A stretch of DNA of 64,000 bases. Origin: Nitrospirota bacterium. Its GTDB lineage: Bacteria > Nitrospirota > UBA9217. Under the pieces are notes generated by a model, which did not search any database, had not been told where the DNA came from, and saw nothing but the letters and a program-made list of their open reading frames with translations. The stretch is from assembly GCA_963663225.1 (NCBI GenBank), contig OY760142.1:3136001-3200000 (forward strand). Reading direction: 5' to 3'. The translations under genes and the position numbers were made by a program. Of the stretch, positions 1 through 64,000 are shown in pieces; positions within the stretch are counted from its first letter, which is position 1, and the number at the start of each line of letters is the position of its first letter.

Positions 1-747
1 GCCAATTCAGACACGTACGACAGTATCGACAATACGGGGACCATTACCCATACGGCGGTAAGCAATGGGGCCGCACAACCTTCCCTTCCGGCAAATTCTA
101 TGTGGCTGCAAAAGGTAGTTACCAACGCAACCCAGGCTACAGCCTTTACCGATTTAAGAAACTTGACCACCAATGAGCCGGCCGTCACGATAAATTCAAT
201 ACGAATTCAAAAGGTAGTGGCTGACTCATCAAAAATACAGTCCGTGATTGATTATCGAACGCTCAATAAGCCTATTTTGTCAAGGCCGGCGTATCGCGGG
301 GCATTGGTACGCAGAACGACAAACCAAACTCTCACCGTTGGTGGATACACAACGGTTGATTGGGAAGCAGAGGTTAGAGATACCGATAATATTCACAACG
401 CAAGCTTAAACACAACAAGACTTACTGTTCCAGCAGGAGCTTCTAAGGTAAGGCTTAGATTTAATGGTTATATTGCTCATGGCGGAACCCCGAACGGAAC
501 GGCGGCAGCTTACCTATATAAAAATGGTGGAAGTAATTATGTTGGGGCTTGCTGCGATATTATTTACCCTTCGCAATACTCAGGGGCCATTTTTACCCCG
601 CTTATAGTGTCACCTGTGCTTGACGTTATTCCTGGTGATTTTTTTGAAATAGTAGTTGTGGGAGCCTCCGGGTCTACTTCTGCAACTTTAAGAGGTGGAG
701 GGGACGGGACGTATTCCGCTTTCTTTGAAATGGATATTGTTGAATGA
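1..747 (+). CDS. Tail fibre/tail-associated protein, C-terminal part (5' truncated by window)
   Basis: Frame is open from base 1 into ORF 100..747; Thr/Gly-rich beta-type sequence (DTDNIHNASLNTTRLTVPAG) like phage tail/C1q-like C-terminal domains. Confidence 0.6.
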   Translation, partial: ANSDTYDSIDNTGTITHTAVSNGAAQPSLPANSMWLQKVVTNATQATAFTDLRNLTTNEPAVTINSIRIQKVVADSSKIQSVIDYRTLNKPILSRPAYRGALVRRTTNQTLTVGGYTTVDWEAEVRDTDNIHNASLNTTRLTVPAGASKVRLRFNGYIAHGGTPNGTAAAYLYKNGGSNYVGACCDIIYPSQYSGAIFTPLIVSPVLDVIPGDFFEIVVVGASGSTSATLRGGGDGTYSAFFEMDIVE

Positions 748-986
748 AGTTGCTTTCCTTACTGTCTGGACCGCTCGACGCTCGGGACCGGGATATTTTA
801 AATCAAGTCCTTCGAGCGCAATGGTGGATCAATCCCCTGCTGAACCCGGAATGCGGGAAGGTAGAGCCGGAGCCGAAATACGTGCGAATGGTGGCCTATG
901 CGAACGGAACGGATTGGAACCCCGGGGGAAATGGCGTGGTGGGATATTACCGATGGACCGGGACGGCCTGGGTATATGTGGGGTGA
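744..986 (+). CDS. Small phage structural-module protein
   Basis: ATGA overlap with upstream stop; YANGTDWNPGG...YYRW motif resembles small podovirus tail-region proteins. Confidence 0.6.
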   Translation: MKLLSLLSGPLDARDRDILNQVLRAQWWINPLLNPECGKVEPEPKYVRMVAYANGTDWNPGGNGVVGYYRWTGTAWVYVG

Positions 987-988
987 AT

Positions 989-1447
989 ATGAGATTAATA
1001 CCTTACGAATATAAGCATAATGCCCGCCTCATGGAAATTTATAAAATAACCGAGCCGTGGGTTGAGTTTCACCGAGCAAAGTTTGACGCATGGTTTGCCG
1101 GCAGAGAAGGATTTGTATTGGTTTCAAGCTGCGGCAAGATAGTTGGGGCCATCACGTTCACAAATTATCAGCCGAATTCTGATATTACAATTCATTGCTC
1201 TGTTCTTCCTGAATACCAAAAACGGTGGCTGACAAAATCCATATACAAGCAGGTATTTGACGTACCGTTTGTAAAATTGGGGCTTGAACGCTGCAGCGGG
1301 TTTATTATCGACGGTTGCACTCCAAGAGGGTTTCACGAAAGACTTGGATTTAAATATGAAGGAACTTTAAGAAGGTCCATAAGGGTACAAGGCGAATACA
1401 GGGATGTTCACCTGTACGGCATGACCAAGGATGAAAGACGATGGTAA
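989..1447 (+). CDS. GNAT (RimJ/RimL-like) acetyltransferase-fold protein of the ejection module
   Basis: ATG at 989 just after upstream stop; motifs VFDVPFVKLGLERC and FHERLGFKYEGTLR; occupies the slot before ejection proteins seen in podoviruses. Confidence 0.8.
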   Translation: MRLIPYEYKHNARLMEIYKITEPWVEFHRAKFDAWFAGREGFVLVSSCGKIVGAITFTNYQPNSDITIHCSVLPEYQKRWLTKSIYKQVFDVPFVKLGLERCSGFIIDGCTPRGFHERLGFKYEGTLRRSIRVQGEYRDVHLYGMTKDERRW

Positions 1448-2466
1448 AACGGGTTCTCTTCTGTTTCTATGCAATACCGCTGCATTATAACCACGGGGTA
1501 GCGCTCCTGTCTCGCCTGTGCAAAGACGCTGGCATAGAAGTGGATATTTATATGCCTGAGGACCTTTACCTATTTCAAGAAAAATTGAGAAGCAAAAAAT
1601 ACGACCTTGTTGGATTTTCTATTTCCATACTGAAAGACTTTAATCTGTGCAAGCCTTATATAGATTTGGCTTTGAGAAACGGCAATGAGGTTGCGCTTGG
1701 AGGCACGTTCTTTCGGCGCAACAATCCTAATGAGTATGATGGACGTTGTTTTATCTGTCGGGGAGAAGGTGAACTGTTGCCAGAATTTATTTTGCATGGT
1801 GATGAAACAATATTTAATACCCGTTTCGTAAACCCTGACATTGAGAGCCTACCCCTTCCAGATTTTGAAGCTCCTATGCGGTACGACGGTGACATACCGA
1901 GATTCAAGCCGAGAAAGATGGTGCCCTACTATGCCAGCCGCGGATGTATCGGTAAATGCAACTTCTGCGACGTACAGCATCAGACGGGGGTTGTGCGGAT
2001 CCGGCGTAAAGCCAAAGAGGATATGCAGAATATCGTTAATATCCATTCTCCGGAAATGATTTTTATAGGCGACGAAACGGCACCCTACTACGACGACGGA
2101 TGGCGTGAGTCCTGGGAAGATTTCAAATTCCCATTTTACGCCTACATTCGAGCCGACATACCGAAGGAAACTCTTTTATGGCTTATTGAACGCGGCATGG
2201 TTGGGTGCGCGTTCGGCGTTGAGAGCGGAGATGAGGCGTACCGAAATGATGTGCTTGGCAAAAACCTGTTTGATCGGGATATTTATAGAACCGCTGAAAT
2301 TCTTAGGCAACACAATCGTCACTTCGTCCATTTCTACATGACAGGGACAAGAGGGGAAACGAACGAATTGAAATACAAGACAATAAAATTTATGGAAAGC
2401 ATCGGGGGCTATCCTGTGCTTTTTGGATACACAGAGGTGAAACACGATTTAAGGAAGGGGGCATAA
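1441..2466 (+). CDS. B12-binding-domain radical SAM protein
   Basis: SRGCIGKCNFC (CxxxCxxC); N-terminal DLVGFS..LGG..RGEGE cobalamin-binding-type motifs; FGVESG. Confidence 0.85.
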   Translation: MVKRVLFCFYAIPLHYNHGVALLSRLCKDAGIEVDIYMPEDLYLFQEKLRSKKYDLVGFSISILKDFNLCKPYIDLALRNGNEVALGGTFFRRNNPNEYDGRCFICRGEGELLPEFILHGDETIFNTRFVNPDIESLPLPDFEAPMRYDGDIPRFKPRKMVPYYASRGCIGKCNFCDVQHQTGVVRIRRKAKEDMQNIVNIHSPEMIFIGDETAPYYDDGWRESWEDFKFPFYAYIRADIPKETLLWLIERGMVGCAFGVESGDEAYRNDVLGKNLFDRDIYRTAEILRQHNRHFVHFYMTGTRGETNELKYKTIKFMESIGGYPVLFGYTEVKHDLRKGA

Positions 2467-2467
2467 A

Positions 2468-3568
2468 ATGTCTATTGCCATTATAGGCGCTGTTTGTGCG
2501 GTTGGATCTTTGGGACTTGGTATTTATAGCGCTGTCGCCGGCGGGGGTGGTTACAGTTTTGGCGGGACTTCTGTGCCGGCAAATATGATTACTTACGACG
2601 AGAACGGAAACGTATCTCAAGAAGTTATATGGAACGCATCAAAACAGGCGTACGAACAAAAGTCTTATCCTTATGGCAAGGCTCCCGACAAGCCGGCCGC
2701 CCCTACCGCTCCCGATCAGACGCAATATTATGCGAAGGACCAAGACGGAAATTATATACTCGATAAGAACGGGCAGGCTACAGTAGATCAGGCCACTTGG
2801 AATAACGCACAGGCACAGTACCAGATTGAATTAAAAAAATACAACGAAGAAACCCTTCCTCAATGGGAAAAGGATAATGCTACTTGGGTTAAAGCAAAAT
2901 CCGAGTACGAGGCCGACAAGGCTCTTACCGATGAAATTTTAAAAAATAAAAAAACATCTCTTAATATGAGTTGGGAGGAGCGTGTTTCTCATTACAACGA
3001 ATATGCAGATGATTTTGTAAAGCAGCAACACGCCATTCTTGATCCTCAGTTTGAGAAAGAGAAACAAACCGTTGCAGAATCAATGGCATCGCGAGGCATG
3101 ACCGGATCAAGGGCGGAGGTAGACACTAACGCTGAACTTGAAAAGGCAAAATCAAAATCAGACGAAGAGGTTTCCACAAATGCAAATATGTATAAATACG
3201 CCCTTGCGAATCAGGAATTGCAGGGAGATTTAAGTATATACAACGCTATAAAAGCCGGCCAAGGGGCTGATACTGCGCTTGCCCTACAGAAGCAGACCGC
3301 GGGAGTCCAGGGGGCAGTATTGGGCACACAAGCATCATTGGCAAGCACAACTGCCGCAAACAACGCATCTTATCAATCGTGGCTGTCAAATTACCTAGTG
3401 AACCAAAGCCGGTCTAAAAGCTTAACGGATACCGCCTCCGGCTTGGCGTACCTGTACGGATACGGGAAAAAGGCGGGATGGTGGAGCCCTGCGAATTCTG
3501 GTGGCGGGTCTGGTGTTTTAAGCAACTCTACTTCTGGTTATTTACCAGCAACGGCGGATATTGGATAA
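2468..3568 (+). CDS. Putative DNA-ejection/pilot (internal virion) protein
   Basis: Hydrophobic Gly-rich N-terminus, Ala/Gln-rich helical body, ASRGMTGS motif; position after GNAT. Confidence 0.6.
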   Translation: MSIAIIGAVCAVGSLGLGIYSAVAGGGGYSFGGTSVPANMITYDENGNVSQEVIWNASKQAYEQKSYPYGKAPDKPAAPTAPDQTQYYAKDQDGNYILDKNGQATVDQATWNNAQAQYQIELKKYNEETLPQWEKDNATWVKAKSEYEADKALTDEILKNKKTSLNMSWEERVSHYNEYADDFVKQQHAILDPQFEKEKQTVAESMASRGMTGSRAEVDTNAELEKAKSKSDEEVSTNANMYKYALANQELQGDLSIYNAIKAGQGADTALALQKQTAGVQGAVLGTQASLASTTAANNASYQSWLSNYLVNQSRSKSLTDTASGLAYLYGYGKKAGWWSPANSGGGSGVLSNSTSGYLPATADIG

Positions 3569-3578
3569 GGAGATAATC

Positions 3579-4415
3579 ATGGCCTCTCTTGCAAGCATTT
3601 TTGCGAAACCGAACTCAGGCGTAAGCGATAGCGATGCAACAAACAGATTATTAAGCGCGAGGGCGGGAGTTACCAATACCACGATGAACATGATACCGCG
3701 TTCTGGTTTTGCCGCCCCTCTTGTGTCTGGACTGCTTGGGTATCAGACTGCGGGGCAAGAAATTGATGCTGAAGGGCAAAAGAAAATGACAGATTTCTTG
3801 TCTACGTTTCAAAAGCTCTCCAGGGTAAGCAAGCTGATGGCCGTGAAGTTTTTTAACGAGAACGGCCCCGAAGTAGGAATTGATGCACCGATAGATGGGG
3901 TTGAGTCACAGCCTGATATTACGTCGGCCCACTTTAAAGACGGCCACATTGTCGGACTTGGTATGGACGGAATTTATATGCCTGGACCGGATGGGAAATG
4001 GACACCTGCTACATCTGACTTTCTAGACCAGTTAAGACAAGATAATCTTACAAAAAAGAAGTCAAGCGGCGGGTCCGGAAGCACAGAAAAACGCACAACG
4101 GTATTAAATTCGTATACCAACATAAATCAAAAAATTATTTCAGCAACAAATAATATGGTTGGCCAGACGGCAACGCAAAAAGTACAGACTCAAGCCGTTA
4201 TTGATGACCTTGTTCGTCAAAAAAAGAATATGGAAAAATTGTACCCTTGGCTTGTCGATAAATCTGCCGCACCGACAGGAGAAGTCGCCCCCGCACCGCC
4301 CGCACCAGCGCCGGCAGCCAATAATAACGACACGCTCGGCAGCATACTGAAAAGATTACAGCCAAACTATACCCAAAGCCCCTTACAAGCTGACGATAAT
4401 GGACTGTATAAATGA
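3579..4415 (+). CDS. Putative second ejection (internal virion) protein
   Basis: AAGGAG RBS before ATG 3579; lies between pilot-like gene and giant protein; Pro/Ala linker. Confidence 0.55.
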   Translation: MASLASIFAKPNSGVSDSDATNRLLSARAGVTNTTMNMIPRSGFAAPLVSGLLGYQTAGQEIDAEGQKKMTDFLSTFQKLSRVSKLMAVKFFNENGPEVGIDAPIDGVESQPDITSAHFKDGHIVGLGMDGIYMPGPDGKWTPATSDFLDQLRQDNLTKKKSSGGSGSTEKRTTVLNSYTNINQKIISATNNMVGQTATQKVQTQAVIDDLVRQKKNMEKLYPWLVDKSAAPTGEVAPAPPAPAPAANNNDTLGSILKRLQPNYTQSPLQADDNGLYK

Positions 4416-7400
4416 GCGAATGGGACGACATTATTGCAGACAAGAGATTTATTGATCTGCCCGACGAGGACAAGCAGAAGGTTGCCGATATTTATTTTAA
4501 CGATAAGATTGTAACCGATAGACGTTGGAGTGAATTGGACCAGGCGACACAGGATCAGGTACGCACCGAATTTATGAAGTCTGTTTCCCCTGCCCCCATA
4601 CAGCAATCCGTTCCGGCTACAGTATCGTCCATGCCGTCCACGGCTTTGATTACGAAAGGCCCCGAGGATATATACTCCTCATTCGGTAGTGGCGTTAATA
4701 CGGCTGCGGCGACTATGGCCAAAGGCATGGATTCTATTGCGACGTATATAAGCGAGAAAACCGGATTACCAAAAGGCGGACTATTCGAAAAAGCAGCAAA
4801 GGAATATGAATCAAACGCCGCATATTGGAACCAGAAGATTAAGGAGAACGGTGTTGATGCGATCACGCAGATTGTAGGCAAAGCTGCCGGCGGAGCGGTC
4901 CCCGGTCTTGCAGATTTTGCGTTAGGACCAGCGTATTACGGCGTAAAGGGCGCGGCGGAAGCCGGAAATAAGGGTGAATCAGAAGCGTGGGGCGCTTTCA
5001 AAGGGGCGTCAGAGCGGTACATTACCGGCAGAGTTCTTGAAGCGCTGAATATGCTTAAAATGGCGTACCGTATCCCTGGTATGGGCGGACTTGGCGCCGC
5101 ACAAGCGACCGTAGAGGGCGGAGATGTGGCCGAAAGCGCCGGCACCATGGCGCTGTATGGCATCATGGGTCCGCGTGGGGGAATGGGCCCAAAAGACGTT
5201 GTGAGAGAGTTTAAATCTTCGATGGCAACGGGAGAGGGCACACCGGCCCCTATCCCTGAACCTCCCGCCGGTCCTCCTCCTACCGGCGGGGCTCCTAATG
5301 AAACCGCGCAGGGCGGCGAACGACGTACGAATCAAACGCTCCGCGATATGATATCAGATTATGAAACACGCGCAGTCGGCGGCGACAGAGAATCATTGCA
5401 GCATCTTATTGACTCCGGAGTTTGGGGCGATCCTCTTACCGGGCTCCTGAATAAAAACGGAATAGAAAAAATGAGGCCAGCCGTCGATGCGAAGCCGGAT
5501 AAATTTTATCTCGACCTCGACAACTTTAAGCAGATTAACGACAAGCTTACTCATGCCGGAGGCGATCAGATAATTTCCGAAGTCGGCAAAAAAATGCGCG
5601 AGATTTTTTCTGAGGACGATATTGCCGCACGGCATGGCGGGGATGAGTTTTCCGGAGGCGGGACAGCGCTTGCAGGAAAACTCGAACGATTGAGAAGTGA
5701 CCTTGAAAATGCTATAATTCAAATCAGAATACCAAAGGGCTCGGAGTTTCCTAAAGATAGCGGAAACATTCTGCAGAACGATCTTGTCCTTGAGCAGCCG
5801 GGTATAAGGTTGTCTTTTGGTGTTGGGAAAACGAATGAGGAGGCTTACAATGCGAACACCGCAAATAAAAGTGAAAGGCTTAAAGCTGGCCTCCGTACCG
5901 AACGCAACAAAGCGGCTTCCGACGTTGGGACAGCTGTCGAAGATATTACCAAAGGGATCCAAGTTCCTGGGGATCAAGTGGCCAGAGGCAGCCAAAGCGC
6001 CACAGCTACCGCAGATAGACCAGCAACAGCCGGAAGAATAGAATTACCTACCCCTGAGAAAATCACTCATAATCCGAACGCTGCAGACAATAAGTGGCCT
6101 TCTGGTAAATTTCGAGAACACGCCCCATTCTCCGAAGAGGACAAAGGTTGGCTTAACGATCTTCGCTCTCTCATCGCCGGTATTGAAGCGCCCGGCAAGC
6201 TTAACCCGAACGGAACAGTATCAACCTCTACCCTGCCCCCTCACCTGAGAAGCCTTGGACTGACCAAAGCCGATTATGACGTTGTGAATATGGCTTCTAA
6301 GGGCGAGCCTATTACCTGGAACCAGTACGTTAAAATTCAATCTTGGGTTGAAGAGCATAAAGTTGCGTTTGGCTTCCGGCCGGGTGAAGGATGGCCAAAG
6401 CCAGAGGATTTTTTTAAAGACGACTTTGTGACCGATGAAGAAGTGCCTTTTGAACGCGGGGCTCCCGGCGATTTTAAACTTACTCCGGACGAGCAAAAAC
6501 CACAAAAACAGAAGCCGCAACAGCAGGGCCTTAACCTTGGTATGAAGGGCGAAGATATGAGAGCGCCCAAAAAAGAGGGTCCGGGCGTTACGATGGATGA
6601 AACAGAGCTTGGCAAGGCCACGAACGCGGCCAAGGACCGCGAGGCGCAAGAGCGGCTATTTGACGCATCAAACTATGATCCGGCTGCAGTTCATTCCGAA
6701 ATGGAAATGCCGGAGATTGTGCAGCTGGTCAAAAAATTAACCGACCGATATCCTCAAGTCAACAAAGGCAAGATATCCGTGGCCATTGGGAAGGCCATAG
6801 GTTTTTTCGAGCCGTCAACCCGTCGCATTGTAATTTCGAATCACCTGTCAGAATTTGAAGGCTTGGCAGAGCGCGTCTTGGCGCATGAGCTTGGCCATGC
6901 CGTAGACTTCTCCGGCGCTCCGGGTAACGAAACAATGAGCCGCGGCAATATCCTTGGACGCATTGCATCACTCCGAAAGTATATGCAAGACCTTCTCGAA
7001 GAGCACCCTGGGGCAACCGAGGGCATACTTACTGATGCGGACCGAGCCCGGTTCGCGAAGGAAGCCGAGAGAATGGCAAAAGAGGAACAGGCTGGTCGGC
7101 AAGAAAGTGGCGGCACGGTCCCGCCCGAGGATATTCTTGCCATTTGGCGCGATGCGAGTGCGCGGGATAAAAACAAGGACCTGTACGACTATATTGCAAA
7201 GCTGTCCGCTGCGGAAAAGTCCAAAATCGTCAAGGACGCCATGAAGGGCATATCAAATATCACCCTGCGGGATCAGATTGCCGGCGGACATTACGAGCGC
7301 CTTGCACAGCGCGAGAAGGAAATATACCAAGACCTGCTCCGCCAGGAAATCATTAAACGGCGTCTGTATGAAAAAGAAACCATCATGGACGAGTTGAAAA

Positions 7401-10249
7401 AACTCACTCAAATAATCAAGCCGTTCGATGATGGCATAAACCCCGCAATTACGAAATACCGCTATTCTTCGCAAGAACTGTACGCCGATGCCGTATCACA
7501 GTTGCTTGTCGATCCTTCCCTACTCAAGAACACCGCCCCGACATTTCATAAGGCGTTTATGAGTTACCTTGAACGGAAGCCGGATTTTAAAGCCGAATGG
7601 GACCGGCTGCAGGATCTTGCCAAGGACCGCGAGGATATTCTATCTGAACGCCAGCAAAGAACATACGAGGGATATAAAGAACAAGAGGATTTGATTGCAG
7701 AGAACAGCAAGGAGCGCAAAATTCCGCTCATGCACGAAGTATTTAAGGCCCTGGTTGAGAAGAACGCGGATCTTTACGAAAAGGTAAAAGAAGTAAAGCG
7801 GCGCGACGGCGTTATTGAAGATACCAAAAACCCTCGCTACTGGACTGAACAATTACCGTATATAAATGGCCCCGTATTTACGTTTCTGCATGATGTGAAT
7901 GGCAAGGTAATGAACATTTCCAAGAAGCACAATATTACCCTTGATCAAATCGGAGAAATTTTCGAGCGGATGAGGGTTTCGACAGAACGGAAGAACATAC
8001 CGAACCCCGGCGGAATGACCGAGAAAACATCATTGGACGCCCTGGGAAAGTTAAAAGCAGATTTGGGGCCGGAGAGATTTGACGCTTTAAAGAAGGCCTA
8101 TGATGATTTTCAGTCTGCTTGGCAAAAACACGTTGTCGACAAAGTGCGGGAAGCTAATATGTGGAGCAAGGAACTGCAGGAATACGCCGAGAAAAACCTT
8201 AACTATGCCACCTTCCAGCACGTTCGGGAGTTTACCGGGAAACTCGAAGAACAAATAGGATACGAGAACAGCGCCAGGGTTTTTAAGCAGGTAGGCACAT
8301 TCGCGGAAATTCGCAACCCCTTTGTGGCCACCATTATGAAGGGCATGGCATTAGTGCGCGCTGCCGAAATTAACATGGCTAAAAAGGCAACCACGGATTT
8401 TTTGCTTAGAAACTTCGGGTCCGACACCATTCAAAAGGCAAAAGGCCGCTTTAATGGCAAATTCATGGAGTTTAAGAACGTGGACAGCGAAAAGGTCGGG
8501 ACCATCGTTTACATGGAAGAGGGAAAACTTCATGCCTATTACGTTCCGAAAGGAATAGCTGAATCGTTTGAGCGCGAGCCGCATATGGCGCAAATGATCA
8601 TGCGCGTATGGAATTTGATGAACGTGCCAATTCGCAATATCCTCGTTAGCCGCAATCCCCTCTGGATGGCGTTTAACGTGCCAAGAGACTTTATCGAAAC
8701 ATGGAAAAATACTCCGGACCTTACCATGTTCAAATTATTGCAGCGGTACGCCCAGGCCGTGCCTCATGCGTATAAAGAGGCATTTAAGGGAGAGCTTACG
8801 CCGACGGTTCGCAAGATGTACGAGAACAAGGAGCTTGTTATAGAGCGACATTTCCGGACGCTCGAAACCGACGATCCCATGAACGAGCTTAAAGATACTA
8901 TGCGGTCCTTTGGGCTGGCCCCGCAGCGGTACAACAATATCGTCTTAAAACCACTCAAAGCATTGTGGGACTTCCTTGGCAATACGGGGAAGTTTACAGA
9001 ACGGCTTGGCAAGGTTGCCGGATCCATAGAACTGCAGGAGCGGGTGAACCGTGGAACCATGGGACAAATGGAGAAGGCGCACCGCGTTAGACAACTGGTA
9101 GGCACTCCCGATATTCATGCTGGCGGATATTTAAAGCCGTTTTACAATAATATTTTCCTCTTCTCCAACGTGGCGATGAGAGGCTTCTATGCTTCGTATG
9201 AGGCATTTAGGGCCCGGCCGGTCGACTATCTGTGGAAAACAACGAAGTACAATGTAATGCCAAAATTGGTCATGGCTGCAGCTGCGGCCGGATTGCTCGG
9301 TGATGAGTTAAAGAAAATATATGCGGGGGTTTCTGAATACTACAAGACGAATTATCAGGTTATACCTCTTGGTCTTACCGAGAAGGGGAAGAGCGTTATT
9401 ATAACCCTTCCGCAAGACTACGCCGGCACGGGCATAGGGGCATTGGTTTGGAAGGCGTCTCAAGGGAAGTGGGTCGGTAAAAAAGGAATGACCGCGGCTA
9501 TGGTCCAGCAAACGCCGTATAGCTTTAATCCCCTGCTTAAAGTTGGCGCGGACTTGGCAAACTACCTTTCCGCGTCCCAGGTCTACGATGATTACAGGGG
9601 GAAAACGGTAATTTCCGACACCGAGGCGAAGGCTGCGGATTGGCATACCGCAATAAAGCTGGCAAAGTACGAGGCCGGACAGCTTGGGGCGAACGCTGTC
9701 TATCGGTTTGAATATGACGATCCTGCCCGCGTGAAATCGGACTTGGAAAAAATGCTCGACTATCCGCCCGGAAATGTTATTGGCAGATATCTAAAGGTGA
9801 CGGATTACGGGAACAGAGAGCAGCTTGAAGAGGTGACGGATCCTGTACAGCAAAAGGCCGCGCGAAGAACACTAAAAATAAACGACAAGATTAAAGACAG
9901 CATCCGTGAGTCCGGCGGCAAGTATGACGAAAAGAACATAGAGGACTTGTACGAGAAATTAAGAAACGATGGAACTCTTGAGCCGGGAGCCTCCGGATCA
10001 ACATTCAGGCAATTTAAGGCGAAGTACAACCGGTTTGCAGAGGGAAGATTTGACAATTACAAAATAGACGCCTTTGTGAAGGCGACAACAAGCGATGAAA
10101 AAGCCGCGCTGCTGAGTCACTATAAAGACATTATGCCGGCCAAAGAGTATGACGCCCTGTATGATCAGCTTATCGAAGAGGGTTTTTTAAAACGAGGGAC
10201 CGTGAAGTCTCTGAATCGAATGAACGAAAGGGAGGGCAGCAAGAAATGA
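4412..10249 (+). CDS. Large polyvalent/internal virion protein with GGDEF domain, zincin-like HEXXH domain and LPD38-like C-terminus
   Basis: 1945 aa; DPLTGLLN..DLDNFKQIND..HAGGD..RHGGDEF (GGDEF at 5636-5650); AHELGH (HELGH 6884-6898) plus later QELYADA; last gene before the lysis cassette. Confidence 0.8.
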   Translation: MSEWDDIIADKRFIDLPDEDKQKVADIYFNDKIVTDRRWSELDQATQDQVRTEFMKSVSPAPIQQSVPATVSSMPSTALITKGPEDIYSSFGSGVNTAAATMAKGMDSIATYISEKTGLPKGGLFEKAAKEYESNAAYWNQKIKENGVDAITQIVGKAAGGAVPGLADFALGPAYYGVKGAAEAGNKGESEAWGAFKGASERYITGRVLEALNMLKMAYRIPGMGGLGAAQATVEGGDVAESAGTMALYGIMGPRGGMGPKDVVREFKSSMATGEGTPAPIPEPPAGPPPTGGAPNETAQGGERRTNQTLRDMISDYETRAVGGDRESLQHLIDSGVWGDPLTGLLNKNGIEKMRPAVDAKPDKFYLDLDNFKQINDKLTHAGGDQIISEVGKKMREIFSEDDIAARHGGDEFSGGGTALAGKLERLRSDLENAIIQIRIPKGSEFPKDSGNILQNDLVLEQPGIRLSFGVGKTNEEAYNANTANKSERLKAGLRTERNKAASDVGTAVEDITKGIQVPGDQVARGSQSATATADRPATAGRIELPTPEKITHNPNAADNKWPSGKFREHAPFSEEDKGWLNDLRSLIAGIEAPGKLNPNGTVSTSTLPPHLRSLGLTKADYDVVNMASKGEPITWNQYVKIQSWVEEHKVAFGFRPGEGWPKPEDFFKDDFVTDEEVPFERGAPGDFKLTPDEQKPQKQKPQQQGLNLGMKGEDMRAPKKEGPGVTMDETELGKATNAAKDREAQERLFDASNYDPAAVHSEMEMPEIVQLVKKLTDRYPQVNKGKISVAIGKAIGFFEPSTRRIVISNHLSEFEGLAERVLAHELGHAVDFSGAPGNETMSRGNILGRIASLRKYMQDLLEEHPGATEGILTDADRARFAKEAERMAKEEQAGRQESGGTVPPEDILAIWRDASARDKNKDLYDYIAKLSAAEKSKIVKDAMKGISNITLRDQIAGGHYERLAQREKEIYQDLLRQEIIKRRLYEKETIMDELKKLTQIIKPFDDGINPAITKYRYSSQELYADAVSQLLVDPSLLKNTAPTFHKAFMSYLERKPDFKAEWDRLQDLAKDREDILSERQQRTYEGYKEQEDLIAENSKERKIPLMHEVFKALVEKNADLYEKVKEVKRRDGVIEDTKNPRYWTEQLPYINGPVFTFLHDVNGKVMNISKKHNITLDQIGEIFERMRVSTERKNIPNPGGMTEKTSLDALGKLKADLGPERFDALKKAYDDFQSAWQKHVVDKVREANMWSKELQEYAEKNLNYATFQHVREFTGKLEEQIGYENSARVFKQVGTFAEIRNPFVATIMKGMALVRAAEINMAKKATTDFLLRNFGSDTIQKAKGRFNGKFMEFKNVDSEKVGTIVYMEEGKLHAYYVPKGIAESFEREPHMAQMIMRVWNLMNVPIRNILVSRNPLWMAFNVPRDFIETWKNTPDLTMFKLLQRYAQAVPHAYKEAFKGELTPTVRKMYENKELVIERHFRTLETDDPMNELKDTMRSFGLAPQRYNNIVLKPLKALWDFLGNTGKFTERLGKVAGSIELQERVNRGTMGQMEKAHRVRQLVGTPDIHAGGYLKPFYNNIFLFSNVAMRGFYASYEAFRARPVDYLWKTTKYNVMPKLVMAAAAAGLLGDELKKIYAGVSEYYKTNYQVIPLGLTEKGKSVIITLPQDYAGTGIGALVWKASQGKWVGKKGMTAAMVQQTPYSFNPLLKVGADLANYLSASQVYDDYRGKTVISDTEAKAADWHTAIKLAKYEAGQLGANAVYRFEYDDPARVKSDLEKMLDYPPGNVIGRYLKVTDYGNREQLEEVTDPVQQKAARRTLKINDKIKDSIRESGGKYDEKNIEDLYEKLRNDGTLEPGASGSTFRQFKAKYNRFAEGRFDNYKIDAFVKATTSDEKAALLSHYKDIMPAKEYDALYDQLIEEGFLKRGTVKSLNRMNEREGSKK

Positions 10250-10581
10250 TCATTTTCGGGCGCAGACTGAAAGACAACTGGTTAATGAAAATTTTGATTA
10301 TTCTTTTCTTTGCCGTTACTCCGGTGGTAGTCCTGGGCGCTGCGAACCCGTCACAAGCGGTCATTGCTTACCCTACTCCTTCGTGGATTGATCATATTGA
10401 TGTGGTCAGGGCCTTGATTGGCGGACTATTCGCGATAATAGGTTTTTTTGTCGTGAGGCTGTTATTAAAATTTGACAGGAATAATAGCGAAATTTTCCGA
10501 CGGCTGAAAGAAGTAGAATCAAAACACGCTTGGCTTGAAGGATATTGCGCGGGGCAGCACGGACGAAAGAAAGAAGGTTGA
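10246..10581 (+). CDS. Holin-like/membrane protein of the lysis cassette
   Basis: Two hydrophobic segments plus short coiled C-terminus, directly upstream of the amidase. Confidence 0.5.
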   Translation: MIIFGRRLKDNWLMKILIILFFAVTPVVVLGAANPSQAVIAYPTPSWIDHIDVVRALIGGLFAIIGFFVVRLLLKFDRNNSEIFRRLKEVESKHAWLEGYCAGQHGRKKEG

Positions 10582-10583
10582 TA

Positions 10584-11069
10584 ATGCCGAAAAAAATAGA
10601 CAACATCATCATTCATTGCAGCGACAGCGTTTGGGGCTGCGCTCGGGAAATAAAACTCTGGCATACCCTTCCCCCGCCAGATGGCCGAGGCTGGTCTGAT
10701 ATCGGGTATCATTTCGTCATTCTGAACGGTCGAATTACTCCAAAACAAGAACTTTCTGCACTTGACGGCTGCGTTGAGTGTGGCAGGTATCTTGACGAGG
10801 ACGATATTATAGCGCCGTTCGAGATTGGTATTCATTGCCTGGGATACAATGACCACTCTATCGGAATATGCCTTGTCGGGAAAAGTCAATTCACGCAAAA
10901 CCAGATGGAATCGCTCAAGGACCTGTGCCTAGAGCTTTGCCAGCTGCATGAGATACCGGCTAACAATATCTTGGGGCATTGCGAAACCGTGAGCGGCCAG
11001 AAGGAAGGAAAGAGTTGCCCTAATTTCGACGTTGCGGAAATCAGGGAATATTTGAGAGGTGCGTTATGA
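10584..11069 (+). CDS. Endolysin, N-acetylmuramoyl-L-alanine amidase (Amidase_2, T7 gp3.5-like)
   Basis: IIIHCS, GWSDIGYHFVI, SIGICLVG, GHC..KSCPNF zinc-amidase motifs. Confidence 0.92.
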   Translation: MPKKIDNIIIHCSDSVWGCAREIKLWHTLPPPDGRGWSDIGYHFVILNGRITPKQELSALDGCVECGRYLDEDDIIAPFEIGIHCLGYNDHSIGICLVGKSQFTQNQMESLKDLCLELCQLHEIPANNILGHCETVSGQKEGKSCPNFDVAEIREYLRGAL

Positions 11070-11311
11070 ATTTTCTTAAATCAATCGCCCGATTCGTTGC
11101 AAAAGGCAAAACTGTAATGTTCGCTTACACGATGAGCATGATAGCCCTGTCCTGGTACGCGACGGTTGCTAAGACGCCGATTGACGGCAGCGTGGCGACG
11201 ATGTATAGCGCCGCCCTTGTTGCATACGCCGGTTCAAAAGGCCACGAACTTTACGAGGCGAACAAAAACAAAATAACTCTCAAGGAGGGAGAGATAAATG
11301 CGAGTGCTTAA
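11066..11311 (+). CDS. Holin-like small membrane protein
   Basis: 81 aa, two TM segments, charged C-terminus, follows endolysin. Confidence 0.55.
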   Translation: MNFLKSIARFVAKGKTVMFAYTMSMIALSWYATVAKTPIDGSVATMYSAALVAYAGSKGHELYEANKNKITLKEGEINASA

Positions 11312-11729
11312 ATTTTCGATTGCCATTATTTTCGCAATGCTGCTGGCATCGTGCTCGACAACGAAGTACCTGCCGGCAATGATATCTGAAACCGGCAAGA
11401 TTGTGCAGGAAATAAAACCGCCGGCAACAGAGAGTAGAATAAACGTGCCGCCCGGTGTGGACCCCGGAGATATTCTTGTTCACGGAAAGACACAAGATGG
11501 CGCGGAGTTTTGGGTTGAGAAAAGAACTTTTCATAAGGAACGTATTTTTACAACCGGCAGCACAACAGCATCACCACTTATTGAATTCACCAAAATGAAA
11601 CGAGATTGGTCCTGGGCGTGGTGGACTGGCGGAATTCTCGTTTTTCTCGTTTTAGCCAACTATTTGCTCAAATCGTTTTGCGGAATCAATCCTTTCGGCT
11701 GGATAATCGGCAAATTCCTGAAAAAATAA
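11298..11729 (+). CDS. Lipoprotein with C-terminal TM segment (candidate unimolecular spanin)
   Basis: LLASC lipobox and C-terminal WWTGGILVFLVLANYLL; last gene of the lysis cassette. Confidence 0.6.
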   Translation: MRVLKFSIAIIFAMLLASCSTTKYLPAMISETGKIVQEIKPPATESRINVPPGVDPGDILVHGKTQDGAEFWVEKRTFHKERIFTTGSTTASPLIEFTKMKRDWSWAWWTGGILVFLVLANYLLKSFCGINPFGWIIGKFLKK

Positions 11730-11770
11730 CTCGTTCATAGCTAAAATCTAGGATAAAAGTATTAAAAATG

Positions 11771-11815
11771 CCAGAATTTAGGCCTAAACAGCCTTAATTC
11801 TGGTTTGCTTTTTAT
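11771..11815 (+). terminator. Hairpin after lysis cassette (possible terminator)
   Basis: ccagaatttaggc / gccttaattctgg inverted repeat followed by a T-rich tract. Confidence 0.45.
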
Positions 11816-11881
11816 TCCAGAAAGTAATACTTTTATTCATCTATTTTGTAATACTTTTGTTGCAATGATAGGAGGTCTTAC

Positions 11882-12106
11882 ATGGGCTCAATGCCGGCAG
11901 CATATAAAAGCAGACATTACGAAGCCGAGAGAAACAAACTGATCCCCGTGGCTATTGCCCATGCAAACAGAATGGCAGGATTGAGGCCAAGAAAAAAAAT
12001 GCACAAAGGGCAGAACGACGACCCCGAGCTTACCGCGTGGGTTGCAAACTGGAATTACGCCTATCACCAGAAGATGAACGATCTGGCGAAGGCGATCAAA
12101 TTATAG
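11882..12106 (+). CDS. Hypothetical phage protein
   Basis: GGAGG RBS; first ORF of the recombination operon. Confidence 0.6.
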   Translation: MGSMPAAYKSRHYEAERNKLIPVAIAHANRMAGLRPRKKMHKGQNDDPELTAWVANWNYAYHQKMNDLAKAIKL

Positions 12107-12116
12107 GAGGCATTGT

Positions 12117-13076
12117 ATGACAGAGAATGGATTGGTTAAGATTTCCGGAACGGATACGGTTATTCCCAAGGATCAATACGAACTGGTTGTTAGAACAGTC
12201 GCAAAAGGGCTCGACGAAAACGAGCTTGGCTTGTTTTTCTACGAGTGTAAGCGGCGAGGAGTACACCCGCTCGACAGGATGATTTACGCGATCAAGCGCA
12301 AGGACAACTCAGAAGAGGGGGCGGCCGCTCGCGTTACCTTTCAATGTTCCATAGATTACTACCGTGCGGCGGCAGAGGATACCGGCAAATATCTCGCACA
12401 GGAGCCGGTGGTATTTGGCGAACAAATGTCGCTGTCAAAAGCGTGTAAGAGCGGCGCGGGGCATGACGATGTTGTAGTTCCTGAATTTGCAACGGCTACA
12501 GTTGTGCGAAAAAACGAAGAAGATGGCGAAACAATGAAAATAAGCGCTACAGCCTATTTCCGTGAGTATTATCCTGGCGAGAGGATGGGCCATATGTGGC
12601 GCAAAATGCCGTTTGGCCAGCTGGCAAAGTGCGCCGAGGCCCTTGCACTCCGTAAAGCGTTCCCGCGCAAGCTTGGTGGGTTATATGTCAATGAAGAAGT
12701 TGAAAGGCCGACTGATGATATCCCATTTGCAAAAGATACGGTTAAGCCGAAAGAAAAGCCTTTGCCGGCCCCTTCATCCCCTGCCCCGCAGCAGCCTAGA
12801 GAGCCGGGGCAAGACGAAGGAGAAGGAGAAGCGCCACAAAGAACATTCTGGCAGATACCAAATCAGATGGACAGCAAGATAAAGATGGACCTCTACAACG
12901 AGCTTATGAATAGGGCTGGCGGCGATACGGAAATAGCCGAGGGATTGCTTAAAGAAGCCTCTGGATTCAAGGGAAACAATGGGCTGGTCTGTATGTCGTT
13001 TAATGCTCTGGAAAAATGGACAGACTCATGGTGTTCAAGAGCACTTGCAAAACTTCGCGAAACGGGAGGCAGATAA
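12117..13076 (+). CDS. bet: Phage recombination protein Bet (RecT/Redbeta family)
   Basis: ELGLFFYECKRRGVHPLDRMIY, SIDYYRAAA, WRKMPFGQLAKCAEALALRKAFP signature. Confidence 0.9.
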   Translation: MTENGLVKISGTDTVIPKDQYELVVRTVAKGLDENELGLFFYECKRRGVHPLDRMIYAIKRKDNSEEGAAARVTFQCSIDYYRAAAEDTGKYLAQEPVVFGEQMSLSKACKSGAGHDDVVVPEFATATVVRKNEEDGETMKISATAYFREYYPGERMGHMWRKMPFGQLAKCAEALALRKAFPRKLGGLYVNEEVERPTDDIPFAKDTVKPKEKPLPAPSSPAPQQPREPGQDEGEGEAPQRTFWQIPNQMDSKIKMDLYNELMNRAGGDTEIAEGLLKEASGFKGNNGLVCMSFNALEKWTDSWCSRALAKLRETGGR

Positions 13077-13604
13077 ATGGACTGGATAGCAAATATTTTC
13101 GTGACGGTAATACAGGCGTGGATATCATGGCAGAGTGGTCTTTCGGTCGTGGCTAATTTATGGCTTATCGCAAAGGCATCTTTGTTTTGGACGGGGATAT
13201 TTTTGCTTGCCTCGTTTTTGCTTTGGGGGTTCTTCATTGGCGGCATGAACATACAGCGCGTCTACGAGAAGAGAAAAAAAGAATATTCGGCAGGTACGCG
13301 GAAGAATATATTCACCCCAATACAATGGATATTTGCTGCTCCGTTCATTGCTTTCGCCGTGATTATTGACGTCCTGTATCGGTACACGTTTGGAATAATT
13401 TGCTTCTTCCCATATTTCAGGGGGTTCTTTTCTGATGTTACATTCAGTAAAGAGTTGGAAGCAATTATGGGGACAAGAATATATATCGGTACTCGCAACT
13501 ACAAGGTAGCTCGGTGGATTGCGGCAAACCTGATTAATCCTTTCAGTTATGACGGTGAGCATATCAGGATGCCCTTTGAGCCGAAGGAAAATTGGATTGC
13601 ATAA
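13077..13604 (+). CDS. Hypothetical membrane protein
   Basis: Several hydrophobic segments; abuts bet stop. Confidence 0.6.
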   Translation: MDWIANIFVTVIQAWISWQSGLSVVANLWLIAKASLFWTGIFLLASFLLWGFFIGGMNIQRVYEKRKKEYSAGTRKNIFTPIQWIFAAPFIAFAVIIDVLYRYTFGIICFFPYFRGFFSDVTFSKELEAIMGTRIYIGTRNYKVARWIAANLINPFSYDGEHIRMPFEPKENWIA

Positions 13605-13727
13605 ACAGCGGGGGAAATCGGGCTGACGGTCGGCAGGGCAACCCGACGCCGCTCTTTAAGACTCCTAAAGGTAATTTGGCCTCTAACAATCCGAAAGTAC
13701 CCCGCATCTAAAAGGAGGAGGAGAACT

Positions 13728-13955
13728 ATGGCAACATTGGCGGAAAAGTTAAAAAGGGCAAGGAAAAGAAACAATCTGTCTATGGGTGAGGTAGCGAGAA
13801 AATCTTGGCAACCAGAATTCAAGCACGATAAACGTGCATGGATCACGCAGGGCTATATTTCACGCCTCGAAGCCGGCACAGAAACAAACCCTTCATATCT
13901 CAAGCTGAAAACGCTCTGTGCGATTTATAACATCAAACCGGGCAGTCTGTTCTAG
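13728..13955 (+). CDS. XRE-family helix-turn-helix regulator
   Basis: LAEKLKRAR..LSMGEVA..ITQGYISRLEAG..NPS..LKTL pattern; strong RBS. Confidence 0.85.
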   Translation: MATLAEKLKRARKRNNLSMGEVARKSWQPEFKHDKRAWITQGYISRLEAGTETNPSYLKLKTLCAIYNIKPGSLF

Positions 13956-13970
13956 TGGAGGGGGTCAACT

Positions 13971-14690
13971 ATGGGTTATAAGACTATTGCACTCAAGCGT
14001 GGCTTCACCGAGGTATCTGTATTATACAACTTAGCCGTAGAAAATAATGCGGTAATTTGCGGCGGATACGCACGATATTGTGCGTCACCATTACCGACGG
14101 CCAGGGTTGTTCCGGCTGGCGATTGTGATTTGTTTCCTAAAACACCGGAAGCTACAGATAGATTAAAAGAGCTGCTTATTAACATGGGCTTTGAAATCAG
14201 ACATGAAAACCACGTTAGCATAACTTTCAAGCCGACTGAGGCAAAGAAAGCAGAACTGTCGTATATGCCTATTCCGCAGGTAATTAAGCCAGTTATTGAA
14301 GGGAAAATAGTGGCCGTTGGGACCGTCGAGGAAATACTAGACAATTTTGATTTTACTATCGTTCGGGCAGCTATTATTTCTCCTACTGAGGTAATGGTTG
14401 ATGATGATTTTGAAAAAAACGAAGAGAATAAGTACCTGCGACTGAAAAACATACATTGTCCAATCAGTTCCCTTCTTCGATGTTGCAAATATGCAAGAAA
14501 AGGATATTTCATGCGGCCAATTGAGGCACTTAAACTGTTTATAGATTGGACAAATCGAGGAGGAGAATACCAAGATCGCATCATAGAGTTATTCAAAGAA
14601 TCGGCAAAGGGAAAGCAGAACGAGGAAAACCCGGACGGCATGACACAGGAAGAAATTGACGAGCTTGAAACTCTACTAAGGGTTGACTAA
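13971..14690 (+). CDS. Pol-beta superfamily nucleotidyltransferase (CCA/poly(A) polymerase head-like)
   Basis: ICGGYAR...GDCDLF and NFDFTI motifs. Confidence 0.7.
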   Translation: MGYKTIALKRGFTEVSVLYNLAVENNAVICGGYARYCASPLPTARVVPAGDCDLFPKTPEATDRLKELLINMGFEIRHENHVSITFKPTEAKKAELSYMPIPQVIKPVIEGKIVAVGTVEEILDNFDFTIVRAAIISPTEVMVDDDFEKNEENKYLRLKNIHCPISSLLRCCKYARKGYFMRPIEALKLFIDWTNRGGEYQDRIIELFKESAKGKQNEENPDGMTQEEIDELETLLRVD

Positions 14691-14710
14691 ACGGGGGAAG
14701 GAAAATAAAA

Positions 14711-15340
14711 ATGCTCGAATTTAATCCTGATACGCATGAATACAAGTATGACGGCAAGGTAGTGCTGTCGGTTACTCAAGTCCTTGGCGAGTGGATATTG
14801 GTAAACGGATATTACGTCAATACCTATAATCCGAAAATCGTCATTGCCGAGTCTGTCATGCGTCAAGCTGCAGACCACGGCACGGCGGTCCATCAAGGTG
14901 TCAATATCATTCTGACCGACAATCTGGACTGGAAGGCGCTGGATCACTCCCTGCTCAATCCCCTGCGGCAATTCGAGGCATGGAAGGCCGAATATAATCC
15001 GGAACTGGTGAGCACGGGCTATAAGATGTACTCGCGGCGGCTCAAGTATTCTGGTACGCCTGACCCGTTCTATGTTATCAAGATTGGTCGGCGCCATGTG
15101 CTGTGTTTCGTTGAGATAAAGACTGGTGCACATATGCTTGCAGGGCCGCAGCTTGCTGCGTATGTTCAATTGTATCGGGAATTTTCGCGTTTTAAGGGAG
15201 AGGTGCAGCGTTGGGTGCTTGAGCTTCCAAGGGAGGGCAAATATTCATTCTTGAAATGCCAGAATCGTTACGACGGGCAGTTTTTTGAGTCGTGCTTGTT
15301 CCGAAACAGTTTTATCGGGCAGGTGCAGAATGGCCTTTAA
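14711..15340 (+). CDS. PD-(D/E)XK exonuclease-like protein
   Basis: HEY..SVTQVL, GTAVH, YSGTPD, VEIKTG, QLAAY. Confidence 0.8.
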   Translation: MLEFNPDTHEYKYDGKVVLSVTQVLGEWILVNGYYVNTYNPKIVIAESVMRQAADHGTAVHQGVNIILTDNLDWKALDHSLLNPLRQFEAWKAEYNPELVSTGYKMYSRRLKYSGTPDPFYVIKIGRRHVLCFVEIKTGAHMLAGPQLAAYVQLYREFSRFKGEVQRWVLELPREGKYSFLKCQNRYDGQFFESCLFRNSFIGQVQNGL

Positions 15341-15527
15341 GTACAAAATTATCGGATCCCTGTTTACCGGGAAACAGGCAAAAGGATCCGGTGACGAGTA
15401 TTGGACCGGCAGGATAAACGTGGACGGCAAAGAGATAAGGATAACGGTCTACCGGAACAAAAACAAGTGGGACGCAAAGAAACCGGATTTAATAATCTAT
15501 GGCGAAGGAGGAGGAAGGAATGACTGA
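15330..15527 (+). CDS. Small phage protein (DUF736-like)
   Basis: IGSLF..YWTGRINVDGKEIRI..NKNK..KKPDL pattern. Confidence 0.5.
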   Translation: MAFKYKIIGSLFTGKQAKGSGDEYWTGRINVDGKEIRITVYRNKNKWDAKKPDLIIYGEGGGRND

Positions 15528-16443
15528 ACTGAATACGGCTTTAGAGGTTTTCGAGCAGTCTGCAATAAAGTTGCCGAATACCGCTGTCGAGGTCCATGCG
15601 TTTGTGCGGGACGCTCTGATTGCAAAGACCAAGGAAATTGCCTCGGAGATAGACGATCTTAACCGGAAGAGCCTGACTATTTCCGTGAAGGATGAAACGT
15701 CGGCGGCAATGGCGCGTGAAATCATCCTGCACAAAAAAGAGCTTGCGGATAAGGTCGACGCGGCTCTTGGATTGATCAAGAAGAAGGCTCACAGTCTGCA
15801 TAAAGGCGTAAAGGCCGCGGAAGAGCTTTTGCTTAGCCCTCTTGACAGCATTGAAGAGCGCGAAAAAAGCAAGATTGGCGATTGGGTAAAGGCTGAACAG
15901 GCTCGACAGCGGAAAGAATATCTCGAAGAGCAAGAGCGGCAGCAGAAGGAGAAAGACCGGAAAATTAAAGCCGCGCAAAAGAAAGCCGACGATCTACTGG
16001 CCGGCATAACGGATCTGAACAAACAGGCCGAAACCCTGGAAGCGGCCCTGAATAATCCCGAAATCACTCAAGAGGAATCGGATGCCCTGTCCTCAAAAAT
16101 ATCCGCACTCCGGGCGCAGCTGACCAGCAAGCAGGTCCAGCTTGACAGCAAGACAACAGAAATTCACGATCTGAGCAAGACCGTTCCCCCGCCCGTACAA
16201 ATACAAACAAAGCTGGCCGGCACAGGCATTAAGCCGATCTGGAAAGTAACTGTTCAAAACCCCATGACGCTGCTTAACGCTGTTGTGAGCGGCTTGGTGG
16301 CTATCAGCGTGGTTGAGTTCTCCGCTTCGCAATTAAAGAAGCTGGCGAATGGCGGAGGCGTCCCGTCCCTGTCAACTCCGGAGCGCCCGGTTATCCCCGG
16401 TTGCGTTCTCGAAGAGGACATACAAATTTCTACGCGGAGGTAA
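15520..16443 (+). CDS. Coiled-coil phage protein
   Basis: RBS GGAGGAAGG; long heptad-rich region; common in recombination modules. Confidence 0.7.
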   Translation: MTELNTALEVFEQSAIKLPNTAVEVHAFVRDALIAKTKEIASEIDDLNRKSLTISVKDETSAAMAREIILHKKELADKVDAALGLIKKKAHSLHKGVKAAEELLLSPLDSIEEREKSKIGDWVKAEQARQRKEYLEEQERQQKEKDRKIKAAQKKADDLLAGITDLNKQAETLEAALNNPEITQEESDALSSKISALRAQLTSKQVQLDSKTTEIHDLSKTVPPPVQIQTKLAGTGIKPIWKVTVQNPMTLLNAVVSGLVAISVVEFSASQLKKLANGGGVPSLSTPERPVIPGCVLEEDIQISTRR

Positions 16444-16448
16444 TACCC

Positions 16449-16637
16449 ATGGCTCCTAAACAATCAAATAATAAATGTATAGGCACTTGCTCCGAGTGCA
16501 GGTTTATCGGAAAAAAGCGGGTTCTGGTGGAAACCGACAATTTAAAGATGTTCCCATGTAATCACGAAACGAAGATTGACTATTTCGTGATGGATACGAA
16601 AAATTACGGCTGCTGGCAATGGGAGGTTAAAAAATGA
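16449..16637 (+). CDS. Small Cys-rich hypothetical protein
   Basis: GGAGG RBS; CSEC...C...C. Confidence 0.5.
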   Translation: MAPKQSNNKCIGTCSECRFIGKKRVLVETDNLKMFPCNHETKIDYFVMDTKNYGCWQWEVKK

Positions 16638-16930
16638 ATGGTATACAAGCAGCTCAAAAATTAAATGATCATATATCCAAAATGCCCGATAATTTGCGGC
16701 TGCCCTTAGACGGGGCCGCTGATGTGGTGGATTATCCTGTGATACTCAAGTTGCCCCGGTGCGCTATAAGATTTATGGAGAGCCAATCAAAAACAATACC
16801 ACCCTCTTATTTAATTGAGGAGGCCATGTTGAATCAAATTTTAAACAACCCCATGTCGGCGGTTTTAATGCTAGCATGTTATGCGGAAAGCGAAGGTAAA
16901 AAGAAAAATGAAATGGACTCCGTTTCCTGA
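16634..16930 (+). CDS. Hypothetical phage protein
   Basis: GGAGG RBS; ATGA coupling. Confidence 0.55.
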   Translation: MNGIQAAQKLNDHISKMPDNLRLPLDGAADVVDYPVILKLPRCAIRFMESQSKTIPPSYLIEEAMLNQILNNPMSAVLMLACYAESEGKKKNEMDSVS

Positions 16931-17303
16931 GTGCAACACGAAGCTGGCAAATAATCCGCCGCCGGCACAAGCGCCCTTCTTTCCCGGCAAGTTTTACAGC
17001 GACGGCGCAAACTCTGTGTATTGCTTCAAGGCAAGCTGGATAGAACGGCTGTCAATTCTCTTCTTCGGGCGCATTTGGCTTACGCTGCGGCTTGGTAAGG
17101 ACATCGCCCCGCCTATGCAGTTGCAGGGCAAGAAAACGATATTTGAGAAGCTAACAAAGCCCGAAAGTCCGCTGGTGGCAAAATCAGGCTGCCGAATATG
17201 CCACGGCACGGGCAGAGAGGGAAGATTTAACGGCAAGGATCTTCCCTGCCGGTGCTTGCGCCCGAAAGATGAGGTAATTGCGAAAGGGCATAAGGTGAAT
17301 TGA
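16908..17303 (+). CDS. Hypothetical phage protein with C-terminal CxxCxGxG zinc motif
   Basis: SWIERLSILFFGRIWL; CRICHGTG..CRC. Confidence 0.55.
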   Translation: MKWTPFPECNTKLANNPPPAQAPFFPGKFYSDGANSVYCFKASWIERLSILFFGRIWLTLRLGKDIAPPMQLQGKKTIFEKLTKPESPLVAKSGCRICHGTGREGRFNGKDLPCRCLRPKDEVIAKGHKVN

Positions 17304-17686
17304 TGTTTCACTTACCTGAAAAATACAGGTTAAAAAATTGTGGGCCCTGGTCGTCGAATAAATCGTTTGGAAATAATGGGGCCGCAGAAATACCGGGGCC
17401 TTGCGGCAGGACATTGTTATGCGTGTGTTCTGATGGTGCTGGATGGGAGCACGTTAGCATAAGCACGGAAAAGCATACCCCGAATTGGAAAGAGATGTGT
17501 TTTGTAAAGGATATTTTTTGGGATGATGAGGACACAGTAATACAATTTCATCCGCCAAAGTCAGATTATGCCAATATGCACCCTTATTGTTTGCACCTGT
17601 GGCGTCCTGTGGGTATAGGCTACCCGAGGCCGCACTATTCCCTTGTGGGACTGAAAGGAGAAAAACTAAAATGTCAACAACCGTAA
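17303..17686 (+). CDS. Conserved phage protein of unknown function
   Basis: GWEHVSIS..PNWKEMCFVKDIFW..QFHPPKSDY.NMHPYCLHLW motif widespread in phages. Confidence 0.75.
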   Translation: MFHLPEKYRLKNCGPWSSNKSFGNNGAAEIPGPCGRTLLCVCSDGAGWEHVSISTEKHTPNWKEMCFVKDIFWDDEDTVIQFHPPKSDYANMHPYCLHLWRPVGIGYPRPHYSLVGLKGEKLKCQQP

Positions 17687-18081
17687 TCCGTACGCTTAGT
17701 TGCGATTTGAGATATGCCGAAATACACAAATACGGCGAAGAGTTATCAAAAACCATCGAGAGCTTGGCCGAGGCAAACGACTTAAAGAAGGCCAGCGCAG
17801 CATATCACGCCGAAAAGATTGCTTCTCTTGAAAAGGACGTTCGCCAGCTGTCCAGAAAGATAAGCACGAAAAAAGAGGACCGTGAAGTTAAATGCGAGTG
17901 GCAATACCGTTGGGAAGAAGGAATGAAAGACTTGGTGCGCCTGGATACGTTTCAAATCATTGAAACCTTGCCGATATCGGACGCGGACCATCAAACCCGT
18001 TTAGAGCTCGAAAAGCCAGAAAATGACCTGCCGGACACGCCAGAGCCGGAAGGTGCGGCGGTCGAAAAAATACCCGAATAG
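17671..18081 (+). CDS. Hypothetical phage protein
   Basis: AAAGGAG RBS; coiled N-half then REVKC..VRLDT. Confidence 0.65.
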   Translation: MSTTVIRTLSCDLRYAEIHKYGEELSKTIESLAEANDLKKASAAYHAEKIASLEKDVRQLSRKISTKKEDREVKCEWQYRWEEGMKDLVRLDTFQIIETLPISDADHQTRLELEKPENDLPDTPEPEGAAVEKIPE

Positions 18082-18086
18082 GCGTA

Positions 18087-18115
18087 TTGACAAAGTATAT
18101 ACCTTATGATAACAT
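18087..18115 (+). promoter_or_regulatory. Sigma70-type promoter upstream of replication gene
   Basis: TTGACA-17 nt-TAACAT with extended TG. Confidence 0.55.
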
Positions 18116-18133
18116 CGGAGGTACGAAATCGAA

Positions 18134-18661
18134 ATGCCGGTATGCCCTAATTGTGGGGTTGAGTTTGACGAAAATAAAAAGCAAAGCATACCGTACGCAG
18201 AAATCATAGAGGACCTTAACGCGGTATGCAGATTTAAAGAGCGCGGAAAAAAGGGGTTTTCTCATAAATCAAGCTCTAACCAGCGTCTTATTAATGGGCG
18301 GTGGAAAGATGGGTATAGACTCGACGACTTTAAGGCGGTCCATAGAAATATGGCCGCCAAGTGGCTTGACGATCCCAAAATGGAACAGTTTCTACGACCG
18401 GTTACGCTGTACTGTGCCAGTAAGTTTGAGGGATATTTAAGTCTAAGCCTAAACTCTGACAAGAAGGCGGACATATTCACGGCGCTGTGTGATGCCATGG
18501 ATAAGAAAGAAGCTCCGAAAGATGAGATTGCCCGGAAGGTTGGTTTTATGATAGGATGGGACCGGGTAAAAAGTCTGCTGCAGTCCGAGGCCGGGCGCGA
18601 TGCCTTGAAAACTCCTTTTGACCGGGCATATAAAACGGTTATAGCGGAGATGGAAAAATGA
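18134..18661 (+). CDS. Phage replication-associated protein (TIGR02220-like C-terminal domain)
   Basis: EIIEDLN..INGRWKDGYRLDDFKAV..FLRPVTLY.ASKFEGYL; N-terminal CPNC. Confidence 0.75.
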   Translation: MPVCPNCGVEFDENKKQSIPYAEIIEDLNAVCRFKERGKKGFSHKSSSNQRLINGRWKDGYRLDDFKAVHRNMAAKWLDDPKMEQFLRPVTLYCASKFEGYLSLSLNSDKKADIFTALCDAMDKKEAPKDEIARKVGFMIGWDRVKSLLQSEAGRDALKTPFDRAYKTVIAEMEK

Positions 18662-19131
18662 ATATATTGGCTCTTGACCTTGCTACTCGGACCGGGTGGG
18701 CGCTCGAAGAGAACGGGCGGCGCGAATCCGGAGTGCAGGTTTTTGATGTTAAGCGCGGGGAATCTCCGGGTATGCGATTTGTTAGGTTTAATCGCTGGCT
18801 TGATGAAATGGCAAAAATAATCACAAGGCCATGCGTAGTCGTATTTGAGCAAGCGCATCACCGAGGAGGAGCGGCGACCGAATGTGCTGCGGGATTCTCT
18901 ACGAGAGTTCTTGAGTTCTGCGCGACACATGGATTCGAGCATTCATCTGTTCACACTCAAACGCTCAAGAAGTTCGCAACCGGATCCGGGCGCGGAGATA
19001 AAAGCGCCATGATTGCTGCGGCCAGGGTTAAGCTTGGATTTGCCGGCGACGACGACAACGAGGCCGATGCTCTTTGGCTTCTGGAATTCGCGAAAAAAGA
19101 GATTGTAGGGGGAGTGCCATGCCAAAGGTAG
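18658..19131 (+). CDS. RuvC-like Holliday junction resolvase (phage type)
   Basis: ILALDLATRTGWA, VVFEQ, TLKKFATG.G.GDK, DDNEADAL. Confidence 0.85.
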   Translation: MNILALDLATRTGWALEENGRRESGVQVFDVKRGESPGMRFVRFNRWLDEMAKIITRPCVVVFEQAHHRGGAATECAAGFSTRVLEFCATHGFEHSSVHTQTLKKFATGSGRGDKSAMIAAARVKLGFAGDDDNEADALWLLEFAKKEIVGGVPCQR

Positions 19132-19316
19132 TCAATGATGCAAAGAAGTCTTATATTTTAATCAAAGTTTCTCCGTCTGAAAAAGAGAGATTCGAAAAGC
19201 TGTCACGGCGTCTGAATGACGGAGAGGAAAACACCCTTTCCCGCACCATTCGGCAGCTGCTTCGGAAAAAATACCGCGAAACCTTCCCCGAGGAGTTCGA
19301 ACAATCCGGGGATTAG
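19119..19316 (+). CDS. Ribbon-helix-helix-like small DNA-binding protein
   Basis: ILIKVSPSEKERFEKL..TLSRTIRQLL pattern. Confidence 0.55.
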   Translation: MPKVVNDAKKSYILIKVSPSEKERFEKLSRRLNDGEENTLSRTIRQLLRKKYRETFPEEFEQSGD

Positions 19317-19326
19317 TCCCCGGATT

Positions 19327-19770
19327 TTATTCTGTGACCTTTGAAGGTAGATAGCCAAGTTTTCCGCGCAACTCATTAATCCCCTGTATTTTCCTCTGCT
19401 GCGAGCTCAACCAATTACCGTTTAAACGATACCCAAGTTGAGCAACAATAGCCTCTGATCTTGCATCGAGAAACAGCACTTGATAGCTTGCAAGATAAGG
19501 CGACAAATCCCAGGACTTAACGAAGGAATATTTTACAAGCATATCTGCCGGCAAAGGCTTTTCTGGTGGTTTTTTGTTATAAACCTGAAATCCCATGTCG
19601 CCCAGCTCGCTGATCAGAAATGTTCCTATATTAAATTCATCTTCCGGGGCCATCTCAATGTAGGCGTTTTTGTAAGACTTGAAATCTCTGTCAGGCATAA
19701 CCAGCGCATTATTTACAGCACAACCAGAAAAGAAGAAGAGGAAAAAAACAAGGCAGGATAATCTTTTCAT
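19327..19770 (-). CDS. Lipoprotein of unknown function (moron-like)
   Basis: Signal peptide with FSGC lipobox. Confidence 0.7.
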   Translation of the reverse strand: MKRLSCLVFFLFFFSGCAVNNALVMPDRDFKSYKNAYIEMAPEDEFNIGTFLISELGDMGFQVYNKKPPEKPLPADMLVKYSFVKSWDLSPYLASYQVLFLDARSEAIVAQLGYRLNGNWLSSQQRKIQGINELRGKLGYLPSKVTE

Positions 19771-19795
19771 ATAAACCCCCTTTAGTGAGGAGGCG

Positions 19796-20137
19796 CTAAC
19801 CTCCCCTTGAAAGTCTATGCCGAGATATCCATAGTTTGACTTTAGTTATTGGTAAAGTAAAGTGCTCTGGAAGTGGTGCAATTATATCATTCTTAAATTC
19901 CTGATGCAAGCGCAAAGCATCCCCTTCGTCAAGGCCCATATCTAAAAGTATGGCAAGGGCCAGCTGCGCGGGACCGCTGCCGCCATATCCCCAGGCAAAC
20001 CCGTCCGGGCTGTGATTAAACGCCTTCTGACTTGGCCGCGGGTCCAAGTTGCGACCGCGGATCACCCGGCGCGTGTCTGGCTCTCCGTGATACGCTTCGG
20101 GCGGTTTAGGGTATTCTGATCCAAGTATTGTCGTCAT
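19796..20137 (-). CDS. DUF6166-like phage protein
   Basis: NHSPDGFAWGYGGSGPAQLALAIL motif. Confidence 0.75.
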   Translation of the reverse strand: MTTILGSEYPKPPEAYHGEPDTRRVIRGRNLDPRPSQKAFNHSPDGFAWGYGGSGPAQLALAILLDMGLDEGDALRLHQEFKNDIIAPLPEHFTLPITKVKLWISRHRLSRGG

Positions 20138-20352
20138 AGTTTTATTTCCTCCTGCCTCGGTACAATCTTTGCGATGATAGACGGGTCAGCCTCGATCATT
20201 TCAATCGTGTTCTTTTTCGCCTGTTCAAACCCTTTTCCGTGGTTCTTACCGCCGCATATACACCGGCACTTGTCATGCTTGGCATTATAGCACGTTGCAT
20301 CACATCTACGCGTACTTCCATTGCTGTTGTGATTTATTATAAGAGTAGCCAT
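20134..20352 (-). CDS. Cys-rich hypothetical phage protein
   Basis: CDATCYNA..KCRCICGGKNHG; GGAGGAGGTG RBS. Confidence 0.7.
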   Translation of the reverse strand: MATLIINHNSNGSTRRCDATCYNAKHDKCRCICGGKNHGKGFEQAKKNTIEMIEADPSIIAKIVPRQEEIKL

Positions 20353-20372
20353 TATTTCACCTCCTCCCATTA

Positions 20373-20795
20373 TTAAAATCTGAAACCAACTCCAATTTGA
20401 TAGTTTCGATAAACCTGATTTGCTTCAATCCCTATCCATACAGCTTGCCATACCTGCCGCGCCGGGATCTTCACGCCGAGGAATTCAATCTTTTTCGGCA
20501 GCGCGTACGCAATTGCAGCGTGGCCCACAATAGCAAGGGCAAAATAAGTGTTCACCCTGCCCTTGCTTGGATACCGGCCAAGTATAGGGTTTGTTTCTGC
20601 ATAGCAAACATGGCGCGATGGCTCAATTTTTCTGTGGTACTGTGTCGCCCAGGATGTTTGGCCCCAATCAACGACGATCAGCCCAATTGTGACCGCTTCT
20701 CCAATTGTGTCTACTGCGTCCCATTTGTCCGGCCATGCTTCCGCGCTGGCTGCGAGTCCGAGAGTTAATAAAATTGCAAGAGTTATATTTTTCAT
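20373..20795 (-). CDS. Exported/membrane hypothetical protein
   Basis: Signal peptide, ETNPILG motif, C-terminal GVGFRF; RBS lies within the hammerhead core. Confidence 0.7.
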   Translation of the reverse strand: MKNITLAILLTLGLAASAEAWPDKWDAVDTIGEAVTIGLIVVDWGQTSWATQYHRKIEPSRHVCYAETNPILGRYPSKGRVNTYFALAIVGHAAIAYALPKKIEFLGVKIPARQVWQAVWIGIEANQVYRNYQIGVGFRF

Positions 20796-20800
20796 TTTCG

Positions 20801-20857
20801 GGCCTCCTCAGTTGCCGCATGACGACAAGACGGGGTCAGCTGCGCCCCGTTTCGGCC
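20801..20857 (-). ncRNA. Hammerhead ribozyme, type II
   Basis: Minus strand: GGCC-GAAA-CGGGG(cgcagcuga)CCCCG-UC/-UUGUCGU(cau)GCGGCAA-CUGAGGA-GGCC; conserved core and all three stems present; predicted cleavage between 20829 and 20828. Confidence 0.9.
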
Positions 20858-20858
20858 T

Positions 20859-21230
20859 TTAATATTCTTCCGGCAGCATGATCGTAAAACCTTCATATTC
20901 GCTGAATACCAGCCACATTTTTTTTGTAACACCCTTCCCCGGAGATGTTTGATAAATTACCCTGAATTCAACAAGGCGCTTGTCTCCCTTGTCTTTTCTG
21001 AAAGCGTGTGCAGCCATATATAGAGTGTCCCAAAGTCTCCCCTTGTAATCCTGCATACCCCTGAGCGATTCGGGGACGTTAACAAGCGAGTGAACGCCAC
21101 AGGTCAGACAAATAGGAATTTTAAAACCGGCTTCTTTCGCTTCGCTCGTTTCGGATACGTCAATCAGTTGTCCGTCCTCAATAGCCTGTTTTCTGGTATA
21201 GGTGCTTATGACTTCTGAATTTTGAAACAT
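20859..21230 (-). CDS. DUF6573-like phage/plasmid protein
   Basis: YTRKQAIEDGQLIDVS..AGFKIP..QDYKGRLWDTL..TIMLPEEY. Confidence 0.75.
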   Translation of the reverse strand: MFQNSEVISTYTRKQAIEDGQLIDVSETSEAKEAGFKIPICLTCGVHSLVNVPESLRGMQDYKGRLWDTLYMAAHAFRKDKGDKRLVEFRVIYQTSPGKGVTKKMWLVFSEYEGFTIMLPEEY

Positions 21231-21247
21231 ATCTATCCTCCTTTCAG

Positions 21248-21463
21248 TTAAGGAATATAAACACATCCCTCAACGAAAAAATTGGTTACGTCTGATTCCT
21301 GCGCCCGTTGGCTATTCATCCAGCGTACGCTTCCGGGCTCGCAGCGCCGGTGCCGGTATTTGTCTTGCCCGATGTATACCGGCTCACCGGTGATTTTGTG
21401 GCTGCAAACATAGCAGACTTGCAGCGTTCGGCGTTCTTTGGGTTCGTCAAGTTTGCGCCTCAT
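21248..21463 (-). CDS. Hypothetical protein with CxxC..H..C motif
   Basis: In-operon ORF with GGGGG RBS. Confidence 0.55.
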   Translation of the reverse strand: MRRKLDEPKERRTLQVCYVCSHKITGEPVYIGQDKYRHRRCEPGSVRWMNSQRAQESDVTNFFVEGCVYIP

Positions 21464-21477
21464 CGTAATTTCCCCCC

Positions 21478-21690
21478 TTAATAAATGAAAGTCGCGCCGG
21501 ACTGCGCCTCTTCGATTTTTGCTTCTCGTTCTCGTCGTGACAAACCTTCTTCTTTCATATCGTCTTCGTCAAGCAATACCACGCTCAGGTTGATCTTAGA
21601 TAATGCCTTGTTCACGGTTGAATCTACGGAAACAGCACGTAAACATCCGCCCTCAATGTGCACGTATATCTTACCCACCTTCTTTGCCAT
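21478..21690 (-). CDS. Hypothetical phage protein
   Basis: GGAGG RBS; IYVHIEGG motif. Confidence 0.6.
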   Translation of the reverse strand: MAKKVGKIYVHIEGGCLRAVSVDSTVNKALSKINLSVVLLDEDDMKEEGLSRREREAKIEEAQSGATFIY

Positions 21691-22091
21691 GTCCCTGCCC
21701 TCCTTTGCCGGATTAACTGCTTTATGAGCGCCCCGATGATCGGAGCGCCGAAAAGAAGTTAATACATGGTTTTATCCTCCTTTTCTTCCATTTCTTCATG
21801 ATCTGCGAAAACTTCAAGCATGCCTTGAAGTGCAGAGCATAGGGCCGCCGCTGCATCCTTCAAGATGGCTTCTTTGTTTATCCTCCTGCTTTTTAACATG
21901 GGCTTTTGTCTCCTCTCTTTGAATTGTCGCTTTAATAATCCTGTCTATCTCTGCGATGCGTCCGGGGCTTATCATGGCAGCACCATGCGAAAAACTATAC
22001 TGTTTATCAAGTTGTCGATCTGCTGCGCTATCCAGTACAAAACCCCGCCAATGATGCCGATTAAAATAAAAGCTGTTGAGTGGTTCATGGC

Positions 22092-22289
22092 TTAACCCTC
22101 CTGCTTTTCTGCTGCGTGGTGCATTTCGCTGTCTTGTACGGCTCCGTCAAAGTCTATGCCTGCCCGGTCGCAGTAGTGCCGCAGGTCAGCCAGCAAATCA
22201 GTAACATTGGCTTCTGGTACGTCCTCATAGAATGTCAAAGCGTTTTCTGCTCTGGTTGCTCGTTCTTCATTGGATACTGTGAGCTTCAT
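22092..22289 (-). CDS. Hypothetical phage protein
   Basis: NEERATRA..DLLADLRHYCD..GIDF motif. Confidence 0.7.
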   Translation of the reverse strand: MKLTVSNEERATRAENALTFYEDVPEANVTDLLADLRHYCDRAGIDFDGAVQDSEMHHAAEKQEG

Positions 22290-22369
22290 ACTGTCCCCTT
22301 TCTCCTGCCGGATTTAAAAGCACTCTATAAAGCGCCGGGGCTGCATAGTCCGGCGCTCAAACAATGGTT

Positions 22370-22930
22370 TTACCAGCTTGAGTGATAGGAATAGTCAACC
22401 CTGCTGTCGTCTGGTTCGGACAATGCGGACTCAAGGATTTTGATTGTGTCGTCGATATCCTGTATATAGTATTCGTCGTACTCTGTGGAACCGAAGAAAA
22501 AGCCTGATTCTGTTGGCAGTAGTGCTGCGGCTATTTCCGGGTTACTCAAGATTTTTCCGGGCTCATAATGGTGTACTTTTTCTCCCTTTTCATCAAACGT
22601 GTACCCGGTTGAAACCGGCCCGTCAATAAGCGTGGTTTTCTCTTTTATTTCTTTGCAAATATCGAGAAGAGATTGCAATTGCTCCCTTGACACATAAGCA
22701 TCCCGGCAGTCGTCCTCTCCGCTCTGACAGTTCGCAACAAACCACTTGTGAATATGGTTAGCCTTGCACCAATAGCCGATATCTTCCGAAATCTCTTTGA
22801 TACGTTCTGCCTTTATGTGTCCTACAGGCGTATCATTCTGTAAAACGGTTACGGTGTGGCGTTCTTCTGGCTTCATGTAATCCCAATTTTTAACGTAGGT
22901 TTTTTTGGTCAGGTACATATCAAGTCCCAT
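22370..22930 (-). CDS. Conserved phage protein (MGLDMYL...YxSSW family)
   Basis: MGLDMYL, YWCKANHIHKWFV, LLPTESGFFFGSTEYDE. Confidence 0.8.
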   Translation of the reverse strand: MGLDMYLTKKTYVKNWDYMKPEERHTVTVLQNDTPVGHIKAERIKEISEDIGYWCKANHIHKWFVANCQSGEDDCRDAYVSREQLQSLLDICKEIKEKTTLIDGPVSTGYTFDEKGEKVHHYEPGKILSNPEIAAALLPTESGFFFGSTEYDEYYIQDIDDTIKILESALSEPDDSRVDYSYHSSW

Positions 22931-22953
22931 GTTATTTGTCTCCCTTCTATGGT

Positions 22954-23124
22954 TTACGCTCCGGATTTAACGGATACGGTTAATCTTGCCGGCGGGTTGG
23001 CGCCCAGGGCATACTTCTTGACGTACAGCGTCCCGATCTTCGGTTGTATAGTGTCCTCCTCCTCATAAACGTATGTGCCCTTGGTTTCCTTCTTCAGCTT
23101 GAAAGTCGTCGTAAAGTCTGCCAT
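22954..23124 (-). CDS. Small 56-aa phage protein (below ORF-track cutoff)
   Basis: MADFTTTFKLKKETKGTYVYEE..IGTLYVKKYALG..; GGGGAGG RBS. Confidence 0.6.
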   Translation of the reverse strand: MADFTTTFKLKKETKGTYVYEEEDTIQPKIGTLYVKKYALGANPPARLTVSVKSGA

Positions 23125-23160
23125 GGTGCGCCTCCCCTTTTCTTTGGTCTGTGTTTGTGT

Positions 23161-23466
23161 TTATGCTGCTGCCGTTACTGCCTTGATGCCGCCCTTTTCC
23201 CGCTGGTAAATAAGCCACTCGTAAGCCGTAGGTTCCTTGATGTGCAGAACCATGGCTAAAATAGCCGCTGCATCCGCAAGCGTAATGTTGTGCGCCTTCA
23301 TCGCAACACTCGCAAAGCGTACCATTGCTGATTTGCCCGGTACTTTCGCAAAGCGATATGCGGTGATCAGGTCAAGGCGAGAGTACAAAGAGCGCTGGTA
23401 CCGGAGCAATCGCAGCGTGTAGCCTTTTGTTGCCAGCAATCCGAGATTCTTTCCTGTTATGGCCAT
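23161..23466 (-). CDS. Hypothetical protein, first gene of leftward operon
   Basis: AAAGGAGGTG RBS downstream of a consensus promoter. Confidence 0.6.
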   Translation of the reverse strand: MAITGKNLGLLATKGYTLRLLRYQRSLYSRLDLITAYRFAKVPGKSAMVRFASVAMKAHNITLADAAAILAMVLHIKEPTAYEWLIYQREKGGIKAVTAAA

Positions 23467-23528
23467 AAGCGTTTATTCACCTCCTTTCTTTACTATATTA
23501 CTATATCGTTATTACATTGTTAATATAT

Positions 23529-23556
23529 ATTATAATAAGGTATATACCATTGTCAA
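23529..23556 (-). promoter_or_regulatory. Strong sigma70-type promoter of the leftward operon
   Basis: Minus strand TTGACA-16 nt-TATAAT with AT-rich flanks. Confidence 0.7.
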
Positions 23557-24345
23557 GTAAAAAAATAGCAGAGAGTGCAAATATATTTCTGCAACAATCT
23601 GCTTTTTGGCATAGAATATGCAATATATCTATATATATATAAATATATGTAAATATATCTATTTACTTATATATAGATATAAATAAATAAGAATCTTTAA
23701 AATCTTTATAATAATAGATACACACCTTTTTCTTTTGCTTCTTTTCTTTTTAAAAAGGTGAAGGTGCAATTATTGATGCTGCCGATCTGAAGCGGTATAA
23801 ATCGGAATGACTAAAACAGGGAATCCAGAGGATAGAGGGAAACCCATTATTCAAGAGCTTTTCTCGTATGCGTATGAAACAAGCACGGCAAAAAGGCATA
23901 TAAAAACAATGTGTTGTATAAGTATCTGATAACATAACAATGTCGCAGAATGTAGATTATGTCAAATACTAACATATTGATATATAAAGAAATGTTCACC
24001 ATTTCTACACAATAAATATTATGTCAAATGCAACAATATGCAAAACAGGTATAAAAGTGTTGCAAAATAGACACACTTTCGATCTGGATTGACCTTAAAA
24101 TGGTCAGATATCGGCTTCCAGGCCAAAGACCCCCCCTACCCCCGCCCCTCACGCTTCCGGAGTCCCCCCTATTTTCGATTTTCCTCCCATACCATGAGTG
24201 TTTCCATTAAATAATACTTTGGTATCAAATTTGAGGCCTTTCCGTTCGAATTCCGGGGGTGTCTGTTTTTGAAATTTTTTTCCCGGAAAAATTCCATGGG
24301 GTTTTTGGGGTGGATAATTAAATTCCATTTTGTAATACTTTAGTA

Positions 24346-24373
24346 TTGACATTTGGAAAAAACGTGGTAGAGT
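24346..24373 (+). promoter_or_regulatory. Sigma70-type promoter of the rightward accessory operon
   Basis: TTGACA-16 nt-TAGAGT. Confidence 0.5.
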
Positions 24374-24549
24374 TTGAAATGTCGGCAGGACAGGACGGTT
24401 TCATCATCTTTGACATATCAGCATTGGCATTTTTGGTTTCGGCGCACCAGCCGAATTGAAAGGCCGCCTGTAAATTGGTCCTCATCCTGCCGGATTGAAG
24501 ATTTAAACAGGCGGCTTTTCTTATTTGAACGAATGAGGAGGACGGCACA

Positions 24550-24729
24550 ATGAAGGCGTTAAAGAAAACGATAATTATTACGGCAGAGGTTTTGAGCATT
24601 GACGCGGCGCCGTCAATTATTCACCAGGCGCTTGCTCAAATCAGTAGCGAGTGTCCTGAGGGAAAGTTGGTTATGGACGACGGTGATACGGTGGCCTGGG
24701 CGACCGCTTCGAGGATAGTAGAGTTTTGA
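24550..24729 (+). CDS. Small 59-aa hypothetical protein
   Basis: GAGGAGG RBS; MKALKKTIIITAEV..IVEF. Confidence 0.55.
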   Translation: MKALKKTIIITAEVLSIDAAPSIIHQALAQISSECPEGKLVMDDGDTVAWATASRIVEF

Positions 24730-24928
24730 GAACGAAGGAAAAGGTTTGGGCGCATTACCCAGACGGGACGAAGCGCAAAGAGCCCATGGTTTTTTGCGAT
24801 ATCTGCGGTTGGGGCGATTGTATTGTGGAAACTCGGGGAACTTATGATTTCTGCCGACGGCATAAGAAGGCGGAGATTGACGCCTGGATGAAGGGGCCGC
24901 GGAAAAGATACAATCCGGAGGTTTAGCC

Positions 24929-25237
24929 ATGTCTCAAGACAACTGGCAGCACAAAAGCGAAATGATGCTGTGCAAGACTTGTATGTTTTTCGTGCCGAAG
25001 ATGCCGCCGGTATTTTTGGGTGTCGATCCTGCGAAATTCAACCCGGAAGATTTAAAGGATCTTAAGCCGGGCAAGGTAATACTTTGCAAGGATCCTCCCG
25101 TTCCCATTAAATACGATTGCAAAATTGGCCGCTGCCGGCGCCATGCTCCAACGCTCGGAGGCTGGCCGGTTTTGTTTGTTACAGATTGGTGTGGTGATCA
25201 CAAGCTTGACGCTGAAAAGATGGAGGCTCCGGCATGA
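24929..25237 (+). CDS. Cys-containing phage protein
   Basis: CKTCMFF..GRCRRHAP..WPV..DWCGDH; GGAGG RBS. Confidence 0.7.
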   Translation: MSQDNWQHKSEMMLCKTCMFFVPKMPPVFLGVDPAKFNPEDLKDLKPGKVILCKDPPVPIKYDCKIGRCRRHAPTLGGWPVLFVTDWCGDHKLDAEKMEAPA

Positions 25238-25674
25238 TGATAGACGACGATCATCCCATTGTTCGTGCGCTGTTGGTCCTGGTTGCCGTGCTCTTTTTTC
25301 TTTCCACGGCGTCGTTCACGGCGAAAACGTACATTAACAAGCAAATCGAGCTTGAGCGAATCCGGCAGCACCAAAAGTTTCAACTGCTCATCAAGGAGAT
25401 GGTAAAACGTGAATCGAGCGGAAGGCATGAAGGCTGTTGGGGAAAGGCCGGAGAGTACGGAGCCGCACAATGGCTTTACAGTTCATTCGAGTATTGGAAA
25501 AAGAAAATGAAAATGCCGCGTCTGGAATGGACCAAGCGCGCAGATCAAATAGTTCTTATGTGCAGAGTGGTACAGGCTGGCCATGGTTACGAGTGGACTG
25601 TTTATAAAAAGGCGTACAGGACCGTGTACGGCCAGGATCCTCCGTCGAGAGGAGTGAGAATAATAAGTGTTTAA
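25234..25674 (+). CDS. Membrane-anchored lysozyme/transglycosylase-like protein
   Basis: N-terminal TM; RESSG...YGAAQW resembles the SLT/Rpf catalytic ES..G.xQ motif. Confidence 0.5.
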   Translation: MMIDDDHPIVRALLVLVAVLFFLSTASFTAKTYINKQIELERIRQHQKFQLLIKEMVKRESSGRHEGCWGKAGEYGAAQWLYSSFEYWKKKMKMPRLEWTKRADQIVLMCRVVQAGHGYEWTVYKKAYRTVYGQDPPSRGVRIISV

Positions 25675-26246
25675 AGCGTGATAACGGGTAGCCTGTCTGC
25701 AGCAGGTCCGGGCCGGGGCGTTACGCGAGTGGCCAGTTTGGTGAGGGAAAAAATCGGGAGGTATCCGTGACGATGGAAGAACCGATCCAAAAGCCAACCT
25801 ATCCGTATTCACCATAAATACACCGAGGGGGCTTTAAGCGTATTGCGAATATGATTGCGGAAGTACGCTGCTGAGTCATTCCCTGTCCTGGGAGTCTGGC
25901 GGGTGAACAGGACGACGAAATATAAGGGCGGACGCCAGAGCAAAGCCCCGATATGACACGCGGCGGTTTTCGGTGACGGTGCAGGTGATCCTGCATGTAG
26001 GAACCGGATCATCTTGCTTATCATCCTACGGCGTGGGCGCTACTCTCCGGTTCGGGGAACCGGCCGGAGAGCATAATTAAATCCCTCGCTGCGGCGTGTA
26101 TGCCAGCGAGTAAGTATACGGCGGCGACCGAAAAAGTCATGGGGACAGCCCATGCACTATACTGCTAGTCTTGATAGCTTATGTGCGCTCAGTAGGAGCA
26201 ACAGCCAGAACTCGGTGCAGTAGCCGCCCAATTTGAAAGGAAAGGT

Positions 26247-26423
26247 ATGGAAAAGAGCGTTGATGAACAAATAGATGCCCTATCTCGTCAGGTAGCAAAT
26301 GCCGACATTCAGCAGGTAAAACGAGTGCTGTATGCAGCATATTACCTCGGTTTAAAAAATGCTCTCCTGCCAGACTCCATTCAAGAGGCTCTCAATTCTG
26401 GTGATGGAGTTTACAGGCCATAG
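26247..26423 (+). CDS. Small 58-aa phage protein
   Basis: AAAGGAAAGG RBS; ends SIQEALNSGDGVYRP. Confidence 0.6.
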   Translation: MEKSVDEQIDALSRQVANADIQQVKRVLYAAYYLGLKNALLPDSIQEALNSGDGVYRP

Positions 26424-26455
26424 TAGCTAATTCGCTGTTTGGTGAAAGGAGAGGT

Positions 26456-26734
26456 ATGGCAAAGTTTAAAAAGAAACCCGTAGTAATAGAAGCAATAAAA
26501 TGGGACGGGACTCTCACAGGAAAACATTATATTGATCTCCTATTTCAAGACCTTTGCACAACGTCAATTACATACAACAAGCAAGACAATATCGTAAGTG
26601 CATGGTTTATTGGTACGGTTATAGGTCATTGCAGAGTATCAAATGGAGACTATATTATTCGTGGCGTAAATGGTGAATACTACCCATGCAAACCGGAAAT
26701 TTTTGAAAAAACATATGATGCCGTGAACGATTAA
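26456..26734 (+). CDS. Conserved phage protein (KKPVVIEA...GDYII..GE.YPCKP family)
   Basis: Recognisable motif pair. Confidence 0.8.
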   Translation: MAKFKKKPVVIEAIKWDGTLTGKHYIDLLFQDLCTTSITYNKQDNIVSAWFIGTVIGHCRVSNGDYIIRGVNGEYYPCKPEIFEKTYDAVND

Positions 26735-26771
26735 GTAGCGTAGCCAATCCGCTATTACAGGAGATAAAAAA

Positions 26772-27524
26772 ATGATTGCGTACAAACTCACGTCACAGGA
26801 TTTTATGACTCGTAATAATACAATATGGGGCAATAATATTACTCATAGTGTACCCAAAAAAGATAATCCCCAATTATGTACAGGGGATGTAGTCCACTGG
26901 TATAAATCTCCTACGCTGGCGTTATTATTGAATCCACAGCACGCCGATATTACAAATCCTGTACTTTGGGAGGCAGAAGCTGACTGTGAAGCAGTATCGG
27001 ATTGGGGAAAATCAGGATGCTTCTCACTCACCACCAAACGTATTATCCGCACAAAAATAACAGATGACCAAATGCACCATATTAGAGTGCAATTTGCAGT
27101 TCTCTGTGCAGAATCCGTATTACATTTATACGAAAAACAGTACCCTATCGATGATAGGGTAAAAAAAGCTATTGAAGCAGCAAAAGAATATTTAAAAAAT
27201 CCAACCGCCGATGCCGCCGCCGATGCCGCCGCCGATGCCGCCTATGCCGCCGATGCCGCCGCCCGTGCCGCCCGTGCCGCCGATGCCGCCCGTGCCGCCG
27301 ATGCCGCCTATGCCGCCTATGCCGCCCGTGCCGCCGATGCCGCCTATGCCGCCTATGCCGCCTATGCCGCCCGTGCCGCCTATGCCGCCTATGCCGCCGC
27401 CTATGCCGCCTATGCCGCCGCCCGTGCCGCCGATGCCGCCTATGCCGCCTATGCCGCCCGTGCCGCCGCCATAGACTTTAATGAATTAGCCAACAAAGCT
27501 TTTATGCTTGTTATGAGTAAATAG
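26772..27524 (+). CDS. Phage protein with Ala-rich (AAD/AAY/AAR) low-complexity C-terminus
   Basis: FAVLCAESVLHLYE..P.DDR.KKAIEAA followed by repeat tract. Confidence 0.8.
   Translation: MIAYKLTSQDFMTRNNTIWGNNITHSVPKKDNPQLCTGDVVHWYKSPTLALLLNPQHADITNPVLWEAEADCEAVSDWGKSGCFSLTTKRIIRTKITDDQMHHIRVQFAVLCAESVLHLYEKQYPIDDRVKKAIEAAKEYLKNPTADAAADAAADAAYAADAAARAARAADAARAADAAYAAYAARAADAAYAAYAAYAARAAYAAYAAAYAAYAAARAADAAYAAYAARAAAIDFNELANKAFMLVMSK
27205..27470 (+). repeat. In-frame tandem repeat of 9-12 nt units GCCGCC(GCC)+GAT/TAT/CGT
   Basis: Directly visible in sequence. Confidence 0.9.
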
Positions 27525-27541
27525 CTATTACAGGAGGGGGT

Positions 27542-27772
27542 ATGGGGAAAAGCTATACAAGAGGTGATTGCGAAGTAATAGTAGTTCCAAAAAGCATAAT
27601 TCCTAACGGAGCAACTTTATGCGAATGCTACGAGACGAAAACGCAATTTATAATTGTTGGCGATCCTGAACCAGACGACGAAACGCATAACTGCGATGTT
27701 ATGGGATGTGGTTCATTAAGCCATGTTTTGTATAGATTTAATAAATCCCCCTCCCCTGAAAGGAGCAGGTGA
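27542..27772 (+). CDS. Hypothetical phage protein
   Basis: GGAGG RBS; HNCD.MGCG...HV motif. Confidence 0.6.
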   Translation: MGKSYTRGDCEVIVVPKSIIPNGATLCECYETKTQFIIVGDPEPDDETHNCDVMGCGSLSHVLYRFNKSPSPERSR

Positions 27773-27773
27773 T

Positions 27774-27962
27774 ATGGACGCTTTTCGAGAATTGATTTTT
27801 AAGTGTGAGCTTGAACAGTTGATAACTGAAAGAGTAGCCATGCAAGCTGAAAATACTTTCAGAGAATATTCTGGACGGGCAATAGCTTATAGTGAAGATA
27901 GCTTCTTGCGGATTAATGATAAGATTGCCCAACTTTCTGAGCGCGTTCGGAACGAAGGATAA
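27774..27962 (+). CDS. Hypothetical phage protein
   Basis: MQAENTFRE..G.AIAYSEDSF motif; RBS. Confidence 0.6.
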   Translation: MDAFRELIFKCELEQLITERVAMQAENTFREYSGRAIAYSEDSFLRINDKIAQLSERVRNEG

Positions 27963-27974
27963 GTGAGGTCTCCC

Positions 27975-28178
27975 ATGAGAATTGACATTGAATACATTAA
28001 GGCGATTATCGCCGCACGAAGGCTGTTTAATTCCATTCCATTGGAAGATATTGAATTTTACGAAAACGGGGAAAAGCTGGAAATACCTAAGGGAGTAATT
28101 CACGAATTTCAGTTCACCGGACTGTATAATTCTGATTTCGTTGATAATGAGTTTTGGAAAGAGGTCTCCCATGAGTGA
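27975..28178 (+). CDS. Hypothetical phage protein
   Basis: GAGG RBS; flanked by a 15-bp direct repeat. Confidence 0.55.
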   Translation: MRIDIEYIKAIIAARRLFNSIPLEDIEFYENGEKLEIPKGVIHEFQFTGLYNSDFVDNEFWKEVSHE

Positions 28179-28327
28179 GCTATGAGATTGTGTCCAGTAT
28201 GTAAAAAATCAGAGTTGGAAATGGTGCTATTTTGGGATGATAAACTAATATGCCCGAAGTGCGGATATTTTTGTGATAGGGATAAAGCATTGAGCACCCG
28301 CCCGCAGCGGGAGGAGGAGAGAAAATA

Positions 28328-28558
28328 ATGGCATTACCTACATTAGAGTTAAGTTACAAAATGTCAAAGATGATAGTGTTCTTGGTAAACAATATTCAAT
28401 TGGATATGCAGAAATATCCTGATCAATGCAATAGTCTCATTAATTTATGTTACGAAATAGGTCAGTTAGATGCCGATCCGTGTGATTGTTGCGTTGTACC
28501 AATTGAGAATTGCCCCGGATTAGACACATGCCGTGGCAAATTAAAAATGTACGATTAA
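28328..28558 (+). CDS. Hypothetical Cys-rich phage protein
   Basis: GGAGGAGG RBS. Confidence 0.55.
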   Translation: MALPTLELSYKMSKMIVFLVNNIQLDMQKYPDQCNSLINLCYEIGQLDADPCDCCVVPIENCPGLDTCRGKLKMYD

Positions 28559-28800
28559 CCATGCTCACCGGACGGGAGGAGGAGAGATAGCCATGGCCAT
28601 TGTATTGAAGTGGATTACTATAGCCGGTCTTGTTATATTCGGGCTGCTTCTGCTTTTAGTGCTGGCGGCTCATATTTCTTGGAAAAATCATTGCAGGAAT
28701 ATCAACAAAAAAGCAACGTGGAGAAATTACCATTATAAGTGAAAAGCATTGATTTTTAATATTATTATATGTATTGACATTTTTAAAAAGGTATTATAAA

Positions 28801-28995
28801 ATGGAATCAGTCGAGCGCGAATTGCAGGAAATAAAAGCGGCCATTTTATCAATTGGCAATACGGTTACGGAGATAGCCTCTAATCTTGAACGCCATGGAA
28901 TAGGAGCACACAAAAAGGCTAACATCGTAGAAATAAAAGATTGGGCAAAAAAACAGGCGGAGCGTCATGTCAATAAAACCAGTAGGAAAAGATAA
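28801..28995 (+). CDS. Small protein overlapping integrase start (possible excisionase/directionality factor)
   Basis: Position only; no recognisable motif. Confidence 0.35.
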   Translation: MESVERELQEIKAAILSIGNTVTEIASNLERHGIGAHKKANIVEIKDWAKKQAERHVNKTSRKR

Positions 28996-30019
28996 GTGGG
29001 AGCTTGACATAAGCCTGGGCTACGTCGATGGCGCTCAACATAGAGTAAGGCGAATATTTTCAGGAACGCAAGAGAACGCCGTAATTGCTGAGATTGAACT
29101 TACCAAACAACTCGGAAAGCCTTCAGTAGAAAGAAAAAAAATTGAGGACTTTACAGAAGAATATCTTGAATGGGTTGGCAAATACCAGAGCGAAAAAACA
29201 TACCACGATAAAAAGAAAATGCTATTCGGCTATCTATTGCCCTTCTTTGGCAATATGCGGCCAGATTTCATAACAAAGAGCTTACTTGAAGCATACCAAA
29301 CCAGCAGACTAAACGCTCCAATAAAATTTTCGAAGCACGGAAAGCCATTAAAACAATACAAAAGGTCCCGCGCCGTTAATCTTGAAATACTCTGCCTGTC
29401 CTCAATGATTGAATGGGGAAGAGAACACGGATATTGCGTCGATCCTCTCGTAAAAATCAAACCACTACCGTATAAAAAACCGCTTCCAAGTGTATTGTCC
29501 GCTGAGGAAATAAAATCTTTTCTGTCTGAGTGTCCCCCTGTTTATAAAGCCTATCTTTTGGCCCTGTATCATTGCGGCATGAGAAAGAATGAGGCTAAAA
29601 ATTTAAAATGGACAGATGTAGATTTTGAACGCGGTATTATTCATATTATCGGAAAAGGCAACAAAGAGCGTATTGTGGGGTTGACGGATACGCTTAAAGA
29701 ATCTCTGCAGTCGTTACAGAGGGCCGATATTCGTGTTTTCGTTTCGCCGAGGACAAATATGCCGATTGGGGATATAAGAAAGACGATTGAATCGGCAAGA
29801 AAGCGCGCCGGGATCCAGCGGCACATAAATCCTCACCTACTACGGCATACTTTTGCAACTCATTTGCTTGAACTCGATGTTGATTTAAGGACCATTCAGG
29901 ACCTTCTTGGCCACGCCGATGTAAGCACAACCCAAATTTACACCCATGTTTCGATAAACAGGATATTGAGCGCAGCCAAAGCGCTTGATGAAGCGCTAAA
30001 GAAGAAAGGAATAGCATAG
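28967..30019 (+). CDS. int: Phage integrase (tyrosine recombinase)
   Basis: GMRKNE, GKGNKER, HLLRHTFATHLL, LGHADVSTTQIYTH; N-terminal arm-binding-type domain. Confidence 0.93.
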   Translation: MSIKPVGKDKWELDISLGYVDGAQHRVRRIFSGTQENAVIAEIELTKQLGKPSVERKKIEDFTEEYLEWVGKYQSEKTYHDKKKMLFGYLLPFFGNMRPDFITKSLLEAYQTSRLNAPIKFSKHGKPLKQYKRSRAVNLEILCLSSMIEWGREHGYCVDPLVKIKPLPYKKPLPSVLSAEEIKSFLSECPPVYKAYLLALYHCGMRKNEAKNLKWTDVDFERGIIHIIGKGNKERIVGLTDTLKESLQSLQRADIRVFVSPRTNMPIGDIRKTIESARKRAGIQRHINPHLLRHTFATHLLELDVDLRTIQDLLGHADVSTTQIYTHVSINRILSAAKALDEALKKKGIA

Positions 30020-30358
30020 TTGCCAAAGTACGATGAAATAAACGATCTGATTGCCGAAAAAATAATGGGAGGGAGAACAGGAAACTACTCAACAGAGATA
30101 TCCGAAGCCTGGGCGGTCATTAAGAAGCTCGAAAGATACAGGCCCCTGATTGGAAAGTCAGGGAAAAAGGGTTGGAGGGCAGTTTTTTACAAAACAAAGT
30201 CTCCCCTATCCTCTATTTTTTACGATGCGACGACGGCACCGCTGGCAATTTGCCAAGCAGCGCTTTTATTAAAGGGGCACACGGGAACAATTATGTCGAT
30301 TGACGACGTAATTGAAGAAGAAGGCAAAAAACTGGAAGAGTTTCTTACGACTGATTGA
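30020..30358 (+). CDS. Phage ABA-sandwich-like protein
   Basis: YSTEISEAWAVIKKL..TAPLAICQAAL. Confidence 0.6.
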   Translation: MPKYDEINDLIAEKIMGGRTGNYSTEISEAWAVIKKLERYRPLIGKSGKKGWRAVFYKTKSPLSSIFYDATTAPLAICQAALLLKGHTGTIMSIDDVIEEEGKKLEEFLTTD

Positions 30359-30566
30359 CCATTTTTTTATTTGCGACCGAAAGAATATGCAGGGCCTTTG
30401 CTTTGCTGATTTTATTGCATAGGCCCTGAAATTTTGATCGTTTATTTTTTAAATTTTCTATTTTGCCGTTTACCAGTACAAGAATGTCGGCAAATGCTTC
30501 TTTGTAAAAGCAGTTTTGAGGAGATGGACAAGTTTTACATTCGCAGGTTTTTGTATTGGTTATCAT
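30345..30566 (-). CDS. Hypothetical protein
   Basis: Short Cys-containing ORF; weak support. Confidence 0.3.
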   Translation of the reverse strand: MITNTKTCECKTCPSPQNCFYKEAFADILVLVNGKIENLKNKRSKFQGLCNKISKAKALHILSVANKKMVNQS

Positions 30567-30642
30567 ACTGTTATAATATCGGCAGGTAACTTAAAAAGTT
30601 TAATTTTTATAAGCAAATTTTTTTACCGTAAATGAATGGCCA

Positions 30643-30662
30643 TAAGACAGTCGTAAGACAGT
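30643..30662 (+). repeat. Tandem 9-bp direct repeat TAAGACAGT (candidate integrase arm-type sites)
   Basis: Copies at 30643-30651 and 30654-30662, about 50 bp from the tRNA 3' end. Confidence 0.55.
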
Positions 30663-30709
30663 TTGAGTGTTTTTGATGGTGTTAAAAAGTCTGGAAGTCT
30701 TTGAAAATG

Positions 30710-30784
30710 TGGAGCCGGCGGTCAGGATTGAACTGACGACCTGCTGATTACGAATCAGCTGCTCTACCACTGAGCTACGCCGGC
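30710..30784 (-). tRNA. tRNA-Thr (anticodon CGT), prophage attachment site
   Basis: GCCGGCGTAGCTCAGTGGTAGAGCAGCTGATT-CGT-AATCAGCAGGTCGTCAGTTCAATCCTGACCGCCGGCTCCA; full cloverleaf with CCA. Confidence 0.97.
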
Positions 30785-30891
30785 TTTTCGGATAGAGGCT
30801 ATTTATACCTTATACATGCTTTGGGTGTCAAGTGAATCTTTATCATTTCGTTTCCAGGAAAACTTTTAATCTCTGAAACCCCTCTCCCCTT

Positions 30892-31515
30892 CTAGTCTTT
30901 CAGCTTCGATTTGAAATAATATGGAGAGTAAACCGCCGCAAGCGGATTATGGCCGGTGACCCGGTCTTTAACTGCAAGAATAGTAACCGGCGCCTCAGAA
31001 TGTTTTATAAACAGCATATCATGCCCCACGCAAAGACCGAGCAGAATGTTCATTTCGGTTTGCGCCTTGTTTAAAAGCATTGCCTGGGCTATGGGATTGC
31101 AGAATGCCTCGAATTTTCCGGGATGCACCTTTTCCTGATCTTTGATCCCCAGTTCTTCTTTCGGCCTTCCCCCGGTTTTACACACCAGTGATGCCACAGT
31201 AAACCCGCTGTCCTCAAAAATTCTGGTTACGGTTTTCGCTTCTTCCCGCAGCCCCGTACAGAAAGCAAGTCCCAAATTGGTAAAGCCGGCCGATTTCGCA
31301 AATTCCATGATTTCGCGGACTCGGGGCCACTTCCCGTATCCGGCTGATTCTATCCTGGCAGACCGGCAGGCAAGCTGCTTAGGATCTTCACGGTATAGAG
31401 ATAATGCCTTGTCGTATACTGCGGCATTATCACGAATCGGGCACATGTTTGGCAGGTGCTCCAGGTCCCCTTGTTCACAAGGGTATTTTCCGCATTTCGC
31501 GCAATTCAACATCAT
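30892..31515 (-). CDS. DUF1847 family metal-binding protein
   Basis: GLAFCTGL, CNPIAQA, GLCVGHD, VKDRVTGHNPLAA. Confidence 0.88.
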   Translation of the reverse strand: MMLNCAKCGKYPCEQGDLEHLPNMCPIRDNAAVYDKALSLYREDPKQLACRSARIESAGYGKWPRVREIMEFAKSAGFTNLGLAFCTGLREEAKTVTRIFEDSGFTVASLVCKTGGRPKEELGIKDQEKVHPGKFEAFCNPIAQAMLLNKAQTEMNILLGLCVGHDMLFIKHSEAPVTILAVKDRVTGHNPLAAVYSPYYFKSKLKD

Positions 31516-31561
31516 TCCTCCCTGACTATCATTATAACTGATTTAAGAACTTCAATATCTG

Positions 31562-32104
31562 CTACGGCATGGGTATTTGCGCCACACGAACAAAAAGCTG
31601 GTTTCCCAGATAATGCAAAAACTGTTCGACATTATCCTGCGGTACCGGTTTGTTCGGGTCATGGCTGTCCAGCAGTCTCAGAACCCACTCGGAAGATTCA
31701 CCCAGTATCCTCCAGCCATGCTCGACATTTGCCCCGTTCAAACAACTGATGTCCACGGTATCCAATGAAGGAGGATCCGGCACCTGCATTTTGCGGCTCA
31801 TGAAACAGTATTCCGGAAGGCTGCGGATAAAAACATCCCGATCCACAGAAGCCGCAAGCGACATCCGCAAATGAAGATAGATTCCTTTATCGCTCTTCCT
31901 CGTCGGCACGCCGCTTTTTCTATCATGCACAAGAAACGAATACCAGGTAATGGACCCTGCCGCTGTCAGTGCGCGAATAAGCGGGGCCACTCGCGACCGA
32001 AGCAGGTCGATGTAATTCTGCCAGCTTGCGTCTGCTGAAGCTTTTTCAGAATAGTCGATCCGGATAAACGTCTCTATTATGGAATTTAAATCAGGTGTAT
32101 TCAT
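31562..32104 (-). CDS. Hypothetical protein
   Basis: 180-aa ORF in operon orientation. Confidence 0.6.
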   Translation of the reverse strand: MNTPDLNSIIETFIRIDYSEKASADASWQNYIDLLRSRVAPLIRALTAAGSITWYSFLVHDRKSGVPTRKSDKGIYLHLRMSLAASVDRDVFIRSLPEYCFMSRKMQVPDPPSLDTVDISCLNGANVEHGWRILGESSEWVLRLLDSHDPNKPVPQDNVEQFLHYLGNQLFVRVAQIPMP

Positions 32105-32137
32105 TATTATACTTTTGCTGCTTTCAATCAGGTCATC

Positions 32138-32794
32138 TCAGGCCGTTTTTACCTTTTGTGCAAATCGCGCGCCCATTTCAAAAGTCTTCTGACAATCCTG
32201 TGGAAATATTTCCTTGCGCCTCTTTGCCTTGTCTTCAGGATTGAAACGGTCTGCCACATACTTGGAATAATCGTCAAACTGATAGGTGTCGAAACAGAAA
32301 ATCGACTCGGAATGTCCGAAAATGCGCTGCAGGAACATTTCATTCCGGCTGAGATGTTTTGCATAGCCGAATTTTTCCATGAGGTCCTCCGGGACCCCCA
32401 TGGTGTAAATAAAACCGGTGCTGATCTTTCGCGGGAAAAGAGATTGAGGTGGATCGGTATAGGTATGATACGGAAACATAAGCCGCTCCAGAAATGATCT
32501 CATTTCACCGGTAACCGTCGCAAAATAAATGGGAGACCCCAGAATAAGAGCGCCGATTTCTTCGATTTTCTTTAAGATCGGCGTCAACCCATCCTGCACC
32601 GCGCATTTGCCGTAACTCTTGCCTCCCCTCACTTTGCAGGCAAAGCAGCTTATGCAACCTTTGAAATTGAGATCGTATAAATGTATCAGTTCTGTTTCCG
32701 CGCCTTGTGCGGCAGCGCCTTCCAGAGCCTTTTCCAGCAGCGTAGCGGTGTTCCACTTTTTTCTAGGGCTTCCGTTCACGGCAATAATTTTCAT
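32138..32794 (-). CDS. Flavodoxin family protein (iron-sulfur flavoprotein/FMN reductase-like)
   Basis: NGSPRKKWNTATL, GCISCFACK, LGSPIYF. Confidence 0.9.
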   Translation of the reverse strand: MKIIAVNGSPRKKWNTATLLEKALEGAAAQGAETELIHLYDLNFKGCISCFACKVRGGKSYGKCAVQDGLTPILKKIEEIGALILGSPIYFATVTGEMRSFLERLMFPYHTYTDPPQSLFPRKISTGFIYTMGVPEDLMEKFGYAKHLSRNEMFLQRIFGHSESIFCFDTYQFDDYSKYVADRFNPEDKAKRRKEIFPQDCQKTFEMGARFAQKVKTA

Positions 32795-32872
32795 AAGCGC
32801 TACCACCCTTGTTCAGGTTTGATCCGGTCAAAGTGCGGCATGCAGACAAATCACCTGCTGACAAAAAAGACG

Positions 32873-33319
32873 TTATTGCCCGGTTCGTTTTCCGGATAAA
32901 GGACTACACGAATCGTCCTGCGATTGGCTTTTTTGGATCGATCCGAATATCATGTCCAGTACCTCTTTCTGTTTCCCTTCAAATTTATTCAATACAGCCA
33001 GACAGCTTCCCATGGGAAACCGCTTATGCAGATAATCCGCATCGCGTCCGGAAAGAATAACGATTCTGTTTTTATTCACTCCTTTTGCGATCGCGTACGA
33101 AAGCACCTTTGCCCCATCAAGACCCGGCATTTCGAGATCAACCAGCAGCAGGTCAAGGCCGGTCGAAATAAGAGCGAGGCATTTTATCGGATCATTGCAG
33201 GTAAGGACCTGAAGGCCGGGGTAGCGCTCCTCTACATATTTCTCGAGGAGATTCAAAAAAGCGGCATCATCATCAATCAGCAGGATTGTTTTCATTGTCT
33301 CCGGTCGAGGTATAGCCAT
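32873..33319 (-). CDS. Single-domain response regulator
   Basis: ILLIDDD, LLVDLEMPGLDG, ILSG, K. Confidence 0.85.
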   Translation of the reverse strand: MAIPRPETMKTILLIDDDAAFLNLLEKYVEERYPGLQVLTCNDPIKCLALISTGLDLLLVDLEMPGLDGAKVLSYAIAKGVNKNRIVILSGRDADYLHKRFPMGSCLAVLNKFEGKQKEVLDMIFGSIQKSQSQDDSCSPLSGKRTGQ

Positions 33320-33488
33320 CTTGCATCATCACGGCGACTATAGGCAACAGTTTTGCCCTTATCTGTGCCGTCCTTCCGTATGACATAGTTTATCAGACTT
33401 GGGAACCACATGCAAACAGCAAAGAGCGCTATCAAGCACCATTTCTGACATTGTTTTTTTGAAAAAGTTACGCTATACTCACCTACCT

Positions 33489-36167
33489 ATGACAACCCGG
33501 CAGTCCAGAAACACTTTCTACATTATAGACGGCAATTCCTATATCTACCGTGCGTTTTACGCCGTGCGGGGACTCAGCAACTCCTCCGGCCTGCCCACCA
33601 ATGCCGTATTCGGTTTTGCCAACATGCTTCTGAAAGTCATCAAAGAAAAATCTCCGGACATGCTTGCCATAGTCTTTGATCCCAAAGGCCCCACCCGCAG
33701 GCACGGCGAGTACAAAGAATACAAAGCCCATCGCCCTCCCATGCCGAAGGACCTGGTTCCGCAGATACCGTATATCCATAAGCTTGTGGAGGCGTTTCAC
33801 ATTCCGATCTTTGTCCAGGAAGGACAGGAGGCGGATGATGTAATCGCCACACTCAGCCGCAGGGCTGAAGCGGACGGCCACAAGATCGTTATTGTCACCG
33901 GAGACAAGGACATCCTGCAACTCGTCGGCCCAAACATCACCGTGTATGATACGCTGAAGGATAAGATATTCGAATCCAAAGATGTTGAAGAGCGCTGGGG
34001 GGTGCCGCCGGAGCAGATGGTTGAAATCATGGGACTCATGGGTGATGCGTCGGACAACATACCGGGCGTACCCGGCATCGGTGAGAAAACGGCGCAGTCG
34101 CTGATCAAAGAATATGGAACCATTGAAAATCTGCTTTCCCACACGCACAAAATAACCAAGCCGAAGCTGAAGCAATCCCTTATCGAATCGGCCCACCTCG
34201 CGCGCCTGAGCCGGGATCTCGCGGTCCTGCATACGGATGTTCCCCTCGACGTATCGTACGAAGCATTGAAGCCTAAAGAGCCTGATAACCACGCTCTGCT
34301 TCAGATTCTGCGGGAGCTCGAATTCACTTCACTGCTGAAGTATGTTTCCCGTGAGCCGCAACAGCAAGGCTCCTATGAGACCATCCTCGAAGAGCACCGG
34401 TTGCAGGAACTCATCCAGGTGCTTTCTTCCGCGCAGGAATTCTGCTTTGACACCGAGACGACGTCTCTTGATCCCATGCAGGCGGAACTGGTGGGAATTT
34501 CCTTTGCCGTCGAGCCGGGGCGCGGATTCTATCTTCCGCTCGGACACAGGTATGCCGGTGTTCCGAAGCAAATCGACCGAAACCATGCGCTGTCCCTGCT
34601 GAAGCCGCTCATGGAAAATGCCGCAATCAAGAAAATCGGCCAGAATATCAAATATGACCTGCTCGTGCTCAGCCACTACGGCATCACGGTGCGGGGCGTT
34701 TTCTTCGACACCATGATCGCATCCTACCTGCTGAACCCCGGCAAACCGTCACACGGCATGGACGCGCTCGCGCTTGAGTACCTTGATTACAAAACCATCA
34801 CGTATGCCGAGGTCGCTGGTACCGGCAAAAAACAGATCGGTTTTGACGCTGTCGAAATACCGACCGCAACGAGGTATTCCGGGGAAGACGCAGACATCAC
34901 ACTCCGGTTGAAACAGGTGCTCGCACCCCTTCTGCACGATCAAAATCTGGAGGAGTTGTTCCGGGACATGGAGATGCCGCTCATGGAAGTCCTTGCCGAC
35001 ATGGAGCGGACCGGCGTAAAAATAGATGCGGCCTTTCTGAATACCATGTCGAAAACACTGGGACGGCAAATAGCAGGAATCGAAAAAAGCATCTATGAAC
35101 TTGCAGGCATGGAATTCAATATCAATTCGCCGAAACAGCTTTCCGAACTTCTCTTTACGAAACTCAATCTTACACCGATCAAAAAAACAAAGACCGGGTT
35201 TTCGACCGACGTTGACGTGCTTGAGGAACTGGCCCACGCGCATCCCCTGCCGGCGGAAATACTCAAATACCGGACTCTCGCGAAACTCAAATCCACGTAT
35301 ATCGACGCTCTGCCCGCCATGATCAATCCGATGACCGGACGGCTGCATACCTCCCTCAACCAGACCGTGACCGCCACAGGCAGGCTGTCGAGCAGCGAGC
35401 CCAACCTGCAGAATATCCCCATACGCACCGAGGTGGGAAGGGAAATTCGACGGGCCTTTATCGCGGAACAAGGCGCGAGCCTGCTTTCCGCCGACTATTC
35501 GCAGATCGAGCTGCGCATTCTTGCGCACATGAGCAATGATCCCGCCCTGATCCAGACTTTTCAGCGGGATGAAGACGTGCATACACGCACCGCTTCGGAA
35601 ATATTCGGACTTCCTTCCGATGAAGTCACCCCCGAAATGCGACGAAAGGCAAAAGCCGTCAATTTCGGCATCATCTACGGCATCTCGGCCTTCGGCCTTG
35701 CCCAGGATATCGGCGTTTCCAATTCCGAGGCAAAGCGGTATATCGACAGCTACTTCGCCCGATATCCGCAGGTGCGCGCGTTTATTGACAACACAATTCA
35801 GGACGCAAAAAAGAACGGATTTGTCATCACCCTCTTTAACCGGAGGCGTTTTATCCCGGAACTCGCATCATCCACCGCCGCGGTGCGCAGCTTCGGCGAG
35901 CGCACGGCGGTGAACACGCCCATACAGGGTACCGCGGCAGACCTTATCAAACTGGCCATGATCCGAATCCAGGCATGCATCTCTCACCAGAAGCTGTCCT
36001 CTAAAATGATCCTGCAGGTGCATGATGAACTGGTGTTTGAAATACCCGACCAGGAAATCGATGCTATGAAGAAGCTTGTCAGAAAAGAAATGGAAGGCGT
36101 GCTCGACCTGTCGGTCCCGATCAAAGTGGATCTAGGCATTGGAAAAAACTGGGATGAAGCGCATTGA
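33489..36167 (+). CDS. polA: DNA polymerase I
   Basis: IDGNSYIYRAF 5'-exo, FDTETT 3'-exo, ADYSQIELR, AKAVNFGIIYG, LQVHDEL. Confidence 0.98.
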   Translation: MTTRQSRNTFYIIDGNSYIYRAFYAVRGLSNSSGLPTNAVFGFANMLLKVIKEKSPDMLAIVFDPKGPTRRHGEYKEYKAHRPPMPKDLVPQIPYIHKLVEAFHIPIFVQEGQEADDVIATLSRRAEADGHKIVIVTGDKDILQLVGPNITVYDTLKDKIFESKDVEERWGVPPEQMVEIMGLMGDASDNIPGVPGIGEKTAQSLIKEYGTIENLLSHTHKITKPKLKQSLIESAHLARLSRDLAVLHTDVPLDVSYEALKPKEPDNHALLQILRELEFTSLLKYVSREPQQQGSYETILEEHRLQELIQVLSSAQEFCFDTETTSLDPMQAELVGISFAVEPGRGFYLPLGHRYAGVPKQIDRNHALSLLKPLMENAAIKKIGQNIKYDLLVLSHYGITVRGVFFDTMIASYLLNPGKPSHGMDALALEYLDYKTITYAEVAGTGKKQIGFDAVEIPTATRYSGEDADITLRLKQVLAPLLHDQNLEELFRDMEMPLMEVLADMERTGVKIDAAFLNTMSKTLGRQIAGIEKSIYELAGMEFNINSPKQLSELLFTKLNLTPIKKTKTGFSTDVDVLEELAHAHPLPAEILKYRTLAKLKSTYIDALPAMINPMTGRLHTSLNQTVTATGRLSSSEPNLQNIPIRTEVGREIRRAFIAEQGASLLSADYSQIELRILAHMSNDPALIQTFQRDEDVHTRTASEIFGLPSDEVTPEMRRKAKAVNFGIIYGISAFGLAQDIGVSNSEAKRYIDSYFARYPQVRAFIDNTIQDAKKNGFVITLFNRRRFIPELASSTAAVRSFGERTAVNTPIQGTAADLIKLAMIRIQACISHQKLSSKMILQVHDELVFEIPDQEIDAMKKLVRKEMEGVLDLSVPIKVDLGIGKNWDEAH

Positions 36168-36278
36168 TCGTTCTGCAAAGAGAAATCATAATCACGACTC
36201 AGGCGCGCTGAGAACCGGCAATTTCATTCCTAATTCAATATTACAGAAAAAGTTTTATTCAGTTTTAGAAAGGATTTC

Positions 36279-37388
36279 ATGACGCAAAAAATCAAACACA
36301 TACCCTTTGACGTCTCCGAACAATTTATAGCAGACGTATTCATCGCCCTCGGGGTACAGGAGTCCGACGCCAGGACCTGTGCCGAAATTCTCACGGAGGC
36401 CGACAAACGGGGCATCGATTCTCACGGCATCGCACGTTTGAAAACCATTTACTACGACCGGATCAGAGAAGGCATTCAGTTTCCCAATGCACCGTTCGAG
36501 ATAGTCCGTGAAGGACCAACCACTGCGGTTGTGGACGGGAACAACGGCATGGGCCACGTGATAGCAAAAAAATCCATGGCCATCGCCATAGAAAAAGCTA
36601 AAAAATTCGGTATGGGTATGGTGGCTGTGCGGAATTCCACGCATTACGGCATTGCCGGTTATTACGTCATGATGGCGGCGGAGGCCGGCATGATCGGCAT
36701 GACGGGTACCAATGCGCGGCCCTCCGTGGCCCCCACGTTCGGGATCGAGAACATGCTCGGAACAAACCCGATCACCTTCGGCCTGCCCACGGATGAGGAA
36801 TTTCCCTTTGTGCTCGACTGCGCGACTTCTCTCACCCAGCGGGGGCAGATAGAAGTGTACGCGCGGGAGGGTCGAGATATACCGGAAGGCTGGGTGATCG
36901 GAGAAAACGGAAAAGCCAGAACCGACTCCAAACAGATACTCGGAGACCTGGTGAAGGGCAAAGCCGCACTTACTCCGCTCGGCGGCATTGGGGATGAAAC
37001 CGCCGGATACAAAGGGTACGGCTACAGCACGGTCGTGGAAATACTGTCGGCAGCGCTGCAAGGCGGCAACTTTCTCAAGATGCTTGTCGGCATGGAAAAC
37101 GGCAAAAAAGTCCCCTATCGGCTCGGCCATTTTTTCATCGTCATGGACATATCGGCGTTCACCGACCTGCAGGAATTCAAAAAAACCGCCGGATCAATTC
37201 TGCGCCAACTGCGCGCATCAAAAAAAATGCCGGGAAGGGACAAAATCTACACCGCGGGAGAGAAAGAATATCTGACGTGGCTTGAGCGAAAAAGCACGGG
37301 CGTGCCCCTGGTGGAAGAGACGCAGAACGAAATCCGTCACATGATTCAAGAGCTGGGCCTGAAGAAGTATGAAAACCTGCTGCTATGA
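36279..37388 (+). CDS. Ldh_2 family (malate/L-lactate/sulfolactate-type) oxidoreductase
   Basis: GIDSHG, RNSTHYG, GTNPI, GYKGYG. Confidence 0.9.
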   Translation: MTQKIKHIPFDVSEQFIADVFIALGVQESDARTCAEILTEADKRGIDSHGIARLKTIYYDRIREGIQFPNAPFEIVREGPTTAVVDGNNGMGHVIAKKSMAIAIEKAKKFGMGMVAVRNSTHYGIAGYYVMMAAEAGMIGMTGTNARPSVAPTFGIENMLGTNPITFGLPTDEEFPFVLDCATSLTQRGQIEVYAREGRDIPEGWVIGENGKARTDSKQILGDLVKGKAALTPLGGIGDETAGYKGYGYSTVVEILSAALQGGNFLKMLVGMENGKKVPYRLGHFFIVMDISAFTDLQEFKKTAGSILRQLRASKKMPGRDKIYTAGEKEYLTWLERKSTGVPLVEETQNEIRHMIQELGLKKYENLLL

Positions 37389-40001
37389 TTCTGCAATTTC
37401 GAGCAATAGTGCCCGTATTTTTTCAAGACGGAATGAATCAGTAATCTTGAGGTGCAGCAAATCCGTCACGTAGAATGAATCCATGATGCGCGCTCCCTCG
37501 GTTACGATTTTCGCCGAACCGATGTCAAGGTTGAGGTCGTACAACGCTTTTGTGATACGGTACAGAAACCCCACCTGGTCACGAGCCGTGATGTCAATAA
37601 TTGTATAGGTGTAGGACGTTTCGTTATCAAACTCAACCCCGGCAGTGATGGTTCCGGGAACCACCTTGTCCGAAGCAAACAACCGGGGCTGCGGCGGTCT
37701 GCTCCTGTTCGCCAGCGCTTTCCTGAGCTCTGCCATCACGCTCTTCCATGCCGGCTCATAGTCATACAGCTTTCCTTCCGGTCCCGTAATCTGGAACGTG
37801 TCGATCATCACGCCGTTTCTGGACGTGTACACCTGCGCGCGAAGGATGCTCAAATTCTTCGTGGCAATTGTCCCTGACGTACGATAAAACATCCCGTATG
37901 CATCGTACGCACAAATCGTAAGTTCCGTGTACCCGCGCTCGGGGTAATGGCGGTGCTGAAGCACCAGCTGCTCTCCCGGAAGCCTTTTTACCATGCTCAT
38001 GTGGTCAACGACTTTATGTGGGGAGGTATAGATGATGTACTGGTCGGACATGGAGTCTAAAAACGCTGCAATCTCTTCAGGCGTAAATAACGAGGCCGCC
38101 GTTTTACGGATGTTTTCTGATGCTGTTGAAAATCGCACCCGCGCCGCTTCCACAGCCTGCGCGCTCGTATCGAGAGCGCCGAGTGTTCTCACATAAAGCT
38201 CGGAAAGCAACCCTGCCTTCCATTGTGTCCATGCTGTCGGGTTTACTGCAGAGATATCTGCAAAGGTGAGCAAATACAGCATGACAAGGTTTTCCCGGTT
38301 GCGCACGGTCCGGCAGAAACTGGCGATCACTTTCTGGTCGGTGAGTTCCCTGCGCTGAGACAACGAGGTCATCACCAGATGATTTTTGATGAGAAAAAGA
38401 ATGCGGTCCCGGTCCTCCCCGACAACGTTGAGCCTTGACAGAATCTTCTCCGCGAGGTCAACCCCCTTGACTTCATGTTCATGCCGGTATATTTTCCCCA
38501 GATCGTGCAGCAGGACCGCAAGGAACAGGACCCACCGTTTTTTGATGCTTTTAAACGCCTCAAACAGCGTGGAATTCGCGGGAAACCTGCCGGTCCAAAT
38601 ATTTTGAAGATTCCTGATGGCGAGCAGAATATGCTCATCCACTGTGTATTTATGGTAATAATCGTGCTTCGCAAACGCCTGGACAGCACGGAACTCGGGG
38701 ATATATCTGCCGAGGAACTTCAGGTCCTTCATCAGCGTAAGCGTTTCCCACAGCATGTCGGGGTTGTTTAATATGGTGAGAAAAATAGCTGCAGCTTCGG
38801 GGGATGATCGTGCCTCATCGCCGATTCTGCATTCACGTATGGTGCTTCGAAGACGGTCTGAAAAAACGGCATGCCGCGACTGGGCGATTTCGAAAGCGGA
38901 CAGGATGAGGGCCGGGTCCTTTGCGGAAGCATCGGGCGTGTCCAGGAGGAGGGTTTTTCCGGCGAGTTTGAACGACCCCAAAGAGACGGTCCGTGAAAAC
39001 CAGTGTCTGGGCGGTTTCCGCAGTATTGCGTCAAGCACCATATCAGTGAATTCCCTGATATTTCTCGCATGCAGAAAATAGGCCTTCATGAACCGCTCGA
39101 CTGCGAGTAAATTGGCTGAATTCCGGTAGTGAAAATCCTCCGCCGTCCGCTCCTGCAAGTCGAAGGTAAGATGGTCATTCTTCCGGCCGGAGAGAAAATG
39201 GATTTCGTTCCGCAGACGCCAGAGAAAATTTCTGGCGCGCAAAAAAGCGGCATACTGGCCATCGGTTATAATGCCTTTGCCGACCAGTTCGCCGAGCGAT
39301 GATACGCGGTAATGGGTGAATGCGGCCCACAATGCGGTGTGAAAATCCCTGAGGCCGCCCTCGCCTTCTTTGATGTTCGGTTCCCTGAGATAAATGGACC
39401 CTCCGAATTGACGGCGGGTCGCAAGCCGTTCTGACACTTTTTCCGCTATAAACGCCGCCGGTTTTTGATAAAAGACCTCACCCTGCATGGTGCGAATATA
39501 GCTGTCATAGATGCCGGTATTTCCGGCAATAAGGCGGGATTCTATGAGAGATGTGCGTATTTTGCCGTCCTGCCGGCAAAGCGATACGCATTCCTTCATG
39601 GTACGAACGCTGTAACCGACATCCAAACCGGCGTCCCACAGCGGATACAGCAGTTTCGGCGCGTGCTGCCGATCCGCTTCGTCCCGGCAGAGGAGCATGA
39701 TGTCGATATCCGAGTATGGGTTTAGTTCTCCCCTGCCGTAACCGCCTATGGCGACCAGCGTCGGCAGGGAATCCGCTATCGAGGCTTCTGCGTATGCGTT
39801 GCGAAGCACCTGGTCAATGAGGGCAGTACGGCGCTGGACGATCTCGCTGCCACTCGCTCCGTCAAAATGGGCAGTACGGATTGCCGAGCTCACGTCTGCA
39901 AGGATGGTTTTAATATTGTTACTGTTTTTTCCTGACAATTTGTCCTTCGGGCAGTTACAAAAAACCGGTGGAGCAGGATGACTGTTACCGTTTAAATACA
40001 A
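37383..40001 (-). CDS. glnD: [Protein-PII] uridylyltransferase
   Basis: GGYGRGELNPYSDID, EPNIKEGEGGLRD, YTVDEH, LHDLGK, two ACT domains. Confidence 0.96.
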   Translation of the reverse strand: MYLNGNSHPAPPVFCNCPKDKLSGKNSNNIKTILADVSSAIRTAHFDGASGSEIVQRRTALIDQVLRNAYAEASIADSLPTLVAIGGYGRGELNPYSDIDIMLLCRDEADRQHAPKLLYPLWDAGLDVGYSVRTMKECVSLCRQDGKIRTSLIESRLIAGNTGIYDSYIRTMQGEVFYQKPAAFIAEKVSERLATRRQFGGSIYLREPNIKEGEGGLRDFHTALWAAFTHYRVSSLGELVGKGIITDGQYAAFLRARNFLWRLRNEIHFLSGRKNDHLTFDLQERTAEDFHYRNSANLLAVERFMKAYFLHARNIREFTDMVLDAILRKPPRHWFSRTVSLGSFKLAGKTLLLDTPDASAKDPALILSAFEIAQSRHAVFSDRLRSTIRECRIGDEARSSPEAAAIFLTILNNPDMLWETLTLMKDLKFLGRYIPEFRAVQAFAKHDYYHKYTVDEHILLAIRNLQNIWTGRFPANSTLFEAFKSIKKRWVLFLAVLLHDLGKIYRHEHEVKGVDLAEKILSRLNVVGEDRDRILFLIKNHLVMTSLSQRRELTDQKVIASFCRTVRNRENLVMLYLLTFADISAVNPTAWTQWKAGLLSELYVRTLGALDTSAQAVEAARVRFSTASENIRKTAASLFTPEEIAAFLDSMSDQYIIYTSPHKVVDHMSMVKRLPGEQLVLQHRHYPERGYTELTICAYDAYGMFYRTSGTIATKNLSILRAQVYTSRNGVMIDTFQITGPEGKLYDYEPAWKSVMAELRKALANRSRPPQPRLFASDKVVPGTITAGVEFDNETSYTYTIIDITARDQVGFLYRITKALYDLNLDIGSAKIVTEGARIMDSFYVTDLLHLKITDSFRLEKIRALLLEIAES

Positions 40002-40395
40002 TCGATTTCAGCTCTTCAATCATGAGCGTGAACGTGCCGAATTTTGCTTCTCCATAACAGCGGGTTTTCGCATCGATATCAAAGCTCGTTTCTGTCCCGT
40101 CTATAAGGCGCACCGCGACTTTCATGAACCGGTCACGCCGTTCCTGCACGGTCAGTTCTTTTATCTTATCGAAGGGAATTGTTACCTGCATCATGCCGAT
40201 GTTTCCGGCGAAATGAATGCGCCCTTCCCAACTGAATTTTTCTCCTTCAATCCTGACTCCTGATGCATCAGTAACGACAACGGTGTAATTCTTCTCCACC
40301 CGTGGTGCTCGTTCCACCCCACCGGTCCCGCCCATTGCCGTCAGGAGGAGGAATGCACCAAGAAGAGCGGCGATACAGAACAGTCGTCGAAACAT
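39985..40395 (-). CDS. Exported hypothetical protein
   Basis: Signal peptide; AAAGGAG RBS. Confidence 0.7.
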   Translation of the reverse strand: MFRRLFCIAALLGAFLLLTAMGGTGGVERAPRVEKNYTVVVTDASGVRIEGEKFSWEGRIHFAGNIGMMQVTIPFDKIKELTVQERRDRFMKVAVRLIDGTETSFDIDAKTRCYGEAKFGTFTLMIEELKSIVFKR

Positions 40396-40629
40396 TGATA
40401 ATCTCCTTTCAACAGCTGATTTTATTCTAAAATAAGATTACCATGAAGCTGCATCGCTTTCAAGAAAAAAGCCTGCTGTGACAAATCGGTGACGTAATTC
40501 CTGTTGGGAAAAGATCATGAACAAGTCTGTCACGATAGAGTGAAAAAAGCTTGCAAAGGACAACCCGTTTGTGTAAGGTACGAAGGATATCGGCAGTCAG
40601 TTGAATATAATGCGATTTAAGGACTCTGC

Positions 40630-41403
40630 ATGCACAATACGTTCCAATCACTGATCGACCTGATGGCCAGACTTCGCGGACCGGGAGGCTGCCCTTGGGA
40701 CCGCAAACAGACAACCGATTCACTCAAACCGTTCCTTATCGAGGAATGTTATGAAGTCGTGGACGCTCTCGACGAAGGGGCTCCTGATAAAATCAAGGAA
40801 GAACTGGGAGACCTGCTGTTCCAGATCATGTTCCATGCGCGCCTTGCGGAGGAACAGGGACAGTTCACCATCGATGATGTGATCAGCGGCAGCGTTGAAA
40901 AAATGATCCGCCGCCATCCTCATGTATTCGGCGATGCGCAGCTCAACACCGACAAGGATGTCCTTGCAAACTGGGAACAAATAAAAAAGAAAGAAAAAAC
41001 CCATCAGGAGCGTAAATCCGTCCTTGAGGGCGTTCCGAAGCACCTGCCCTCCCTTCTTCGTGCCCACAGCCTTCAGCAACGCGCCGCCCGCGTAGGATTC
41101 GATTGGAACAAAATTGATGAAGCCCTGCCCAAGCTTGATGAAGAAATGGCCGAGTTCAAGGCATCGCTCAAGCAAAAAGATGCTGCAGGCATTGAAGAGG
41201 AACTCGGCGATATCTTCTTCATGTTGGTGAATATTTCAAGGTTCCTGGGCGTCAATCCTGATGCAGCTCTGCGCAAAACCATCAGCAAATTCATCCACCG
41301 TTTCCGATATATCGAGGAACACGCAGCCGACGCCGGAAAAACACTGAATGAGATGACGCTGGAAGAGATGGAAATGCTGTGGCAAAAAAGCAAAGCGAAA
41401 TAA
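40630..41403 (+). CDS. mazG: Nucleoside triphosphate pyrophosphohydrolase
   Basis: LRGPGGCPWDRKQT, EELGDLL, RRHPHVF, tandem domains. Confidence 0.96.
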   Translation: MHNTFQSLIDLMARLRGPGGCPWDRKQTTDSLKPFLIEECYEVVDALDEGAPDKIKEELGDLLFQIMFHARLAEEQGQFTIDDVISGSVEKMIRRHPHVFGDAQLNTDKDVLANWEQIKKKEKTHQERKSVLEGVPKHLPSLLRAHSLQQRAARVGFDWNKIDEALPKLDEEMAEFKASLKQKDAAGIEEELGDIFFMLVNISRFLGVNPDAALRKTISKFIHRFRYIEEHAADAGKTLNEMTLEEMEMLWQKSKAK

Positions 41404-41500
41404 ACATGCATATTCGCCGCTGCACCCGGTGTGATGAAGGCAAAGCAATCAACAAGAAAGTTTTCTATAATAAATTATAAAACAATACTTGAGGGCTGAA

Positions 41501-42340
41501 ATGAGAAAAACCGCACTTATTTTCATCGTCCTGAGTTTGATGCTGTGCACCAGTGGAATTGCAGATGAATCCGAACGTGTCGGGGCCGGTCAAAAAGGGA
41601 CCACGCTTTCACTCGCGTATGACGGCAACTATCTCTATTATAAGGAAGTAGCTGGTGGAGAAGGCATCGACCGGGACACCAGCTGGCAGAGCGGCGCTTT
41701 TCTTGAACTCCGGGGAGACAACGAATTCCTGTTCGCGCGCATCGCGACCAGCTTTGTCATGTCTACTTCCGCACGATATACCGGGGCGCTCCAAAACGGC
41801 ACCCCTCTCACCACAGACACGAAAGAGCAGGTTTACAATGGAGAAGTCAATATCGGTTTTAAAGCGCTGAACCTCGGCCCAACAACCCTGTCGCCCTATG
41901 CCGGAATCGGATACCATTTCTGGAGACGGGGCGAAGACAATCTTCCTGTCTATCAGGAAGACTATAAATGGTGGTATGTTGCGGCAGGCCTTAATTTTGC
42001 TGCCAGATTCGACAAACTGCTTCTTAGTCTCGATGGTGCGGTTATGTTTCCCTTTGACGCCGAGATGAAAACCAGCACGGCCGGACTATACGATGAAGCC
42101 ACCTTTAATATCAAATCGCGTCCCGGCTTTCGGGCCGACGCCACAATAAACTACACCGTGTACTCAAACGAGAAAATCAACCTGATCGTCTTTGCCAATC
42201 CCTACTATCAGCGCTGGAACATCGGCGCATCAGATTCCGTTGTTCAGACCCGCGGGGGAACTCCTGTTAACATGGCCTACGAGCCAAAAAGCAATACTGA
42301 TATCTACGGAGTCAGGATCGGCCTGGGGATCAACTTTTAA
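41501..42340 (+). CDS. Outer-membrane beta-barrel protein
   Basis: Signal peptide, alternating beta pattern, C-terminal GINF. Confidence 0.75.
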   Translation: MRKTALIFIVLSLMLCTSGIADESERVGAGQKGTTLSLAYDGNYLYYKEVAGGEGIDRDTSWQSGAFLELRGDNEFLFARIATSFVMSTSARYTGALQNGTPLTTDTKEQVYNGEVNIGFKALNLGPTTLSPYAGIGYHFWRRGEDNLPVYQEDYKWWYVAAGLNFAARFDKLLLSLDGAVMFPFDAEMKTSTAGLYDEATFNIKSRPGFRADATINYTVYSNEKINLIVFANPYYQRWNIGASDSVVQTRGGTPVNMAYEPKSNTDIYGVRIGLGINF

Positions 42341-42366
42341 ACCGCTTTTTCAACCAGGCGAATAAA

Positions 42367-42876
42367 ATGAAGATTGACATGTTTATCAGTGTCTTGACAG
42401 CAGCACAGGTTGAAACAGTCGCGGTTCTGGCCCGAAAAATCTGGACAGAACACTATGTTCCTCTGATCGGCAAGGAACAGGTTAAGTACATGCTCCATAA
42501 GTTTCAATCGACACAGGCCATTGCCGACCAGATCACAAATGGACATCTGTATTTTCTGATAATGAATAGCGAACGCCCTGTCGGTTATCTAAGCGTCCAG
42601 CCCAGAAACGAGGAGTTGTTTTTGAGCAAGCTGTATGTTGTCTCATCCGAACGCAACAACGGCTTTGGCAGATCGGCCATTCACTTTTGCCAAAGGATTG
42701 CTCAGGAGAGGAACCTGAACAAAATCACGCTCACCGTGAATAAAATGAATCAAAATTCCATCAATGCCTATCTAAAGTTCGGTTTCAAAAATCAAGGCCC
42801 GATTCTTCAGGATATCGGCAACGGGTTTGTGATGGATGATTATAAAATGGAAAAAGTTTTTACTGACGGCAAATAA
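42367..42876 (+). CDS. GNAT N-acetyltransferase
   Basis: LSKLYV..RNNGFG..LTVNKMN..AYLKFGF..DIGNGFVMDDY. Confidence 0.88.
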   Translation: MKIDMFISVLTAAQVETVAVLARKIWTEHYVPLIGKEQVKYMLHKFQSTQAIADQITNGHLYFLIMNSERPVGYLSVQPRNEELFLSKLYVVSSERNNGFGRSAIHFCQRIAQERNLNKITLTVNKMNQNSINAYLKFGFKNQGPILQDIGNGFVMDDYKMEKVFTDGK

Positions 42877-42904
42877 TAGATTTAGGAAATGGAATAAAAT
42901 TCGC

Positions 42905-45136
42905 ATGACATCTGGACACAGCAAAATCATTGCACATGAGCTATCACTCACGGAAAAACAGGTGCTCACCTGTGCCGCCCTGCTCGATGAAGGCGCTACC
43001 GTGCCGTTTATTTCCCGCTACCGCAAGGAAGCAACCGGTTCTCTCGACGAAGTGGCGGTCACCGCAATACGCGACCGGCTGGCGCAGCTCCGTGAACTGG
43101 ACAAGCGCAGGGACGCGATTCTGAAATCCCTTGAAGAGTCAGGCAAACTTACCGGGGATCTTAAAGACAGAATTTCAACCGCAGAGACCATGACTGCACT
43201 GGAGGACATGTATCTGCCCTTTCGCCCGAAGCGCCGCACAAAAGCGGCAGTTGCCCGAGAGAAGGGACTTGAACCTCTGGCACAGCGCTTGTTTTTGCAG
43301 GAAGACAGGACTGATCCCGCGGCTGAGGCCGCTGCGTTTGTAAATCCGGAGCAAGGCATCGAATCACCGGACGATGCGCTCGCAGGTGCGCGAGACATCA
43401 TCGCAGAATGGATAAGTGAAGACGCTACGGCACGCGCAAAAATGCGCGACTTATACGTTGCAAAAGGCCGGTTTAAGACAAAAATAGTATCCGGCAAAGA
43501 AGAGGAAGGAATCAAATACAAGGATTACTTTGACTGGGAAGAGCCGGTACATGACGCCCCTTCGCACCGCATTTTGGCCATGAGGCGGGGCGAGAATGAA
43601 GGCTTTCTTATCTTACGAGCAATGCCGCCGGAAGAGGACGCTTTGTGCATTCTGGACGCTCTTTTTGTAAAGAACGAAGGACCCGCTTCGCGTCAGGTCG
43701 CGACGGCCCTCCGTGACGGTTACAAGCGCCTGCTCTCCCTGTCCATTGAGACGGAAATCCGCCTTTCTGCCAAGGAACAGGCTGATTCTGGAGCAATCCG
43801 GGTCTTTGCGCAAAATCTTAAGCAACTTCTGCTGGCCGCCCCGCTCGGCAGGAAAAACATTCTTGCCATAGATCCCGGTTTTCGCACCGGCTGCAAAGTG
43901 GCGTGCATCGACCGTCAGGGAAAACTGCTGCATCACGACACGATCTATCCGCTTTTTTCAGAAAAAAACTCAGCCGAAGCCGGAGCGATCATCCGGGACC
44001 TCTGCAAACAATTCCAGGTAGAAGCTATCGCTATCGGAAACGGAACCGCGGGAAGAGAAACGGAGGCCTTTGTCAAAAAACTCGGCCTGCCTGCGGCGAT
44101 CCAGATCGTAACGGTGAATGAAAGCGGCGCATCGATCTATTCTGCATCGGAAACCGCCAGGGAGGAATTTCCCGATCAGGATTTGACCGTACGGGGGGCG
44201 GTTTCCATCGGCCGGAGGCTGATGGATCCTCTCGCCGAGCTTGTTAAAATCGACCCCAAGTCAATCGGAGTCGGTCAATATCAGCATGATGTTGACCAGG
44301 CAGCCTTAAAACACAGCCTCGATGATGTGGTTGCTCACTGCGTCAATGCCGTCGGCGTTGAAGTGAACACCGCGAGCAAGCAACTGCTCATGTATGTTTC
44401 CGGCCTGGGTCCGCAATTGGCCGGAAACATTGTTGAATACCGCAATCAGCACGGGCCTTTTCGCTCACGCATGGAATTGAAAAATGTGCCTAAGCTCGGC
44501 CCAAAAACCTTCGAGCAGGCCGCAGGCTTTTTAAGAATCCATGGAGGAGAAGATCCGCTCGATGCGAGTGCGGTACATCCCGAAAGCTACCATGTAGTAT
44601 CTGCCATGGCCGGCGATCTGAAGTGCACAATCCAAGACCTGATGCAGAATAGCGACCTGAGGGGAAGAATAAATCTGAACAGATATATCAGCGACGCAAC
44701 CGGCCTCCCGACACTGCAGGACATCATGAGTGAGCTGGCAAAACCCGGCCGGGACCCCCGTGACACGTTCGAAGCATTCAGTTTTACCGAAGGCATCGAG
44801 AAGATTGAAGACCTGAAACCGGGCATGAAGCTGCCGGGAGTAGTGACGAACGTGACGGCATTCGGCGCCTTTATCGACATCGGCGTCCATCAGGACGGCC
44901 TTGCCCATCTCAGCCAGTTGTCGGACCGGTTCATAAAAAATCCCGGTGAAGCTGTGACTGTGCACCAGAAAGTGATGGCCACGGTGCTTGACGTTGATGT
45001 GCAGCGGAAACGGATATCGCTTTCTCTCAAAAGAAATCCTCACCAGCCGGGCAGTCAAAAAAAAGAACCAAAGCAGCAAGAGAGACAGGTTAATTATCGT
45101 GCATTACAGCAGGCGTTTATGAAGACCCGCACCTAG
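42905..45136 (+). CDS. tex: Tex family RNA-binding transcriptional accessory protein
   Basis: GATVPFISRYRKEATGSLDE, IDPGFRTGCK, KIDPKSIGVGQYQHD, S1 domain. Confidence 0.95.
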   Translation: MTSGHSKIIAHELSLTEKQVLTCAALLDEGATVPFISRYRKEATGSLDEVAVTAIRDRLAQLRELDKRRDAILKSLEESGKLTGDLKDRISTAETMTALEDMYLPFRPKRRTKAAVAREKGLEPLAQRLFLQEDRTDPAAEAAAFVNPEQGIESPDDALAGARDIIAEWISEDATARAKMRDLYVAKGRFKTKIVSGKEEEGIKYKDYFDWEEPVHDAPSHRILAMRRGENEGFLILRAMPPEEDALCILDALFVKNEGPASRQVATALRDGYKRLLSLSIETEIRLSAKEQADSGAIRVFAQNLKQLLLAAPLGRKNILAIDPGFRTGCKVACIDRQGKLLHHDTIYPLFSEKNSAEAGAIIRDLCKQFQVEAIAIGNGTAGRETEAFVKKLGLPAAIQIVTVNESGASIYSASETAREEFPDQDLTVRGAVSIGRRLMDPLAELVKIDPKSIGVGQYQHDVDQAALKHSLDDVVAHCVNAVGVEVNTASKQLLMYVSGLGPQLAGNIVEYRNQHGPFRSRMELKNVPKLGPKTFEQAAGFLRIHGGEDPLDASAVHPESYHVVSAMAGDLKCTIQDLMQNSDLRGRINLNRYISDATGLPTLQDIMSELAKPGRDPRDTFEAFSFTEGIEKIEDLKPGMKLPGVVTNVTAFGAFIDIGVHQDGLAHLSQLSDRFIKNPGEAVTVHQKVMATVLDVDVQRKRISLSLKRNPHQPGSQKKEPKQQERQVNYRALQQAFMKTRT

Positions 45137-45165
45137 ATGATTTGAACAACTGCGGCAGAATAACC

Positions 45166-46047
45166 ATGAAAAAAACAAATTATTTTTTCCGAATGTTCGC
45201 ATTGTTGTTCTCTCTCCTGATGGTACAGTCAACGGGAGAGATTCGCATTGCCCTTGCTCAGCAAAAGAATGCGAAAAACGAACGTCTCCCGGTGGAGATA
45301 TCCTGGAACCCCATCGCCGCCGGAGTTGAATATGCTGCACAGAGGATCATGGACAGCCCTGCCGCCGGCGACGGGGTCCTGCACATCGTACGAATTGATC
45401 CTGCGAAGGCAAAACTTCGCTCACTCATGGCATCCGCCATAGACAAGCAGCCCCGCACGGCACAAACCTGGTGCACCTCATTCGGTTTGGCCGCCGTGAT
45501 CAATGCCGGCATGTATGATCTGGACCACCTCACCCACGTCGGGTACATGAAGAATGAAAAGCATATTAACAACCGGCGATGGTCGAAGCAGTACAACAGC
45601 GTTTTTGTATTTAATCCGCTGAAAGCCGATCTTCCTCAAGCGCAGATTATTGACCTTGCCGAAAACCGTCCCCCGGTTCTCGAAAGCTACGGAACGGTAA
45701 TCCAAAATCTTCGTCTGATTAAAGGAACGGGAATCAATGCCTGGAAGGAACAACCCAAAAAATGGAGCGAATCAGCGCTTGCCATAGACAACCGGGGCAG
45801 AGTGCTTTTTCTGTTCATCCGGTCCCCTCTTTCAATGCACGAGTTCAATGAAAAAATACTGCAATTGGCGCTCAATATCAGCCGCGCAATGCATCTTGAA
45901 GGCGGACCGGTGTCGAGCCTTTCAATATGCACCCCTGAAAAACAGATCCATTTATCCGGAGCCCTGGAAATGGGACCAATAGATGATGGCGGAAAATACG
46001 GACAATGGCCCTTGCCGAACATAATAGGAGTCGTTGCTGGTCAATAA
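45166..46047 (+). CDS. Phosphodiester glycosidase (NAGPA-like) family protein
   Basis: VVRIDP-like strand, AVINAGMY, ALAID..G, AMHLEGG; signal peptide. Confidence 0.75.
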   Translation: MKKTNYFFRMFALLFSLLMVQSTGEIRIALAQQKNAKNERLPVEISWNPIAAGVEYAAQRIMDSPAAGDGVLHIVRIDPAKAKLRSLMASAIDKQPRTAQTWCTSFGLAAVINAGMYDLDHLTHVGYMKNEKHINNRRWSKQYNSVFVFNPLKADLPQAQIIDLAENRPPVLESYGTVIQNLRLIKGTGINAWKEQPKKWSESALAIDNRGRVLFLFIRSPLSMHEFNEKILQLALNISRAMHLEGGPVSSLSICTPEKQIHLSGALEMGPIDDGGKYGQWPLPNIIGVVAGQ

Positions 46048-46058
46048 GGAGAAATATT

Positions 46059-46346
46059 ATGGATGCTCCAGGTAGCAAAGAAAAAATGCTGAACCTCTCA
46101 CAGTATGAACACGGCATCCTGAGCCAGCTGCGATTGTTTCAAATCGCCGGATTGTGCGCCGCCGCCTTCGGCTTGCTGGGCATCCTCGCGGGCCTTTACA
46201 GCGTTTTTTTCCGGACGATGGCTCCTGTCGAGGCTATCATAGTAAAAGTCCTGATTCTCAATTCTTGCGGCATAATCATATTCAGCCTGCTTTTTTATAT
46301 CATGTCCCGTTTTGTTGAGAAGTTCAAAAATTTTTTAAACCTTTAA
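46059..46346 (+). CDS. Small two-TM membrane protein
   Basis: AAGGAG RBS; two hydrophobic helices. Confidence 0.6.
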   Translation: MDAPGSKEKMLNLSQYEHGILSQLRLFQIAGLCAAAFGLLGILAGLYSVFFRTMAPVEAIIVKVLILNSCGIIIFSLLFYIMSRFVEKFKNFLNL

Positions 46347-46414
46347 TTTAGATTATTCACCTGTTGAAAGCTTTTTTCATTTAAGCGATATGATGTTTGA
46401 TGACGGAGGCAATA

Positions 46415-47878
46415 ATGCGTTTTAAACTGATCGTTCTGGGAGTAATTCTTTTATTGTCAGGGTGTTTTCATACGGTTAAAACAGGCGAGATAGCCCTCAA
46501 CCTTCAATCGGGTTCCGACCTTACGCTTGGCTTGTCGAAAAAGGATATTTCTGTTGCAGACACAAAATACAATTTTCATTCCCCTTTATTCATAAGCAAT
46601 TTACTCCTGGACACCCTGATGGCGGAATCAAACGGCCGGGTGGTGCCACCTGTAAATCAGCCGCTTTCGCTGTCGATTACCTACGACTTTCAACCTGAAT
46701 TTCAGCCTAACATTTTTATCGGAGTTACTTCACTCTTCATCCCCATACTCGGATTTATCCCCGAGTCAAATGAAGAGCGGTATCGCGTGGAATATGCCGT
46801 CAAGGACCCGCAGGGCACTGTAGTGTATCAGCGCTCCCTGGAAAACACAGTCGAGGGGAGCATAAAAGGATGGTATGTCGGGAGAATCGGCGCAGCTACC
46901 AATTTAAAGAAAGCCGAAGCTCTACTGGCGGCAAAAAACGCAGCGCGACTGGTTTTAAAAGACCTTGATGAACATTCAGGGAAAATCCTTGCCGCCGTTC
47001 GATCAGCCCGCATCCCCTCCACCGCATCCGGCAGACATTTTAATACAACTGCCGCACAGGACATTATTCGTAGCACTCCGCAAGAATCTCTTCCTTCTGC
47101 TGCCGCTGTCAGCTCTGATGTGGATGAATTGCCTTCAAAAAAAGCAAAGGCCAAAAATGCCTACGCCATCGTAATCGGCATTGAAACATATCGCCAGAAA
47201 CTGCCTCCCGCGGATTTTGCCGTTCGCGACGCCTCCACCATTACGGAGTATCTGACGAAAGTCCTCGGATATCCTGAAGAGAATGTCATAACGCTTCTGA
47301 ATGACAGAGCATTGCAAAGCGACCTTGCAAAATATTTTGAAAAATGGCTCCCGAACAATGTTGAGCAAGGCAATACCGTCTTTGTGTACTACTCAGGCCA
47401 CGGCGCTCCCAATCCGAAAACGGGAGACGCCTATCTTGTTCCGTATGATGGTGATCCGACATTTATTACCGAGACTGGATATTCATTGAAAAGAATGTAT
47501 GATGCTCTCGGAAAACTGCCGGCCAAGGAAATTATCATTGCTCTGGACTCCTGCTTTTCCGGTGCGGGCGGCAGATCGGTCATCGCCAAAGGTTCACGTC
47601 CCCTTGTCGTTAATCTTCAGACCAACATTGTCCTATCCAAAAACATGACGGTTTTATCCGCGTCCTCAGATGACCAAACAAGTTCTGCTTACGCTGAAAA
47701 AGGACATGGTTTGTTCACCTATTTCCTGCTCAAAGCAATCAAAAATGAAGATGTTGTGCGGAAAGATGGATCGCTCAAGATTGAGGATTTATATGATTAT
47801 CTCAAACCGCAGGTGGAGCGCGTCGCCAGAAAACAATACAACAATGAGCAAATGCCCCAGTTAATATACCCGAAGTGA
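46415..47878 (+). CDS. Caspase-family (peptidase C14) lipoprotein
   Basis: LSGC lipobox; YYSGHG and LDSCFSG catalytic dyad. Confidence 0.9.
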   Translation: MRFKLIVLGVILLLSGCFHTVKTGEIALNLQSGSDLTLGLSKKDISVADTKYNFHSPLFISNLLLDTLMAESNGRVVPPVNQPLSLSITYDFQPEFQPNIFIGVTSLFIPILGFIPESNEERYRVEYAVKDPQGTVVYQRSLENTVEGSIKGWYVGRIGAATNLKKAEALLAAKNAARLVLKDLDEHSGKILAAVRSARIPSTASGRHFNTTAAQDIIRSTPQESLPSAAAVSSDVDELPSKKAKAKNAYAIVIGIETYRQKLPPADFAVRDASTITEYLTKVLGYPEENVITLLNDRALQSDLAKYFEKWLPNNVEQGNTVFVYYSGHGAPNPKTGDAYLVPYDGDPTFITETGYSLKRMYDALGKLPAKEIIIALDSCFSGAGGRSVIAKGSRPLVVNLQTNIVLSKNMTVLSASSDDQTSSAYAEKGHGLFTYFLLKAIKNEDVVRKDGSLKIEDLYDYLKPQVERVARKQYNNEQMPQLIYPK

Positions 47879-47898
47879 TAGAAAACGGAACGCAAAAG

Positions 47899-49203
47899 AT
47901 GAAGACAAAATATATCAGTTTGCTTCTTTTTGCCGCAATAGTAACACTGACTACCGCCTGCGCTACCGTACCGCTGGCGCAGCAGGAATTGGATATCAGG
48001 GCAAAGAATATGACACCGCCGTCTAACAAGGCGCTGCTCTACGTTTACCGAAATGCCATATTTGTCGGTTCCGCTGTCGCCATGGATATCTATATTGATG
48101 GCAATTCCGTCGGCCAACTAGCGGAAAAGACTTACTTGGTAGTTGTGCTGGAGCCGGGTAAACACAAACTTTCCCAATATCGCGATGAATCAATCAGGGC
48201 AACAAATTACCATCCCCTTAATGTTAAGGCCGGCAATAAGTACTATGTAAGAGTCTCTGCAGCAGTTCCACCGAAGGAAACGCTGGTACTCGGCGGCCTC
48301 GAGAAAACCGATTTTTTAGCCGGTTACAGTCTGATTAATGAAAGTGAAGAACCGCTCCAGATAGTTTCAGGAAAGATCAAAGATCGGGATGTTCCTTCTT
48401 CTACTTCTACATCGTCGCTGCTTGCTCAAGCGTCAGCATCCGATATCGATGAACTCCCGCCGATAAAAACAGCTCAAAACAGAAATGCCTATGCCATAAT
48501 TATCGGAATCGAACACTATCGTCAGAAGCTTCCCCGAGCGGACTTTGCCGTTGCTGACGCAAATACTGTTGCGGCCTACCTTACCAAAGTGCTTGGCTAT
48601 CCGGAAGAAAATGTTGTGACACTTCTAAATGACAGGGCACTGCAAAGCGACTTGACAAAGTACTTTGAAAAATGGCTCCAGAACAACGCTGAAAAAGGAA
48701 GCACAGTTTTTATCTATTATTCAGGCCATGGTGCGCCAAGTATCAAATCTGGCGATGCCTTTTTAGTGCCGTATGATGGCGATCCCTCGTTCATTGAGCA
48801 AACCGGATACTCGCTGAAACGTCTTTACAAAAACTTGAGCACGTTGCCAGCAAAAGAGATTATTGTTGCCCTGGATTCCTGCTTTTCCGGTGCAGGCGGT
48901 AGGTCGGTCATCGCCAAAGGTTCGCGTCCCCTTGTCATGAATCTTCAAACCAACGTTGTACTGCCCAAAAATACGACAGTGCTTTCCGCATCATCCGGTG
49001 ATCAGACAAGCTCTGCGTACGAAGAAAAGGGACATGGACTATTCACGTATTTCATGCTTAAAGGAATTAAGACTGAAAACATCGTTGCTCAGGACGGCTC
49101 CATAAAAATAAGCGATCTGTTTCACTACATCAAACCCAATGTAGAGCGCATCGCAAGGAAGCACTATAATACGGAGCAGACACCACAACTGATCAGCCAG
49201 TAA
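47899..49203 (+). CDS. Caspase-family (peptidase C14) lipoprotein with DUF2846-like N-domain
   Basis: TACAT lipobox; KALLYVYRN..IYIDG..EPGKH; YYSGHG and LDSCFSG. Confidence 0.9.
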   Translation: MKTKYISLLLFAAIVTLTTACATVPLAQQELDIRAKNMTPPSNKALLYVYRNAIFVGSAVAMDIYIDGNSVGQLAEKTYLVVVLEPGKHKLSQYRDESIRATNYHPLNVKAGNKYYVRVSAAVPPKETLVLGGLEKTDFLAGYSLINESEEPLQIVSGKIKDRDVPSSTSTSSLLAQASASDIDELPPIKTAQNRNAYAIIIGIEHYRQKLPRADFAVADANTVAAYLTKVLGYPEENVVTLLNDRALQSDLTKYFEKWLQNNAEKGSTVFIYYSGHGAPSIKSGDAFLVPYDGDPSFIEQTGYSLKRLYKNLSTLPAKEIIVALDSCFSGAGGRSVIAKGSRPLVMNLQTNVVLPKNTTVLSASSGDQTSSAYEEKGHGLFTYFMLKGIKTENIVAQDGSIKISDLFHYIKPNVERIARKHYNTEQTPQLISQ

Positions 49204-49219
49204 AAAAATAGGAGTTTGG

Positions 49220-50038
49220 ATGAAAAAAATATTTTTCTTATGCTGTATCATGCTTATAATCCCCCTAACCGGTCTTGCGACGGAAAAACCGGTCTGGGTC
49301 GAGGCAACGGGAGAATCTCAGCTCGGTGATACAGATACTCTGAAAGAAGTGAAGGACAGAGCAAAACGCGATGCCCAGAGCAAGGCGGTCGAAAAAGCGG
49401 TCGGTACCTTCATCAAGTCACACACGCTGGTCTCAAACTTTCAACTTGCCGATGATCTGATTTATGCGGCTGTTCGCGGAAAAATTGAAAAATCAGAAAC
49501 TCTGCAGGAAGGCTGGGATGAAAAGGATCGCAACCTATACCGCGTCAGGATCAAAGCCCTCGTTGATCCTGTTTATCCGGGAAAAGATCATGGCTTTTCT
49601 CTGAAAATCGCAATGTCCAAAAACATACTAAAAGAAGATGAAGAGGTCAGAATATTCTACCAATCCAGCAGAGAGTGCTACGTTTACATTTTTTCAATCG
49701 CTGCGGATGGATCCGTAACCGTGCTTTTCCCCAATTCTGTGAACAAAGACAATCATCTTCTGCTTGATAAAGCCTATGAATTTCCGCCTGCCGGCAGTCC
49801 TCTCAAATTAAAAGCCAGCTTCCTGCCTGATTTTAAAGGAAAAACAGCGGAAGAGCGGATTAAAATCATTGCCACGGCCAGAGAGGAGGCCATTGTTCCT
49901 CTGGGATTTCAGGAGGGTATGTTCAAAATGTATGATGCAAAATCAACGGGCATGATCAGCGATCTGGCCAGAAAACTGAACCAGATTGATCCCGCGGAGT
50001 GGACGGAAGCAACGGCAACTTACAAAATTGTGCGATAA
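49220..50038 (+). CDS. Exported protein with FlgT-N/LPP20-like and DUF4384-like domains
   Basis: WVEATG..AKRDA..AVEKAVG; CYVYIFSIAADGSVTVLFPN. Confidence 0.7.
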   Translation: MKKIFFLCCIMLIIPLTGLATEKPVWVEATGESQLGDTDTLKEVKDRAKRDAQSKAVEKAVGTFIKSHTLVSNFQLADDLIYAAVRGKIEKSETLQEGWDEKDRNLYRVRIKALVDPVYPGKDHGFSLKIAMSKNILKEDEEVRIFYQSSRECYVYIFSIAADGSVTVLFPNSVNKDNHLLLDKAYEFPPAGSPLKLKASFLPDFKGKTAEERIKIIATAREEAIVPLGFQEGMFKMYDAKSTGMISDLARKLNQIDPAEWTEATATYKIVR

Positions 50039-50042
50039 CACA

Positions 50043-51467
50043 TCAACCGCTTTCCGGTTTTACCATGATAGATTTTCTTTCCCTCAACGTCACCAGGCCG
50101 GGTTTGGCCCCCTTCGGCTTTTTAACAAACCGCGCGCGCGTATAGGCAACTGACACCTTTCCTGCGAGTTTGCCTTTGCTGTAGTATGCCGCCAAAGCAG
50201 CCGCTTTTACCAGTACCTCCACTGGAATCTCTGCATTGTTCGGATTTTTGACCAGGACATGTGATCCTGGCATTCCTTCGGCATGGAGCCAGAGGTCATC
50301 GGCATGAGCAAGCTTTGTCGTAATGTAATCATTGCCAAGCGCACCTTTTCCCACGCAAATTTCCCAGCCATGAAAGGTGAAAGTCCTGAATCCCGGGGTC
50401 AGCGGCTCAGAATATTTTTTCTCTTTATTATTTTCTTTGATATATCCTTCGGCAACAAGCATTGAACGGATGGAAGCGAGATCGCTGCGGGTGTGTGCTT
50501 TATCAATATCTCTGTGCAAAGTTTTCAGAAATGCCGTTTCCTCTTCCGCAGAACGCAACCGCTGTTGAATAATAGCCAGTCCTGCTTTAGCTTTTTTATA
50601 TTTTTTAAAATATCTGTCTGCATTCCGGCTGGGTGAAAGCCTTGGATCGAGCGGGATGGCCTCGATTTTCCCTTCGTAATCCGAAAGCTGGGCAAGTTCC
50701 ATTCCCGGTTTCAGCCGATCTATATTGGCAAGGATCACCATACCCGCCTTTTTATACTCTTCTGCACGGTCTGCAGAAGTTAAATCGTTAGAAAGCGCTG
50801 CGAGTCTGCGTTCTGTCTTTAATAGCGTGCGGCGGATTAACGAAACCAGCATAGTTCGCAGTGACGTAAATTCACGCTGTTCGATGACCTGCTGATAATA
50901 AAGCTCCGCCTCTTTGCTCGGAGAACCAACGCTCTCTTCTTGTCGGATTGTTGCATCCTGGGCAGCATGATCAACAGACGGCGGTGCTTTTTTCGATGGG
51001 GGAACATATTGTATTCCCGGCAGCATCGGTCTTGCGGTATCAGAAGAAAAAGGTCTCGGGTAGTATACAGCCAGGATGGTTGCGGATGAATCGGTGAGAA
51101 TGATATTGGGAAACGTTCCGATAAGTTCAAACACCAGCCGGTACCCCGTCCCCGCTTTTTCAAAGAGAAATTCTGCTACTCTGTCCCGGTTCAGCAGGCC
51201 AAGACCTGCGAGTCGAGCACCGGTCAGATGGCTTCGAAGGTACAGTGTTAAAGAATGTGTTACAGGAACCGATACCGGTTTTGCGGTCACCAGATGCAAT
51301 CGGGGCAGTAACCGGTCAGGTGACAGTAAAAGGAAATAATTTTTCCTGTCCCGATGAAATGAAAAATATAGGCCGCCTTCAGCCCCCTGATAGACCCGCT
51401 CCAGCCGGCCGCCGGGGAGAAAAGCAGCAAGTTCATCTACGACGTGTGAGAGGAGTTCGAATTTCAT
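50043..51467 (-). CDS. rqcH: NFACT/RqcH (FbpA) ribosome quality-control family protein
   Basis: LVFELIG..NIIL, NADRYFKKYKKAK, VGK..NDYIT..DLWLHA..PGSHV, VKKPKGAKPG. Confidence 0.85.
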   Translation of the reverse strand: MKFELLSHVVDELAAFLPGGRLERVYQGAEGGLYFSFHRDRKNYFLLLSPDRLLPRLHLVTAKPVSVPVTHSLTLYLRSHLTGARLAGLGLLNRDRVAEFLFEKAGTGYRLVFELIGTFPNIILTDSSATILAVYYPRPFSSDTARPMLPGIQYVPPSKKAPPSVDHAAQDATIRQEESVGSPSKEAELYYQQVIEQREFTSLRTMLVSLIRRTLLKTERRLAALSNDLTSADRAEEYKKAGMVILANIDRLKPGMELAQLSDYEGKIEAIPLDPRLSPSRNADRYFKKYKKAKAGLAIIQQRLRSAEEETAFLKTLHRDIDKAHTRSDLASIRSMLVAEGYIKENNKEKKYSEPLTPGFRTFTFHGWEICVGKGALGNDYITTKLAHADDLWLHAEGMPGSHVLVKNPNNAEIPVEVLVKAAALAAYYSKGKLAGKVSVAYTRARFVKKPKGAKPGLVTLRERKSIMVKPESG

Positions 51468-51576
51468 TGAATATTTGCTAAAAATTCATGGGACGTTTGT
51501 AAAAACGGTTGAAGCCTATCAGAAGCAGGACTGTATGTCAACAGTTCAGCCGGCTGAAGACTCTGCTGAAAAAGTG

Positions 51577-51613
51577 AAAAGACCCCGTCTTATCAGCAAA
51601 GAAGGGGTCTTTT
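51577..51613. terminator. Bidirectional-type intrinsic terminator hairpin
   Basis: aaaagacccc..ggggtctttt inverted repeat. Confidence 0.65.
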
Positions 51614-51777
51614 AAGAATTCATATATCCTTTTCCGGAGTTCGACCGTTTTTGATTACGATACCCCCACTGATGTCTTGTGCTGCAGGACAATCATTCTG
51701 GGCAGCATCACACGTTCCAATAGCGTGATGCCGTTATCTGAATGCACAGTCAGCGCTGGCGTAACAGTCCGGGGAGT

Positions 51778-53118
51778 TCAAATTTTCCACTGTAATTCCC
51801 ATCTGATAAATGTTGCGGCATCTCGATTTGCAGGCGCATAGTAATCGCCCGGTACAAAATCCTCGATCAGCAGATAACCGTCGATGGTCTTGGAAAATTT
51901 GTGGGCGAGCTTTGCAATATACAGGTCACCACGCTTTTTTCCACCTTGTGAAAACATGCCTGTTCCGATCGTATTTTCATTCGCCAGCATATACGTATAG
52001 GACAGATCAAGAGTTGTAGCAGGCGTCAGAGCAAACTTCAAGGATGCCCGGGCGGCCTGAAGATTGGTCCAATATGCCACAATGCCCCCTGATTCCTTTG
52101 CAAGAGATAAGCAATAGAGTTCGCTGAGCCAGGGGAACCGGGAGAAGAGCGGGTCCCAGCTTCCGTCTTTATCAGGAGAATTCGGCTTATCGCCGGAAAG
52201 ATAGACATACCCCAACTCCCAGGATGGTGTAAAGGGCACGGTATCATATTTCTGGCTCACATAGGCATAGCCGCCATCCGCCTCCCTCTTCATCCCGTTG
52301 TCATACGATCCGAACTGGTGTGCGTATTCACCCCGTGCGTTCACTCCGCGCCAGCCGCTTCCAACGGAGTATGTGAAACGTGCGCCAAGCGTGTTCAGTC
52401 TGAGCACGTTGGAGGAATATTCCGCTTTCCATACATAATACGGTTCTATGCCGAAATCATCAAAGGGCTTCAAATTTCCATATACGACCACCGCTTCTTC
52501 ATTATAGCCACTCAGGTTGCGTTTGGGGGAGGAAAACATGATCGGCAGACTGTTTTCATAGGCCTGATCGGTGATATAAATAAGATCAGCACTTGTTTTT
52601 TCGCTGAATTTTACCGTCGCCTTCGCCGCATTGAAATAAAAGCTGCGGGACCCGTCTCCCGGCGTGCCGTCCATGAGTATGAATCCGTCTCCATACATCA
52701 GGTCTTGCCTGCCGATGCTCACATCAACAGGCAGTCCCGCGATGTTGTTTCCATACACGATAAGGTTATCAAAAAAAATTTCATCCTTATTGAGCCCGAG
52801 CGGCCTGCTTCCCGGATTGGTATTGGTGGAATCAAAAAAGTAGCGGGCCTCGTTCGTGAGTTTAACATAAAACCCATATTTTTTGTTCAGTTCAACTCTG
52901 TCCCAAATCGATGTTTTGAGACGGAGATAATTGTCGTCATTGTTGGGCCTTCCCGTCCCCGGATCCACTGACTGAAAGGTGAATACATTATCCCATACTT
53001 CCTGTCTTAACCGCAGCGAAAGCCCGAATGTGTTATCCAGTTCGGCATACGCTGACGTGGCTATAAAAAATCCTGCCGCAAGCGCAACTATTCCTCTCAC
53101 AAAAAATCTGTTCAACAT
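51778..53118 (-). CDS. Alginate export family outer-membrane protein
   Basis: Signal peptide; IGRQDLMYGDGF, YLSGD..WDPLF; beta-barrel end. Confidence 0.8.
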   Translation of the reverse strand: MLNRFFVRGIVALAAGFFIATSAYAELDNTFGLSLRLRQEVWDNVFTFQSVDPGTGRPNNDDNYLRLKTSIWDRVELNKKYGFYVKLTNEARYFFDSTNTNPGSRPLGLNKDEIFFDNLIVYGNNIAGLPVDVSIGRQDLMYGDGFILMDGTPGDGSRSFYFNAAKATVKFSEKTSADLIYITDQAYENSLPIMFSSPKRNLSGYNEEAVVVYGNLKPFDDFGIEPYYVWKAEYSSNVLRLNTLGARFTYSVGSGWRGVNARGEYAHQFGSYDNGMKREADGGYAYVSQKYDTVPFTPSWELGYVYLSGDKPNSPDKDGSWDPLFSRFPWLSELYCLSLAKESGGIVAYWTNLQAARASLKFALTPATTLDLSYTYMLANENTIGTGMFSQGGKKRGDLYIAKLAHKFSKTIDGYLLIEDFVPGDYYAPANRDAATFIRWELQWKI

Positions 53119-53255
53119 ATCCTCCCCCCTCCCTTGCAATGCAACTCGCTTCAATCTGTTCTACTGATCTGTTTACTTATTCCCCCTGTAATCTTGACGA
53201 AAGCACACCTGTCGTACATTAAACCAATACAGCAACACAGCACATTCTTATTTTT

Positions 53256-54011
53256 TCAGGGAATGCCTAGGATTTTATGTATTTGAGGAATCACTCGGGC
53301 ATTTTGAATGATTTTGAGAACAGCTTCATGAAACTCTACAAGCATAGCCGCTGAAGGAGCAAAGCAGCCGCTTGCCGGCTGAATAACAAAAGGAATTTCA
53401 TCATCAAACCCTGCGATAATTTCGGCAGCTGCCATGACATCATCCAGGGACGTGGCATTGGTTACGACCACCTTGATAAACAGGGTCAAGCCTTGCGCAG
53501 CGGCAAGGAACTGCTTGTGCTCCCCCCAAAACGGCTGCAGGCCGGTTGCCGACGGCAGCTTGAAATCCATGCTTATTACATCGACCACGGAACGAAGGTC
53601 CTTCATGGCTGCTGCATGCAGGCCATTCGTCTCTAAATAAATCCGGAACGTCTTTCGTGTCAGGGGAAGGAACTCCAGTAAAAAATCATGGTGCAGCAGC
53701 GGCTCCCCTCCGGTCAGGCTGATTGTAGGACGTGAGGGACCCGGTATGACCAGGTTTGAGCAAAAGTCGACAAGATCGCCGCTGGAGACAGGATTGGGGA
53801 TCTGCTTGTACTGTAGCGGTTCTTTGGATATCTGCACATTGCAGAAGTGCGGCTCTTGTTCACCGGAAGTACTGTTGGTGGGAGCAAGCGTATCACAATA
53901 CTGGCAACGGATATCGCAGCCTGCAAAGCGCACAAAAATATGACGCTCCCCGATCCAAGGCCCTTCGCCCTGGATGGATGAAAAAATTTCCTGTAGAAAA
54001 GCCTGTTTCAT
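53256..54011 (-). CDS. queE: 7-carboxy-7-deazaguanine synthase (radical SAM)
   Basis: EIFSSIQGEG, FVRFAGCDIRCQYCDT, TGGEPL, YLETNG, IPQIHK. Confidence 0.9.
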   Translation of the reverse strand: MKQAFLQEIFSSIQGEGPWIGERHIFVRFAGCDIRCQYCDTLAPTNSTSGEQEPHFCNVQISKEPLQYKQIPNPVSSGDLVDFCSNLVIPGPSRPTISLTGGEPLLHHDFLLEFLPLTRKTFRIYLETNGLHAAAMKDLRSVVDVISMDFKLPSATGLQPFWGEHKQFLAAAQGLTLFIKVVVTNATSLDDVMAAAEIIAGFDDEIPFVIQPASGCFAPSAAMLVEFHEAVLKIIQNARVIPQIHKILGIP

Positions 54012-54202
54012 CGGAAGCAATAATACAGAACAATGGTACGAATTACAAGGAGTCGTTTATTTTTATTAAAGATAGGCTGAAAACGGCCGAAACATACTGT
54101 ATTATGTGATAATTTCCATATACACAAAAATGCAGGAATACACATAATATCTTGACAAAACAGCATAAATAAGGTAATTTTATGTGCAATAAAGGAGGGA
54201 TA

Positions 54203-55537
54203 ATGCGCAATCGTTTTATCCTTATTTTTCTATCAGTTATAGCCTTTTCTTTTCTCATGCTGACGTCAGGATACGCAGAATATCCATCCTCCGCAGATAC
54301 GGCAACAGTCCCCCAGCAATTGCAACCACCCTCTGAAGATGTTATCAAGCTGGAAGAAGGCATCGATGATTCTGTAGTGGAAAAACCTTATAATATCCCG
54401 ATGGTTCTGAATGACAGCGTGGAAAACCATCTCGAATATTTTAAAACGCGCGGTAGAGACGCATTTCAGCTCTGGCTCGACCGTTCAGCCCGTTATATTC
54501 CGCTTATGAAGGAAATTTTCAAGCAGAAGAACTTGCCGGAAGATCTGGTTTATATCGCAATGATCGAAAGCGGGTTCAACCCGTACGCCGTATCCTGGGC
54601 AAAGGCCGTTGGTCCATGGCAGTTTATGAGCGCAACCGGCAAACTATATGGCCTTAAAATTGACTGGTGGATTGACGAGCGCAAAGATCCGGTAAAATCT
54701 ACTAACGCTGCCGCGGAACATCTGAAGGATCTGCGCAATCTCTTCGGATCCTGGCCGCTGGCAATGGCTTCATACAATGCAGGCGCCGGGAAGGTGCAGC
54801 GTGCCGTCCTCAGAACCCGGTCCGAGGACTTTTGGGACCTGAAGGCCTCCCGGTATATCAGAAAAGAAACAAAAAATTACGTGCCGAAATTCATGGCTGC
54901 CACCATCATAGCAAAAAACCCGGAGTCGTACGGCTTTACTGTGTCAAAATTCGAGCCGTTCAAGTATGACGAAATCGTTCTCGATGAAAGCACCGATCTT
55001 CGTCTTGTCGCACGTTGCACCGGCGCCACCTATCAGGAGATCAAAGAACTGAATCCGGAACTGCGGCGATGGGTGACCCCTCCTGGCTTCGAAAAATACA
55101 CGTTGCGCATTCCGGCCGGAAAAAAAGAACTGTTCCTTGCAAATTTTGCGGCCATTCCTCCCGAACAAAAAATCAAGTGGGAGCGGCATGAGGTTAAAAA
55201 GGGAGAGACCCTGTCTCAGATTGCAAATCAGTACAACACGGTTCCCGAAGCGATCCGGGACATTAACGGGCTTAAGAAAAACCGCGTGTCACCAGGCAAA
55301 CACTTGCTGATTCCGGTGGACCTTAACGGAAAACAGGATGTCAGCTACCTGACAACAGTTGAAGGCGGGAAACGACAGCAGATCCTTTATCGGGTACGAC
55401 GGGGCGAAACAATCACAAAAGTTGCCCAAAAACATAATGTAAGTGTTGCCGACATTCGGGAGTGGAACAAGGGCCTCGGTAAATCCCTGCGGGCAGGACA
55501 GAAAATCAAGCTGGTTGTTGACACTGACAACATCTGA
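54203..55537 (+). CDS. mltD: Lytic transglycosylase with LysM domains (MltD-like)
   Basis: IESGFNP, A.GPWQFM, ASYNAG, ETKNYVPK, LysM repeats. Confidence 0.9.
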   Translation: MRNRFILIFLSVIAFSFLMLTSGYAEYPSSADTATVPQQLQPPSEDVIKLEEGIDDSVVEKPYNIPMVLNDSVENHLEYFKTRGRDAFQLWLDRSARYIPLMKEIFKQKNLPEDLVYIAMIESGFNPYAVSWAKAVGPWQFMSATGKLYGLKIDWWIDERKDPVKSTNAAAEHLKDLRNLFGSWPLAMASYNAGAGKVQRAVLRTRSEDFWDLKASRYIRKETKNYVPKFMAATIIAKNPESYGFTVSKFEPFKYDEIVLDESTDLRLVARCTGATYQEIKELNPELRRWVTPPGFEKYTLRIPAGKKELFLANFAAIPPEQKIKWERHEVKKGETLSQIANQYNTVPEAIRDINGLKKNRVSPGKHLLIPVDLNGKQDVSYLTTVEGGKRQQILYRVRRGETITKVAQKHNVSVADIREWNKGLGKSLRAGQKIKLVVDTDNI

Positions 55538-55739
55538 CAGGAAGCGAACAGCAACTCAGCAAGTACTCAACGCTTCATACTGCATCAATTGCTTTATCTA
55601 AGCCAGAACTCAAGACCTTCGCATTCATCACTCGACCCTCCTGCTCTCCGCAATGACCGCGAGTATGCATTCCTTGTCTGCGTTCAACAGATCGCCCATG
55701 ACTGAGGAAATAACCAAGTGCCAGGATGTGATTCCTCTT

Positions 55740-56453
55740 CTACTTTGCTTCTTTTCCCGTACCGGGAACCGAGAAAGGTACTGCGCTCTGCGTTTTTGTC
55801 ATTGCCTCCATGGCCCACGTCGTACCGCCGAGTTTGCTCAGCACCAGTTTGTATTTCTTCTGTGCTTCCGCGATGTTCCCTGTCGTCTCATACAGCTTTG
55901 CAAGCTCGATTGTCGAGACGCCGGGACCATTGAGAGACTCTGCCTGCTCCCACGCTTTTATGGCTTCACTCTGGTTATTTAGCCCTTGATAAATATATCC
56001 TACTCGCTGATATACGAGACCGAGCAGAAATCTGTCTCCTGAATACTGTGAAATGAATTTTTTATATTCCTTGAGAGCCTCGTCTGTCTGGCCCAGATTC
56101 ACGAGACAATTGCCGATATAGTACTGTGCAATCGCTCCATTCACGGTACTGGGATATTTTTGCTGCACATCGCGAAAAAGACCGAGGGCTTTTTGATAGT
56201 CGGGAACGGTCCCGGCCGAAGGACGATAATATTCATATGCCGCGGAAACGAGTGGCGATGCATTCTTCTCCTGCACTGAGCGCAGCACCAGATACCCCGC
56301 CGCAATCAGAAATACCGCGATAACAGACAGGCAAGCAACAAGCAACTGCTTTTTATAGGTTATCGCAAAATCGGTAATCCGGTGGGCAATGGTCATGAAT
56401 TCCTGATTAGGCTGTTTTTTTGCATTATTATCTCTTTTTTTGATCGTCGGCAT
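55740..56453 (-). CDS. Membrane-anchored TPR protein (YfgM-like)
   Basis: Single TM followed by TPR helices. Confidence 0.75.
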   Translation of the reverse strand: MPTIKKRDNNAKKQPNQEFMTIAHRITDFAITYKKQLLVACLSVIAVFLIAAGYLVLRSVQEKNASPLVSAAYEYYRPSAGTVPDYQKALGLFRDVQQKYPSTVNGAIAQYYIGNCLVNLGQTDEALKEYKKFISQYSGDRFLLGLVYQRVGYIYQGLNNQSEAIKAWEQAESLNGPGVSTIELAKLYETTGNIAEAQKKYKLVLSKLGGTTWAMEAMTKTQSAVPFSVPGTGKEAK

Positions 56454-56519
56454 GAATCTCCTCCCAAGAAATTGGCGGTTTGCAGGATGCGGATTAAGTG
56501 GCAGCAATCCCTGGCTACA

Positions 56520-57182
56520 TCATTGCTTCCAAGCAGCAAGTGCTTTTGCTGCCAATTTTTTTGAGTTTTGAAGAACAGTCAAAATTGCAGTGCGGTCCAG
56601 ACCGGCTCCGAGCAGAATTCTCTGCGCCTGTTCATCGGTAATAAGATCTCCGGGCTCGTGGGTGTCCGTATCGATGACAAGCTTTGCCCCGGTCTCCAAG
56701 GCCAGTTTCGCCACATGGCCATTGGACAAACTGTGGCCCTTGCGGGACGTGATCTCGAGGTGGACACCGTTCCGCGCGGCCAGTTCAGCTTCGTCTCCGC
56801 TCAGAAGGCCGGGATGAGCAAGGATATCCACACCCGCCTCGATTGCCGCCCGATTCGTTCCCGGATGCACGGGTTCAACAAGCGTTTCGCCATGCGCAAC
56901 AACAACAACGGCGCCAAGAGAGCGTGACCGCTCCACAAGCTCACCGAACGTTTCCGGCGGAATGTGAGTAAGCTCGATTCCGGGCAGGGCCGTTATGTTC
57001 CATCGCCGGTTCAGCTCCCTGCATGCAGCCGTGACGCGTGGAATGATAAAATCAAAGTTTGACGCGTCCGCATGATCGGTAATCGCTATTACTTCATAAC
57101 CGTGGATGACCGCCCGGCGGACCAGTTCCGACGGAACCAGCACTCCGTCACTGAAAAAAGAATGCGTGTGGAGATCGATCAT
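56520..57182 (-). CDS. PHP-domain phosphoesterase family protein
   Basis: IDLHTHS..SDG, ITDH, DILAHPG, DTDTH. Confidence 0.88.
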   Translation of the reverse strand: MIDLHTHSFFSDGVLVPSELVRRAVIHGYEVIAITDHADASNFDFIIPRVTAACRELNRRWNITALPGIELTHIPPETFGELVERSRSLGAVVVVAHGETLVEPVHPGTNRAAIEAGVDILAHPGLLSGDEAELAARNGVHLEITSRKGHSLSNGHVAKLALETGAKLVIDTDTHEPGDLITDEQAQRILLGAGLDRTAILTVLQNSKKLAAKALAAWKQ

Positions 57183-57212
57183 GGCAACACCTCGGGTGCA
57201 GCGTGACTGGCA

Positions 57213-58166
57213 TTATTTTGAAGCGATTGAAAACTTTTTCCCCTGGTAACTTCCGCGCTGCTCCATATAGAGATCCAGGTCTTTGAGCAACTGATAGCGC
57301 GTTTTGTGCCAAAGGGGTGCGATCAGGATGTCATCCGGTGCTGCGGCAAACAGCCTCTGCAAAACAATGTCCGGAGAAAGCCGTTCCAGAAAATCTGCGA
57401 GCATTTCTATCCATGCATGATAACCGAATGTCGAAAAAGGCTCCCTGGCAAAAACATCAGCCAGAGCCGTATGCTGCACCACCTGGAGCTGATGTATCTT
57501 GAGAAATTCGAGCGGCAGCCGGGAGAGCGCATCCGCCATGCCGAGCATTTCCTCCCGCGTCTCGGTGGGAAAACCCAGAATAAGGTGTGCGCCGACCCGG
57601 ATTCCTTTTCCGGTGGTCATCGAAAGGGCGTTTTGAAAGCACTCCCACGTATGGCCCCGGTTTATAAATGCCAGCGTTTTGTCGTAAATCGACTGGAGTC
57701 CGTATTCTACAAGGATAAAATAGTCTTTGGCAAGTTCTTCAAGAAGCGCTATTTTTTCCGCATCAATACAGTCCGGTCGTGTCCCGATGGCAAGCCCGAG
57801 TACATCGGGATTATCCAATGCCTCCCGATACAGCGTTGCAAGCGTTTCTACCGTCGCATACGTATTTGAGTATGGCTGAAAATATACGATAAACTTCTCA
57901 GCTCCGTAGCGGGAGCGAAGATACGGGACGCCTCTCTCGATTTGCTTCCGGATGGATTCAGCGCTTGAACATGCTTCAGGTCTGAAGCTGTCGTTATTAC
58001 AGTAAATGCAGCCGCCTGATGCGACCGTACCGTCGCGATTAGGGCAGGTAAACCCCGCGTCTACATTGACCTTGTAAACCGCCTTGCCATATATATCTTT
58101 CATGTACTGCCCGAAGGCTTTATAATGTCTTGATGCAGTTTTTTTGTTAAATTCAGCTACTTTCAT
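57213..58166 (-). CDS. TIGR01212 (YhcC-like) radical SAM protein
   Basis: GFTCPNRDG..GGCIYC, YFQPYSNTY, IGTRPDC, INRGH. Confidence 0.92.
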   Translation of the reverse strand: MKVAEFNKKTASRHYKAFGQYMKDIYGKAVYKVNVDAGFTCPNRDGTVASGGCIYCNNDSFRPEACSSAESIRKQIERGVPYLRSRYGAEKFIVYFQPYSNTYATVETLATLYREALDNPDVLGLAIGTRPDCIDAEKIALLEELAKDYFILVEYGLQSIYDKTLAFINRGHTWECFQNALSMTTGKGIRVGAHLILGFPTETREEMLGMADALSRLPLEFLKIHQLQVVQHTALADVFAREPFSTFGYHAWIEMLADFLERLSPDIVLQRLFAAAPDDILIAPLWHKTRYQLLKDLDLYMEQRGSYQGKKFSIASK

Positions 58167-58387
58167 GACAACATCTATATTGATTCCGCAATCATAACCG
58201 CCGGGGCCGCTTCAAGTGCAATCCTGCGATTTGAAGTCTCAATAATCCTTATCGCTTATTTGTTGATGAAACACTATACCAGAGGAGAAACAAAAAATCC
58301 AGAATGGAATTAAGTAGTTCAGCTCCGGAGTATAGAAAAAATTGCTGCACTCTTCGAACTCATCCGAAGCGTTCAGATGGCATCCGA

Positions 58388-59833
58388 TTACAACTCAAAT
58401 ATTCTGCTGGCTCTAATAAAGCGTTTTAAATAATACTTTTCGTACAGGTTGCTCTTTGTCACGCCGGTTCTGCTGCTTGCATGGGCAAAAATACCATCAC
58501 CCAGGTAAACGCCTACGTGAGAAACACGACCTCTGGTTGAGGAATCGAAAAAAAGCAGATCTCCCGGCTGGATACCGGACTCATCGACACTGAATCCGAC
58601 AAGTGACTGACCCATGGTGCTTCTGGGAAGTTCAATATTCTGGGCGCGGTAGATTCTTCTCGTAAACGCAGAGCAATCCAACCCTTTATTGGAATCACCG
58701 CCGTAGCGATAGGGAACGCCAAGAAACTGCTCCACGATTGCGTTCAGCTTGTCCAAATCGAGCTGGCCTTTTTTTGCGTCCGTGGCGATGGATCGCCCCA
58801 TGTCCTCCAGTTGTTTTTTCCGAAGGGCCCGCCGTTCCCGGATTCTTTGCAGTTTCTCTTGCTCAAACGCAGTCAACTCGGCTTCAAGGGCTTTTTGCTC
58901 TGTTGCGAGTTGAATTGATTCGGCATGTGCAGTTTTCAGATGCGATTCAAGCTGCCTGATAATATTTTCTTGGGCGATTCTTGCGGCGTGTTCGCCCTCG
59001 CTTCTGCCCTGCTGCAGCAGTTTTTCTTCTGCCGCAGCTTTTTCGTTTTCTTTTTGCTTCGTGTCCGCTGCCGACAGCTGCAGTCGGCTCTCCAGCTGTC
59101 TCCTGCGCTCTTGTTTAGCGAGCATTTCCTGTTCTTTCGGAGTCAGTGGCTTCCATTTTTTAGGTTCTCTTTTTCGTACAAATTTGACCGCGTCCAGCGC
59201 CAGCTGGTCCGGGCTTTTTTTCTTCAATTTCCCCCTTTTTACGTCGCGCATAATGCGCAGGGCGACTTTGCGCGGCGTCAAACCACGTTCAACACCGTAA
59301 ATCAAACCACGGGAGAGCCCCAGTATTGACGCCGGTTTCCAGGCATCGTCAAGGGCACGGGCAATGAACCCTTCCGCAATATCCTGAGGCACATCCGAAT
59401 TATGAAAATCCTGGAGCGCTTTTGCGGCTGCAACCAGACTATCGGCAGGTACGGCCGCATATACAATAATATCCAGCATCTGCTCCACATATTCCAGCGG
59501 AGCGCCCCGCTTTGAAGATTCGTAAACAAGGCCGATAACTTCAACAGTTTTTTCTTCGGTAACATTTTCAAAATCAGCCTTTCTGACCACTTTTTCTACA
59601 ATTTTCAAAAAAACAGGGCTGAATCTTTTGTCCGAATCCGGTGAAAACCTGATAAGAAGCAGATTCTTTATCTTTTCTTTTTTGAGCCGAACGCATTCCT
59701 TATCGAGCACTGCATTTATTTCGGCCATCTCCTTGCCGGTGTCGGAGTAACCAGTTGCCGGAAGAGAAAAAGACGCTATGCAGCAAAAAAGGAGAATGCT
59801 CCTAAAAATTGTTCTTGTAAAAACCGCTTTCAT
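58388..59833 (-). CDS. NlpC/P60 (C40) peptidase with long helical N-region
   Basis: GVPYRYGG..GLDCSAF, PGDLLFF, HVGVYLG..FAHAS. Confidence 0.88.
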   Translation of the reverse strand: MKAVFTRTIFRSILLFCCIASFSLPATGYSDTGKEMAEINAVLDKECVRLKKEKIKNLLLIRFSPDSDKRFSPVFLKIVEKVVRKADFENVTEEKTVEVIGLVYESSKRGAPLEYVEQMLDIIVYAAVPADSLVAAAKALQDFHNSDVPQDIAEGFIARALDDAWKPASILGLSRGLIYGVERGLTPRKVALRIMRDVKRGKLKKKSPDQLALDAVKFVRKREPKKWKPLTPKEQEMLAKQERRRQLESRLQLSAADTKQKENEKAAAEEKLLQQGRSEGEHAARIAQENIIRQLESHLKTAHAESIQLATEQKALEAELTAFEQEKLQRIRERRALRKKQLEDMGRSIATDAKKGQLDLDKLNAIVEQFLGVPYRYGGDSNKGLDCSAFTRRIYRAQNIELPRSTMGQSLVGFSVDESGIQPGDLLFFDSSTRGRVSHVGVYLGDGIFAHASSRTGVTKSNLYEKYYLKRFIRASRIFEL

Positions 59834-59923
59834 ACTCTTTACTGTATTCCCTCCCCGAAGAGCCGGAGGCCTCTCTGTCACCATGATCCACGTCAGGCAT
59901 CAAGTCTGTAAGACTACGCAGCA

Positions 59924-60778
59924 TTACGTTGTAAATCGCTTATCCCGCAACGACAGCACCGTTTTCAAATTTCGCGGGTCATCTTCTTCCGTTTTCTTTG
60001 GAGTTTCCATAATCATCGGAATATCCCGGAACGTTGGATGATTCAGCAATATCCTAAACCCTTCCAGACCTATAGTTCCTTCGCCGATATGCCAGTGGCG
60101 GTCCACATGCGAACCGAGGTCGCGGAGGCAATCATTCAGATGCATCCCTTTGAGGCGTTTCAGGCTCACTGTTGTATCAATTTTTTTCGCGAGAGCATCA
60201 ACATCCTTGTCGGATCTGATATCGTATCCTGCGGCAAAACCATGGCAGGTATCATAGCAGATACCGATGCAGGAAGAATCATTGAGATGCGCTATCACGT
60301 CCTGCACCTGCTCGAGAGTGTACCCTACATCCCCTGCCTCGCCTGCCGTATTTTCCAGGAGGATGGTCGCGCGGGGTGGATGCAATCTCATCGCCATGTT
60401 CAGGGCGGCCGCCACCCGGTCAACCATCCAGGTCGGCTCTTTGCCGCTGGCCGAACCGAGGTGCGTAACCAGATATTCTGCCCCGAGATGCTCGGTCCGT
60501 TCAAGGTCGATGACAAACTGCTCGATCGATTTTTCGTACAGGTCCGGCCGGGAGGAAGCAAGATTGATCAGGTAATTTGTATGGACAAAAACAGGGGCGA
60601 TGTCCCATTGATTGCGGAGCTTTTTAAATTCTGCGATATCGTCCGTGTCAAGCGGCTTGATCGTCCATCCGCGGGGATTGCGGCAGAATATCTGCATCGC
60701 GGAACAGCCGAGGTCGTACGCACGCTCAACGGATTTGGAAAATCCGCCGCTGATCGATACATGAAAACCAAGACGCAC
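59924..60778 (-). CDS. nfo: Endonuclease IV
   Basis: GFHVSISGG, HTNYLINLAS, LENTAG, DTCHGFAAGYD, HLND..DRH, ETP. Confidence 0.95.
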   Translation of the reverse strand: MRLGFHVSISGGFSKSVERAYDLGCSAMQIFCRNPRGWTIKPLDTDDIAEFKKLRNQWDIAPVFVHTNYLINLASSRPDLYEKSIEQFVIDLERTEHLGAEYLVTHLGSASGKEPTWMVDRVAAALNMAMRLHPPRATILLENTAGEAGDVGYTLEQVQDVIAHLNDSSCIGICYDTCHGFAAGYDIRSDKDVDALAKKIDTTVSLKRLKGMHLNDCLRDLGSHVDRHWHIGEGTIGLEGFRILLNHPTFRDIPMIMETPKKTEEDDPRNLKTVLSLRDKRFTT

Positions 60779-60779
60779 G

Positions 60780-62807
<2,028 letters not shown>

Positions 62808-62852
62808 TCATTGCAACCGGGGCCGGACTCAACCGCTCCTTTGGACAGCGCG

Positions 62853-64000
62853 CTACTCGCTGCTTTTTTCCTCCAGGTGGTAGTCCTTGATTTTCGTAAG
62901 GAGTGTTTTGTAGCTCACTTGAAGAATTTCCGCCGCGCGGGTTTTATTCCCGTTTGTCTGCCTGAGCACCTGCCTGATACGGCGGGATTCTGTGATACGG
63001 ACCGCTGCTTCGGCAACCGCCTGCAGAGGACCGTCCATCGGCACGTTCTCGGCCAGCGTTTCGCGGATATTCGACTCGCTGATACCGAGGTCCTGGCTGC
63101 GAATCGTCCCTCCATCGGCGTGAATGACGGCCCGTTCCATCACATTCTCAAGTTCCCGCACGTTTCCTTTCCAGCGGTATTTCGTCAGAATATCCATGGC
63201 TTCATCAGAAACGGAAAGAGGTCCCTTCCGGACTTCCGCGGAGAATTTGTTCAGAAAATGCTGAGCGAGCATCTTGATGTCCTCACGCCGGTCCCGAAGA
63301 GGCGGAATGGTGATCGGAAATACATTCAAACGATAGTACAGATCATCACGAAAAAGCTTCTCTTCAACCGCTTTTTCGATGTTTTTATTCGTAGCCGCAA
63401 TGATTCTCACATCGATCTTGATTGGCTTGTTACCTCCAACACGCTCAATCACCTGATCCTGCAGGACCCGCAGGACCTTCGCCTGAAGAGCAAGATCCAT
63501 GTCTCCGATCTCGTCCAGAAATACCGTGCCCTTGTCCGCCAGCTCAAGCTTTCCGAGCTTGCGCGCATCAGCCCCCGTAAACGCACCGCGTTCATAACCG
63601 AACAATTCGCTTTCAAGCAGTTCCTTCGGGATGGCGGCCGAATTAATGGCAATAAACGGTCCATTCTTGCGCTGGCTCAGGCAATGCACAGCGCGAGCGA
63701 ACAGTTCCTTTCCGGTCCCGCTCTCTCCATGCAACAATACGGTCGCATTGGTCGGAGCGACTTTTTGTATATTTGCGGTGATCTCCTGCATGTGCGCGCT
63801 TTTTCCGATAATCGTCGGAAACCCGATCCGGTCGGCGAATTCTTCCCGCAGAAGAATATTTTCCGTCGCCAGGCGGGAGGCATCCAACGCCCGCTTTATT
63901 AGCAGCAACAGATGGTCGGTATCAAAAGGCTTCGTCAGGAAATCATACGCTCCCTGCTTCACGGCCTTGACCGCGGTCTCGATGGTGCCGAAAGCGGTCA
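62853..64000 (-). CDS. Sigma-54-dependent response regulator (NtrC family), 5' truncated
   Basis: GAYDFLTKP, GESGTGKE, GAFTGA, WKGNVRELEN, Fis-type HTH; frame open to window end. Confidence 0.95.
   Translation of the reverse strand, partial: TAFGTIETAVKAVKQGAYDFLTKPFDTDHLLLLIKRALDASRLATENILLREEFADRIGFPTIIGKSAHMQEITANIQKVAPTNATVLLHGESGTGKELFARAVHCLSQRKNGPFIAINSAAIPKELLESELFGYERGAFTGADARKLGKLELADKGTVFLDEIGDMDLALQAKVLRVLQDQVIERVGGNKPIKIDVRIIAATNKNIEKAVEEKLFRDDLYYRLNVFPITIPPLRDRREDIKMLAQHFLNKFSAEVRKGPLSVSDEAMDILTKYRWKGNVRELENVMERAVIHADGGTIRSQDLGISESNIRETLAENVPMDGPLQAVAEAAVRITESRRIRQVLRQTNGNKTRAAEILQVSYKTLLTKIKDYHLEEKSSE

Follow-up and report, generated by a model that had tools for sequence, protein, structure and literature searches.

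A divergent GGDEF domain of a phage-specific clade in a giant, probably ejected polyvalent protein of a bacterial prophage

GGDEF domains in polyvalent proteins were predicted computationally by Iyer, Burroughs, Anand, de Souza and Aravind in 2017 (PMC5512222), with Acetonema longum WP_004096050.1 as an example, and the available text of that study proposes that they interfere with host nucleotide responses or are directed against rival elements. The architecture treated here and its proposed role have thus been in print since 2017, and the inference made in a preliminary description of this DNA, that a phage may deliver a c-di-GMP synthase at injection, is not new. As in the proteins of Iyer et al., a GGDEF domain and a zincin-like metallopeptidase (MPTase) are combined here in one giant protein among late genes, but our protein is simpler, with no SNF2, methylase or ART match. 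The text of Iyer et al. calls GGDEF 'not very widespread' and covers neither a phage clade, nor the N-terminal ERR motif described below, nor a link to YuA-like phages; its supplements may hold more.

Gp47 of phage phi24B (bioRxiv 10.64898/2026.04.10.717836) has been found in virions by proteomics and is a proposed ejection protein. Like the protein studied here, in which LPD38 is recognised only through a relative, it is a giant protein with LPD38 and a metallopeptidase; both come from temperate podoviruses whose structural module is of the GP4 type. Unlike our protein, it has 2811 aa and no GGDEF domain is reported for it in the available preprint text, and the two are likened by description rather than by sequence comparison. 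Stand-alone GGDEF proteins of the YuA type (MP1412_43, AFN39614.1; APL99421.1 of Bordetella phage CN1) share with our domain the clade, the side of the tree, the C-terminal K..R...G.R motif and the lack of an I-site. They differ from it in their length of ~155 aa, in lacking the ERR motif and the beta-hairpin, and in being unfused and placed among non-structural genes. The cores are 33-37% identical, and the YuA-type GGDEF is the second-best viral structure match to the prophage domain. A review notes the YuA GGDEF (PMC10333796), and the YuA type also appears in a Bordetella phage paper (PMC8471281), whose available text contains no gene-level test.

With cellular cyclases (DgcR, PleD, WspR, Dcsbis) the prophage domain shares the catalytic residues and a helical stalk before the DxLT turn; unlike them, it has no sensor domain, no RxxD I-site, a rebuilt last helix and changed cross-dimer residues. 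The YIP peptides of PB1-like phages raise host c-di-GMP (De Smet et al., PMC8085984, available text); unlike the prophage GGDEF domain, they are not phage enzymes, but activate the host cyclase YfiN after expression. In our literature search, which covered few subscription journals, we found no experimental test of any member of the clade, and the clade, its ERR motif and the YuA link were nowhere described.

The window, by which we mean the whole 64-kb stretch of DNA analysed, corresponds to positions 3136001-3200000 of a 3.26-Mb one-contig bacterial genome. A prophage of ~45.4 kb, integrated at tRNA-Thr(CGT) (Table 1), occupies bases 1 to ~30700 of it with its right part. The phage origin given in the preliminary description stands, but the tRNA-Thr copies at both ends identify the phage as an integrated prophage. 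The giant gene is preceded by genes for a terminase, a portal protein (Pfam SU10_portal), a GP4-type gp80 protein and the major head protein, and is followed by a 111-aa ORF and then the amidase. It is thus the last large gene of the structural block, ahead of the amidase in a podovirus-type module, as the description of it as the largest gene before lysis implied. No tape-measure gene was found in the structural block, which fits a podovirus. A family search with the 366-aa and 284-aa ORFs returned no match; from their position, they are probably partner ejection proteins. Read assemblies from one sample, which may be the source, cover positions 3400-11100 unbroken and with zero differences in two of its runs. 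The short read pieces of a second study also show zero differences among those listed; one of these, at 5660-5810, contains the hairpin insertion of the GGDEF domain. The frame of the giant protein is real and, as far as the reads show, no assembly artefact.

Table 1. Positions of the features discussed, in window coordinates unless stated otherwise
Feature	Position	Strand	Basis or remark
Left attachment site, partial tRNA-Thr copy	C1:3121328-3121375 (contig coordinates)		
Two ORFs (366 and 284 aa) just 5' of the giant gene	2468..4415	+	Position
Giant polyvalent protein, 1945 aa	4412..10249	+	ORF, 115 relatives, gene position
Two predicted helices (aa 301-322, 326-334) before DxLT turn	5312..5413	+	AlphaFold2 secondary structure
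N-terminal Arg-rich motif, E303-R304-R305-x-N307-xxx-R311	5318..5344	+	Clade conservation
GGDEF domain core, aa 340-498	5429..5905	+	Pfam, model, structural match
I-site position, reads SEDD	5609..5620	+	Sequence
GGDEF signature, G409-F413	5636..5650	+	Sequence
14-residue insertion in beta-hairpin	5744..5785	+	Almost entirely absent in the best 150 of 653 clade members
C-terminal signature, K486-xx-R489-xxx-G493-x-R495-xx-R498	5867..5905	+	Takes the place of the cellular AKxxGR motif
HExxH motif (H825-H829), zincin-like metallopeptidase (MPTase)	6884..6898	+	Conservation in relatives
Candidate third ligand of MPTase, E1022	7475		
LPD38-like region, aa 1636-1776	9317..9739	+	Transferred from relative P0060
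Amidase endolysin	10545..11069	+	Pfam Amidase_2, E 7.6e-16
Tyrosine integrase of prophage	28967..30019	+	Pfam Phage_integrase, E 2.5e-38
tRNA-Thr(CGT), right attachment site	30710..30784	-	

A search with the scaffold of the giant protein (aa 760-1830) yielded 115 proteins, query included, among 8000 scored candidates, and 109 of the 115 contain [AS]HExxHxxD. A single-protein scan of named genomes found none that carry the scaffold. Pfam peptidase families matched the giant protein weakly, below the cut-off. The label 'LPD38-type', used previously for this protein, is only partly borne out: the protein itself has no Pfam match to LPD38 at E up to 1, but an LPD38-like region is recognised through its relative P0060 (LPD38, E 2.5e-6), mapped onto the giant protein via a 33% alignment. 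LPD38 is present in the relatives P0060 and P0108, and the relatives further carry InPase, ART-PolyVal, ddrB-type, RadC and SNF2 families. Because a GGDEF domain is joined to an HExxH metallopeptidase motif and an LPD38-like end, we assign the giant protein, by its sequence, to the phage-type polyvalent proteins of the class of Iyer et al.; its location among late virion genes fits this class. The giant protein is probably an internal virion (ejection) protein, and by analogy with phi24B gp47 it is very likely packaged in the virion and ejected.

The motifs quoted in the preliminary description all lie in frame in the giant ORF, DPLTG beginning with D340 at 5429 and IRLSFGVG at 5804-5827. The residues D368 (5513), N376 (5537), D385 (5564) and the GGDEF signature are present as described, and K373 (5528) is present too. 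We take D368, K373, N376 and D385 to have the canonical PleD-type roles. For the metal and guanine residues of cyclases, these roles are in part given in the available text of PMC6456294. Profile search and structure prediction over about aa 335-500, the check suggested in the preliminary description, yielded a Pfam match above the cut-off and a whole fold with no core strand missing. The match to Pfam GGDEF (PF00990; E 1.9e-13, score 50.9 bits, cut-off 23.8) is limited to aa 340-413 (profile positions 4-84 of 161), and stops there because the domain's second half belongs to a divergent phage type. Residues 296-509 were modelled with AlphaFold2 from a 46-row alignment; the model has a mean pLDDT of 89.8 with every core strand and helix present, including the strand after the GGDEF signature, which is an atypical SGGG strand with a 3-residue deletion. 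The model matches 3ign (Z 16.2, 135 residues, 1.6 A) and PleD 2v0n (137 residues, 2.1 A), and overall the isolated cores of cellular cyclases match at Z 15-16 and rmsd 1.6-2.1 A over 131-137 residues. The ESM Atlas returned generic GGDEF clusters only. Inside the domain lies a sigma-70-like site whose rarity corresponds to about 34 such sites per genome; it was not used.

A clade profile was built from six domains, namely the prophage copy and five from viral contigs, and of 1.84 billion representatives searched with it 653 reached E 1e-30 or better; all clade counts below refer to the best 150 of these 653. They fall into at least 150 distinct 50%-identity clusters, and 112 of the 150 proteins have at least 1000 aa. 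Thirteen long clade proteins were scanned: all 13 match GGDEF, most show polyvalent-protein families, and none has a sensor or EAL domain. D368, N376, G410, D411, E412, G470 and K486 each occur in 150/150, R489, G493 and R495 in 147-149/150, and the full nine-residue set is kept in 123/150; these values run too high, since the profile used to pick the 150 itself contains the same residues. The prophage copy keeps all 10 invariant or near-invariant residues, though its identity to the six family domains is no more than 24-33%. The C-terminal K..[RK]...G.R motif was found in 146 of the 150 but in no cellular domain out of 43. Nine of the 150 bear two GGDEF domains on a single chain, and 36 have a pyrophosphatase domain, which lies within 100 aa in 22 of them and which our giant protein lacks; such pairing and pyrophosphatase domains fit an active dimeric cyclase.

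A quick tree was made from 87 cores: every fourth member of the 150, seven domains of the family, two of the YuA type, 14 of the 16 from the host and 26 further cellular ones. It separates phage from cellular GGDEF domains with an SH-aLRT of 98.7. The prophage copy branches first on the phage side, with a branch length of 1.41, and carries the C-terminal K..R...G.R and N-terminal ERR motifs as clade members do. Against the phage and the cellular profile, respectively, its C-half reaches 38.4 and -0.9 bits and its N-half 50.7 and 74.9 bits. These scores and half-trees hint at a mosaic origin (cellular N-half, phage C-half), between which and its alternatives constraint tests (p-AU 0.90 and 0.73) do not discriminate. 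Recent capture from the host lineage was rejected: 40 related genomes gave partial, N-half-centred matches of at most 52% identity and no close donor. The GGDEF region alone, as a query among long proteins, gave 41 matches, 40 of them cellular sensor cyclases covering part of the domain only, and a viral scan with an alternative alignment gave mostly partial matches, which were left out of the counts. A tblastn search with one clade domain against annotated phages found 50 records, including 40 Pseudomonas and 9 Bordetella phages, and the two records examined are stand-alone ~155-aa GGDEF genes of YuA-like phages. By its sequence, we assign the domain to a phage-specific GGDEF clade, to which the stand-alone GGDEF of YuA-like Pseudomonas phages also belongs.

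On the scaffold, the domain is the exception. How often such proteins carry a GGDEF domain had been raised previously; an intact one (PF00990) is present in 7 of the 115 scaffold proteins and is therefore dispensable, and four further relatives (P0044, P0068, P0074 and P0083) have a divergent GGDEF-type domain detected with custom profiles. A scaffold tree (FastTree; 109 of the 115 rows, six being dropped for short alignments) needs at least five gains or losses of the intact domain. From aa 701 on, P0043 and P0044 are 87-100% identical per 100-aa bin, versus 13-18% over aa 301-700, where each has a different GGDEF type. From the gains and losses and this swap, the GGDEF domain is an optional cassette in a variable slot. 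Coupling to a pyrophosphatase within the scaffold family was rejected, as the seven of 115 proteins with InPase show zero overlap with the seven bearing GGDEF.

The preliminary description called the cyclase domain apparently intact, which holds for the complete fold and the catalytic residues but not for 17 of 59 clade-conserved columns, which are missed, nor for two predicted cross-dimer residues, which are changed. The 17 missed columns equal the worst value among the best 150 of the 653 clade members, a comparison limited by their having been picked by score; the scaffold relatives P0042, P0043 and P0046 miss 16, 17 and 14 of the 59. Cross-dimer positions were located by transferring DgcR numbers (PMC8041772, available text) by motif spacing, a mapping that we infer. 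In this mapping D183 and H187 of DgcR correspond to D377 and H381, which are kept, R147 and D282 to K348 and Y479, which are changed, and Y286 to T483, at a position that is not conserved in the clade either. Of predicted cyclases, 94% have the cross-dimer Arg (PMC6456294, available text); in the clade, an Arg follows the cross-dimer position in 140 of the best 150, where the prophage copy has N349, and the helix residue mapped to D282 is E or D in 148 of the 150, where it has Y479. As the copy is among the most divergent, with two predicted cross-dimer residues changed, its cyclase activity, judged from sequence and model, is likely but not certain.

These same changes suggest another reading, in which the clade is active but the prophage copy is weakened or decaying, binding GTP or c-di-GMP or making little product, in a slot often lost or replaced. 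The missed columns, the long branch, the repeated gains and losses on the scaffold tree, and N349, Y479, N482 and the SGGG strand, which are rare or absent in the best 150 of the 653, would all agree with decay. However, all metal, guanine and phosphate residues are spared, the predicted model is confident over the core, and the four closest scaffold relatives, which form a five-member branch with the prophage protein, all have a GGDEF-type domain; we therefore regard decay as unlikely, and prefer an active domain.

If the prophage copy is active, its product is in all probability c-di-GMP. The preliminary description argued for c-di-GMP rather than a Hypr-type product, in agreement with the Asp at the guanine-reading position (D385), which is not Ser or Thr (PMC6456294, available text). 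According to the same text, the combination of this Asp with GGDEF turns GacA mutants into pure diguanylate cyclases, and the top structural matches are canonical cyclases. Both observations speak against a domain that is active but makes, perhaps in addition, another cyclic dinucleotide, jamming or decoying a nucleotide-signalling defence. Such a product would find some backing in the rebuilt C-terminal motif of the clade, in the 18 of the best 150 members whose guanine-reading residue is not Asp (15 Asn, 2 Thr, 1 Glu), in the slot swaps between GGDEF types, in the shifted product ratios of Hypr enzymes with a non-Arg cross-dimer residue (PMC6456294), and in the interference with host nucleotide responses raised by Iyer et al. 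(PMC5512222), both cited from the available text; we consider it improbable.

The I-site was correctly described as reading SEDD, and there is no RxxD five residues before GGDEF. The conclusion that the enzyme is unregulated does not follow: I-site loss is clade-wide (RxxD in 2 of the best 150) and is accompanied by the conserved Arg-rich N-terminal motif. RRx[DN]xxxR lies ahead of the stalk helix in 120 of the 150, whereas [DE]RRx[DN] occurs in none of 115 random control windows from the clade proteins and in none of 43 cellular domains, the latter being a weak control with short upstream stretches. The motif resembles the c-di-GMP-binding peptide of CleD, DRR-x11-(R/K)RxxD (Hee et al., PMC7382256, available text), in that [DE]RRxD holds a DRR-like and an RxxD element. 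It differs in that the prophage copy has a single motif with Asn for Asp in a modelled helix, while the free CleD peptide is unstructured. A loose two-part CleD-like version occurs in 15 of the best 150, the strict pattern in none, and the CleD-type Y-x-G-P-x-R-R was rejected as a clade feature, being found in only two. The Arg-rich motif is thus a candidate nucleotide-binding site that may bind c-di-GMP; its arginines could also serve the active site.

Taken together, our overall explanation is an ejected polyvalent protein that makes c-di-GMP before phage gene expression, and we rate the odds of this complete sequence of events as close to even, tipping slightly against it. A temperate podovirus would make the giant protein late, pack it inside the capsid and eject it with its DNA. 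On their own, GGDEF domains mostly stay monomeric and show little activity (PMC10333796, available text); two GGDEF modules, perhaps freed by the protein's own metallopeptidase, may pair through the N-terminal helices, which are a candidate dimerisation stalk by analogy with coiled-coil-linker cyclases (PMC8041772, available text), or through an oligomeric scaffold. The pair would then make c-di-GMP from two GTP ahead of any phage gene expression. Besides the prophage domain, the host genome contains matches to 16 other GGDEF, 26 PilZ and 6 MshEN domains, one MshEN being in a PilB gene ~9 kb left of the prophage, so that c-di-GMP targets exist there. If a c-di-GMP pulse acts on this receptor-rich host, its most plausible targets are pili, motility or surface structures. 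PlzR is induced when c-di-GMP is high and stops pilus-dependent phages, YuA among them (PMC11461919, available text); together with the YIP precedent this makes superinfection exclusion through pili a plausible purpose. The module would be an optional effector cassette, possibly regulated via the Arg-rich N-terminal motif instead of the lost I-site.

The domain might instead work outside injection, either when it is expressed late or once the metallopeptidase has cleaved it off ahead of packaging; in both cases the cell that makes the phage, or the lysogen, would see its c-di-GMP rise. Processing ahead of packaging is described for P1 DdrB (PMC5512222), the stand-alone GGDEF of the YuA type has non-structural genes around it and adjoins an antirestriction gene, and lysogens of LK3, which encodes such a GGDEF, are reported to form more biofilm (PMC8471281, no gene-level test in the available text), but the fusion of our GGDEF domain into a late structural-block protein, and the packaging as a whole of N4 vRNAP, another MPTase polyvalent protein (PMC5512222, available text), leave this little probability.

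What is new here is the phage-specific clade, its link to the YuA-like GGDEF and the ERR motif, not the architecture or its proposed role. The prophage locus is a poor test object because its copy is divergent; the occurrence of the same clade in culturable YuA-like Pseudomonas phages makes its chemistry and phenotype directly testable, and the conserved ERR motif provides a concrete regulatory hypothesis. A broader and rather doubtful reading is that phages own a long-standing family of sensor-free dinucleotide cyclases, either ejected ready-made in giant proteins or encoded alone as in YuA-like phages. In that family the I-site would be replaced by an N-terminal Arg-rich c-di-GMP-binding motif, the slot would be a swap hotspot, infection would reset the second-messenger state of the host in a matter of seconds, and some members might have other products. 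In the literature covered, the demonstrated case of phage manipulation of c-di-GMP, by YIP peptides, works through a host enzyme (PMC8085984, available text). If the domain described here is active and injected, a central host signal would be set by the phage ahead of all expression of its own genes.

The GGDEF coding sequence of the prophage contains a sigma-70-like site that matches 11 of 12 positions and carries the TG element; 34 such sites occur across the whole genome. Two genes within the structural block of the prophage, one acyltransferase-like and the other of the B12-binding radical SAM type, are placed between the tail genes and the presumed ejection genes. At the left end, the long contig of sequencing run X3, as judged from coordinates, would stop on the left tRNA copy, at its final 30 bases, unlike that of run X1, which continues through this copy. 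The X3 contig end hints at either an empty site or the tRNA of another organism.

Approximately 9 kb to the left of the prophage, the host encodes a PilB with an N-terminal MshEN region, and this gene adjoins pilT and pilC. Within the window, a neighbouring pair of host genes with caspase-like (Peptidase_C14) domains is followed by a DUF4384 gene.

Stand-alone GGDEF genes also occur on viral DNA. The YuA-type gene is directly followed by an antirestriction (KlcA-type) gene in both YuA-like phage records examined (L092 and L093), and a 114-kb viral contig (L001) encodes a stand-alone GGDEF protein of 231 aa of the cellular type.

Coordinates of the features discussed
Feature	Location	Strand
Acyltransferase-like and B12-binding radical SAM genes	window 695-2466	+
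Sigma-70-like site	window 5690-5718	+
Caspase-like pair and DUF4384 gene	window 46397-50038	+
Host PilB	G000:C1:3110323-3112164	-
Left tRNA copy, final 30 bases	G000:C1:3121346-3121375	
YuA-type stand-alone GGDEF	L092:2525-2995	
YuA-type stand-alone GGDEF	L093:1513-1971	
Cellular-type stand-alone GGDEF	L001:7884-8579	

Among relatives of the 1945-aa protein, P0043 and P0044 have near-identical scaffolds, yet their GGDEF-type domains differ within one slot (aa 301-700). The domain type of P0044, shared by P0068, P0074 and P0083, has an NL-G/K-x-N motif and GGDE or GDE, scores under the Pfam cut-off, and might represent another cyclase family.

Variation was also found among the best 150 of the 653 representatives matching the phage GGDEF profile at E 1e-30 or better. 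Nine of these 150 proteins (P0158, P0160, P0161, P0165, P0168, P0169, P0170, P0172 and P0250) carry two GGDEF domains per chain, possibly a built-in dimer. In 18 of the same 150, the guanine-reading position holds a residue other than Asp: 15 have Asn there, 2 have Thr and 1 has Glu. The majority of these 18 belong to a KGDEF sub-branch, and they are candidates for making a different product.

Follow-up and report, generated by a model that had tools for sequence, protein, structure and literature searches.

A prophage type II hammerhead ribozyme with a candidate Shine-Dalgarno sequence in its catalytic core

Type II hammerhead ribozymes flank prophage genes, and Perreault et al. 2011 (PMC3088659) proposed that they split the long transcripts of phages into shorter mRNAs. 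In the majority of these classic ribozymes, the main text of that paper states, loop I forms a pseudoknot of at least 4 bp with the 3′ tail; the terms Shine-Dalgarno, ribosome binding and translation have no occurrences in the same main text. Engineered ribozyme switches, as described in PMC5052635 (citing Wieland & Hartig 2008), sequester the Shine-Dalgarno (SD) sequence in a hammerhead or twister helix. Those designs extend a stem so that an added anti-SD pairs with the SD, and they couple cleavage to a ligand through an aptamer. In fungal and plant RNA viruses, according to PMC13725137, translation initiation requires self-cleaving ribozymes. We looked in the main texts of the open-access literature for a natural hammerhead core acting as an SD and found only engineered designs.

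The ribozyme we describe here lies midway along a prophage operon that comprises about 13 small genes. The prophage belongs to a complete bacterial chromosome and carries the ribozyme as a single copy. The window, meaning the whole 64,000-nt stretch of DNA that we analysed, belongs to a Nitrospirota bacterium (contig OY760142.1 of assembly GCA_963663225.1). An earlier note, written from the letters of the window, had read a complete type II hammerhead in the gap between a stop codon and the next start codon and had invoked the phage operons of small genes in which hammerheads occur. Both points hold: the core, the three helices and our own covariance model agree on the ribozyme, the operon is of that kind, and all of the coordinates proved correct when we re-read the minus strand (Table 1).

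Table 1. Features of the ribozyme junction and its operon (window positions)
Feature	Positions	Strand	Basis or remark
Promoter-like site TTGACA-16-TATAAT, 12/12 consensus, at the head of the leftward ribozyme operon	23529..23556	minus	consensus match alone
Upstream gene, 135 aa, DUF6573, stop UAA 20861-20859	20859..21266	minus	ORF list; Pfam PF20213 E 1.2e-16
Unpaired A, directly 5′ of stem II	20858	minus	A in 217/223 relatives; also consensus position 1 of Rfam RF02276
Complete type II hammerhead, 57 nt	20857-20801	minus	read from sequence; inside the gap UAA 20861-20859 / AUG 20795
Stem II, 5′-proximal strand GGCC, positions 11.4-11.1	20854..20857	minus	sequence, fold, descriptor, covariance model
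Core GAAA = G12, A13, A14, A15.1	20850..20853	minus	sequence, covariance-model alignment
Stem III hairpin, 6 bp: A15.1+CGGGG 20850-20845 / CCCCG+U16.1 20835-20830	20830..20850	minus	sequence, fold, covariance model
Stem III loop, 9 nt	20836-20844	minus	sequence
C17, predicted cleavage between 20829 and 20828	20829	minus	hammerhead consensus
Stem I hairpin, 6 bp, one G-U pair: UUGUCG 20828-20823 / CGGCAA 20817-20812	20812..20828	minus	sequence, fold, covariance model
Loop I UCAUG, 5 nt	20818-20822	minus	sequence; fits U-N-A-N-G
Core CUGAGGA = C3 U4 G5 A6 G7 G8 A9	20805..20811	minus	position 7 = G; sequence, covariance model
Candidate Shine-Dalgarno GAGGAGG = G5 A6 G7 G8 A9 G10.1 G10.2	20803..20809	minus	sequence
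Stem II, 3′-proximal strand GGCC, positions 10.1-10.4	20801..20804	minus	sequence, fold, covariance model
Spacer CGAAA, stem II to start codon	20796..20800	minus	sequence; holds no other SD
Downstream gene, 140 aa, N-terminal signal peptide, AUG 20795-20793	20373..20795	minus	ORF list; homologues

The ribozymes in the main text of PMC3088659 share with ours the catalytic core and the circular permutation, with stems I and III capped and stem II open, and they too lie between small prophage-operon genes of changing identity. In the window, fold, descriptor and covariance-model alignment all give loop-closed stems I and III, an open stem II and the G10.1-C11.1 pair. The invariant hammerhead core letters are all intact (20811-20805, 20853-20851, 20850/20830 and 20829), including A15.1-U16.1 and a non-G at position 17. 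That position is C in 151 of 152 relatives, and C17 at 20829 sets the predicted cut. We looked for a sensor or ligand domain and found none; the minimal hammerhead accounts for all 57 nt, and no riboswitch family matched. Nor is there a terminator-like site at 20800-20860 on the minus strand, where stem III is followed by UCUUGUCGUC.

The hammerhead is real and very unlikely to be a sequence coincidence. Our covariance model, built from 27 relatives in viral contigs with the window left out, scored it at 51.0 bits, with E-values of 1.2e-11 for the window and 6.3e-10 for the whole genome that are rough, the calibration having been short. It is the sole match to that model in the whole genome. 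A type II descriptor of our own likewise found exactly one match on both strands of the 3,255,001-base genome; 12 first-order Markov random genomes of equal size gave a single loose match in total and none equally good. The minimum-free-energy fold is the hammerhead junction, and its stability is not unusual against shuffles (z −0.81; 43 of 200 equal or better). The earlier note had suggested a scan with hammerhead models; the Rfam type II model RF02276 (Hammerhead_II) gives no match here. It reported nothing at its gathering score of 37 bits, nor at E ≤ 10 on 251 nt, and its four weak matches in the genome do not include this site. The silence comes from differences in stem II, loop I and tail. 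Stem II is 2 bp long in the RF02276 consensus and 4 bp (GGCC) in the subfamily of the window ribozyme; loop I runs to about 10 nt in the consensus and to 5 nt in the subfamily; and the consensus includes a conserved 3′ tail for the pseudoknot, which is not detectable in the subfamily. Seven phage contigs scanned with RF02276 yielded 14 copies of this subfamily in four contigs, at 26.9–39.3 bits, with 3 of the 14 passing 37; of the three copies tested that have G at core position 7 (N7=G), none was reported.

This subfamily is abundant in viral contigs. Its members carry the GGCC stem II, a 6-bp stem I, the 5-nt loop I and an unpaired A before stem II, and our covariance-model search for them returned 137 matches in 100 sources, the other members scoring 27.9–80.2 bits. 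Across 132 distinct sequences (2055 cells, in an alignment fitted to the model and with the GGCC stem II fixed by the search pattern) 99.8% of positions are paired, compared with 71.1% in shuffles and 30–40% in slid controls. Both sides change in 14 of 16 pairs; the covarying pairs are six of six in stem I and five of six in stem III. The 5-nt type of loop I occurs in 173 of 224 relatives and has A as its third letter in 125 of the 173, giving the consensus U-N-A-N-G. The window ribozyme agrees with its subfamily outside the helices as well, in the A at 20858 and in loop UCAUG, which is simply that consensus. In 91 of 152 relatives a stop codon comes 0–4 nt ahead of stem II, which fits intercistronic processing as the main text of PMC3088659 proposed for prophage hammerheads.

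Homologues of the upstream gene turned up in 8 of 60 other genomes, and each of the five we inspected is followed by a terminator-like hairpin. Homologues of the 140-aa protein were found in 6 of 400 other genomes; all six likewise have a signal peptide, followed by a conserved W. In 17 homologue loci of the two genes our model found no hammerhead, and the junction has no conserved counterpart there. The only viral-contig relative of the 140-aa protein (L015, 35% identity) has no hammerhead either, and blastn of 20373-21266 against 50,697 phage records gave no match. Contigs from a sequencing run of a second organism match parts of the window, the ribozyme not among them.

The core CUGAGGA runs on into stem II to give GAGGAGG, 7 nt from the AUG, which itself begins 5 nt past the end of stem II. 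The earlier note had called this run an SD formed by the core with N=G and stem II, and the placement is borne out both by the letters at 20809-20803 and by the host. The 3′ end of the host 16S rRNA reads CCUCCUUU (also written GGAUCACCUCCUUU), a canonical anti-SD. GGAGG stands upstream of 12.1% of host ORFs taken from their first ATG, compared with 1.1% at a control position, and its spacing to the ATG peaks at 4–9 nt, a range that takes in the 7 nt of the junction. Most of the other genes in the operon have a purine-rich, SD-like run of their own before the start. GAGGAGG probably serves as the SD of the 140-aa gene.

Is the overlap an accident? Position 7 is the only free letter of the core, and in relatives it tracks the start codon. 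Taking the 215 relatives with enough downstream sequence, and asking for an ORF of at least 50 aa with no alternative in-frame SD plus start, we found a start codon 2–8 nt past stem II in 35 of 67 ribozymes with N7=G and in 11 of 148 with another letter (p = 9.3e-13), among the matches listed, with ORFs called mechanically and the N7=G set drawn from targeted scans of three collections. Accepting ORFs of at least 25 aa, the adjacent start was present in 53/68 and 16/149, respectively (p = 1.1e-22, again among the matches listed), and in the viral contigs alone in 6/14 and 10/138 (p = 9.5e-4, among the matches listed). A scan that left position 7 free gave the same direction: G in three of the nine ribozymes with an adjacent ATG and in three of the 135 without (p = 0.003). 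Among the matches listed, the 35 N7=G cases with an adjacent start precede 29 protein clusters unrelated by blastp. The overlap of core and SD thus looks selected rather than accidental, and many uncultured phages show the same layout.

What might such an arrangement do? The reading we lean toward, with modest confidence, is constitutive processing of the transcript joined to a compact module of ribozyme and ribosome site, in which the cleaved product would be the main template for translation. The transcribed RNA would fold as a hammerhead and cut itself after C20829, leaving a 2′,3′-cyclic phosphate on 20829 and a 5′-OH on 20828. The upstream message would then terminate in the stem III hairpin with its cyclic phosphate. 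The downstream message would begin with the 5′-OH and the stem I hairpin, with GAGGAGG 18 nt from the new 5′ end and the AUG 7 nt later, and its 140-aa product would be read as a secreted or membrane protein. The cut products, joined by the 4-bp stem II alone, would separate; their computed association is −4.5 kcal/mol. The catalytic strand would be used twice in succession, as ribozyme core and then as ribosome-binding site, and the choice of G at N7, its one free position, would make GGAGG out of GAGG. From the arrangement we infer cleavage in vivo, stabilization of both products by their hairpin-capped ends and unmasking of the SD by cleavage. The 5′ leader hammerheads of PMC13725137 offer a parallel, self-cleavage there being tied to translation of the next gene, though that text describes eukaryotic, cap-independent cases, type I hammerheads in the UTRs of RNA viruses, with no Shine-Dalgarno pairing.

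A stronger version of this idea, which we hold only tentatively and think somewhat less probable than its opposite, is a natural cleavage-gated ribosome-binding site. The folded, uncut ribozyme would hide GAGGAGG from the 30S subunit by means of its core contacts and stem II, and cleavage and loss of the 5′ fragment would expose it, so that processed RNA alone would serve for translating the downstream gene block. In different phages the core strand might then meet one of two fates after the cut. Where N7 is G and a start adjoins, it would become the SD; where N7 is C or U, with an SD farther along the message, a 3′ tail that pairs with CUGAN would lock it. The window ribozyme fits the first class, having N7=G, an adjacent start, no separate SD and a tail without the N7′-UCAG motif. 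The engineered switches of PMC5052635 resemble this locus in placing the ribosome-binding site within a ribozyme fold where, as described there, folding and cleavage decide access. They differ in that the candidate SD of the window is the conserved core strand plus two letters of stem II, with neither an added anti-SD nor an aptamer, and in that its layout of core and SD is natural and recurrent.

How well would the fold hide the SD? Only G10.1 and G10.2, two of its seven letters, lie in a Watson-Crick helix; the other five are formally unpaired in the intact fold (P 0.79–0.84). When the 3′ product is modelled at 59 nt, the SD forms weak pairs with downstream CU-rich codons, worth 3.6 kcal/mol beyond stem I; the partner varies with the length modelled, and shuffled sequences fold just as well (z 0.08). 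Unmasking by cleavage is absent from the secondary-structure models of intact and cut RNA, which ignore the tertiary structure of the core. In hammerhead crystal structures the contacts of the core bury G5, A6, G8 and A9, and it is on this three-dimensional structure that masking of the five unpaired letters rests.

The numbers of paired letters also feed the leading alternative, which is that the overlap only saves space in a tightly packed phage operon. The hammerhead would be active and GAGGAGG would be the SD, with folding and cleavage having no measurable effect on translation; for ribosomes, a junction this small would be no harder to open than any other leader. Just two SD letters in a helix of only 4 bp suit this explanation, as does a start region that is A-rich and predicted to be open both before and after cleavage (P unpaired 0.76–1.0). 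An adjacent start also occurs with N7=U, which leaves a plain GAGG, in 6 of 55 cases in the N7-free scan sample. The enrichment of N7=G speaks for selection on SD strength within the core; it is expected if space is being saved too, so it does not separate this account from processing with translation from the cleaved product. Against simple economy stands the burial of G5, A6, G8 and A9, by which a folded, uncleaved ribozyme should compete with 30S binding. We think space-saving without consequence for translation unlikely, though it is the most serious of the alternatives.

A good deal less probable is that the element is a hammerhead-shaped relic, making no useful cut for want of a tertiary contact and persisting as a structured spacer with a ribosome-binding site, or as an RNA-stabilizing pair of hairpins. 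We looked for a tertiary contact and identified none, and the loop I/tail pseudoknot of fast-cleaving classic type II ribozymes is unsupported here. Two other large gaps in the operon hold plain GC-rich hairpins with no CUGANGA. A relic, however, would be expected to drift in its core, and the window ribozyme keeps all of its invariant core letters and follows the subfamily consensus beyond the helices as well.

More improbable still is the mechanism put forward in the earlier note, in which UCAU of loop I pairs with AUGA at the start codon, the pseudoknot hides both start codon and SD, and competition between ribosomes and cleavage switches translation on or off. The 4-nt complementarity is literally present, and the note's general statement that type II ribozymes often form a loop I/3′-tail pseudoknot is indeed found in Perreault et al. 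2011 (PMC3088659), where the main text gives at least 4 bp for the majority. The pseudoknot itself fares badly among the relatives. In 172 relatives with the same type of loop, complementarity of loop I to the 10-nt tail is 2.76, against 2.73 ± 0.05 in the permuted control; for loop I and the start region, taken over the 35 members whose start adjoins, the values are 3.0 and 2.92 ± 0.10. Neither is an excess, and complementarity of loop I to the 5′ tail shows no excess either. A match of at least 4 nt to the 10-nt tail occurs in 22% of members, and in the one protein cluster whose ribozymes share loop UCAUG the pairing is broken in two of four tails, which read AUAA for AUGA. Within a 5-nt loop, a helix of 3–4 bp would have no more than a single unpaired letter to either side. 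Switches of the glmS or aptazyme type need a ligand-binding domain, and the window ribozyme has no sensor of any sort; a ligand- or signal-controlled switch is not the reading we favor. Of the note's interpretation as a whole, then, the hammerhead and the placement of GAGGAGG survive, and the pseudoknot hiding the AUG is not supported, complementarity in the subfamily being at chance level. That the whole element is a functionless chance match to the consensus, as its ordinary fold energy and the silence of Rfam might hint, has a negligible probability given the genome-wide E-value, the lack of an equally good match in the random genomes and the exact fit between stop and start that so many relatives share.

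The role that genomically encoded hammerheads play in bacteria and phages is still described as an open question. Here the sequence itself links a ribozyme to translation, in that the free letter of the core tracks whether a start codon adjoins. For the large phage subfamily to which this ribozyme belongs, the curated Rfam type II model is not sensitive enough. If the cleavage-gated site is true, phage hammerheads would gain a defined function, and the engineered switches that sequester an SD would have a counterpart in nature. The layout gives phage ribozymes a testable job, here on a 70-nt element in a complete bacterial genome.

Our subject is a type II hammerhead ribozyme within an integrated phage-like region, in the gap between a DUF6573 gene and a gene for a 140-residue protein. 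The earlier note had picked it out by eye and proposed that its catalytic core doubles as the Shine-Dalgarno (SD) sequence of the second gene. The minus-strand sequence and the list of open reading frames (ORFs) bear out the hammerhead and every coordinate given for it. We take the AUG at 20795 as the start of the 140-residue gene because six homologues from related genomes likewise carry an N-terminal signal peptide, about as long as the one here.

Features of the hammerhead, its flanking genes and the phage-like region (window positions unless another locus is named)
Feature	Position	Strand	Basis or remark
Upstream gene, 135 aa, Pfam DUF6573 (E 1.2e-16)	20859-21266	minus	ORF list and Pfam
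Upstream stop UAA	20861-20859	minus	sequence
Single A between stop and stem II	20858	minus	sequence
Type II hammerhead, 57 nt, textbook form	20857-20801	minus	sequence
Stem II 5' strand GGCC	20857-20854	minus	sequence
GAAA	20853-20850	minus	sequence
Stem III CGGGG/CCCCG, 9-nt loop, closed by A15.1-U16.1	20850-20830	minus	sequence
C17	20829	minus	sequence
Stem I UUGUCG/CGGCAA, loop UCAUG	20828-20812	minus	sequence
Core CUGAGGA	20811-20805	minus	sequence
GAGGAGG, 7 nt before AUG	20809-20803	minus	sequence
Stem II 3' strand GGCC	20804-20801	minus	sequence
Spacer CGAAA, five letters, stem II to AUG	after 20801	minus	sequence
Downstream gene, 140 aa, signal peptide, AUG at 20795	20373-20795	minus	ORF list
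Perfect sigma-70 consensus TTGACA-16-TATAAT (12/12)	23556-23529	minus	consensus match; AT-rich stretch, operon head
RecT	12117-13076
Phage C-terminal domain	18134-18661
Tyrosine integrase	28967-30019		adjoins tRNA
tRNA	30713-30784
N7'-UCAG tail, examples	L016:709-761, L032:3341-3392, plus next 5-6 nt	plus	viral and metagenome contig loci

Could so small a motif be an accident? Minimum-free-energy folding does give the hammerhead junction, but at an ordinary energy (z -0.81; 43 of 200 shuffles at least as stable), so stability is no argument for a ribozyme. A descriptor of our own, made of the core motifs and the three helices, has exactly one type II match on both strands of the 3,255,001-base chromosome; twelve equally large genomes simulated with a first-order Markov model held one loose match in total and none equally good. 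Rfam is silent: over the window its gathering score yields no match at the hammerhead, a 251-nt search at E<=10 yields none either, and the four weak matches of RF02276 over the genome do not include it. We put this silence down to the model, which expects two base pairs in stem II, some 10 nt in loop I and a conserved tail, all different here, and which scores the subfamily's own copies low (14 matches, in four of seven phage contigs, at 26.9-39.3 bits, three passing the cut-off of 37; none reported for three copies with G at the free core position).

The window ribozyme resembles phage-borne type II hammerheads with a 4-bp GGCC stem II. A pattern fixing only GGCC, GAAA, GUC, CUGANGA and GGCC, with the N (position N7, G in the window) left free, matched at least 120 viral-contig stretches, some contigs carrying many copies. 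With N7 set to G, a complete viral scan gave 21 stretches, metagenome contigs at least 120, and genome contigs 92, many of them long-span chance matches. From all loci the descriptor retained 224 distinct hammerheads among the matches listed. An alignment (A1) of 27 viral copies of one length, the window left out, yielded a covariance model, R1, which scores the window at 51.0 bits (E 1.2e-11) and over the whole genome matches nothing else (E 6.3e-10), both E-values being rough after a short calibration. Over 100 sources R1 recovered 137 copies (27.9-80.2 bits). In their alignment, fitted to R1 and with stem II and core preset by the search pattern, 99.8% of 2055 cells are standard pairs, against 71.1% in shuffles; 14 of 16 pairs change on both sides, and sliding the partner by one to three columns drops pairing to 30-40%. 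The independent covariation signal is that of stems I and III. It is this comparative sequence evidence that, in our judgment, is decisive for the window hammerhead being more than chance.

Finer traits are shared too. Among the matches listed, 173 of 224 members have a 6-bp stem I with a 5-nt loop U-N-A-N-G, with which the window agrees (the third loop letter is A in 125 of the 173), and 217 of 223 copies carry an unpaired A before stem II, as at 20858. The letter after stem II is U in only one of 223 copies listed; this near-absence and the preceding A may be part of a putative tertiary contact. One viral contig, L034, holds an extreme array, with at least 12 subfamily hammerheads in some 5 kb (about 170-5160; 11 by Rfam, 12 by R1).

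The host 16S rRNA ends in ...GGAUCACCUCCUUU. Of 2401 first-ATG ORFs, 12.1% have a GGAGG no more than 20 nt upstream, compared with 1.1% for a control position. The spacing of GGAGG to the ATG peaks at 4-9 nt; the ribozyme's is 7. Most other genes of the operon have a purine-rich SD-like run of their own upstream of the start. The 5-nt spacer after the ribozyme has none, which leaves the core strand as the only SD candidate for the 140-residue gene.

A G at N7 is uncommon. Among 152 copies listed in the N7-free scan, 84 have C and 56 have U; seven, the window among them, have G, and five have A. The majority of copies listed have their own SD and a start 25-30 nt downstream. We scored an adjacent start, meaning that 2-8 nt separate stem II from a start codon. 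With ORFs called mechanically, nine copies with short downstream sequence set aside, the N7=G set drawn from targeted scans and kinship handled roughly, by clustering, such a start (ORF of at least 50 aa, without an alternative in-frame SD plus start) follows 35 of 67 N7=G copies versus 11 of 148 others among the matches listed (p 9.3e-13). The association holds, again among matches listed, for ORFs of at least 25 aa (53/68 versus 16/149, p 1.1e-22), ATG starts only (27/67 versus 5/148, p 1.6e-11) and viral contigs only (6/14 versus 10/138, p 9.5e-4). Within the N7-free scan, where an adjacent ATG is rare (nine of 144 listed copies), G occurs in three of the nine copies with an adjacent ATG versus 3 of 135 without (p = 0.003), and C in none of those nine. 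The 35 cases precede 29 protein clusters mutually without blastp similarity, so the layout is not inherited with one gene; the implied GGAGG-to-start spacing is 4-8 nt in 34 of them and 10 nt in one. The overlap of core and SD recurs, and looks selected. This much of the earlier interpretation is supported; its loop I pseudoknot and its switch are not.

The pseudoknot had been proposed between UCAU of loop I and AUGA at the start codon. There is precedent in the main text of the 2011 type II hammerhead survey of Perreault et al. (PMC3088659), where a majority can pair loop I with the tail just after stem II over at least 4 bp, a contact needed for speed. In 172 subfamily members, the best complementarity of loop I to a 10-nt tail is 2.76, versus 2.73 +/- 0.05 when permuted; 15-nt tails, 20-nt tails and the 5' flank are equally flat, and loop I against the start region in the 35 adjacent-start members gives 3.0 versus 2.92 +/- 0.10. 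Since complementarity equals the permuted control, the window match is probably a chance product of a consensus-type loop. Relatives with C or U at N7 often continue from stem II straight into N7'-UCAG, the complement of core C3-N7. Among matches listed, this motif occurs in 47 of 223 copies versus 5 of 217 at a control position, its first letter covarying with N7 (C-G 32, U-A 13, G-C 1, mismatch 1); it is nearly lacking with N7=G (1/68) and present in 3 of 46 copies with an adjacent start versus 40 of 159 otherwise (p = 0.007). The minimum-free-energy fold of intact RNA favors this hairpin over stem II in 34 of 36 cases. Once cleavage has happened the hairpin may lock the core; alternatively, it may compete with the ribozyme.

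The promoter-like site heads about 13 small leftward genes, reaching 19327. Eight genes of this operon precede the ribozyme and four follow it. The four encode the signal-peptide protein, a Cys-rich protein of 78 aa, a protein with DUF6166, and a lipoprotein that weakly resembles the Sbal_3080 family but scores under the cut-off of that model. In five related loci (L006, L008, L009, L010 and L014) no further gene separates the DUF6573 homologue from a GC-rich terminator-like hairpin of the AGAGCCCCGGA...UCCGGGGCUCU type, and there is no ribozyme; unlike these, the window gene is followed by the hammerhead and four more genes. R1 has no match near homologues of either flanking gene in 17 loci, which fits the survey's remark that prophage hammerheads do not always flank the same genes (PMC3088659). 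Elsewhere in the operon, minus-strand gaps 21691-21758 and 22290-22369 both contain a strong GC-rich hairpin (folding the whole gap gives -28.2 and -27.0 kcal/mol), then a common leader AAUCCGGCA and an SD; they resemble paralogous modules of hairpin plus ribosome site that lack a hammerhead core. The 230-nt gap 22931-23160 (minus) contains GGGGAGG and then AUG, and appears to hold an extra small reading frame whose UAA falls just before the next gene's SD.

Both the class of ribozyme and its setting are known. A natural catalytic core serving as SD, with N7 tuned to G, was not found in the searchable full-text literature (supplements and subscription journals lie outside its reach), and Shine-Dalgarno, ribosome binding and translation occur nowhere in the main text of the 2011 survey (PMC3088659). 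That literature yielded only engineered switches, which hide the SD in an extended stem by an added anti-SD (PMC5052635), unlike the core-as-SD here. A 2026 paper shows that in RNA viruses of fungi and plants cap-independent translation depends on hammerhead cleavage (PMC13725137), a eukaryotic parallel by another route.

What the sequences show is the motif, its subfamily membership, the covariation and the association of N7 with adjacent starts; we infer the rest. The ribozyme would fold once its last strand is transcribed, with a predicted cut after C20829. Its type II permutation would place hairpins on both sides: the upstream mRNA would end in the stem III hairpin and a cyclic phosphate, and the downstream one would have its 5'-OH at the very base of the stem I hairpin. 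Hairpin-capped and 5'-OH ends slow exonucleases and 5'-end-dependent decay. Because only the 4-bp stem II joins the products (computed association -4.5 kcal/mol), they should separate, and the freed core strand on the 3' product, its partner gone, would act as SD. A ribosome that stops at the UAA, one letter ahead of the ribozyme, would by its usual footprint extend over stem II and halfway across stem III, so upstream translation would transiently unfold an uncut ribozyme.

Unmasking of the SD by cleavage is not visible in secondary-structure models. Those of the intact RNA formally leave five of seven SD letters without a partner (P 0.79-0.84). In those of the 3' product the SD forms weak pairs with downstream CU-rich codons, adding 3.6 kcal/mol beyond stem I in a 59-nt model; which partner it takes depends on the modelled length, and shuffles fold equally well (z 0.08). 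In hammerhead crystal structures G5, A6, G8 and A9 make core contacts, and it is these that would mask the SD in the intact state. The earlier note had imagined a translational switch. No sensor domain is seen in the ribozyme, and we therefore read it as a device for constitutive processing that would carry its own ribosome site.
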